Below, in pieces: positions 1 through 31,883 of a DNA stretch of 31,883 nucleotides; the first letter of the stretch is position 1; the number at the start of each line of letters is the position of its first letter. Both the position numbers and the translations under genes were made by a program. This DNA comes from a virus. The notes under the pieces are model-generated. The model worked only from the letters and a program-made list of their open reading frames with translations, ran no database searches and was not told the DNA's origin. The DNA is taken from the IMG/VR virus record IMGVR_UViG_3300024978_000002, one strand, 5' to 3'.

Positions 1-149
1 ATTGCGAAGTTACCACCGAGGGTGGTGTCGGTGAACTTATAGGCAGCGTTGGTGAGAATCCGTCGTCGTTTGTCCACCGCGTCCAAAGCCGACTGGGGTA
101 GGATAAACGATTGCTGAATCCAGACGGTATCTTTAATACGAATAGACAT
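1..149 (-). CDS. Partial (5' end) virion tail protein, phiKZ gp182-like
   Basis: Hand translation from ATG at 149 (GAGG SD upstream): MSIRIKDTVWIQQSFILPQSALDAVDKRRRILTNAAYKFTDTTLGGNFA..., open to the window edge. The KFTDTxLGGN motif and position after the gp181-like gene fit phiKZ-like synteny. Confidence 0.7.
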   Translation of the reverse strand, partial: MSIRIKDTVWIQQSFILPQSALDAVDKRRRILTNAAYKFTDTTLGGNFA

Positions 150-179
150 GCAGAGTCCTCAGAAACCTGGTGTAGGAGT

Positions 180-207
180 CCCTAGGGGAGGCGTGCCTCC
201 CCTAGGG
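180..207. terminator. Intergenic GC-rich stem-loop (terminator or RNA-stability hairpin)
   Basis: CCCTAGGGGAGGC-GT-GCCTCCCCTAGGG, 13-bp perfect arms, just past the stop of the giant tail gene; TTTATG at 212-217. No U-tract on the minus (coding) strand. Confidence 0.6.
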
Positions 208-221
208 CTCGTTTATGCCAC

Positions 222-3200
222 TTAGTCGTTGTTACGACTGAACGCCACACTCACCGGCAGCTGGTCCCGGCGTTGTTGCACCGGACGACTAGACGGTGAA
301 CGTGTCGTTGTTACATTGTCACTACTGGCAGGTGCAGGAGCCTGCGACGACGCCAGCTGTTTGATCAGATCACGGACCGCCGTATAGGTATCGGCCGTGT
401 TCTTGGCAATGGACTGTTGAGTCTCCAAGGACTTCTTGAGGATATCTCCCACCAACGCCATCTTACTCTGATCGTTCTTACTTTGCCATTGCGACTGAAC
501 TTCTGTCAGACGCGTTTCGGCATCCTTACGGGCTTTCTCCAACGCCGCGATCTGGGCGCGGGTGGTATCATCCGCCGTACTGGTTCGAGCAGCGACGTCT
601 AACGTCCGTACCGAATCAATGCTTGGTGCAGGCGTCGCTGTGGCGGTCGTCGGACCGGTCGTGGAGGGACTTAGTCCCCCATTAGCCATCATAGCGGCCG
701 AACCACCACCAGTTGCTAGGGAGTTTGTGGCAACGCCTGAGCCGTCCGGTGCCATATACGCCAGATTCTCGTCGGCTTGACTTGGTACGACAGGTGCAGG
801 CGATCCGTTGGTCGCTGGCATCGGTGCCGCACCAGCCGCCTTAGCGGCTGGTTGAACACCACCTTGCGTACCGTTGGCCGTCGTGGTGGTCGTGACCGGT
901 GGCGCGACGGTCTTGGCCGTTGGACTTCCCGGAGCCGCCGGCACGCTACCGCCACCGTAAGACGCCAGGATTTCATCCATGGACTTACCTTGGAACTTCT
1001 TCAGGTAGCCGTTGACGTAACTGCGACGCTGTTCCAGGTTCGTCAATCCGCCATTGATGAGTCGGGTAACACCCTCCAAATCACTGGGGTTGGCTTTACC
1101 TTTCACACGCGTCTTCCAGTAATGGATAGCTGAAAGAGCCGCCACACGAGGATCGGTTGCCACTAAATCGGGGTTATCCACCACATCAATGCCGGTATCT
1201 CGGGCAAAAGCCTTGTAGTTAGCCTTACCCGTCAACTGCATTAAACCCCGACCACGGTACTTGTAACCGTCACCAGTGACGGTGTTACCCATGCGGCCAT
1301 TATAGATGAAGTCAGCAAAGGCCACCGGTCCTTGCGCCAGAATCTGCTTTGCAAAATCAAGCGTTGGAAAACGATTTGGCCAAATACGACGAGCGACTTC
1401 AGGTCGGTAATTGAGGTTTTCAATCAGGTGAGCAAAGCTCCCTGATTCCTCAGCGACTTGACCCAGCAGCATCGCCAATTCCGTCGGATCGGTGATACCG
1501 GCTTTGATAGCTTCTTGGATTAATACACGTTCTCGGTCCTTCGCGCTACCGACGAGTTTAGGCTCTTTCGGAGCACCTTGTCCGAACATATAGCGGCTCT
1601 GAGCCGTTAATGCCTGGCCGGTGGCACCGAAACCACCGCGTATGTCGCCGCGCCCAAAGCGATCCACGGCCTCTCGACTATTGTCGATAGTGGCTTGGAC
1701 GCCCCCGGCGATACGCCGCCCGATATTCGATGCAGCACCCCCGATGCCGTCCACGGCTTTACCCAGCCAAGTGCGGTCGCGTTCGGTGCCTAAGAGAAAG
1801 TCTCGGGCTTTACGGGCCTGATCCTTCATCTTATCCATCATGCTCGATACCAAACCCTTGTCTTTACGTTTGTTGGCGTCACTACCCGGAGTCTTGTCTT
1901 CGTCGATCACTTTCTTATCTGCTGACGCCTTCAGCACCGCCAGTGAACCGGAGATCGTTTCGGAATCGCTGTTCAGCCGCTCACTAACACTCCACGGTGA
2001 ACGGGTCCAAAACCACGTCGACTTCCCATCGTCGTCCTTGGTATTCAGGACGCTTTGGGCGATCAACAGGAGCTTGTCGGCCTTCAGAGACTTTTCAGGC
2101 ATTTGCAGATCGGCAGTTTTGTCGATACTACGCACGGCCTTAACGTAAGCCAAACACACTGGCAAGAACCGATGTCCGTACCATCCCATGAAGCGTGCCC
2201 TGTCCTGGGGGGAGTTCGGTAGAAGCCCAAACAACCCACACACCGCCAGATACACCAGTTCGTCTGAGACGGGGAGGTGAGGCGTCCCATTGTCGGCAAT
2301 CTGGATCTTCTTAAAGACCAAGGCTTCCAAAGCCGCCAGGCACCGGACACGATCCTGATCTAAATCCGATAACCCATAAGCCCGAAAACGCAGCGCGGTG
2401 AGTGCGCTGATTTTCCCGAGTTTCGAAAGCGGAGACGCTAACAATGCATCGACGTTCTTCGTGTTCTTGATTTTCCCGGAGGTTGACAAGAAACTCGCGC
2501 CAGCATTTTGCTCTGCCTTTTGCATCGTCTCTTCGGTGGCTTTGAGTTTAGCGTCTTTCTCATCGGCTTTGTTGGTGAGAAAAGACATTGCTAAACCCGC
2601 ACCGGGGATCACTGACGCCACGGCACGTGCTCGGTTCCACCACTTATCGGCTTTACGTTCACTGTCGGTTTTGGTCGTCTCTTTCAACGCCAGGTTGTAA
2701 GCGTCTTCAATTTGACCGACATCCGTGACCGAAGGAGTACCTGGGAACGGACTGGCCGTGATGGCGTAGATATTTCGGTCAACTCCCCAAGCGGCCTTGA
2801 CAAGCTGCGCTTGTTTGTCCTGTTTGAGTTTCTCGTCCGCATCCAGAAGCGCCATGGTGGGTTCCAGCCCTTTGAGCGCCCCCACCCATTTCAGGAACAC
2901 CGGCTTAAAGCGCCGGTTGAACCAGACGATAAAAGCCGACCGTTCGTCTGACTTGTTGGAGAACCATCCGTCGTCTAGTCCCATCAATTTAAAGACGTCG
3001 GCCATCTTAAGCGCTTTACCGCCGGAGATAGATTTTTCAGAGAAGTCCAGACCACCGTTCTTTTCAATAACGTGATCCAGCAATGCTTCTTCCAAACCGA
3101 AGATCTTTTTGTTATTGCCGGCATCTCCCGGTGCCACGCCGTACTGAAGGTAACGGAAGCGGCGGATCGGAGTGAGTTTACCGTACTTGTATTGCTTGAA

Positions 3201-6200
3201 CCCGTAGTACGCCAACGCACCAGCGGCGGCTACAGCCGCACCGACAATCGCCAGAGGTACAAAGAGCGGGGCGCCGATGATACCGGCCGCAGCGGTACCG
3301 ATACCCGATAACACTGGTGCAGCCAGGGCACCTAGTGTCGGACCACCGAGTGCACCAGATACCATAGAAGCGGCACCGACATTACCAGCCACGTTGAGGA
3401 CTTTACCGGTGGTCGAATCTTCACCTAACCATTCGGAGGCTTTCGATCCACCGTAGCTTAAAGCGGCACCGGTGGCTAAACCACCCACGACACCGCCAAT
3501 AGAAGCGCCGCGTGGTTTAAACCGACCCAGTTTAGACAAGAAGCTAGCGCCTTTGGCCACTTTACTAGCTTTGGCAGCAGCGCCGGCGGCTTCTTCGACA
3601 CCTTCGACGGCACCCTTACCACGACGGAAGAGCCGTGCTAACCGACCTAGACGACCACGACCCCGAGGGAGTTTACCCTTACGGGCCTTCAGTCGCTGTT
3701 TGGCGGCTTTCTTCCGACGACGACGTTCACGCCAGCTCCCTATGGAGTCGGCCGTCATGGCGGCGTCACCGACATCATCTAAGACTGAACCGTCGTCTTC
3801 GTCATCTTCGTCATTCTCCTCTTCCTCGTGTTTCTTACCGAGTCCGAAAAGACCGCCCGCTTTCTTACCTAGCCAGCCAAGAGCACCACCGATACCCCAC
3901 TTTCGTTCTCGAGCAGCGATGGCTTCCCCGGTAGCCTCTTCCTTCTTTTTCTCCTCGCGAGCTTCAGCGGCTTCCTGCCAGCTACCCTTACGCGCCTTCT
4001 TAGGTGCGAGGCGTTCATCTAAGACTTTAAAAATACTCTGAAGGAGTTCGACTTGTTTGGCACCGTGCTTTTCAAAGGGGTTGAGTAACGCCCCTAGGAA
4101 CTTAAACGGCGCGCCAATCAAACCGCCACCAAGACCGAGCATCCCGCCGAAGAGTTTACCGTAGCCTTTCAGAGCGCCCTTGAACAAAGCGCCAGCACCC
4201 TTAACCAGGCCCACGGCAGCACCACCTACTGCACCGATTAAACGGGACAGCGGAGTACGTAGCGACATCCCCCACCGGTTGGACAACCCCGGGTTGGTGA
4301 TCTCCTCTTCGTACAGAACGACCTTGTCATCAGGCAGGGCTTTATCGCTTCCGCGTTGAAGTTCACGAATCTCCCCGTAGATGTCCTCGTAGGTTTTGAC
4401 TTCCCTACCAGTCTTTTTTGGACCTGCGTTGTAGTACTTACCTTGCTTCATCTTGGTAGCGTACAGACGTGGAGAACTCTCGCCCTTGACGTAAACGTCC
4501 ACTTGTTTGTTAGTGGCCCACTTTAGGGTGGATCCTAATCCCTTAAGACCAGCCGAAGCGATCTTAAAGGGTAAGGTAGCCAAACCGCCGTAAAAACTCA
4601 CCACGGCACTACCCAAACCCATAATGGACTTCTTAGCCAATCGGACCAAACCCGTCGCACCCTTGGAGTAAAGTCCTGCGTCAAAATCCGCTTGATCCAC
4701 CACGGTTTCACCCGTTTTGAGATCCACAACAGGACCGGTGACGTCACTCCAACGTTGGATCTTCTTTTTGGTGTTGACGTCCTGGTAATGGCCGAGTTTA
4801 AGTTTCTCCGCAGTCATGGCAGGCTTGCGTTTACCTTGGATATAGATATCCTTGATACCACGCACGAGGTTTCCAATGCGATATGCTGCACCTTGACCTA
4901 CAGCGCCAATACCATGGCCTACACCACTAACAGCCGAACCGATGCCACCGAACACTTTACCCGTCCACCATTTCGTCCCACGGCCCACCGCCTTGGTAAT
5001 GCTCCAACCAGCTTTGATACCGCCGATAGCGATGGAGTCTAAGAACCCCTTCGGATAATGACCACCACCACCGGGGCCCTGGGCCGCCAAGATCTGGGCG
5101 ATGGCTTTCAGGAGTTCCACTTGCTCAGAGTTCAGACGTACGAGCTCACTGTCATTAGCGGCAGGCTGGTCAGGGTTGAACATGTTCGAGACGCCGTCAC
5201 CACCCACCGCACTGGCCGTGGGGCCGTTTTGCGGAGGTAAAGGGGGAGGTGTACTACCACCAGACGCTACTGATGCTGCGTTTGCACGCATCTTTGAAAC
5301 CGCTTCGGTGAGTTTGTTCCCCTTGCTGTCCTTAAGTGTGGGGATATCCGACGCAGTAATGACCGTGCGTCCGTCTTCGTCAATGACTGGACCGGCAATA
5401 TCTTCAGGTTTGTAGATAGGACGTTGTGTCAAGGCATCTCGGTACTTGCCGAGTTTGAGCTTGACCGCAGAAAGCAGAACTTCACCGCGGCCGTTCAGAA
5501 CTTCACGAACGTCATCGGCGACTTTCTGTCCGCGCGTGCGTGCTTGGTTACCAAGGTCTTGAGCGAAGTCGGACGCTTTCTTAGTAGCGGAGCGTAAGTT
5601 GAAGGTAATGGACTTACCCTTACCGTCCACCAACCCCATACTCAGTTGATCGACATCAATGACAATGTCACCGGACACCAAGTCCTTTACAGGACCACGG
5701 ATATCGGTCCACTTCTTGATGACCGCGCCGGTAACTGCATCCACGTAGCCACCAGCCTTGAGCCTACCGGCAGACAACACGGCCTTCGTTCCGCCTTGCA
5801 CGTAAAGGTCCTTCGCACTTTGGACAATCCCCGCTACCTTGGCGTTAAGTTCTGCGCGGGTACGTTCACCGGCTGAAGTCTTCTTCTGTTTGATATCGCC
5901 GACATCGGCGTTTTCTACCAGATCAAGAATCTTACTGATGTCCAGATGATCTTTACCATCCTTCGTGTAGATCAGTCCTTGAGACTTGAAGAGCTCACGT
6001 TGACCGGCTGACCGGTAGGCACTCGCGCCACCGATAGGTGCCGCACCGCCAAAGTCGATCCCTTGAAGTGTTTCAGCACGCTTCGACATCCAATCAAAAT
6101 CGAGTTTGCCTTCTGCCGTCCGACCTTGCGTTTGGAAGATTTGTCCGAGTTCGAGCTTCGCCTTACCGTCCAGTTCCGGGGTGTTAGACGCTGGGTCACT

Positions 6201-7799
6201 ATACCGACGTGGATCAAACGGTTCGGCATTGCCGGAGTCCAACAACAACTGCCTAATGAAAGCCTTTCGGGTGCTGTCGCTAATGGGCCGTTTACCAATC
6301 ACGTCATCGACGAAGTCGTTGATACTCTGCTTAATGCGAGCACGTGAGTCTTTGGTGAAGGACGCATTTAAGGCGTCATTACCAGCGGTTTTGACCGTAC
6401 TGAACTCACGGCGGTCGTGGTTATAAACCTGCCGCTGTGCTTTGGGGTCAAACACCATAGCCGTGTTGTGTTCAATGCGCGACAAGAATCCTGGGATAAT
6501 CTCAATGATCGACCGTCGGGTCAAGGCATCAAAGGTCGCTGGCTTGTCCAGTTGACTAATGCCGTTTTGACCGACCACCGTATTCATCTTGTACTGACCC
6601 AGGGTCGACTTGAACATGTCCTCAAGCGAACCTAGCAAACCGCCGCGCGTTGTTGCTGACTTCGCGTAGCGATTCAGGAGCTGGGGGAGTGACCCGATGC
6701 CGTACTCCAGGACACCACCTTTCTCCGCCAGCTTGGGGAAGAGCTTCGTCAGCCAAGGAGCTGCTTTCTTACCCAGGAACTGACCGCCTTTCTCCGCTGC
6801 GGTTTGCCCGAGCATCTGAAAGAGCATCTCTTGGAAAGGTATGGGGGAGCCGTCCGCTCCGATCATATCCAGAGCGCTAGACGCCCCACCCATCACGTCT
6901 TTAAGTTGCTCACCAGCACGCTTACCTAGTCCACCGATATAGTTGCCAGCCCACTTACCCGCAGTGTTTTGCAGGTTATTCATGAGTTTGTTACGGAACA
7001 CTTGCTTCGCTGAGTGACGTAGCGTCTGTTTCGCAATGTCCGGCATCGCGGTGTTGTTCACCAAAGCATCGAACTGAGCTTGCTGACGTTTGGCAGTCTC
7101 GGCCTGTAAACGCAAACTATCGCGCGCTACTAAGTAGTGGCGTGTTTGCAGTTCCAGGGAACGACGCTGGTAACGGTTTGTCACGTCATCCTGGTAATTC
7201 ACCAGGCGCATGATTCCCTGTTGCATGACGTTGAGTGAACGCACCTGCTGTTTGGACAGTCCAGTCGACTGCGCATGTTGAAGGGCACGCTCGAACTTAT
7301 TCTCCGCATTCTGACGGGCATCGGCCTCCATCTGAACGCCGAAGACCTCCGCCATCTGTCGGCGAATATCTTCCTCTTCCGGATTACCCTTAGGCCCGTT
7401 TCCCGAAGACGGTTGAGAGAACGCCTCAAGCTTATCAGCAACACCTTTAGGTAGGTATTTCCTGGCTTTAGGAAGGTTACGTTGGGTTAGATTTTTGAGG
7501 ACAGGGATCGAGGGCCGGATCTCGTCCTGGGCGATATGGTATAGCTCCTGGGCTTGACGCGACACTTGGTCGTGTAAGTCAAACGCTTTGCCGTACCCCT
7601 TGGGCAACATGGCCTTAGCGATGTTACGCAGTGTCGAAGGTGTCTTCAGGGCATCCGTCGCCCCTTGCGTAAAATTGACGGCGACCTTTTGGATCACGCC
7701 GTGCTTACTCTTTTGCTTGGACGAGCCCGAATAGGGATCATCGAAGTCGTAATCGAGCGACTCATCCCATTCGAAATCGTCTAGCTTCTTGGTAGGCAT
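222..7799 (-). CDS. Giant tail/tape-measure-like protein with C-terminal GH19 peptidoglycan hydrolase domain (phiKZ gp181-like), ~2525 aa
   Basis: Start placed at ATG 7799 (MPTKKLDD) with GGAG SD at 7807-7810. Gly/Ala-rich and hydrophobic segments, four internal repeats, GH19 signatures (MLLGQVAEESG, ENLNY, GDGYKYRGRGLMQLTGKANY, INGGLTNLEQR). Divergent from the vRNAP beta' gene as in phiKZ. Confidence 0.85.
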   Translation of the reverse strand: MPTKKLDDFEWDESLDYDFDDPYSGSSKQKSKHGVIQKVAVNFTQGATDALKTPSTLRNIAKAMLPKGYGKAFDLHDQVSRQAQELYHIAQDEIRPSIPVLKNLTQRNLPKARKYLPKGVADKLEAFSQPSSGNGPKGNPEEEDIRRQMAEVFGVQMEADARQNAENKFERALQHAQSTGLSKQQVRSLNVMQQGIMRLVNYQDDVTNRYQRRSLELQTRHYLVARDSLRLQAETAKRQQAQFDALVNNTAMPDIAKQTLRHSAKQVFRNKLMNNLQNTAGKWAGNYIGGLGKRAGEQLKDVMGGASSALDMIGADGSPIPFQEMLFQMLGQTAAEKGGQFLGKKAAPWLTKLFPKLAEKGGVLEYGIGSLPQLLNRYAKSATTRGGLLGSLEDMFKSTLGQYKMNTVVGQNGISQLDKPATFDALTRRSIIEIIPGFLSRIEHNTAMVFDPKAQRQVYNHDRREFSTVKTAGNDALNASFTKDSRARIKQSINDFVDDVIGKRPISDSTRKAFIRQLLLDSGNAEPFDPRRYSDPASNTPELDGKAKLELGQIFQTQGRTAEGKLDFDWMSKRAETLQGIDFGGAAPIGGASAYRSAGQRELFKSQGLIYTKDGKDHLDISKILDLVENADVGDIKQKKTSAGERTRAELNAKVAGIVQSAKDLYVQGGTKAVLSAGRLKAGGYVDAVTGAVIKKWTDIRGPVKDLVSGDIVIDVDQLSMGLVDGKGKSITFNLRSATKKASDFAQDLGNQARTRGQKVADDVREVLNGRGEVLLSAVKLKLGKYRDALTQRPIYKPEDIAGPVIDEDGRTVITASDIPTLKDSKGNKLTEAVSKMRANAASVASGGSTPPPLPPQNGPTASAVGGDGVSNMFNPDQPAANDSELVRLNSEQVELLKAIAQILAAQGPGGGGHYPKGFLDSIAIGGIKAGWSITKAVGRGTKWWTGKVFGGIGSAVSGVGHGIGAVGQGAAYRIGNLVRGIKDIYIQGKRKPAMTAEKLKLGHYQDVNTKKKIQRWSDVTGPVVDLKTGETVVDQADFDAGLYSKGATGLVRLAKKSIMGLGSAVVSFYGGLATLPFKIASAGLKGLGSTLKWATNKQVDVYVKGESSPRLYATKMKQGKYYNAGPKKTGREVKTYEDIYGEIRELQRGSDKALPDDKVVLYEEEITNPGLSNRWGMSLRTPLSRLIGAVGGAAVGLVKGAGALFKGALKGYGKLFGGMLGLGGGLIGAPFKFLGALLNPFEKHGAKQVELLQSIFKVLDERLAPKKARKGSWQEAAEAREEKKKEEATGEAIAARERKWGIGGALGWLGKKAGGLFGLGKKHEEEENDEDDEDDGSVLDDVGDAAMTADSIGSWRERRRRKKAAKQRLKARKGKLPRGRGRLGRLARLFRRGKGAVEGVEEAAGAAAKASKVAKGASFLSKLGRFKPRGASIGGVVGGLATGAALSYGGSKASEWLGEDSTTGKVLNVAGNVGAASMVSGALGGPTLGALAAPVLSGIGTAAAGIIGAPLFVPLAIVGAAVAAAGALAYYGFKQYKYGKLTPIRRFRYLQYGVAPGDAGNNKKIFGLEEALLDHVIEKNGGLDFSEKSISGGKALKMADVFKLMGLDDGWFSNKSDERSAFIVWFNRRFKPVFLKWVGALKGLEPTMALLDADEKLKQDKQAQLVKAAWGVDRNIYAITASPFPGTPSVTDVGQIEDAYNLALKETTKTDSERKADKWWNRARAVASVIPGAGLAMSFLTNKADEKDAKLKATEETMQKAEQNAGASFLSTSGKIKNTKNVDALLASPLSKLGKISALTALRFRAYGLSDLDQDRVRCLAALEALVFKKIQIADNGTPHLPVSDELVYLAVCGLFGLLPNSPQDRARFMGWYGHRFLPVCLAYVKAVRSIDKTADLQMPEKSLKADKLLLIAQSVLNTKDDDGKSTWFWTRSPWSVSERLNSDSETISGSLAVLKASADKKVIDEDKTPGSDANKRKDKGLVSSMMDKMKDQARKARDFLLGTERDRTWLGKAVDGIGGAASNIGRRIAGGVQATIDNSREAVDRFGRGDIRGGFGATGQALTAQSRYMFGQGAPKEPKLVGSAKDRERVLIQEAIKAGITDPTELAMLLGQVAEESGSFAHLIENLNYRPEVARRIWPNRFPTLDFAKQILAQGPVAFADFIYNGRMGNTVTGDGYKYRGRGLMQLTGKANYKAFARDTGIDVVDNPDLVATDPRVAALSAIHYWKTRVKGKANPSDLEGVTRLINGGLTNLEQRRSYVNGYLKKFQGKSMDEILASYGGGSVPAAPGSPTAKTVAPPVTTTTTANGTQGGVQPAAKAAGAAPMPATNGSPAPVVPSQADENLAYMAPDGSGVATNSLATGGGSAAMMANGGLSPSTTGPTTATATPAPSIDSVRTLDVAARTSTADDTTRAQIAALEKARKDAETRLTEVQSQWQSKNDQSKMALVGDILKKSLETQQSIAKNTADTYTAVRDLIKQLASSQAPAPASSDNVTTTRSPSSRPVQQRRDQLPVSVAFSRNND
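4270..5813 (-). repeat. Four degenerate ~60-70 aa internal repeats in the giant tail protein
   Basis: Consensus D(L/I/V)YVxG...L.A.KLK.G.Y.D..T...I....DI.GPV.D..G..V.......GL...G at approx 5615-5813, 5320-5507, 4660-4854 and 4270-4502. Confidence 0.75.
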
Positions 7800-7870
7800 T
7801 ACTTGTCTCCAGGCCTGCACGTAATAAGTAGGGCCTAGGGGGCCCATCATAAGTTAAGGAACCCCGTCCC

Positions 7871-9334
7871 ATGTCCAACTTGGATCTACCGTTCAACGTC
7901 GAGATCTACGAACCCACGCCAGACATGCTGCGTTTGCTGAAACCCGTGACCAGCACGGACTATTACGAGAATACGAAGGGTGACTTAGATGAAGACGGTC
8001 TTTTTTCAATTAGCATTTTCGGTCGCATTGGCGAGGACGCTCGAGACAAACGCTTTTCATTTATTGACATTAAGACCGAAATATTTCATCCCGTCATTTA
8101 TCAACGCCTCGTACGGCTGAAGAAACTGTACGAAGGGATCCTCACGAGCGAGCGGTACGCTAAGTGGGATCCTGAACTGCACGATTTCGTCGCAGCCAAT
8201 GAACTGGAAGGTGAGACGGGTTTTGCGTTCTTTGTCAATCACTGGCGCGATATTCATTTCACCCGTAACAAATCCGACGTCCGTGAGATGCGTGCTGACG
8301 TGATAGAGAAATACCGCGATCGTGCCCTGACCAGCAAGATCCTTGTTATCCCTGCAGGACTGCGCGATCTTGAGGTGGATGAAGACGGTCGCACCAACGT
8401 TCATGCGATCAACGCGCTCTACCGCAAACTCTTGGCGTTCTCTCGGGTGTTACCCGACCATGACGGTGTCAAGAACGATCCAACGCATAACCGTGCGCGA
8501 CAGCTCCTGCAGCGGTGTTTCAACGACATTTACGAGATGATCGAAAAGATGTTGGCGGGTAAGGAAGGGTTCGTCCAAGCCAAGTGGGGTGCGCGTAATG
8601 TGCAGAACTCGACGCGAAACGTAATCACGGCATTGGATACGTCCGCCGCCGAACTCGGTGCCATCAATGCGCCTAAATTCACCGACACGATCGTGGGCTT
8701 GTGGCAACTTTCCAAAGCGGTCCTACCGATTACTATCCACGCCTTACGTACAGGTTACTTGAGTCAGGCGTTTGCTTTCGGTGATCGCACCGCTCGGTTG
8801 GTCGACAAGGATACGTTGGAAGCGGAAATCGTCGACGTTACGGCGGAGTCTTACGACAAGTGGAACACCGTCGAAGGGCTTGAGAAAGTCGTCGCGAGTT
8901 ACAAAGAACTCACGCTCCGTAGTCGTCCCGTGGAGATTGACGGGCGGTATCTGGCGTTGATCTACGCACCACCTGGGAAAGCGGTATTCCGAGTGTTCTC
9001 CGATATCCGTGACCTTCCGCGTGAACTTAACCGACAACACGTACGACCGATCAACCTGATGGAGTTGTTGTATCTGTCCGGTTATCATGTCTGGAACCAA
9101 CAAGTTGGTACCGTGACGCGCTATCCTGTCACGGAAATTGGTAGTTGTTATCCCACTAGCGTCTACGTCAAAACGACCATCGTGGGTGAGGTCCGGAAGG
9201 AATTAGGGGAGGACTGGCGACCCATCGCCCAGGACGATTCCTATACCGCACCAGAGTTTCCTACTTATAACCCCCTAGCTTACCAAGACAGCCTGGTCGT
9301 ACCGGGCGTGCGTCTGGCGGGACTGGGAGCGGAT
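7871..9334 (+). CDS. Virion RNA polymerase beta' subunit (phiKZ gp180-like), exon 1
   Basis: Beta' motifs DGLFSISIFG, VIPAGLRD, GKEGFVQAKWGARNV, TRYPV. Ends RLAGLGAD immediately before an in-frame TAA, i.e. halfway through the catalytic GADFDGD motif. Confidence 0.92.
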
Positions 9335-10743
9335 TAACTGTTAAAGACGTATCCTCATCACGGAACCTCCTAATCTTTTGTATCTCTGATTACAGGGCCA
9401 AAGTGATGAGTTCAATGAAGAGTTGTGAAAGCGTCAGGCGTCTCCCGTTCATCAGACAAGAAATCAATGTCACAATCGACGGCGACTTAACCGATGCATC
9501 TAGACAACCGCTTTCACTAGAACAGTTCAACCAAATAACTGGTCTTGACGTCGACGATCTCAATGTAGTCGTCGCAGTCACGTTCCAGAAAGTTAATGTG
9601 GCGCCTTTTTTCTGGAAGTTTCTCAAAGCACTTAAGACAGTCGAAGATGTTTCGACTCCTGAGTCTTTAACCATTGGGTTGAAGGTACCTGTCGAATCCG
9701 TAGAGTATCCTGGATTCTTCATCATTCCCTACTTTGGTAATTACCTCATAACCCCAGATGGTTGGTTGATCAAAAAATCAACCGGACAAACTATCCAGGC
9801 TTCGCAAGGTCCACTTGGCTATTACACCTTCAGAATGACTGATGATTCGGGTCATTGTCAAAACCAACTCAGACATCGTATTCTCTGCTACGCTTTCAAA
9901 TCCTACCCAGCCGATGTATCGGACCTCGATGTAAACCACATCGACGGTGTTCCTGGGAATGACGGACTTGAAAATTTAGAGTGGACGACACGATCAGGAA
10001 ATATGTTACACGCATACGACCACGGGCTCCGTTCTGACAATAAACCAGTTCAAGTTAGGGACATAGAGGCGAAGAGGACTCTTATTTTCGGCAGTTATTC
10101 TGCCGCTGCGAGATTCCTCGGTGTCACTGAGACGACGATATCAAATCGAGTTAAATCACTCGGTTATCGTTCCTTTAGTGGATATCAATTTCGTTCTCAC
10201 CCTAGTGACGAACCCTGGCCAGAGGTTGGTGAAGAAGGTGGCAAATATTTGGTAGAATTTCCTGACGGTAACAGTAAGAAATGTGGCTGTGACGAAGCCG
10301 CTAGACTGGCTGGAACTACAAGGACAAGTTTACTGCGACTCCTCCGAGAAGGAAGAACGCAGGGAACCACATTGAACAAAGTGATTCGACTTTAACAAAA
10401 GTTCCCTCAATCTTAAACGGTTGAGTGATTTCTCTCTAATTGACTGGAAACCCCTGAGAGCTCTTCCTACCAAGCTGCTCGTGGAAACACGATAGTGGCT
10501 GCGCTAATCACGCAGGTACGGTAACAAAGGAAGAGATTGGGCAATCAGCAGCGAAGCCTCTTCCTAAAGAGGAACGTTCAACGACTATCCGGTAGCGCGG
10601 AGTAGGGTCAAGTGACCCGAAATGGGAGACACCTGACGGCCTGACAAGGTACAAGGTGAAGATATAGTCTGGTCATCCAGGGAAAACCTGGAGTCGCGGA
10701 TAGTGCCGCAGGTAGAGTTTAACGAACTCTATTGAACATAACG
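9335..10743 (+). mobile_element. Group I intron (1409 nt) in vRNAP beta', carrying an HNH endonuclease
   Basis: Exon ends in U (9334), intron ends in G (10743), and joining gives GAT|TTC GAT GGC GAT = DFDGD. Core elements: P AATTGACTGGAAA (10438-10450), Q AATCAGCAGC (10543-10552), R GTTCAACGACTA (10576-10587), S AAGATATAGTCT (10659-10670). P7 GACTA/TAGTC, P3 TCTCTC/GGGAGA, P9 hairpins at about 10676-10731. Confidence 0.93.
9403..10395 (+). CDS. Intron-encoded HNH homing endonuclease (NUMOD4-like + HNH + C-terminal HTH repeats; I-HmuI-like architecture)
   Basis: IPYFGNYLITPDG (NUMOD4-like), HRILCYAF...VNHIDGVPGNDGLENLEWTTRSGNMLHA (HNH), FGSYSAAARFLGVTETTISNR and CDEAARLAGTTRTSLLRLL (HTH-like). 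Visibly more AT-rich than the flanking exons. Start codon uncertain. Confidence 0.9.
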   Translation: MMSSMKSCESVRRLPFIRQEINVTIDGDLTDASRQPLSLEQFNQITGLDVDDLNVVVAVTFQKVNVAPFFWKFLKALKTVEDVSTPESLTIGLKVPVESVEYPGFFIIPYFGNYLITPDGWLIKKSTGQTIQASQGPLGYYTFRMTDDSGHCQNQLRHRILCYAFKSYPADVSDLDVNHIDGVPGNDGLENLEWTTRSGNMLHAYDHGLRSDNKPVQVRDIEAKRTLIFGSYSAAARFLGVTETTISNRVKSLGYRSFSGYQFRSHPSDEPWPEVGEEGGKYLVEFPDGNSKKCGCDEAARLAGTTRTSLLRLLREGRTQGTTLNKVIRL

Positions 10744-10920
10744 TTCGATGGCGATACGGCAAGTTTCATCGCCGTCTATACGGACGCAGGGGACGACATC
10801 AAGAAGTATCTCAACAGTAAAGAAGCTTTCGTGGATCCCATTGGTGGCCTACGTACGAGTACCGGTGTGCTTACCACGGATCTGTTTCTCCGCAGCTTCA
10901 CGGGCAATCCGGAAGACTGA
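10744..10920 (+). CDS. Virion RNA polymerase beta' subunit, exon 2 (FDGDTASF...; spliced product 546 aa)
   Basis: 58 codons starting FDGDT that complete the Mg-binding DFDGD loop in frame with exon 1. Confidence 0.9.
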   Translation, partial: FDGDTASFIAVYTDAGDDIKKYLNSKEAFVDPIGGLRTSTGVLTTDLFLRSFTGNPED

Positions 10921-10938
10921 ACCCTTAAGGAATTCTCC

Positions 10939-12210
10939 ATGAAGCGTGACTTGATTGAAGAAGAACTCCATGTCACTTTGGAGTCTGTTGAACAGTTAAA
11001 GAACCAGCAAGAATCTGTACTGGTCGAACAACCGTCCCTGGAAGGTTATCAAGAAGCAGATTACCTTGAGTTACGCAAACTTCAGGAACTCACAGAAACC
11101 GTATCGCAAGAAGCTATCGGTAAACAAGAGGTCAAAGACGTTTTGTCAACCATCGGTCGGGCAGGTATTGCGGCAGGTGTAGGCTTTCTAAAAGCTGTCG
11201 CGACGATCCATCGGTGGATTGATTCCACCCACTTGGTACGTGTACGACAACTGCGTCAACAGGCTGAGTCGATCGACAAGGAACACGGAGAACACGACAA
11301 GGGCCGGATGGAACGCGCTCGACTGGCTGTATCGTTATCGGTCGGTGGGGAGTTTCCTGCCGATTTCGACACCTATGCCAAAGGCATGATCGAGTTCTCT
11401 CAACGCGCCACGAGTGGTCCGATAGGTCAGCTGGCAGCGATGAACCATGAGATCGCCAAGCGGTTAGAAGCCAAACGTTGGATGGGGTTGGATGCTTTCA
11501 ACAACGAAGTGAGTGAACTGACACGGATCATCGGTAGTCAGAAACTACCGATGGAACTGTACCCACTGAAAGATTTCCAGCGTTTATTCCCGGGGAATCG
11601 TAGTATGTTCTCAGCGGTCAAACCGCGCATACCCCGCCGTGCGCCGCCACTACCTAACGCCGCGGCGCGTAAGGTCTACGAGGCTGTTACTACCACTACG
11701 ATTGGAATTAACCGCCGCCCTGATGTCGTATCAGGTAAAGCCGATCCGATCTTGCACATTTTGACCGTGCCTGAAGCCCTGGAACTCATTCGTTCGGCGG
11801 AGAGCATTCTGAAGGAAGCTCAGCGTGTCAACCAAGTCGCTCGTTCCTTCGGACACGACAAAGTTCCATCCACGCTGTCCATGATGCTCTCGGGTCTCTA
11901 CCACGGTGTCAAGCGCCAGCTTGACGATATGCGCCCCATCCAGTCTACCGGGTTTGACGTGATCGAAGGTGTGCACCAGGGTGGTGCGACGGTACGACAT
12001 TCCAACGTGATTCAAAATCGACCAGAGCGAGATGCTAAGGACGAAGCTGAAAATGATCAGCGTTCTTTACTCGGCATTTGGGTGAGTCGTTATCTCAAGA
12101 TGTCTCTGGTCGACCACCACGCGCAGTGTCAATCGTTAATGCTACTTTTGATTGGTGTGGCTCGGGCGTATCTAGATTACGCCGAAGAAAGTCTCAACTA
12201 CTACTCCTGA
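10939..12210 (+). CDS. Hypothetical protein, probable protease-matured internal head protein
   Basis: 423 aa with AAGGA SD. Acidic N-terminal region with S-x-E motifs (SVE, SLE, SQE) typical of phiKZ gp175 cleavage sites. Confidence 0.6.
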   Translation: MKRDLIEEELHVTLESVEQLKNQQESVLVEQPSLEGYQEADYLELRKLQELTETVSQEAIGKQEVKDVLSTIGRAGIAAGVGFLKAVATIHRWIDSTHLVRVRQLRQQAESIDKEHGEHDKGRMERARLAVSLSVGGEFPADFDTYAKGMIEFSQRATSGPIGQLAAMNHEIAKRLEAKRWMGLDAFNNEVSELTRIIGSQKLPMELYPLKDFQRLFPGNRSMFSAVKPRIPRRAPPLPNAAARKVYEAVTTTTIGINRRPDVVSGKADPILHILTVPEALELIRSAESILKEAQRVNQVARSFGHDKVPSTLSMMLSGLYHGVKRQLDDMRPIQSTGFDVIEGVHQGGATVRHSNVIQNRPERDAKDEAENDQRSLLGIWVSRYLKMSLVDHHAQCQSLMLLLIGVARAYLDYAEESLNYYS

Positions 12211-12229
12211 ATCACCACGTCTGTATAGG

Positions 12230-12262
12230 ACCGGGAGTACGCCATGGCGTACTCCCGGTTTT
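12230..12262 (+). terminator. Rho-independent terminator-like palindrome
   Basis: Perfect 30-bp palindrome ACCGGGAGTACGCCATGGCGTACTCCCGGT (12230-12259) running into TTT, just after the stop at 12210. Confidence 0.7.
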
Positions 12263-12285
12263 CCCCTGTCTTGAAGGCCTACGGA

Positions 12286-15200
12286 ATGATGCCCGATAAA
12301 ACCTCTTTGCAATGGTCGCTGCTCCCGACCACCCCGGAGCGCTTTCCGCCGGCTCAGGCGGAACATACCCCCGAACCGCTTGAAGACGCGTTACTGACGT
12401 TTACCGGTGAAGGGACGGGTTCGCAAGTCAGCCTGGAAGGCATGCCTCTCTACACGCCGTATTTCCGACGTTATGGTGTCCTGCGCGCGGTTCAGCTCGC
12501 GGTACCTCGAATCAATACGTTGGAGACGCTTGAACTCCCGAAGGAAACCATCCTCCATTACATGGCGGAGGACGAAACCGAGATGGGCCTCTCGCAATCA
12601 GCGCCGATCCTGCACAACAATACCCGCGTGGTGTTCACTGAACACCAGTTGATTCTGGCAGACCAATTGGGTAATCCACGGAAACTCCCGTTGCCGGCCA
12701 TGTCCATGATTCGCGATTACCATCGGCAGAACCGTCGGACACGTAATTTGCTGCGGCCGGAAACAGCGATGCGGGACGTGAACACGATCGTCGTAGAGAA
12801 CTATGCGATCTTAAGTCACTTGTACCGTTATCCCACGAACTATTTTCGGGGTTACTACAAGTGGTGGAATCTCCAAGCAACACTTTGGGAGAACGCAGGG
12901 CGGTTGGGTCGTGAGTATCCGCGTAGGAACCAGTTTCTCCAGTGTCGCCTTCCGACGCTACTCCCGACGCTAGCGCAATTGCGGCGTGGTGAGAACGGGA
13001 TGACACGTAATTTACTGGCGGCGTTTACACAATCGGAGTCTCTGTTTATTCTAGAGATCTGGAAGTGGTTGGGTCTGAAACGCGAGACATCGGTGTTGTC
13101 CAAAGCAGCCCCGGAAGATCTGGCGCAGATGAACCTGATCTTTATCGAGAAAGACCGGTGGTTGGTGTTGAACCTGGGGCTTCTGGATAAATGGCGCAAG
13201 CGTCCCGAACCCGAAGCGGGTTGGGAAGACCACGCTGGCGTACTGGACACACTGATTCTCCAGAAGCGTTTCTTGCGTCTACTGATGACATTGCTCGAAG
13301 TGCGCACGGTGGTGGACTCCGAAGAAGCCGCTGACATTCCGGTGGAAGACGACGGTAGTGAACACGCGGAGAGTGCGGTCAGTACGAAAGCGCAAACTGC
13401 ACCACCGGCGGCAGCGATCGACACCATTGCCAAGCAAACACCGACGCCGACACAACCTGACTCTGTCCAACCTGAGTCGACTGTTGTCGTTACGGCGAAG
13501 GCTGAACCGGTCAAACTGACGATCCCTACGGAAAACGGTAAAACCACTAAGGTTAAGCTCACTGCGAATCTCAACCTGGACAAGCTCCCCGATGCACTCG
13601 TGGAAGAAACACCTGAGAACATCCGGTTGATCGACCAAGCGATCACGAAAGACCTCGAAGCACTCGACCATCTGATGGCTAAGTACGAGACCGAAGTCTC
13701 TGAAGGTCAAGAAGTCGCACCCGCCAGTACCGTGGCCGGTGACGTTACCACGATGCTCAAGTACAAACCGGAGGAGCGTTCACTCCAAAGTAGTGTCATG
13801 CATCGCGTGGACCAACAAGCCGATGCGGGACTGATCTCTGGTGCGGAGTACAGGCGCATGCAGGCGCTCTCTGCAGCGTTCCAGCGACTACCCAATCCGT
13901 TCGGTCAGGGTGTGCTGTCGGATATGACAGTAATCCAACCCGAAGAGCTCGCACTGGCTACTGAGACGATTGCACCAGACATGGGGCTCGTCCCGGACAA
14001 GACGATGCTGAAAAGTGTCGTGGATGAATTTGACACGAAATATCTTGACAAGGTCTACCGAAAAGACCTAGTGCGGATGGTGTTAGGCCTTCAGCACGCA
14101 GGTATTGCGGTCACTGGGTTCTCGATGGATGAGTACCAAGACGCTCTGAACCACTACGAGAAGTACACGTTGCAGTTAACCCCCGTCGTGGGTAAAGTCT
14201 CAACGGTGTACTTCAAACTACCGAAGATCGAAGACGATGGTACGTACTCTGACAATGGGTCAAAATATCGCCTGCGTAAACAGCGAATTGACGTACCCTT
14301 GCGTAAACTATCGCCATCACGGGTAGCTCTCACGAGTTACTACGGCAAAGTGTTTGTGAACCGATCGGAAAAGCAGGTAAACAACTACGCCGGGTGGTTG
14401 ACGAATCAAGTCGCCGCTACCGCGATTGACGACAGTAATGACCGTATCACGCAAGCTTTGCTAGCGGATGTCTCCGACAGTGAACTTAAAGTTCCTCGGT
14501 TGTACGCGATTATGTCGTCACGGTTCCGTTCCTTCCGGGTGTCCTACGACAAAGCTCAATACGACTTCTTCTTCGATTACCATGCTCGTGAGAATTATTT
14601 CGGTAAGGACAAAGTCCAAGCCGTTGAGAAAAACGGTCTAGTCGTGGTCGGTCGTAAGAACGGGCAGTTACTGGTGATGGACGACTCCGACTCTCTCTAC
14701 GAAGTGCAGGGACTAGAGCTGATCAATACCGGTACGACGCTGGAAGAGATTCTTGGCATCGTTGGTAAAGCTCCCGTAGAGATGGCGGAAATCCGCATTT
14801 TCGGTAAGCAAATTCCGGTAGGGCTGTTTCTGGCTTACGAACTAGGTTTGACTGAACTCTTTCGTTTGATGGGTGTGAAACCCCGACGCGTACCGACAGG
14901 TAATCGTTCCTACGTCAACGACGACGAACTCGTCTTGCGGTTTGAAGATGAACTCTGGATCTTCCCACGCGATCGTTCAGCCCGTACGATGATCCTATCA
15001 GGACTGACAGCGTTTGAGTCCGTGACGCGGAATTACTCATCGCATCTGTTCGATCGCAAGGATATCTATTTCAACGTCTTGGAACAAGCGCGGATCGGCG
15101 TACGTTACCTGCGGGAAATGGATTTGATGCGCGACCTGTTCATTGATCCGATCACCGAGGACATCTTGAAAGAGATGGGTGAACCGATCGACTTCATCGC

Positions 15201-15743
15201 ACTGACCATTCGAGCATGTCAGTTACTGGAATCGGACTGGTCGCCGGCCGAGACGGATATGGCATACATGCGTATCAAGGGATACGAACGCATGGCCGGT
15301 GCGGTCTACAGTGAACTAGTGAAAGCCGTTCGACTACAGCGTGCTCGGGGTAGTGCGGCGAATGCGCCCATTGATTTACATCCCGATGCGGTATGGATTG
15401 GCATACAACTCGATCCGGTGAAGAAAGCCGTGGAGGAGTCCAATCCGGTCCACAACGTCCGTGAACGGGAAGAGGTCACGTACAGTGGTGTGGGTGGCCG
15501 TAGTAGTCGGTCCATGGTGGGTCGGACGCGCGTGTTTCATCCGAACGACATGGGTGTGATCTCGGAATCTACCAAAGACTCCGCTGATGTAGCCATCACC
15601 ACATTCATGCCGGCCAACCCTACGCTAACAAGTGTACGTGGTATTGCCCGGCGTTTTGATCCCAAGAAAGACGGCATTACCTCTGTCATGTCCACCCCGG
15701 CACTTCTGGCTCCAGGAGCCGACAGAGACGATCCTAAACGCGT
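12286..15743 (+). CDS. Virion RNA polymerase beta subunit (phiKZ gp178-like), exon 1
   Basis: Beta-like motifs (NGSKYRLRKQRIDVP, VALTSYYGK, RIKGYERMAG, SGVGGRS, DMGVISESTKDSADVA, LLAPGADRDDPKRV). Start placed at ATG 12286/12289 behind GAAGG, because the 12244 ATG lies inside the terminator hairpin. Possible propeptide ending at SLE|G. Confidence 0.9.
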
Positions 15744-16104
15744 ATGAAAGTGCGCCTTTTGGCTAACCCAAAAGAAAACCTCTTTAACTGCTGGGAACTC
15801 TCTTTGAGACAATCAGCAGCCAAACACCTAAGGGCAAGATAAACTCCCCCAATTTCTACATCGCGTCGTGAGACGCTACTTAGGTGAAGGTTCAACGACC
15901 ATCGAAACCACTCCGTTCAGGAGACAAGGGAGTAGAGTAGGGCGCAAGCGCGCCTCCGAAAGGAACAACCGGACTACGGGGCCGGGAATACGAAATGGGA
16001 GGCTACTGTTTTCACAGTAGGTGATATGGTCTGCTCCTCTAGGTGACTAGGGGCGGGTGTCTTTAGCACACCGTCGTGGTGTAGCGAACCACGAGGACAA
16101 AAGG
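15744..16104 (+). mobile_element. ORF-less group I intron (361 nt) in vRNAP beta
   Basis: P1 CGCGU|AUGAAA-GUGCG with a U.G pair at the splice site; P10 ATGAAA (15744-15749) complements TTTCAT (16108-16113); terminal G at 16104. P AACTGCTGGGAA (15786), Q AATCAGCAGC (15811), R GTTCAACGACCA (15890), S GTGATATGGTCT (16021); P7 GACCA/TGGTC. Splicing gives CGC GT|A AAT TTC = R-V-N-F in frame. Confidence 0.92.
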
Positions 16105-17212
16105 AAATTTCATCCCCATTCAGCAGAGTTCAACGACTTTTGCGAAGGGGTACAAACCCACACCGCTCCGGACAGGCTATGAGCATGTCCTGGCACATCG
16201 GGTGGATGAATCATTTGCGGTCTCAGCGAAGAAAGCCGGTAAGGTCACGTCACTTTCTCCGAAAGGTCTGGTGGTGACTTACGAAGACGGAACGACCAAA
16301 GCAGTCTCTTTAGGGCGGCGTTTCGGTAAGGCGGCTGGGTTAGTCCTACCCCACGAGATGGCGACGGAACTGAAAGAAGGACAGTCCTTTAAGGCGGGTG
16401 ATATACTCTCCTACAACGCGCTGTATTTCCAACCTGACATTCTGACTCCGGGTCAGGTTGTGTGGAAAGCTGGTGTGTTGGTGACCACTGCCATTTTAGA
16501 AAGTCCCGATACACTGGAGGACTCTTCCGTGATTTCTGCGGAGACTGCGAAACTACTTGAGACGCAAATCACGTATGTACGAGACATCGTGGTGGGGTTC
16601 AAACAAACCATCCACGACCTCGTTCAAGAAGGGGAGAGCGTAGAGATCGACAGTATTCTATGTATGATCGAAGATGCCGTTACAGCCGAGAATCATCTCT
16701 TTGACGACCAATCGGTTGATCTTCTGAGACTCTTGTCTGCGAACGCTCCACGAGCCAAACATAAGGGTATAGTCGAGAAAGTCGAGGTGTACTACCACGG
16801 CGACCTCGACGACATGTCCCCTTCGTTAGCGGAGATTGCCAACGCCAGTGATCGTGAACGTAAGCGAGCGGCGCGGGCGTTGCAGGCCAAAGCCTTGACG
16901 GGTAAAGTGGATGCATCCACTCGAATCCAATCCAAACCCTTGACAGCCGATAACCTTTTAATCCGCGTGTACATCACGTCGGATGTCGCCGCTTCGGCAG
17001 GTGATAAGGGAGTCTTCGCCAACCAAATGAAATCCGTCTTCGGACGGGTGATGTCTGGTGTCAACGAAACGGCTTCAGGTATCCCTCTGGGAGCGATCTT
17101 CAGTTACACGTCGATCTCGAACAGAATTGTCAGAAGTCCTGAACTGATTGGTGTTAGTTCAACGCTTCTGAAGTTGATCTCCCAACGCGTTGTCAAGGCG
17201 TACAAAGGTTAA
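16105..17212 (+). CDS. Virion RNA polymerase beta subunit, exon 2 (spliced product ~1521 aa)
   Basis: The frame of ORF 16202 is open back to 16106 (NFIPIQQSSTTFAKGYKPTPLRTGYEHVLAHR). Contains beta motifs TLEDSSVIS and GDKGVFANQMKSV. Confidence 0.9.
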
Positions 17213-17248
17213 GTTGTAATGAGTTAGACTCCAGACGTAACCTAAGGG

Positions 17249-17300
17249 GTAGGGAGGAGGCCTCGTAAGAGCCTCCTCCCTACTACCCTTACGTCTTTTT
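17249..17300 (+). terminator. Rho-independent terminator
   Basis: GTAGGGAGGAGGC...GCCTCCTCCCTAC arms (17249-17283), then a T-tract, downstream of the beta stop. Confidence 0.75.
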
Positions 17301-17345
17301 GTTTGTTTGTTTAGACCACCCGCTTGCACAAAGGAAAGCGACACC

Positions 17346-17561
17346 ATGACCAATGACATTTTGCAAAAGGCGCTGCAGCGTTCCAATGTGCCGGCGCTGG
17401 CCAATGCGCTGGAGCTCGGGGCGGAAGCGATCGAGCAGGTAGCGGGTAACGCTATCACCAATACCGTGGAAGGTCAGGCCCTTCAGCCGGCATTCCTTCA
17501 TTCAGCGATTGCAGCGCGTTTGCAGTCGTTGATCAACAACTACATCCAGACGGGGGCTTAA
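17346..17561 (+). CDS. Small hypothetical protein (71 aa)
   Basis: ATG 17346 with AAGGA SD; helical-looking sequence; ends 3 nt before the next gene. Confidence 0.65.
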   Translation: MTNDILQKALQRSNVPALANALELGAEAIEQVAGNAITNTVEGQALQPAFLHSAIAARLQSLINNYIQTGA

Positions 17562-17564
17562 GCC

Positions 17565-18998
17565 ATGTCTTTGAGCCAAACTTCCGTGGCGATGGCCACG
17601 ATCGTCAGTCAGACGCTGGCGGCTAAGGGTCTGGAACTGAAGCCCGTCAACGAAACACCCCTGCAAGAACTCGTTGAACTCTCCACCACTCAGGTGAAGC
17701 TCAATGATAGCATGGTGGTTGGCAACGGTGTACTTGAGCCTCAGGACTTCACGGCAGCGCTGCTGGCTGGTGCCAACGACGCGCCGCAAGAAGGTCAAGA
17801 GTCTGATCACTCGATCCGTATGCGAGAGTCAGCGAGTCTCTTAGCGCGTGTTCTGAACAACACCTTGGACCTGGCACAGAACACCGTGACGCCGATGATC
17901 CAGCGGGTGTTCGACAAGATCGGTGAAACGATCGACAGTAAACTCCAGGCCGCGGGTTGTCCGCTGGAGCTGGTCCAGCAGCGCCCGGATCCGATCTTCA
18001 ACTCTGTGTATCTCGTCGAGTCCGTGGCACGCTATAAGCAGCAGCCGCGTCAGGTGCCGCTGCGCAGCCTGGGGTTAGAAATCGGTGACGTCAATGCACG
18101 TTTGACTACCGGTCATCAAGGCATGGACGAACAACTGGCGGGGTTTGTCGAGCGTCACGGGCAAGACTTCGTCACTTCTGTCTGGAACCAGCTGTTCAAT
18201 TCAGCCCCCGCATCAAGTATGGATGTGTTTGGTCGGACCAGTCAGGCTGACGAGGCTGTGTTGGCGTACTTCTACGCCGCCAAGGCACTTCAGGAAGTCC
18301 CGGCGGGGTTGGATCTGGAACTCTCAGCATGGCGTCAGTACTGCTCCAGTCTGTTGGCTGCGGCCGGTGCCACGATCTGTGCATATCTCGACGAACGTGT
18401 ATTGGCACAAAAGTTCGGTCAGCTTGTGTTGGCCTGGCCGTCGGAACCTGAGCCGCTGGGTAAGATCGTGGTTGACGGTGACAAATACCAGAACTGGCTG
18501 GCCCAGGGTGGCGCCCCAGAACTGATCTTCGCCACGGCTTACGGGGATCGTAAGTTCGATCCACAGACCATGCTGGATCGCGCTGAGAAGCTGCGGGTAG
18601 AGTGGGATCGCACGATGTCGCTGTACACCACCACGATCAACTACAAGCGCTTTGATGCGCTGGTGGAAGGTCTGCGTAGTGCACTGTCCACCGAGATCAA
18701 TGCGTTGCCAGAAAACCAACTCAGCAGCACGCGTGAGATCGCACATACGCGTCTGCGTGAGATCGCTCACGCAGCGAAGCTCGGTGACCTCCAGAACCTC
18801 TGGGCGTTCGTGCGGCACGCGGTGTGCGCGACGCTCTTCAGTCAGACGGACATTGAGTCGCTATTGCTGGCGATCGACGAACAGGGTAAGTCGCGTCCGG
18901 AAACCCCGACGCGCGAACTGGCTCTATATGCAACCATTGAAATCGTCGCCAAATGGTTGTTCGACCAACTCACGGTCGATACCCACCGGACGCGTTGA
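17565..18998 (+). CDS. Conserved jumbo-phage protein (phiKZ gp177-like by synteny)
   Basis: 477-aa ORF in an operon between vRNAP beta and the protease; assignment rests on synteny. Confidence 0.65.
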   Translation: MSLSQTSVAMATIVSQTLAAKGLELKPVNETPLQELVELSTTQVKLNDSMVVGNGVLEPQDFTAALLAGANDAPQEGQESDHSIRMRESASLLARVLNNTLDLAQNTVTPMIQRVFDKIGETIDSKLQAAGCPLELVQQRPDPIFNSVYLVESVARYKQQPRQVPLRSLGLEIGDVNARLTTGHQGMDEQLAGFVERHGQDFVTSVWNQLFNSAPASSMDVFGRTSQADEAVLAYFYAAKALQEVPAGLDLELSAWRQYCSSLLAAAGATICAYLDERVLAQKFGQLVLAWPSEPEPLGKIVVDGDKYQNWLAQGGAPELIFATAYGDRKFDPQTMLDRAEKLRVEWDRTMSLYTTTINYKRFDALVEGLRSALSTEINALPENQLSSTREIAHTRLREIAHAAKLGDLQNLWAFVRHAVCATLFSQTDIESLLLAIDEQGKSRPETPTRELALYATIEIVAKWLFDQLTVDTHRTR

Positions 18999-19004
18999 TA
19001 ATCT

Positions 19005-19730
19005 ATGGATGCGTCGCGTTGGACGCGAGACGCTGGAAAAGTCACGTCCGCACTGGTTAGCCAGGCGGACGGGGCGGTGTTGACCAAGCGTCCCTTAAAG
19101 ATCTATATCCCCGAACGCTACACGGAAAAACAATTAGCGGAAATCGGCAGTGACGTTTTTACCGTCGGGATCTTCGCCATGGTGGTGGACGACACGTTTT
19201 ACAGTGTCTGTAAAGTCAACGCGATGATGCGACTCAAACCCACTACCATTGCTTCGGTCAAGTTTGAAGGGGAATCTTACCTGGAGTTTAGTTTTGACCC
19301 CGGCAGTGTGGTGATTGCTACGAAGGATTTGTTGAAAGATGACACGTTGGTGTATTACGTGTTCAACTACTTCATGTCCAACGGTAAGGTGCCATGGTTT
19401 CTGGGATACGAAGACATGGCGACCTTATTCGATACGGCCGACAAACACGCTGGTGTGGGGTTAGAACGTAGTCATTCCATCCTTGAGATGTTTGCTGCTG
19501 CCATCGCTCGTAATCCACAAAAACGCACACAGTACTGGCGTCATGCATTGGACAACGGGGATACTTACGAGTACCCCACACCTGACTTTATCCCCATGCG
19601 TAACATCACCCTGGGTGCCACGAACACTACGTCGCGTTTAATGGGTTCGTATTGGGCGGATGGCTTGACCTCTGCGTTGGCTAACCCTAGTACCAAACTC
19701 GAACGCGTAGAACAACTTCTGCGCAGTTAA
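19005..19730 (+). CDS. Conserved jumbo-phage protein (phiKZ gp176-like)
   Basis: 241 aa immediately upstream of the protease; GKVPWFLGYED and RLMGSYWADGLTSALANP-type motifs. Confidence 0.7.
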   Translation: MDASRWTRDAGKVTSALVSQADGAVLTKRPLKIYIPERYTEKQLAEIGSDVFTVGIFAMVVDDTFYSVCKVNAMMRLKPTTIASVKFEGESYLEFSFDPGSVVIATKDLLKDDTLVYYVFNYFMSNGKVPWFLGYEDMATLFDTADKHAGVGLERSHSILEMFAAAIARNPQKRTQYWRHALDNGDTYEYPTPDFIPMRNITLGATNTTSRLMGSYWADGLTSALANPSTKLERVEQLLRS

Positions 19731-19739
19731 GGAATGAAC

Positions 19740-20534
19740 ATGAATGGTTTTTCTCTTTCCTGCACCGCGCTCGTCGGTACCAATAAAGCGGGTACGTTGA
19801 AGTGCGATGCTGACGGGTACTACCAGATGGTTTTGGGTGCCCTAGACGTCTATAACTCGGGCGGAGCTTTCTATCCGGAAGCTTCCGCCCGTCATCTGTT
19901 CGCGCAATCCTCATCCCTGATGCGCCGTATTGCTTCGGGTAACCTCCGGGGTGAATGTGGTCACCCTCGCCCTCAACCGGGTTGGTCGATGGACGACTTT
20001 GTCAACCGGGTACGTGACATCTACGAACCGAACGTATGTATGCATATCCGTAAGGTTACGGTAGACTACTCCACATACCGGAACGCCCAAGGTCAGCCGA
20101 TCATCACGATCATTGGTGAAGTCAAGCCGTCTGGTCCCATGGGACCAGCGCTCAAAGAGTCGATTGAGAACCGGCACGAGGACGTGTGTTTCTCGGTTCG
20201 CAGTCTGACCAATGACGTCTACCGCAACGGGCGCGTGGAGAAGAACTTCCGCATGATCGTAACGTGGGATTACGTCAACGAACCCGGACTGGCCCAGGCT
20301 CACAAATGGAATGCGCCGTCGCTGGAGACTTTCAAGGAACTCCCCGATGCGCCGGTGTCCACCGAGGTGTTGGTGGATCGACTTATCCTGCCGGGTCAAC
20401 TCTACGCCATGCAGCAGCGTTCAGTGGCTTCTGGCGTGTCTTTGGAATCGGATCACTCGGTGTCATTGGAGGAATTTGTGGAGGCCGTCTCTGTATTGGA
20501 CGACCAACCCAAACCGCCTTCGGCGAAGTGGTAA
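19740..20534 (+). CDS. Prohead (head maturation) serine protease, phiKZ gp175-like
   Basis: Motifs LRGECGHP (catalytic His), FSVRS (catalytic Ser), TWDYVNEPG, and three C-terminal SLE sites. ATG 19740 fits the AAGGA SD (19734 is an alternative). Confidence 0.88.
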   Translation: MNGFSLSCTALVGTNKAGTLKCDADGYYQMVLGALDVYNSGGAFYPEASARHLFAQSSSLMRRIASGNLRGECGHPRPQPGWSMDDFVNRVRDIYEPNVCMHIRKVTVDYSTYRNAQGQPIITIIGEVKPSGPMGPALKESIENRHEDVCFSVRSLTNDVYRNGRVEKNFRMIVTWDYVNEPGLAQAHKWNAPSLETFKELPDAPVSTEVLVDRLILPGQLYAMQQRSVASGVSLESDHSVSLEEFVEAVSVLDDQPKPPSAKW

Positions 20535-20542
20535 GTAATACC

Positions 20543-20584
20543 AGACCCCTCCCTAACCCACAATAACGGGTTAGGGAGGGGTCT
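20543..20584. terminator. Terminator-like hairpin after the protease operon
   Basis: 17-bp perfect arms AGACCCCTCCCTAACCC / GGGTTAGGGAGGGGTCT with an 8-nt loop. Confidence 0.7.
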
Positions 20585-20601
20585 ATGCGGTTCCATGGGA
20601 A

Positions 20602-20623
20602 TTCAAACCCTTACTATCTATCT
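20602..20623 (+). promoter_or_regulatory. Putative phage promoter motif, copy 1
   Basis: TTCAAACCCTTACTATCTATCT; the 12-mer ACCCTTACTATC is repeated exactly at 21147-21158, and both copies are intergenic and upstream of + strand genes. Confidence 0.5.
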
Positions 20624-20717
20624 GAACCACGCTGCTGTAAAGTTTGACTGCATCGCATACATCTCGTGGGGAATCCACCTCATGTGCCCTTCCATGTTTC
20701 TTAAGGAGAACAGCCGT

Positions 20718-21116
20718 ATGGGTATCGTCACCCGCCAAGAACTGACTCAACTGATCCAGGACTTCGAAACTCGTATCGTATTCACCGCAACACCTGCTCG
20801 CATCCAGAAGTGTCTGCAAAACTACGTCGACAGTATGCGGACGGATCTGACTCAGCATGCGGGTACGCCCTCTCTACAGCTCCGCAGCATGGCTCGCGTA
20901 CTCAGGCACTACTTGGATACCCCCACGACCAAGTACGCGCTCCAGGACGTTCCCTGTGCGCTCTGGATCGCCTGTACTACCCAGGACGCGACCCAGGCCA
21001 TCAAGAAGGCGCGTAACAAGGACTTCTATCGGTTGTTTCCCAACGATCCCGCTGCTGCCGCCAATGGCATGGGTTCCAAGCGTGGGGAAAGTGCGCCTCT
21101 CCAAGCCGTGGGTTAA
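20718..21116 (+). CDS. Hypothetical protein (132 aa)
   Basis: ATG 20718 preceded by AAGGAG; the longer ORF start at 20595 overlaps the putative promoter. Confidence 0.65.
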   Translation: MGIVTRQELTQLIQDFETRIVFTATPARIQKCLQNYVDSMRTDLTQHAGTPSLQLRSMARVLRHYLDTPTTKYALQDVPCALWIACTTQDATQAIKKARNKDFYRLFPNDPAAAANGMGSKRGESAPLQAVG

Positions 21117-21141
21117 CAACAGACTAGGGAATCAACGGGTT

Positions 21142-21163
21142 TTGAGACCCTTACTATCCTGGT
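21142..21163 (+). promoter_or_regulatory. Putative phage promoter motif, copy 2
   Basis: TTGAGACCCTTACTATCCTGGT, about 120 nt upstream of the 21277 gene. Confidence 0.5.
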
Positions 21164-21276
21164 GTCGAAGCCCTGTGGAGGCTTAACGACAGCGCTGTTG
21201 TAACCGCACCACCCTGGCCGGTTTACCCGTCAGGAATCACAGTTGTTTCCCAATCCTAAATCGAAGGAATAATGCA

Positions 21277-21783
21277 ATGGCTGAAGTAATCGAAAAGAAA
21301 GCTGCCGCCGAGAAGGCCACTCCGATGGTGTCCGAAGCGGTCAACGCTCTGGGCAAGGTGTTCGCCAAGAGCTTGAAGGTCGTGAAGCGGGAAGGCGACG
21401 CAAGGGAACTGGACGTCGAAATCGAAGGCGATCTGGCTGCCGACAACCTTCCCGATGACGTCTCGGTGGCGTCGATCAAGCGCCACGAGAAGGTCCGTAG
21501 CGAGATGGTTGCTGCGGGCGTGCGGGCGCTCACCGAAGTTGGTCTGCCGGCCTTGAAGAAGAACAAGGACGCCGAGAAGGTGCACATGTCCTTCAAGTTC
21601 GGCAACGACAAGATCGACCTGGCGTTGGAGCGCGAACGCGAATTCAACGACGGCCAGGGCGGCAAGCTCAAGAAGTACGGTTACGTGAGCCTCGGCTACA
21701 CGGCCACCGGTGCCACCAATGCCGGTGAGTTCAAGAAGGCCAGGCAGATGGCCGCGTCCGAGGCCGAGAAGCTCTTCGGTTAA
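21277..21783 (+). CDS. Hypothetical, probably highly expressed protein (168 aa)
   Basis: AAGGA SD; strong G/C third-position codon bias like the sheath and tube genes; flanked by a promoter-like motif and a terminator. Confidence 0.8.
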   Translation: MAEVIEKKAAAEKATPMVSEAVNALGKVFAKSLKVVKREGDARELDVEIEGDLAADNLPDDVSVASIKRHEKVRSEMVAAGVRALTEVGLPALKKNKDAEKVHMSFKFGNDKIDLALEREREFNDGQGGKLKKYGYVSLGYTATGATNAGEFKKARQMAASEAEKLFG

Positions 21784-21809
21784 GTCTATTCCGAGAAGCT
21801 GCATAAAGG

Positions 21810-21862
21810 TGTAGGGGCGGCCATGGCCGCCCCTACATTTACGTCCCTTCTTTCTTTCTTTC
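21810..21862 (+). terminator. Rho-independent terminator
   Basis: Perfect 28-bp palindrome TGTAGGGGCGGCCATGGCCGCCCCTACA (21810-21837), preceded by CATAAA and followed by TTT and a pyrimidine tract. Confidence 0.75.
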
Positions 21863-21881
21863 ACACGTCAAGGAGTCAGCG

Positions 21882-22046
21882 GTGGTAACGACGACAACTC
21901 CACGGACCATCGACCGTGTACGTGCTATGTTGCGTGAGCGCTACACACCCAGTCAGATCGCCACCGAACTCCAAACGACACTTAAGCGCGCCCAGGCGCT
22001 CGTGGCGGAAGTCCGTCGTCAAACTCGATCTCAAGTGAAGAGGTGA
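21882..22046 (+). CDS. Small helix-turn-helix protein (54 aa; below the ORF-track cutoff)
   Basis: AAGGAG SD at 21870-21875, GTG start. MVTTTTPRTIDRVRAMLRERYTPSQIATELQTTLKRAQALVAEVRRQTRSQVKR; its stop abuts the next gene. Confidence 0.65.
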   Translation: MVTTTTPRTIDRVRAMLRERYTPSQIATELQTTLKRAQALVAEVRRQTRSQVKR

Positions 22047-22052
22047 TTGATT

Positions 22053-22472
22053 TTGAAAATTGCCACGATTCAGGTTTCCAAATGGCGACTAGCAAAAGAT
22101 CGTGGGTTTCGGCTCATGGATACCACGGTAAAGTCAGGATACTCGTTATTCAGTCCTACGTGGGACTTAGTGCTCGGCGTGAAACAAGGGTCGATCACTG
22201 AAGATGAGTACGCTAGGCAATACCGCGATCTTCTGATACACTCCTGGCGTTCCCAACGTCAGAAATGGATGGACTTCCTAAATGATAACGAAGAGTACTA
22301 CGCTCTGGCGTGTTACTGCCGCTATCGAAACGAAGACGGGTCTGTCAAGTTCTGTCACCGACATCTCCTTGTGAAGTTCTTAGAAAAACTCTGCTCTCAG
22401 TTGAAATTGCCGTTCGAATACTACGGTGAACTCACCGACGAGATATCAAAGGAAGACAGTCATGGACACTGA
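22053..22472 (+). CDS. DUF488-like family protein
   Basis: FSPTWDLV...EDEYARQY...LACYC...FCHRHLL pattern typical of DUF488/YeaO-like proteins. TTG start behind GAGGTG (22047 is an alternative). Confidence 0.65.
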   Translation: MKIATIQVSKWRLAKDRGFRLMDTTVKSGYSLFSPTWDLVLGVKQGSITEDEYARQYRDLLIHSWRSQRQKWMDFLNDNEEYYALACYCRYRNEDGSVKFCHRHLLVKFLEKLCSQLKLPFEYYGELTDEISKEDSHGH

Positions 22473-22638
22473 TCTTGATTCTCCTGTAATTCAGTTAGAG
22501 AACGACCGTCTACTGACAAGATTTGTCATGACCGATAGCAAGTTCTTTCGTCTCTATGGGACAAAGAGCACTAAGGAAGCGTTGCTTCCTGACCAAGAAC
22601 AACTCATCTCTTTCCAACAAACAGGTGGACTACCGTGA
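22462..22638 (+). CDS. Small hypothetical protein (58 aa)
   Basis: ATG 22462 with AAGGA SD; overlaps both neighbours (GTGA overlap with 22635). Confidence 0.5.
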   Translation: MDTDLDSPVIQLENDRLLTRFVMTDSKFFRLYGTKSTKEALLPDQEQLISFQQTGGLP

Positions 22639-23099
22639 TTCATCTTGCTGCCGCACCCTTTGCCCAGAAAGTCTTCGCTCTGGTCAATCTGAGTTGGTTT
22701 TCGAAACGGGCGAAAAAGACGTCGACCCTACCGGCGCCTCTACCCACGCAACAGCCCATCACGGATCAACGTTATTTCATCGAGAACGAGTTGTCGGAAC
22801 TCGCTTACAAACTCGGTATGCATCTGGAAGAACTTGAGAGTTATCAACTGCTGCGGCAGGCCGTTGAAAATCCCGAGAAAGCCCATTTCATCACCCTGTC
22901 GGGACCGGGGTTTGAGGAATATGTCCTACCGGACAATCTAACACAGATGGTCGTGTGGGTGAGAACCCCACAGTTGCCAGAAGACTTCCGGGCGACCTTG
23001 GTACATTTCGTCATGACGTTCGACGATCTCGAAGGTCACGTTCGCTCACTCTCCCATGCAAGGTGGGAACAACTGAGGGTTTGGATTCATGAACGCTGA
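22635..23099 (+). CDS. Hypothetical protein (154 aa)
   Basis: Overlapping ORF within the accessory operon. Confidence 0.65.
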   Translation: MIHLAAAPFAQKVFALVNLSWFSKRAKKTSTLPAPLPTQQPITDQRYFIENELSELAYKLGMHLEELESYQLLRQAVENPEKAHFITLSGPGFEEYVLPDNLTQMVVWVRTPQLPEDFRATLVHFVMTFDDLEGHVRSLSHARWEQLRVWIHER

Positions 23100-23499
23100 T
23101 GAAGCTCAAGAAGAAGTCGAACTCGCTATCTCTCCACTCGACGAGCCACCAAAACCCTTGATTGAGTTGACGGTGGAAGAAGCTTCGATCGTTGCGACTT
23201 GGTCGTTGGACGGATGGGTGTATAGCCTTTACGCTTATCTTTTCGGTGATATCGAAAAAGTGTGGTTTGAGGATGTCTTGGCCGATCTCACGGATAAACG
23301 TGAAGCGCTGATTCGAGAGATCGTGGTGGACAACCAACCGTATCTCGAAACGATCTACCGTTACTTGTCCGATGGTATCGACCCGGATTTCACACCAGGG
23401 ACGTTCGAATCATTCTCCGATGACATCAAACAGTATCTGCAACGTCGTCACCCTCTCCAGTTAGCCGTGATTCGGCCCTTGACTACGGAGTCGGACTGA
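23089..23499 (+). CDS. Hypothetical acidic protein (136 aa)
   Basis: GAGG SD; overlapping ORF; TGATG coupling to the next gene. Confidence 0.65.
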   Translation: MNADEAQEEVELAISPLDEPPKPLIELTVEEASIVATWSLDGWVYSLYAYLFGDIEKVWFEDVLADLTDKREALIREIVVDNQPYLETIYRYLSDGIDPDFTPGTFESFSDDIKQYLQRRHPLQLAVIRPLTTESD

Positions 23500-24140
23500 T
23501 GACGATCGTTTGTTGGGATGGTGTGTCGTTAGCGGCAGATCGTCAACGCACCAAACGCGATGCTGCTGGGGAGCGTCGGGTGATAAGTCTGGAAGCCACC
23601 AAAATCCTTCACCTCAAAGGTTCGAAGGCTCTGTTCGCTAGCGAACCGATCTATGCGCTAGGACGCGCAGGGAACGTTGGGGTGACGAAGCGGTTGATAG
23701 AGGCAGTGTCCCACGGTAAGGACCTCGCAAAGCCCTCAGACGCTCTTCAGAAGCGTCTGAGGGACTATGTCGGATCTAAAGAGTCCCGTGGATCGTTACT
23801 CTTACTCTCAGAAACACATACTTTCGTTGTCCGTTTCAGTACCGCTCGTGGAATCCACCACCGCGTTTTCGACCGCCGTACACCAGTAGCGATTGGTCAA
23901 GGTAGTCTCACCGCCACTTGGATGTTAGTCGCTTTGAGGTTACCCGCGGAGTTGGCTGTCTACGGTATGCACCTCTACACTCCTGCAGTAGGAGGTGGGG
24001 TGTTGGTGGCTAAAGGAACTAAACTACGTTCGGTAGACTGGGATCAACCTTTCTCTTTCACGACCATAAGTCCTCAGGCGATTGCTGCCAAAGCTTTCCG
24101 ACTCAATGTCTTTCAACACTTGGAGCAATGTCATGAGTGA
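23499..24140 (+). CDS. Ntn-hydrolase fold protein (HslV/proteasome-beta-like), possibly degenerate
   Basis: MTIVCWDGVSLAADRQ N-terminus, conserved Lys (ATKI), GRAG, AIGQG (cf. AIGSG), GGGV near the C-terminus. Confidence 0.65.
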   Translation: MTIVCWDGVSLAADRQRTKRDAAGERRVISLEATKILHLKGSKALFASEPIYALGRAGNVGVTKRLIEAVSHGKDLAKPSDALQKRLRDYVGSKESRGSLLLLSETHTFVVRFSTARGIHHRVFDRRTPVAIGQGSLTATWMLVALRLPAELAVYGMHLYTPAVGGGVLVAKGTKLRSVDWDQPFSFTTISPQAIAAKAFRLNVFQHLEQCHE

Positions 24141-24348
24141 TGGATCCCTTCCTAATCCCTGGTTTGACATCACCCAGTACAGTCCCGAGGAACTCTCCGC
24201 TATTCTGCAAGCGGCAGGGTCATTTATTCGCCATTACCAGGCCGGAGAGGCAAAAGGTGGCTCGGTGTCCTGGGAAGACCTCGACGGCGTCTATCAGTAC
24301 CTCGTGGAAAAAGTCCCTCGACTGAAAGAAGCAATGCCGCCGTTCTGA
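24133..24348 (+). CDS. Small hypothetical protein (71 aa)
   Basis: ATG 24133 with GGAG SD; followed by a terminator hairpin. Confidence 0.6.
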   Translation: MSDGSLPNPWFDITQYSPEELSAILQAAGSFIRHYQAGEAKGGSVSWEDLDGVYQYLVEKVPRLKEAMPPF

Positions 24349-24357
24349 CAGCATAAA

Positions 24358-24383
24358 ACCCCTCCCCTTTGACAGGGAGGGGT
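24358..24383. terminator. Terminator-like hairpin ending the accessory operon
   Basis: ACCCCTCCC / GGGAGGGGT arms, preceded by CATAAA. Confidence 0.6.
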
Positions 24384-24524
24384 GGGGTCCCAAGGGGTAG
24401 CTATCCTTGGATCGGGTCAGACAGCGGTAAGAAGAGAGAAGAGAGATTTCACCGCTGTCTATCCAGATAGCCTGCAAGACTACTGTCTTGCTCAAAGGAT
24501 AACGCTCTGACGAAAACGGAACAA

Positions 24525-24560
24525 CATAAACCAGAGGGTACCCTTGCGGGTACCCTCTGG
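24525..24560 (-). terminator. Terminator of the sheath-tube operon
   Basis: CCAGAGGGTACCC-TTGC-GGGTACCCTCTGG with 13-bp arms; reads hairpin-TTTATGTTGTT on the minus strand. Confidence 0.8.
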
Positions 24561-24586
24561 AAACGTATGTCGTTTTTTCTTTTGCC

Positions 24587-25465
24587 TTACGGCATGGTGT
24601 TGCCTGAGGTAGCGACCTTCCGTAGCTGTTCAGTATATCCGTTCATCGAATCCCGCACGTACGGGTCGATCTCCGAGGTGAAGGCATTCTGGAGATTGGG
24701 GTTCATGCCATTCAAAGACATGGCCGTCAGGCGGCTCTGTGCGAAGGCTGTTACGCGAAGGCCGACCTGCGTCAGGGCGGTGAACTCCACGCTGTAGTCC
24801 TGCGACTCGCCACCTTGAGTCAGGTCACGACGACCTGTGTTCTCAGCTACCTGGTTGTTCGGACGCATGTTCGTGCACAGCCAAGCCTTACCGTTGGTCA
24901 CCTTGGTGAACGTCGGGTCAGGCTCAAAGAACAACATCGTGGCGCCCGTGTAATCAGGGAGGAGATCCGACGGGCGACGACCCGTGGCGATAATACCCGG
25001 GGCCTTGCTGATCGGATCCATCATCAACATCTGCACCCAGCCGTCCAGGAACGCACGGACCGGAGCACCATACTTCTCGGTCCACACAAAAGTGGGAGTC
25101 GAGCGAGCACGGGTGACGTTGGAGATATCCTGCTGCATCTCGCCAGCACCGCCGACGGGGTTCTCAACGTGTTCCACCGTCAGCGTGGACTGCAGGCCTT
25201 CAATGGACTTGATGTGCAGTTCGACCAGGCTCTTCAGAGTCTGTTCCCAGACTTCCGGATTCGCCAGGTCCCGGAAACCGCGTGGTGCGCGGACCAGCTG
25301 ACAGATGATGTTACGCCGCACGTAGGCGGAGTTGGCTTCGATGCCAGAAAAGTCCGTGACCGGACCATTCTGGCCGCCGATCTGGAGATTCACCATCGGT
25401 GCTTCGGAGTACTGGCCGTAAGCCTGACCTCCAAGGATGGTGTTCTGCAAACGCGTGTTACTCAT
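24587..25465 (-). CDS. Tail tube protein (phiKZ gp30-like)
   Basis: 292 aa directly downstream of the sheath; YVRRNII, VGGAGEMQ and FFEPDPT motifs; highly expressed codon bias. Confidence 0.85.
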   Translation of the reverse strand: MSNTRLQNTILGGQAYGQYSEAPMVNLQIGGQNGPVTDFSGIEANSAYVRRNIICQLVRAPRGFRDLANPEVWEQTLKSLVELHIKSIEGLQSTLTVEHVENPVGGAGEMQQDISNVTRARSTPTFVWTEKYGAPVRAFLDGWVQMLMMDPISKAPGIIATGRRPSDLLPDYTGATMLFFEPDPTFTKVTNGKAWLCTNMRPNNQVAENTGRRDLTQGGESQDYSVEFTALTQVGLRVTAFAQSRLTAMSLNGMNPNLQNAFTSEIDPYVRDSMNGYTEQLRKVATSGNTMP

Positions 25466-25515
25466 GGTTTAGTTCCTCGAGAAACGTGGAGTGGGTAATG
25501 GGCCAGAGAAGCGGC

Positions 25516-27627
25516 TTACGCCGTCAACTCCAGATCGCTCGAGCGATGGGCCACGACGGTATACGTTCCAACCGTCCGCATGGACTCGCCATACATGTGG
25601 ATGTCCGTCCGCCAGCTATATCCACGCTGCTCGTCGGCCGCCGTGAAATATGTATCCGGCTGCACCGTCACGCGGCCGTCATACCGACCTTCCACCCGAT
25701 CGGAGATCAGCTGGTTGGACCGCATGATGAACTGCGCTTTCGTCATCTTACCGCTGATGCCCACGAGATCGCGGTAGACGCGCTGCGCCACCTTCTCGAG
25801 GTCCACGGCAATGGCCATGTTGAAGAAGCTGTTGAGTACCGAGGTGTCGTCGTCGTAGACCGTCTGGATCGCCGGCCAGAACACCGAACGCATATCGTAG
25901 TTCTGCGCCCACACCAAACCGTTTTTCCAGTCGTTGATACGCGCTGAGACACTCTTCAGCGTGATGTTCGAGTTCTTGAACAGCGTGAGCTGGTTATTCG
26001 ATGGCATGTCAAACGCCGCAGCGGCGTTCCAAATACCCGTACCCGCACCCATGTAATCCGCTGCCTTGGAAGCGAATTCCAGAGTGAACGGCAGGTGCTT
26101 GTAGCTACCTACACCCTTGTACTTGCTGTTCAAGAGTTCACCGGCGTGACCGATCACCAGCGCACGACAAACCATCGTGCCGTTGATCTCGGACTCCGGA
26201 TACAGGCGTGCGGCATTCTTCAGAGAGATCGCGATTGAGCTCTCCTGACTACCGGAGTTCAGCGGCTGCGAAGCGTCCTGGGTCGAGAGAATCACCGCGA
26301 CGTCTTTACGGAAGCCCAACGGAGAGAGCAGTGCCAGCTTGGTGTCCAGCGAGAAGCCCGAGTCGTAGTAGAACGAGAACGGATACTTGGCATCGTCCAC
26401 CAGGTCAAACGGGGAGGTGTCGTAGTTCGACATCACATTCGCCACCAGGGTGTCGAATGTCTCGAAGTTCATGGTGCCATCTGAACCACCCGTAGCCCAC
26501 ACAGCCGTGGAGTCGGAGAAACGAATACCGCCGTTAGCCGGACCTTCCAGCTCAAAGCTGTAGTAAGGCACGCCAAACTCATCAGTACCGTTCACCAGAT
26601 TCACGACATGGAGCCACTCCGACGTAGCGTCCATCGTGGCTTCATGGAGCAAGCCCAGAGGAGCTTCCAGACCACCCACCAACGTCAGAATCGTTTCCAG
26701 ATTGTCCTGGTAGACCTTGACGCGGCCAAACGGCCCGTAAACCGGTGTTACACCCTGACTGTCAGTGTCCTGGTACGATGCAAGGAACTGATCGTCCAGC
26801 GCGATCTCGGTATCGGTGACCGGATCGACCGCGCCGGTCTTAAAGGTGAAATCAATCGACTGATCTCCGGACAGCGTCTCGGTAACGTTCACGGTGGACG
26901 AAGCATCCGTACGGCTGACCAGTGCCAAACGATAAATGTAAGACTTCACCGCTGAAATTAAATCCGTGTTCACGGGGGCGGAAGACAGCGACGTGGGTGC
27001 CGTCAGACGCACACCCAGGTTGTTACCATAAGCGCCGAAGAAATTGGCTTCAAATTCAAGAATCGGATAGCTGGTTGACTGCGCTTCGGACGCACTGGTG
27101 AGTGAACCGGCCTTGGAGGCCACTTCACCGAACGGATCACCTGCACCGGCACCCAGGTCGTTCAGTACCCACTTGGCACGAGTACCAGCGATCTTGGCGT
27201 TGGCGCCAACCACTGCAATCTTGTTGCCGTCCTGGTCCAGCTGATAACTGCCGTCCGGGTTACGCTGATACTGCTGAATCTGGTCTTCCACGATATCTAG
27301 CGACAACAGAATACGTGACTTCGGACCGGCGTCGAGAGGCAGGACACGCTGCACGAAACAGGCGTTACCCTTACCGTTGACAATGCTGGTCAATTCGCTT
27401 TGGTGATTATAGTAGCCATAACGTGGATTCAGCGTCTTGGCACCATAAAGGGTCTGGAACCCGCCGCCGACAGCAAGCGTCGGCTCGAGTGGACCCTTCT
27501 CTGCAAAAAGGAAAACGTGGGGGAGGTGAGTGGGAACTTGCTCCGCCTCACGCACGGGCGCGCGACGGCTCACATCTTTGATACCCTGAAGAATCAGGTT
27601 TGGAGCAGCGCTAGTGATGTTGCTCAT
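25516..27627 (-). CDS. Contractile tail sheath protein (phiKZ gp29-like)
   Basis: 703 aa; N-terminal GIKDVSRR...PTHLPHVFLFAEKG, GGSDG, YDSGF, QTVYDDDTSVLNS motifs; AGGAG SD. Confidence 0.9.
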   Translation of the reverse strand: MSNITSAAPNLILQGIKDVSRRAPVREAEQVPTHLPHVFLFAEKGPLEPTLAVGGGFQTLYGAKTLNPRYGYYNHQSELTSIVNGKGNACFVQRVLPLDAGPKSRILLSLDIVEDQIQQYQRNPDGSYQLDQDGNKIAVVGANAKIAGTRAKWVLNDLGAGAGDPFGEVASKAGSLTSASEAQSTSYPILEFEANFFGAYGNNLGVRLTAPTSLSSAPVNTDLISAVKSYIYRLALVSRTDASSTVNVTETLSGDQSIDFTFKTGAVDPVTDTEIALDDQFLASYQDTDSQGVTPVYGPFGRVKVYQDNLETILTLVGGLEAPLGLLHEATMDATSEWLHVVNLVNGTDEFGVPYYSFELEGPANGGIRFSDSTAVWATGGSDGTMNFETFDTLVANVMSNYDTSPFDLVDDAKYPFSFYYDSGFSLDTKLALLSPLGFRKDVAVILSTQDASQPLNSGSQESSIAISLKNAARLYPESEINGTMVCRALVIGHAGELLNSKYKGVGSYKHLPFTLEFASKAADYMGAGTGIWNAAAAFDMPSNNQLTLFKNSNITLKSVSARINDWKNGLVWAQNYDMRSVFWPAIQTVYDDDTSVLNSFFNMAIAVDLEKVAQRVYRDLVGISGKMTKAQFIMRSNQLISDRVEGRYDGRVTVQPDTYFTAADEQRGYSWRTDIHMYGESMRTVGTYTVVAHRSSDLELTA

Positions 27628-27861
27628 GGAAAAAGCTCCTTGAAACTGGGCCAGTTTTGGTTGTCTGCAACGACGACTTTCCGGAACGCGACTCCGGAAA
27701 ATGACCGCCTTGCCGATGCAGACGGTGCAGTCTTATGCTATAGAAGCGGAGTGATGTCGCGCATCATGGTGTTCTACCTATGCGCCTGTCGCATCATAGT
27801 TATTACTCACGCGTCCCCTGTTGGAAAAAACACCACCTTTTACACCCCGTAGGAGTGCAAG

Positions 27862-28800
27862 ATGTTTCTCACCCCATACCAGACAACGGCTTGTTCTCCT
27901 TACGATACGAAAAGTATCCGTGCCGCATTACAGCGCAGTTTTGTTCATGGCGACCTAAAACTCGCAAAGACCTTGAAGGATACCACGGTCAAAGGGGTCT
28001 ATGTCCTCCCCCCATACGTTAAAGATATTTCTCCCTTCACGATGCCATTGGACGTAGAAACGCCGGAAGGTGTTTTGATTGCTTTGGATACGCGTGGAGT
28101 GACCAAGTCCGTGGGTGACGGCGAGCAATTTAAAATCGTGGCTCCTAGCGAATACGAAGGGGCGGTGCTACGCGGCGCTTTAACGCGGGCATGGATTGCA
28201 GGTGGCGCGAATGACATGCGGCGTTGGAACGATATCGCCGCGCGGGTATTCCTACGTCTTCTGACGGAGACACTGGTTCGCCGGTTAAATCTCTCCCCAG
28301 CCGAACAACAAGCGGTGTATGTCACCACGGGTTTGTTCTACTATTCCAATTTTGCCAACTACGACGATGTCACTAGCGGTGGTTTCTTGACCGGTAGTGA
28401 ACGCGAGCTTGTGGTCGTAGGTACAGCACGGTTGACAAAAATCAGTCCTCAGACGGTCTCCGATCTCTTGGGTACCCAGGTACCGGTGATCAAGGGCCTA
28501 GACGGTTACTGCGACGCTTTGCGTCAGATCGTCAAGAGTCCGCGTTTGGAGAAGGTCGACGCTGCTTTTGTGATCACATTAATGGGTGGGTATTGGTACG
28601 GTGGTAACGCACGTCTTGTGATGGCGGTAGCACTGGAGTATCCCCCGGTTTGGTACGCATTGATGTATCAGGCACTGAACGATCGCAGTTATCACGGGTC
28701 ACAACTGGCTAAAATGGCGAACGTTGAAGACCGTCAAAACGCGGGTGTAAAGTTCAGTCGAGACGTCCTCTCTTATTTGGAGCTGCTAGGTGATGAATGA
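27862..28800 (+). CDS. Virion structural protein (phiKZ gp28-like)
   Basis: 312 aa divergent from the sheath; MFLTPYQTT start, AGGAG SD, VALEYPP motif; synteny. Confidence 0.7.
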   Translation: MFLTPYQTTACSPYDTKSIRAALQRSFVHGDLKLAKTLKDTTVKGVYVLPPYVKDISPFTMPLDVETPEGVLIALDTRGVTKSVGDGEQFKIVAPSEYEGAVLRGALTRAWIAGGANDMRRWNDIAARVFLRLLTETLVRRLNLSPAEQQAVYVTTGLFYYSNFANYDDVTSGGFLTGSERELVVVGTARLTKISPQTVSDLLGTQVPVIKGLDGYCDALRQIVKSPRLEKVDAAFVITLMGGYWYGGNARLVMAVALEYPPVWYALMYQALNDRSYHGSQLAKMANVEDRQNAGVKFSRDVLSYLELLGDE

Positions 28801-31375
28801 TTTCCTGGTAGACCACGCCATTCGAAACGTGTGGTGTAACCCCAAACAAGACTTACAGGTGATCTATAAGCCGCAGCGTATTTCACCACTGCGTGGGGTA
28901 CGTACCAGCTTTAACCACCAATGGTCTACCATCCGGCTCCCGACGACGACGGACGTTTATCACATCTTCCAGATCGGTCAATACGCCCCTTATCTCTTGG
29001 GTTTGGGTGCTGGATTGGAGCAATGGACGGCAATCAACACATTGATGGAGTCGCAGAAACTCCTCGCTCAGCTCTATACCGCTGATGGTCGACAGTTCAG
29101 CCGGGGTGAGTCCTTTATCCTCGTCACGTCCAATAAAGACGTCTTGATCGCAATGCGAGAACAACGCCGTATTGCTGATCTGCGTAGTGTAGACATCTTC
29201 GTTCGTTTATATTCCAACGCGTACTTCAGTTCCGATCGCGCACAAAGTACGACCAACGGTATCCTCTGCCGAAGCACTAAAGTCACCAGTGCTGAACAAG
29301 CGCTCGATTTTCAACGGGACTTTTTAGACGCGCGAGACCACAAACCCGGAGCGACTTGGCTCTTTGTCAATGGTCTTCAAAAAGACGATTACCGTCCCTC
29401 CGATGTCGTTGTGGGCGATTACGTTGAGTACGTGAACGATAGTTCCGTCAAAGCCGTCAAGACGTTTGCGATTGCAAACCTGGACACCTTCGATTCCGTG
29501 CTGGATTTGAAACGAAAGTTTCTGCTCCATTATTCGGGCGATCAAGTGGATGGGATTGGAATTGATTACCGCGACGACATCGACGTCTACTTGACCAAGG
29601 TGAAATCGAACGGTCGTTTCAGTGGCGTGTATTATCACAAAAACAACACGGACGCGTTACGTCAAGTCACCCATCGTGACTACGCTGTGGTGGTGGACTA
29701 CATCACCGCTTACCAGCAAGCCCAATCAGCGGCGGGATGGGGATCAATTCAGGACCTGACGTTAACACTTTATATCCGACGCTCGGGTTACCAACGACCG
29801 TTGGTGTTTGAGGACCATCGCATTCAGGAACTCTATAAGTTGTCTGAGACCGACCGTTATCGCGCTTTAGTGGGTTTAGATTCCACTGTCACGAGCTGGC
29901 GAGCGGAGGAGCTAGAGAATTCTGACTATGTCAAGGTGATGGACGCTCGACAGCGTTATATCACCAACGACTTAGTGAGGGATGCTTACGGTTACAACGC
30001 CATGGCCAAACTTATTGGGGACACTCCTCAGTATGTAGGAAACGACGCTGGGCGTCCCGTGGTGAAACTTCCCTACGGTCTTTGGTCGAACTCCACGGCT
30101 TTCGAATATGATGCTAATGGGGTGTTAATCAACAGTTACGTCCATACGGCTGGTGCTGAATACACCCCGTTCAACGCCAATGGCGTGTTGGTCGAGACTT
30201 TGGTGGGGCGAGGTGGTAAGAAACTGGATATGGTTTTCCAGAAGCAAGACACCCCTATCGACCCTGCCTTCAGTTATCGTTATTACGTGACGATGATCGA
30301 CCACGGTGTTCCGTTACAAGACAAGTGGGTTGATGTCACCGGCGATGCCACGAAATACGAGATTGTGGATGGGAAAGTACATTGGCTGGTGGATTTCGCC
30401 AGTCACGTCGTGTGCGTAAAGTCCGATCAGTACTTCTTGAACTACTCGCTTTCACTCACTCCGACGAACGGCCTTGTGCGTTTCTCTGTTAGCGCTACCA
30501 CAACGTGGGTGGATCAGACTCAAGACAGCGTTCTGATAATCCCTCCAGGGAAACTCGATCTGTGGTTAAACAATCGAGCGTTGATTGAAAACCTTGACTA
30601 CTTCGTGCAGTGGCCAGAAATCGTCTTGACCAACAAGGCGTATTTGAATCCCCTGAATAAACAAACGTTAGTGGTACGTGCTACGGGGTTCTGCCAGAGC
30701 GACTTAACACGGGAACCGGTTAAAGAGGTTGGTTTCGTGCGGTGGGGGAAACTCTCTCGCAACAGTCGTTATGACTTGCGTGATGACCGAGTCATTCGTC
30801 TGGTGGCCGACGGTCGGGTGTTCCATCGTGATCAAGCCCATTTCGTAGAAAACGATCCTTCAGTGTGGATGGATGCCATTCCTAACGGCGCGCCTTACCT
30901 GTTGGACGATCTGGTGGTTCCTTTACGCCAAGTCGTGGATGGCGACACATATACGTTGAGAGATCACTCGCAGGCTATTGACCAAGTCATTTCTGATTAC
31001 TTAACACTGAAGCTTCCCGAGGACGTACCTGAAACACCCGATCCGATCGAAGACCTGTACGCAATCTACAGTCCCTTTACGGCAGCGATCATGTACGATC
31101 TGGTGAACGGGGTACTCTCTACCGAAGGTTTCCGGGGACAGTACTCGGATCTTGACGTCAAGAACTACCTGACGTCCTACGAATGGTTACTGGTTTACGA
31201 GCCCACACGACACGCTGTGGACCTCACACACGTTGCCGTACATCCTCACGATCGAACCACTGTGGTGGAGTTGGATGCGTATCAGTATTTCCTACTCAAC
31301 CGAGCCATCAAGGTCTTCCTGGAAGACAAGGTGGACATTACGCGCTTCGTGCGCATCAAGGATTCGTACATCTAA
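28793..31375 (+). CDS. Virion structural (baseplate-region) protein (phiKZ gp27-like)
   Basis: ~860 aa; FLVDHAIRNVWCNPKQD start, LRQVTHRDY, WRAEELENS, AYGYNA motifs; synteny. Confidence 0.75.
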   Translation: MNDFLVDHAIRNVWCNPKQDLQVIYKPQRISPLRGVRTSFNHQWSTIRLPTTTDVYHIFQIGQYAPYLLGLGAGLEQWTAINTLMESQKLLAQLYTADGRQFSRGESFILVTSNKDVLIAMREQRRIADLRSVDIFVRLYSNAYFSSDRAQSTTNGILCRSTKVTSAEQALDFQRDFLDARDHKPGATWLFVNGLQKDDYRPSDVVVGDYVEYVNDSSVKAVKTFAIANLDTFDSVLDLKRKFLLHYSGDQVDGIGIDYRDDIDVYLTKVKSNGRFSGVYYHKNNTDALRQVTHRDYAVVVDYITAYQQAQSAAGWGSIQDLTLTLYIRRSGYQRPLVFEDHRIQELYKLSETDRYRALVGLDSTVTSWRAEELENSDYVKVMDARQRYITNDLVRDAYGYNAMAKLIGDTPQYVGNDAGRPVVKLPYGLWSNSTAFEYDANGVLINSYVHTAGAEYTPFNANGVLVETLVGRGGKKLDMVFQKQDTPIDPAFSYRYYVTMIDHGVPLQDKWVDVTGDATKYEIVDGKVHWLVDFASHVVCVKSDQYFLNYSLSLTPTNGLVRFSVSATTTWVDQTQDSVLIIPPGKLDLWLNNRALIENLDYFVQWPEIVLTNKAYLNPLNKQTLVVRATGFCQSDLTREPVKEVGFVRWGKLSRNSRYDLRDDRVIRLVADGRVFHRDQAHFVENDPSVWMDAIPNGAPYLLDDLVVPLRQVVDGDTYTLRDHSQAIDQVISDYLTLKLPEDVPETPDPIEDLYAIYSPFTAAIMYDLVNGVLSTEGFRGQYSDLDVKNYLTSYEWLLVYEPTRHAVDLTHVAVHPHDRTTVVELDAYQYFLLNRAIKVFLEDKVDITRFVRIKDSYI

Positions 31376-31384
31376 TCCACGTCC

Positions 31385-31420
31385 GTAGGGAGGAGCTGTA
31401 CAGCTCCTCCCTACCCTTTT
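31385..31420 (+). terminator. Terminator-like palindrome
   Basis: Perfect 30-bp palindrome GTAGGGAGGAGCTGTACAGCTCCTCCCTAC (31385-31414) followed by CCTTTT. Confidence 0.7.
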
Positions 31421-31435
31421 CTTAGGAAGTCTCTC

Positions 31436-31883
31436 ATGCCAAATAGTGTTTTACCGCCCACGGTAATCGTGGACCCCAATCGTGGGTATCGCGAATGGCA
31501 TATCCGTGAAATCTTTGATCCTGGTAATGCCTCGTCCACCGGACAGTACGTACCGAACGTTGATGATTCGGTACGTGATTGGACACAAGGCGTCTTACGA
31601 GTCGTGTCGGTGGATTACACCACCGGTATTTCGATCCTTCAGAAATGGATTGAACCGGCTGACCCCAATCAAGTCGACGATAACGACATTCTCTTAGGTG
31701 CCGGTCCGGGAGATCAGTCAGAGTCTTACCGTCTTTTCCTTGACCAATCCGTGTTTCCACACACGTTGTCATTCAACGACCGCTTGCACTTCTACGGTAC
31801 AACCGTTCAATCGGTCAAAGTCTTTCTTGGGACGGATATCTCTGAACACGGCACGGTGATCTCCCAGTACTACGATTCAGCCG
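31436..31883 (+). CDS. Partial virion structural protein (phiKZ gp26-like), runs off the window
   Basis: Hand translation MPNSVLPPTVIVDPNRGYREWHIREIF...YVPNVDD...FLGTDISEHGTVISQYYDS is open to the end; AGGA SD. Confidence 0.75.
   Translation, partial: MPNSVLPPTVIVDPNRGYREWHIREIFDPGNASSTGQYVPNVDDSVRDWTQGVLRVVSVDYTTGISILQKWIEPADPNQVDDNDILLGAGPGDQSESYRLFLDQSVFPHTLSFNDRLHFYGTTVQSVKVFLGTDISEHGTVISQYYDSA

Follow-up and report, generated by a model that had tools for sequence, protein, structure and literature searches.

The 31,883-nucleotide stretch of viral DNA analyzed here (the window) derives from an uncultivated phiKZ-like phage (chimallivirus), whose nearest cultured relatives infect Xanthomonas, and it carries two group I introns in virion RNA polymerase (vRNAP) genes (Table 1). 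Probably, intron 1, located in the beta' gene, is a complete mobile element, intron 2, located in the beta gene, is an endonuclease-free passenger, and both are spliced from the vRNAP mRNAs. The two introns and their coordinates as called in the first-pass annotation were confirmed by matches to Rfam RF00028 above its gathering score of 50 bits, by their boundaries and by the peptides restored at the junctions. In both cases the 5' exon ends with a U that forms a U-G wobble with the internal guide in P1, and the intron ends with a G. Interruption of RNAP genes at catalytic motifs was thus upheld, but not the wording that "both" subunit genes are affected: vRNAPs of phiKZ-like phages are encoded by more than two subunit genes (in phiKZ gp80, gp149, gp178 and gp180), so that the pair in the window represents two of several.

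Table 1. Coordinates of the two split vRNAP genes, their introns and associated elements in the window.
Feature	Position	Strand	Description
vRNAP beta' N-terminal subunit (phiKZ gp180-like), exon 1	7871..9334	+	488 codons, ends ...LAGLGAD
Group I intron 1	9335..10743	+	1409 nt; starts with in-frame TAA, ends with G10743
P1-extension helix, 5' strand (UGUUAAAG)	9339..9346	+	pairs with 10390-10397
HNH homing endonuclease encoded by intron 1 (predicted)	9406..10395	+	329 aa from ATG 9406; GTG 9403 possible
P1-extension helix, 3' strand (CUUUAACA)	10390..10397	+	overlaps HNH stop codon 10393-10395
Internal guide sequence GUUCCCUC	10401..10408	+	pairs with exon 9327-9334 (GAGCGGAU)
beta' exon 2	10744..10920	+	58 codons and stop, FDGDTASF...NPED
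Conserved 423-aa gene between the polymerase genes	10939..12210	+	outside the introns
vRNAP beta subunit (phiKZ gp178-like), exon 1	12244..15743	+	ends ...GADRDDPKR and GT of Val codon
Group I intron 2	15744..16104	+	361 nt, without ORF; final base G16104
beta exon 2	16105..17212	+	A completes Val codon, then NFIPIQQSSTTFAK...; phrog_3148 positions 1088-1422

Intron 1 splits the metal-binding loop of beta' (GAD|FDGD), U9334 of the GAT codon being the last base of the 5' exon. A PHROG profile search matched exon 1 to phrog_2986 (E 2.3e-178) from profile position 6 to 484 of 539; the remainder, about 55 positions, is left to the 58 codons of exon 2. In the alignment of exon 2 sequences (A1), A-D-x-D-G-D was invariant, and the A1 profile matched only RNAP beta'/Rpo1N, at the NADFDGD loop, albeit with single E-values that are weak. 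GAD-FDGD is uninterrupted in the intronless phage Xoo-sp14 and in many IMG/VR loci, and removal of intron 1 restores colinearity. Exon 1 is also syntenic with "virion-associated" genes of the phiKZ-species phage KTN4. The ribozyme core matched RF00028 over the full model (10384-10693, 67.5 bits, E 2.9e-15, model positions 1-253 of 253). As read from the sequence, the internal guide pairs with the exon at 7 of 8 positions, including the U9334-G10401 wobble, and the P1-extension helix comprises 8 bp, as much as was reached in 19 of 2000 shuffles. A helix at this position was also found in three relatives (L065, L067 and L069), all four sequences including the window's being different, and the ORF-less introns of Xanthomonas phages RTH11 and LucasX have a matching hairpin whose terminal loop is short (6 nt in RTH11). 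In every compared intron at the beta' site, the extension helix is followed by GUC/GUU. Since the HNH gene lies in the loop of the extended P1, the 5' splice site pairs with a guide about 1.07 kb downstream.

The ORF of intron 1, for which ATG 9406 is the preferred start because an identical 329-aa protein is on record, matched HNH_3 (PF13392) with 25.6 bits against a cut-off of 24.8; together with the Rfam match and the colinearity with intronless loci, this bears out the earlier assignment of an intron with an HNH gene at GAD|FDGD. The protein consists of an I-HmuI-like core preceded by a conserved N-terminal domain of about 100 aa. Its homologues form about 65 full-length clusters (42-62% identity), and H158, N178, H179, N191 and H203 were invariant among 22 of them, the HNH motif being intact. 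A phmmer alignment with I-HmuI (1u3e) spanned the HNH motif, and a Foldseek search with the AF2 model (pLDDT 84.5) returned 1u3e as the sole significant match (E 1.3e-9, 171 columns of the 174-aa chain); the overall fold as modeled is I-HmuI-like. Residues 99-272 share 34.5% identity with gp210 of phage PhiPA3, whereas none of the homologues in cultured phages spans at least 80% of the nuclease, most alignments beginning near residue 92-105. In L065, L067 and L069 alike, the homologue is located behind a beta' exon 1, hence the nuclease family is tied to the one beta' intron site. The nuclease and its host gene are conserved to the same degree (59, 52 and 48% identity for the nuclease vs 54, 47 and 45% for beta' exon 1), and since nuclease divergence tracks that of the host gene, long vertical descent fits as well as active homing. 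All 16 contigs with an identical nuclease also possess both introns, and no recent presence/absence polymorphism was seen among them.

Beta exon 1 matched phrog_3148 with 1082 bits (profile positions 3-1054), and its DRDDPKRV stretch aligned with EHDDANRA of T. aquaticus (E 6.4e-6). The first-pass annotation had placed intron 2 in DDPKRV, the counterpart of bacterial HDDANR, and behind the Val codon; the motif was correct, but the split falls within the codon (GT|A). Joining the exons restores DDPKRVNF, a peptide identical in RTH11, which lacks the intron, and returns to exon 2 the 32 codons upstream of its called start at 16202. Intron 2 matched RF00028 along the entire model (15734-16053, 54.6 bits, E 2.1e-11, model positions 1-253 of 253), just 4.6 bits over the Rfam threshold. 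Its P1 is formed by CGCGU/GUGCG, U15743 pairing with G15750; P7 is the compensated pair GACCA/UGGUC, common to the window and L067; P9 shows UA-to-GC double changes between these two; and the fold z-score is -3.35. No ORF of at least 60 aa was found inside intron 2, in agreement with the view that it encodes nothing. RTH11 and LucasX share the 423-aa gene separating the polymerase genes, and Xoo-sp14 lacks it. At the position of this gene, L065 has one that matches PF12699 (phiKZ_IP).

For comparison among relatives, the position of intron 2 in beta is termed the V-site, and the position directly past the two conserved Asp residues, 11 nt upstream, the DD site. An intron was present at the beta junction in 8 of 43 sampled lineages and at the beta' junction in 4 of 17 assessable ones, a patchy distribution as expected for mobile introns. 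The beta' site is also occupied in RTH11, LucasX, L007, L011, L034, L048, L065 and L067. The core of the ORF-less beta' intron of RTH11 and LucasX, the closest cultured relatives, is weakly similar to that of the window (77 vs 567 summed bits), so the history at the beta' site is not simple. Five lineages carry the V-site intron, always without an intron ORF and always together with a beta' intron, and they are scattered among divergent phages. Their P1 covaries with the exon: besides the pairing in the window, GAGU/GCUC was found in L038 and L067, GAAU/GUUC in L069 and GCGU/GCGC in L048. L038 has introns at both the DD site and the V-site, with an 11-nt micro-exon between them, and a total of five introns, and L048 has three. 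Armed DD-site introns occur in L008/L020, L022, L030, L065, Haymo, C-ZP2022 and PhiPA3, of which L008/L020 (71% and 66% amino acid identity in beta) are relatives as close as the RTH11 group. The layout with split genes thus recurs in metagenomes and in cultured phages, among them FishSpeaker, MIZ-Pa99 and C-ZP2022, and is not unusual.

We propose that intron 1 combines a ribozyme with the gene of an I-HmuI-type HNH nicking endonuclease carried in the terminal loop of the extended P1 hairpin. When relatives without the intron co-infect, the nuclease would nick their beta' gene in or close to the sequence coding for DFDGD, and repair off the intron-bearing genome would copy the intron in (homing); where repair failed, the rival would be deprived of an essential gene of its virion (interference, an outcome demonstrated for PhiPA3 gp210). 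Intron 2 would belong to an endonuclease-free lineage that holds one precise position in beta and would have no means of spreading alone. It is most likely a vertically inherited passenger, persisting because its imprecise loss would be lethal, and as a side effect it interrupts the stretch to which a DD-site nuclease would bind. Packaging of a functional polymerase would depend on splicing of both introns from the mRNA. The ribozyme signatures, the boundaries, the intact and conserved nuclease, the recurrence of the sites and the covariation were observed in the sequences, whereas splicing, the specificity of nicking, homing or interference and protection, if any, are inferred.

Intron 2 had also been suggested to protect its site from nucleases of competitors, and nucleases aimed at the beta site were indeed found in relatives, namely in the seven lineages with armed DD-site introns. 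According to this explanation, intron 2 would be kept because it splits the target of gp210-type DD-site nucleases and thereby confers immunity to a competitor's weapon. The presence of such nucleases in relatives as close as L008/L020 is in line with it, as is the position of intron 2: I-HmuI places its nick in exon 2, at 3 nt beyond the insertion site, and cuts intron-plus as well as intron-minus alleles (PMC3428280), which implies recognition in the downstream exon, and in the window the sequence from +12 on is intron instead of exon. The absence of a V-site intron from all seven armed DD-site lineages (0/7) would fit too, but fewer than one co-occurrence was expected by frequency, so this zero is uninformative. 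On the other hand, the introns at both beta sites in L038 indicate that an intron at one site is compatible with an intron at the other, and insertion of any intron abolishes the site to which its own lineage homes, so that protection would be a by-product, with no sign of selection. We therefore consider retention for immunity unlikely. Equally doubtful is the broader picture in which the catalytic motifs are a chimallivirus battleground, the beta' nuclease being kept by winning co-infections and the V-site intron serving as an immunity allele; if true, a nuclease-less "selfish" intron would act as an anti-homing defence.

Slightly less credible still is spread of intron 2 in trans, via the nick of a neighbor's nuclease (a DD-site HNH enzyme or a phiKZ gp179-like free-standing nuclease) or via co-conversion with intron 1. 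The T4 nrdB intron, whose I-TevIII is defunct and which is mobilized in trans by MobE (PMC2790892), provides a precedent, a DD-site nick would be just 11 nt off, and the five ORF-less V-site lineages are spread over divergent phages and all have a beta' intron. This co-occurrence may equally reflect intron-rich lineages (L038, L048), however, and is partly due to the way the loci were found. Moreover, the 50-kb record contains one HNH_3 match only and no DD-site intron. Hitch-hiking with intron 1, as raised in the first-pass annotation, is unlikely because about 5.0 kb separates the two sites in a recipient without introns, whereas co-conversion tracts in T4 reach a maximum of about 2 kb (PMC2790892). 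A regulatory role, by which splicing efficiency would time or limit production of the virion polymerase, appears very improbable. Both introns do reside in late, virion-packaged genes, and phage group I splicing is known to vary with conditions (mentioned in PMC10914365), but the closest relatives lack intron 2 or both introns with unchanged gene order, so that no conserved requirement is evident, and conservation of homing sites already explains where the introns are inserted. That the interruptions are inteins, frameshifted pseudogenes or assembly artefacts, as annotation of separate ORFs by gene callers could suggest, can practically be dismissed given the full-length covariance-model matches of both, the identical structure in 16 independent contigs and the cultured phages split at the same sites, and inteins are ruled out by the stops that follow each exon 1 at once in frame (TAA 9335-9337 and TGA 15745-15747).

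With regard to known systems, the reading of intron 2 as a passenger agrees with T4 nrdB as a precedent for a persisting intron that is not self-mobile, with armed and unarmed elements close together, although the window has no nuclease gene closer than about 2 kb to intron 2. Jumbo phage AR9/PBS1 of Bacillus likewise carries group I introns in multisubunit RNAP genes, and these match short stretches of the intron 2 core, covering 23% of the intron only and coming from a distant phage group. The I-HmuI system shares the nuclease fold, the insertion of phage group I introns at a conserved active-site motif and the competition between introns of related phages; it differs in host gene and target, and I-HmuI (174 aa) lacks the extra N-terminal domain and the second C-terminal helix-turn-helix module of the window nuclease. 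PhiPA3 gp210, a homologue of the window nuclease, nicks DNA and interferes with a competitor (PMC11620839). As in that system, a chimallivirus vRNAP gene is interrupted at a catalytic motif by a group I intron with an I-HmuI-like HNH nuclease, whose gene begins soon past the 5' splice site and precedes the ribozyme core. The gp210 intron is nevertheless no positional analogue of intron 1: it sits in the beta gene (gp211/209) directly past two conserved Asp residues (Birkholz et al., Science 2024, PMC11620839), the sequence at the site being GAT GAT|intron (position of E. coli RpoB D675), 11 nt upstream of intron 2. A gp210-type insertion position was accordingly rejected for the window, where the beta intron lies 11 nt further downstream without an ORF and the armed intron interrupts beta' at D|FDGD and encodes a nuclease with the extra N-terminal domain of about 100 aa. 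Split vRNAP genes are also found in Shewanella phage FishSpeaker, Pseudomonas phage MIZ-Pa99, Vibrio phage C-ZP2022, Aeromonas phage PS1, Serratia phages Haymo and BUCT660, and Xanthomonas phages RTH11 and LucasX, all with the same gene order and with beta' and/or beta in pieces between which an HNH gene may or may not be annotated. Their records list separate CDSs, not introns, and 2 of 6 loci scanned with Rfam reached the threshold. Several of these phages appear to use neighboring positions in the same motifs. In RTH11 and LucasX the beta' site is identical to that of the window, which belongs to a phage of the already known split-vRNAP type and adds to it an HNH gene in a long-range P1 loop and a nuclease conserved as much as its host gene.

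In the window, the virion RNA polymerase (vRNAP) genes are interrupted in the ordinary manner of phage group I introns: one intron has an intact homing nuclease, the other is empty. The region 7871-17212 comprises three plus-strand genes, which adjoin a 2542-aa tail/lysin gene on the minus strand. The first-pass annotation of two introns at vRNAP catalytic motifs was borne out: full-length Rfam group I intron matches lie exactly in both gaps (gathering score 50), the frames are restored upon intron removal, and the result is well above chance. In the 50-kb IMG/VR fragment containing the window, these are the only two intron matches, and HNH_3 matches once. Intein, frameshift and artefact readings of the interruptions were rejected.

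Features of the window and of compared phage loci (L handles), with carriers of each insertion site
Feature	Position	Detail
2542-aa gene (minus strand)	222-7850	
beta' ORF	7871-9337	PHROG 2986 (RNA polymerase subunit), profile positions 6-484/539 only
Asp codon before beta' site	9332-9334	
Intron 1	9335-10743	exon 1 ends ...GGA GCG GAT (U at -1); intron ends ...CATAACG; exon 2 starts TTC GAT GGC GAT
Intron 1 extension helix	9339-9346 with 10390-10397	
Nuclease N-terminal domain	9406-9720	residues 1-105
Rfam match, intron 1	10384-10693	67.5 bits
Intron 1 guide	10401-10408	GUUCCCUC
423-aa gene	10939-12210	
beta ORF, first	12244-15747	PHROG 3148, positions 3-1054
beta low-complexity stretch	13300-13560	residues about 355-440
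Rfam match, intron 2	15734-16053	54.6 bits
Intron 2	15744-16104	exon 1 ends ...CCT AAA CGC GT; intron ends ...AAAAGG; exon 2 starts A AAT TTC
Intron 2 P9 segment	16050-16078	GGGCGGGTGTC..TAGCACACCG
beta ORF, second	16202-17212	PHROG 3148, positions 1088-1422
L011 208-aa ORF	L011:1187-1813	
L038 intron cluster	L038:600-7100	
L038 micro-exon	L038:5552-5562	CCAAAACGAGT
L048 V-site intron	L048:5563-5892	
FishSpeaker Rfam match	L080:3591-3955	
beta' D/FDGD site		window, RTH11, LucasX, L007, L011, L034, L048/49, L065, L067; apparent users L038, L071
beta DD site, with nuclease gene		L008/20, L022, L030, L065, Haymo, C-ZP2022, PhiPA3
beta DD site, without ORF		L026, L038, L039/40, BUCT660
beta V-site (11 nt beyond DD), never with ORF		window, L038, L048/49, L067/68, L069/70
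V-site exon/guide, window		CGCGU/GUGCG
V-site exon/guide, L038, L067		GAGU/GCUC
V-site exon/guide, L069		GAAU/GUUC
V-site exon/guide, L048		GCGU/GCGC

Pfam searches matched nothing on the polymerase pieces, for which PHROGs and PDB searches served instead, and a megablast search with the region found no match among GenBank phages, relatives being found at the protein level only. A single-sequence PDB search with beta' returned nothing; every match of a nine-sequence beta' profile was an RNAP beta'/Rpo1N chain, aligned at the NADFDGD loop with a weak E value of 0.05-1. Among cultured phages the nearest relatives are jumbo phages of Xanthomonas: in amino acids, RTH11 and LucasX are 71% identical to the window in beta' and 76-80% identical over the end of beta exon 1, and Xoo-sp14 is about 53% identical. 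In KTN4, a phage of the phiKZ species, the genes stand in the same order, a giant peptidoglycan hydrolase followed by a 550-aa and a 1451-aa gene, whose products are annotated as 'beta/beta'-like virion-associated protein'; other records label these genes as vRNAP subunits, and the 1451-aa gene is the phiKZ gp178 homologue that Birkholz et al. studied (PMC11620839). By this synteny, naming and homology, the split genes of the window are virion polymerase genes.

Additional vRNAP subunits are encoded elsewhere. The 423-aa gene between the polymerase genes, without Pfam or PHROG match, is present in RTH11 and LucasX and absent from Xoo-sp14 and KTN4, and the gene at its position in L065 matches PF12699 (phiKZ internal head protein). 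Spliced window beta has 1535 aa, about 85-95 aa more than its relatives (1439-1463 aa), and carries an Ala/Pro/Thr/Gln-rich low-complexity stretch. Gene tables of identical contigs give the 2542-aa neighbour a GH19 domain (PF00182), whereas its L069 counterpart has Peptidase_M23 in place of GH19; the lytic module thus seems to be swapped between lineages.

Joining the exons of intron 2 yields DDPKRVNF, the same peptide as in intronless RTH11, and DRDDPKRV aligns onto Thermus beta EHDDANRA, so that the proposed equivalence of this junction to the bacterial HDDANR motif holds. At the V-site, within the Val codon of DDPKRV, the guide covaries with the exon in five lineages. Moreover, P7 of intron 2 departs from the consensus on both strands jointly (GACCA/UGGUC), as it does in the closest relative, L067, the P9 hairpins of the two show double compensatory changes, and the fold is stabler than that of shuffled sequence (z = -3.35). 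Blastn of intron 2 against GenBank phages gave only short core matches (≤32% coverage) and no close relative. Its P9 segment recurs in group I introns of other chimallivirus contigs (L071-L076), including one beta' intron (L071) and, in a 309,208-bp record, a second intron (L072). In L048 and L049 the V-site intron admits no 3' end that keeps the frame and combines U at -1 with a terminal G: its in-frame ending is ...CUCGCA before A (terminal A), or else it starts after C. Two independent metagenome contigs agree here in coordinates and identities.

In intronless alleles the beta' motif A-D-F-D-G-D is unbroken. Intron 1 lacks a local P1: its first bases pair across the nuclease gene with a segment overlapping the stop codon of that gene, and the guide, which pairs with the exon end, follows next after this extension helix. 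L065, L067 and L069 have helices at the same place with differing sequences, and the ORF-less introns of RTH11 and LucasX form the same hairpin with a short closing loop (6 nt in RTH11). By the long-range helix and the short-loop hairpins, the nuclease gene is an insert within the P1-extension loop. All intron-bearing alleles examined have GAT as the Asp codon preceding the insertion site; the distinct intronless alleles comprise 19 with GAC and one, phiKZ-like KTN4, with GAT. This pattern fits a requirement for U at -1.

Fifty-three IMG/VR loci, found with beta exon 2 alone, collapse to 44 lineages, with insertions at the beta junction in 8 of 43 assessable lineages and at the beta' junction in 4 of 17, the majority confirmed by Rfam. 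Three insertion sites recur, and the layout of the window, an armed (nuclease-encoding) beta' intron with an empty V-site intron, is repeated in L067/68 and L069/70. In the annotation of the cultured phages FishSpeaker, MIZ-Pa99 and C-ZP2022, beta' is truncated and followed by an HNH gene, and beta is split. In L038 (IMGVR_UViG_3300042566_001512) both beta sites are occupied, and an 11-nt micro-exon lies between the two introns; Rfam detected five group I introns within about 6.5 kb of its vRNAP genes: beta' and beta have two each, and the fifth lies further downstream. The beta' break seemingly lies at neighbouring positions of the same loop in Aeromonas phage PS1 (L081), after FDG, and in Shewanella phage FishSpeaker (L080), after NDGD, not at D/F, with a single Rfam match between the two phages. 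When 20 ribozymes were compared with one another by blastn, no clean clades specific to one site emerged, and a search for presence/absence polymorphism among near-identical genomes showed both introns in every contig with an identical nuclease.

The nuclease of intron 1 scores just over the cut-off of Pfam HNH_3, phmmer with it as query found I-HmuI, and its AlphaFold model (pLDDT 84.5) has I-HmuI as sole significant Foldseek match (E 1.3e-9). About 65 metagenome protein clusters match it full-length, first 100 residues included, at 42-62% identity, and the catalytic His and Asn are invariant among homologues. In three divergent contigs a homologue lies at the same place, directly after beta' exon 1, with 59, 52 and 48% identity, that of the flanking beta' exon being slightly lower (54, 47 and 45%). 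Cultured phages match the core only (PhiPA3 gp210 34.5%, phiKZ gp179 30.8%), none of their records covering 80% of the nuclease; most of these homologues lack the N-terminal domain. Folded alone, this domain best matched the N-terminal half of I-HmuI, residues 1-95 (VIA-align Z 5.7, rmsd 3.7 Å over 80 residues; next match Z 3.2), and may, on this modest score, have arisen by duplication of that half within the nuclease itself, followed by degeneration. The 208-aa ORF in the L011 beta' intron shares the N-terminal region and a NUMOD4-like motif with the window nuclease (24% identity over 82 aa). Pfam gives this ORF no HNH match, and it resembles an endonuclease gene in decay, a stage expected from the homing cycle.

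Intron 2 is most simply explained as a passenger that the homing cycle left behind, or one that some other nuclease moved in trans. It was also proposed to shield beta from competitor nucleases, here those of the DD-site. Physically this proposal is plausible: I-HmuI places its nick in the downstream exon, 3 nt from the junction, and cuts intron-plus and intron-minus alleles alike, which implies recognition downstream (PMC3428280), and in the window the intron replaces exon sequence from +12. Armed DD-site introns do occur in relatives as near as the RTH11 group (L008/L020). However, L038 shows that both beta sites can be filled together, and the V-site intron was present in none of the seven armed DD-site lineages, numbers too low to be statistically meaningful. 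Hitch-hiking of intron 2 on intron 1 is unlikely, since about 5.0 kb would separate the two sites in a genome without introns and the longest co-conversion tracts of T4 measure about 2 kb (PMC2790892).

The window adds a well-defined example to the picture opened by the PhiPA3 study, in which the winner of a co-infection between jumbo phages may be determined by mobile introns in the genes of the virion polymerase. New here are the widespread nuclease family of the beta' DFDGD site, metagenome-only so far and with its extra N-terminal domain, and a second, always ORF-less intron lineage so close to the site of the published weapon that the immunity question becomes directly testable, cultured phages of the same layout being available (FishSpeaker, MIZ-Pa99, RTH11, LucasX). 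For annotation, split polymerase genes are routinely miscalled as fragments. The PhiPA3 precedent invoked in the first-pass annotation is real, but had been mapped to the wrong intron: the gp210 intron lies in beta after two Asp (PMC11620839), and the PhiPA3 sequence confirms this site (GAT GAT, intron, ATG AAA CGC GTC). Therefore, compared with PhiPA3, the empty beta intron of the window lies 11 nt downstream of the gp210 homing site, whereas its armed intron resides in a different gene, beta' instead of beta.

Follow-up and report, generated by a model that had tools for sequence, protein, structure and literature searches.

An ORF-less group I intron of IA type predicted in the virion RNA polymerase beta gene of an uncultivated jumbo phage

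Introduction

Phage group I introns of subgroup IA2 include those of T4 (td, nrdB and nrdD), SPO1 and Twort. The closest described counterpart of the locus studied here is the gp210 intron of PhiPA3, which interrupts the same beta gene (gp211/gp209) within the same conserved motif in a nucleus-forming jumbo phage (Birkholz et al. 2024, Science, PMC11620839). Its insertion site, designated here as the DD site, lies directly behind two aspartate codons, the second of which aligns with D675 of E. coli RpoB (PMC11620839). In Pseudomonas phage 201phi2-1 (gp273/274) and in HPP-Temi, the DD site of this gene and motif is occupied by ORF-less introns of about 340–350 nt with Rfam scores of 87.4 and 70.5 bits, respectively; the beta CDS of 201phi2-1 is already annotated as joined ("interrupted by a mobile…"). 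DD-site introns with an HNH gene are found in 2050HW and C-ZP2022, and the site is also occupied in phiRU, HHBS8_1 and IMG/VR loci such as L074. In the Elvirus phages phiRU (L005:3758-4260) and HHBS8_1 (L019:2586-3000), the insertion at or near the DD site has a length of about 400–500 nt; it gave no Rfam match at gathering score and may be a divergent or degenerate intron.

The presence of such elements and their splicing are separate matters. ONT-cappable-seq of phiKZ gave no evidence of splicing at three predicted intron loci under the conditions tested (PMC10914365), so that the activity of introns in jumbo-phage RNA polymerase (RNAP) genes is not to be assumed from sequence alone. The phiKZ proteins gp71-73 are nevertheless treated in the field as one polypeptide (PMC8287921).

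Here, we describe an intron in the window, by which we mean the whole stretch of DNA analysed, 31,883 nt of the IMG/VR virus record IMGVR_UViG_3300024978_000002. The window derives from a 50-kb IMG/VR viral contig with a CheckV completeness of 18%, and its source phage is related to the Xanthomonas phages RTH11 and LucasX. With a probability of roughly nine in ten, positions 15744-16104 are a phage IA-type group I intron without a homing-endonuclease gene, inserted in the virion RNAP (vRNAP) beta gene (phiKZ gp178 homologue) of an uncultivated jumbo phage, and standard splicing would yield one protein of 1535 aa. This reading is based on covariance-model membership, exact colinearity after excision, covariation in the 3′ domain and ORF-bearing homologues at the same site; catalysis by the window intron and the history of its ORF loss are what we infer in addition.

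The interrupted beta gene

Two of the ORFs called on the plus strand, 12244-15747 (1167 aa) and 16202-17212 (336 aa), flank a gap of about 450 nt. Removal of exactly 361 nt joins them into a single ORF of 1535 aa, for which the junction-spanning peptide …DDPKRVNFIPIQ… is predicted. Across …ADRDDPKRV|NFIPIQ… the spliced protein aligns without any gap with the uninterrupted proteins of RTH11 (1439 aa) and LucasX (1463 aa), which are annotated as "RNA polymerase beta subunit" and to which it is 69–70% identical overall. Eight loci of IMG/VR relatives are likewise uninterrupted at the exact junction point, and the junction-spanning query is covered to 80% or more in one place in 264 of the 284 phage records that contain this segment of the gene. 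The first-pass annotation had taken the two ORFs for one beta subunit of about 1521 aa; the gapless alignment bears out the single subunit, and its length is corrected to 1535 aa.

A Pfam search of both exons gave no family. Because the phage beta protein is too divergent for Pfam, its identity rests on tblastn matches to phiKZ gp178 and to annotated RNAP beta genes. The last 250 aa of exon 1 share 46% amino acid identity with PHIKZ178 and 83% with the beta subunit of RTH11.

From 16106, the frame stays open for 32 codons up to the GTG at 16202 that was called as start, the same number as previously proposed to be recovered by splicing. In comparison with RTH11, LucasX and L007, the three closest relatives used for this analysis, 14–18 of these codons differ by synonymous changes only and 4–5 differ in the encoded amino acid. 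The 32 codons lack their own start codon, and the pattern of differences shows that they evolve under purifying selection. A Shine-Dalgarno-like sequence was sought before 16202 and not found, unlike in neighbouring genes. Selection on the codons together with the missing Shine-Dalgarno-like sequence argues that they would be translated, which would require removal of the 361 nt.

The same observations bear on the reading that beta is a naturally split gene, in which polypeptides of 1167 aa and 336 aa, the latter started at GTG 16202, would assemble without splicing and the RNA between them would be a dead intron relic. Such an organisation has precedents in the RNAP subunits of phiKZ-like phages, which are naturally divided among several polypeptides (PMC8287921), and it agrees with the failure of ONT-cappable-seq to detect splicing of predicted phiKZ introns (PMC10914365). 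However, the two polypeptides would part within the conserved motif DDPKRV|NFIPIQ, the 32 codons under purifying selection would be lost, and the second polypeptide would start behind no Shine-Dalgarno-like sequence. Moreover, beta is continuous in every close relative, and the helices and junctions of the catalytic core are all intact (Table 1). We consider a split gene very improbable and discuss the locus as an interrupted one.

Identity and boundaries of the intron

In an Rfam search of the whole window, two group I matches exceeded the gathering score, at 10384-10693 and at 15734-16053. The latter match, which belongs to the plus-strand element 15744-16104, covers model positions 1-253 (full) of RF00028 with 54.6 bits and an E-value of 2.1e-11, that is 4.6 bits above the gathering score of 50. 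This is near the threshold; long insertions in the periphery and the minimal P5 lower the score. The covariance-model search named in the first-pass annotation has thereby recovered the group I core which that annotation had placed in the gap. Shuffled sequences served as reference for the minimum free energy of the whole element, which gave a z-score of -4.1. No ORF of at least 60 aa was found inside the intron, the longest internal one comprising 50 aa; the homing-endonuclease gene of mobile group I introns is absent, and the intron is ORF-less as described at first.

Exon 1 ends in …AAACGCGU with U15743, which pairs with G15752 in P1. The intron ends with G16104 (…GGACAAAAGG), and exon 2 begins at A16105 with AAAUUUCAU. 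Both the terminal G, which matches the tail of the intron family described below, and the proposed splice within a Val codon hold to the nucleotide: the junction …CGCGU + AAAUUU… recreates the codon as GT|A. An in-frame UGA (15745-15747) immediately follows the 5′ splice site. The Rfam model does not reach the last 51 nt of the intron, consisting of P9.1, P9.2 and the tail, which show conservation across a large family of introns. The end of the Rfam match, G16053, was considered as an alternative 3′ splice site and rejected, as the downstream frame has stops and the family alignment puts P9.1, P9.2 and the GGACA tail within the intron.

The other Rfam match (67.5 bits, 10384-10693) belongs to a second predicted group I intron of the window, 9335-10743, which splits the beta′-like gene located upstream within its catalytic motif. 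Exon 1 of this gene ends with …LAGLGAD, and exon 2 (FDGDTASF…) from about 10744 has only about 58 codons. A 330-aa HNH_3 ORF (9403-10395) separates the 5′ splice site from the ribozyme core. At the equivalent place, RTH11 (L001:1087-1410) and LucasX (L002:1080-1418) have an ORF-less intron, with exons that are unjoined in the records.

Secondary structure and proposed splicing

The predicted fold is summarised in Table 1. P3, P4, P5, P6, P7 and P8 are all fully paired, and no mismatch occurs in any core helix. Several elements agree with the first description of the locus, namely a P1 with U.G at the splice site, a minimal P5 and an enlarged P6 loop containing a GUGA hairpin. The loop L1 is GAAA (15746-15749). 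P7 is preceded by J6/7 (UUCAAC) and is compensated relative to the Rfam and L060 consensus GACUA/UAGUC; P8 is followed by J8/7 (GUGAUAU), of which GAUAU is nearly invariant in the family.

Table 1. Positions of the exons, the predicted intron and its structural elements in the window
Feature	Position	Strand	Details and basis
Exon 1, vRNAP beta (phiKZ gp178 homologue), 1166 codons + 2 nt of Val codon	12244..15743	+	ORF list, homology
Intron, ORF-less group I, IA-type, 361 nt	15744..16104	+	RF00028 54.6 bits; exact excision restores conserved protein
P1, exon GCGU + intron AU with guide GUGCGC (GCGUAU/GUGCGC)	15740-45 / 15750-55	+	6/6 pairs; U15743.G15752
P2 hairpin, UUUUGG/CCAAAA	15757-62 / 15768-73	+	6/6 pairs; L060 CCAGUA/UACUGG fully compensated
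P3, CCUCUU with GGGAGG	15779-84 / 15997-16002	+	6/6 pairs; L060 GACGUC/GGCGUC
P4	15788-94 / 15813-19	+	fully paired; within P4-P6 domain 15788..15890
P5, minimal, 4 bp, UUU loop	15799-802 / 15806-09	+	fully paired
P6	15820-21 / 15889-90	+	fully paired
P6a, CACCUAAG/CUUAGGUG	15825-32 / 15879-86	+	closes 46 nt
Hairpin in P6a loop, GCGUC-GUGA-GACGC	15863-76	+	fully paired
P7, guanosine-binding helix, GACCA with UGGUC	15897-901 / 16027-31	+	5/5 pairs
P7-P3′ insertion, 95 nt, P7.1/P7.2 region	15902..15996	+	folds
P8 hairpin, CUACUGU-UUUC-ACAGUAG	16003-09 / 16014-20	+	7/7 pairs
P9 hairpin, GUGA (GNRA) loop	16036-42 / 16047-53	+	7/7 pairs
P9.1, GGUGU/ACACC, motif GGCGGGTGTC…AGCACACC	16056-60 / 16068-72	+	fully paired
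P9.2, UCGUGGU/ACCACGA	16074-80 / 16088-94	+	fully paired
3′ tail, GGACAAAAGG, terminal G = omega G 16104	16095..16104	+	GGACA invariant in family alignment
Exon 2, Val third base + 368 codons + stop	16105..17212	+	first 32 codons upstream of called GTG 16202
Candidate P10 partner in exon 2, UUUCAU	16108..16113	+	with AUGAAA 15744-15749 (intron nt 1-6), 6/6 Watson-Crick

The region between P7 and P3′ contains the hairpins CUCC/GGAG and GGCGC-AAGC-GCGCC, followed by the window-specific UCC-GAAA-GGA and CCGG…CCGG. The first of these covaries, with CUAC/GUAG in L066 and CCCC/GGGG in L029, and introns of phiKZ-like phages share 86% identity with about 60 nt of the region. We take the position between P7 and P3′ to be the one that defines P7.1/P7.2 of subgroup IA. 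Hairpins at this place and the presence of P9.1 and P9.2 mark the intron, scored with the general Rfam model, as IA-type (IA2-like). The UCC-GAAA-GGA and CCGG…CCGG hairpins, initially described as extra, are indeed both paired; part of the hairpins in this region, however, is the ordinary P7.1/P7.2 pair of subgroup IA, and only the remaining ~35 nt are an addition specific to the window. The window intron resembles the IA2 introns of phages in P7.1/P7.2, P9.1/P9.2, the GNRA loop L9 and an early in-frame stop, and also in its location within a conserved motif of an essential gene.

The six-pair P10 proposed earlier (AUGAAA/UUUCAU) is present, yet 3 nt of exon 2 separate it from the splice site, and it is absent in the same-site homologue L060; we regard it as plausible only. 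The Asn codon of exon 2 is AAT in the window and, synonymously, AAC in relatives, which gives one extra pair in the candidate P10.

Splicing would follow the standard group I pathway. Upon folding of the pre-mRNA, an external guanosine bound in P7 would attack after U15743, held by the guide GUGCGC via the U.G wobble. The terminal G16104 would then occupy the guanosine site, and the freed 5′ exon would attack after G16104, joining …CGCGU to AAAUUU…. The Val codon within DDPKRV|NFIPIQ would thus be restored and one 1535-aa protein produced, while the UGA at 15745-15747 would stop ribosomes on unspliced RNA.

A conserved 3′ domain marks a family of phage introns

The P9.1 motif GGCGGGTGTC-N1-5-AGCACACC was found in 62 IMG/VR stretches (L020-L081). 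Apart from three apparent chance matches, they have in common J8/7-P7′ (GATATAGTCTG), a GNRA-type P9 loop, P9.1, P9.2 and a GGACA-N-G tail that precedes the 3′ exon. Where the exons are readable (L060, L075, L074, L066 and L016), this tail, as GGACA-N3-5-G, directly abuts the 3′ exon. The predicted 3′ domain of the window intron matches this family of at least 50 phage introns.

Covariation was assessed for the 3′ domain on an alignment of 31 members, and the core was compared pairwise. In this alignment, the proposed helices P9, P9.1 and P9.2 are 97.1% paired and 11 pairs change on both sides, whereas pairing fell to 30–49% in a control in which the partners were slid by 1–3 columns. All seven pairs of P9.2 covary (94.5% paired), as do four of the six tested pairs of P9. 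In the core, introns of Acinetobacter and Bacillus phages match the P3-P4-P5-P4′ stretch of the window intron at about 90% identity. When the whole intron was compared with 50,697 phage records by blastn, only core segments of at most 85 nt matched, and no close full-length relative appeared among cultured phages.

The family is present in many genes, and some contigs carry 3–4 copies (e.g. IMGVR_UViG_3300046096_000189 and 3300014205_000175). In L026:2139-2614 (- strand) and L042:8532-9149 (+ strand), two family copies 346 and 488 nt apart, respectively, form tandem introns. Their 3′ exons start with TTCGAT… and GGTGATAC…, which looks like the FDGD motif of beta′ split by micro-exons.

Introns at the same site and the place of the ORF

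The DD codons of the window occupy 15727-15732, which places the DD site at 15732|15733, and the insertion site of the window intron, designated as the V site, lies 11 nt downstream. It had been set beside the PhiPA3 gp210 site at first; alignment revealed that the two are not the same. The PhiPA3 intron with its HNH endonuclease gp210 is inserted at DD|P, whereas the window intron, which has no gene, follows DDPKR plus GT (DDPKR-GT|A). The ORF-less introns of 201phi2-1 and HPP-Temi are also located 11 nt upstream of the window site and show no extended identity to the window intron beyond core segments.

The V site itself is occupied in other phages. In L060, L075 and L068, exon 1 ends with …AAGCGCGT|A and exon 2 starts with A AAC TTG…, which is the same insertion point and phase as in the window. 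L060 and L075 moreover agree with the window in the exon end …GCGCGT|A, the guide GUGCGC and the intron 3′ end …GGACAGAAGG|AAAC. The P1 pairing of L060 is identical to that of the window, and P2, P3, P7 and P8 are compensated relative to it. In both L060 and L075, a 391-aa HNH_3/I-HmuI-like ORF with NUMOD domains fills L1. In L060, the 5′ splice site precedes the ORF and the guide GUGCGC lies 3′ of its stop codon, so that the ORF fills the P1 loop.

The intron most similar in sequence to that of the window is L066:9-675 (- strand), an element of 667 nt at the V site with the junctions …CGG GT|A … GGACAGTAGG|AAATTTCA; the exon 2 start AAATTTCA is the same as in the window. Only a 58-aa ORF is found in its P1-loop position, and BLAST and Pfam searches for a relation of this ORF to a decayed HNH gene gave no significant link. 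The best guide candidate of L066, AUUCGUU, leads to U-A instead of U.G at the splice site.

In Raoultella phage VB_ZK_P1 (L016, PV662128; 1561-2995), the same codon is interrupted, apparently 1 nt upstream (T|CA), by an intron that lacks annotation, measures about 1.43 kb and contains an HNH gene; here too the best guide candidate gives U-A, not U.G. This intron is below the Rfam gathering score, and its 3′ domain is clearly homologous to that of the window intron. In the record, CDS VBZKP1_271 and _274 are the two vRNAP beta exons, with the HNH gene _272 in the intron between them.

HNH genes of 350–391 aa are present in L060, L075, L068 and VB_ZK_P1, that is in four of the five related V-site introns. 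The window, L060, L075 and L066 have the same predicted splice point and phase, …CGNGT|A … G|AAAYTT, and all V-site relatives share the 3′ domain. In the periphery, a long P5 extension goes with a short P6 in L060 and L066, whereas the window combines a minimal P5 with an enlarged P6a and an insert of about 35 nt after P7.2. In the intron-bearing alleles (window, L060, L075 and L066) the first base of exon 2 is A (Val GTA); the intron-less L001, L002 and L007 have GTG.

The first-pass annotation had suggested that the enlarged P6 loop may be the scar of a lost ORF. We rejected this as the best reading: the homologues at the same site carry their HNH gene in the P1 loop, where the window has GAAA, and the enlarged P6a is not a likely scar because any lost ORF would have been in the P1 loop. 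The T4 td intron has its ORF in P6; in the lineage of the window intron the ORF, when present, is in L1. Most likely, the window intron descends from, or shares an ancestor with, same-site mobile introns that carry a P1-loop HNH nicking endonuclease. The window copy cannot home by itself, because it has no HNH gene.

Lack of the long P5 extension of L060 and L066, for example, might also have left an intron that is of group I by descent unable to splice efficiently, in which case beta would be a pseudogene in a contig of a defective or recently invaded genome. The absence of this extension from the window, the Rfam score near the threshold and the origin of the contig as a metagenomic fragment of 18% CheckV completeness are in line with such a defect. 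Against this, both exons are intact and conserved, the core helices show zero mismatches, and the minimal P3-P4-P5 is about 90% identical to introns of many cultured phages; as these share it, a short P5 would be a normal form. A defective intron has very little chance of being correct, and we keep to a presumably splicing intron in the discussion.

Discussion

The window intron is an ordinary ORF-less phage group I intron in a known intron hot spot, and such introns are common there in related phages. Finding one in the RNAP gene of a jumbo phage is unsurprising, as 201phi2-1 has an annotated one at the neighbouring site. Three aspects are modestly new. First, the same intron family also uses another insertion point, 11 nt away from the gp210 site, in some cases with an HNH gene and in others without. 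Second, the introns at this point form a series, with a full HNH ORF in L060, L075 and L068, a 58-aa ORF in L066 and no ORF in the window. Third, the conserved 3′ domain is well defined and distinguishes a large family of phage introns.

For annotation, the 1167-aa and 336-aa ORFs of the window are to be joined as one vRNAP beta of 1535 aa. Joining also applies to the public records of VB_ZK_P1 (CDS 271/274) and HPP-Temi (CDS0210/0212).

One can speculate on a role of the empty intron in competition between phages. The DD and V sites might together form a contested hot spot in the active-site motif of beta of nucleus-forming phages, where an empty V-site intron would act as a cheap "vaccination" that destroys the target of an L060-type HNH endonuclease and perhaps also breaks the recognition sequence of gp210-like endonucleases at the DD site, 11 bp away. 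We regard this scenario as possible but rather unlikely. Immunity of the window allele to the nuclease of its own site would follow from how homing works; cross-protection against gp210-like DD-site endonucleases, used as weapons by competing phages, is speculation. Alleles with and without the intron, and with and without its ORF, provide ready material on the part that endonucleases and empty introns play in jumbo-phage competition.
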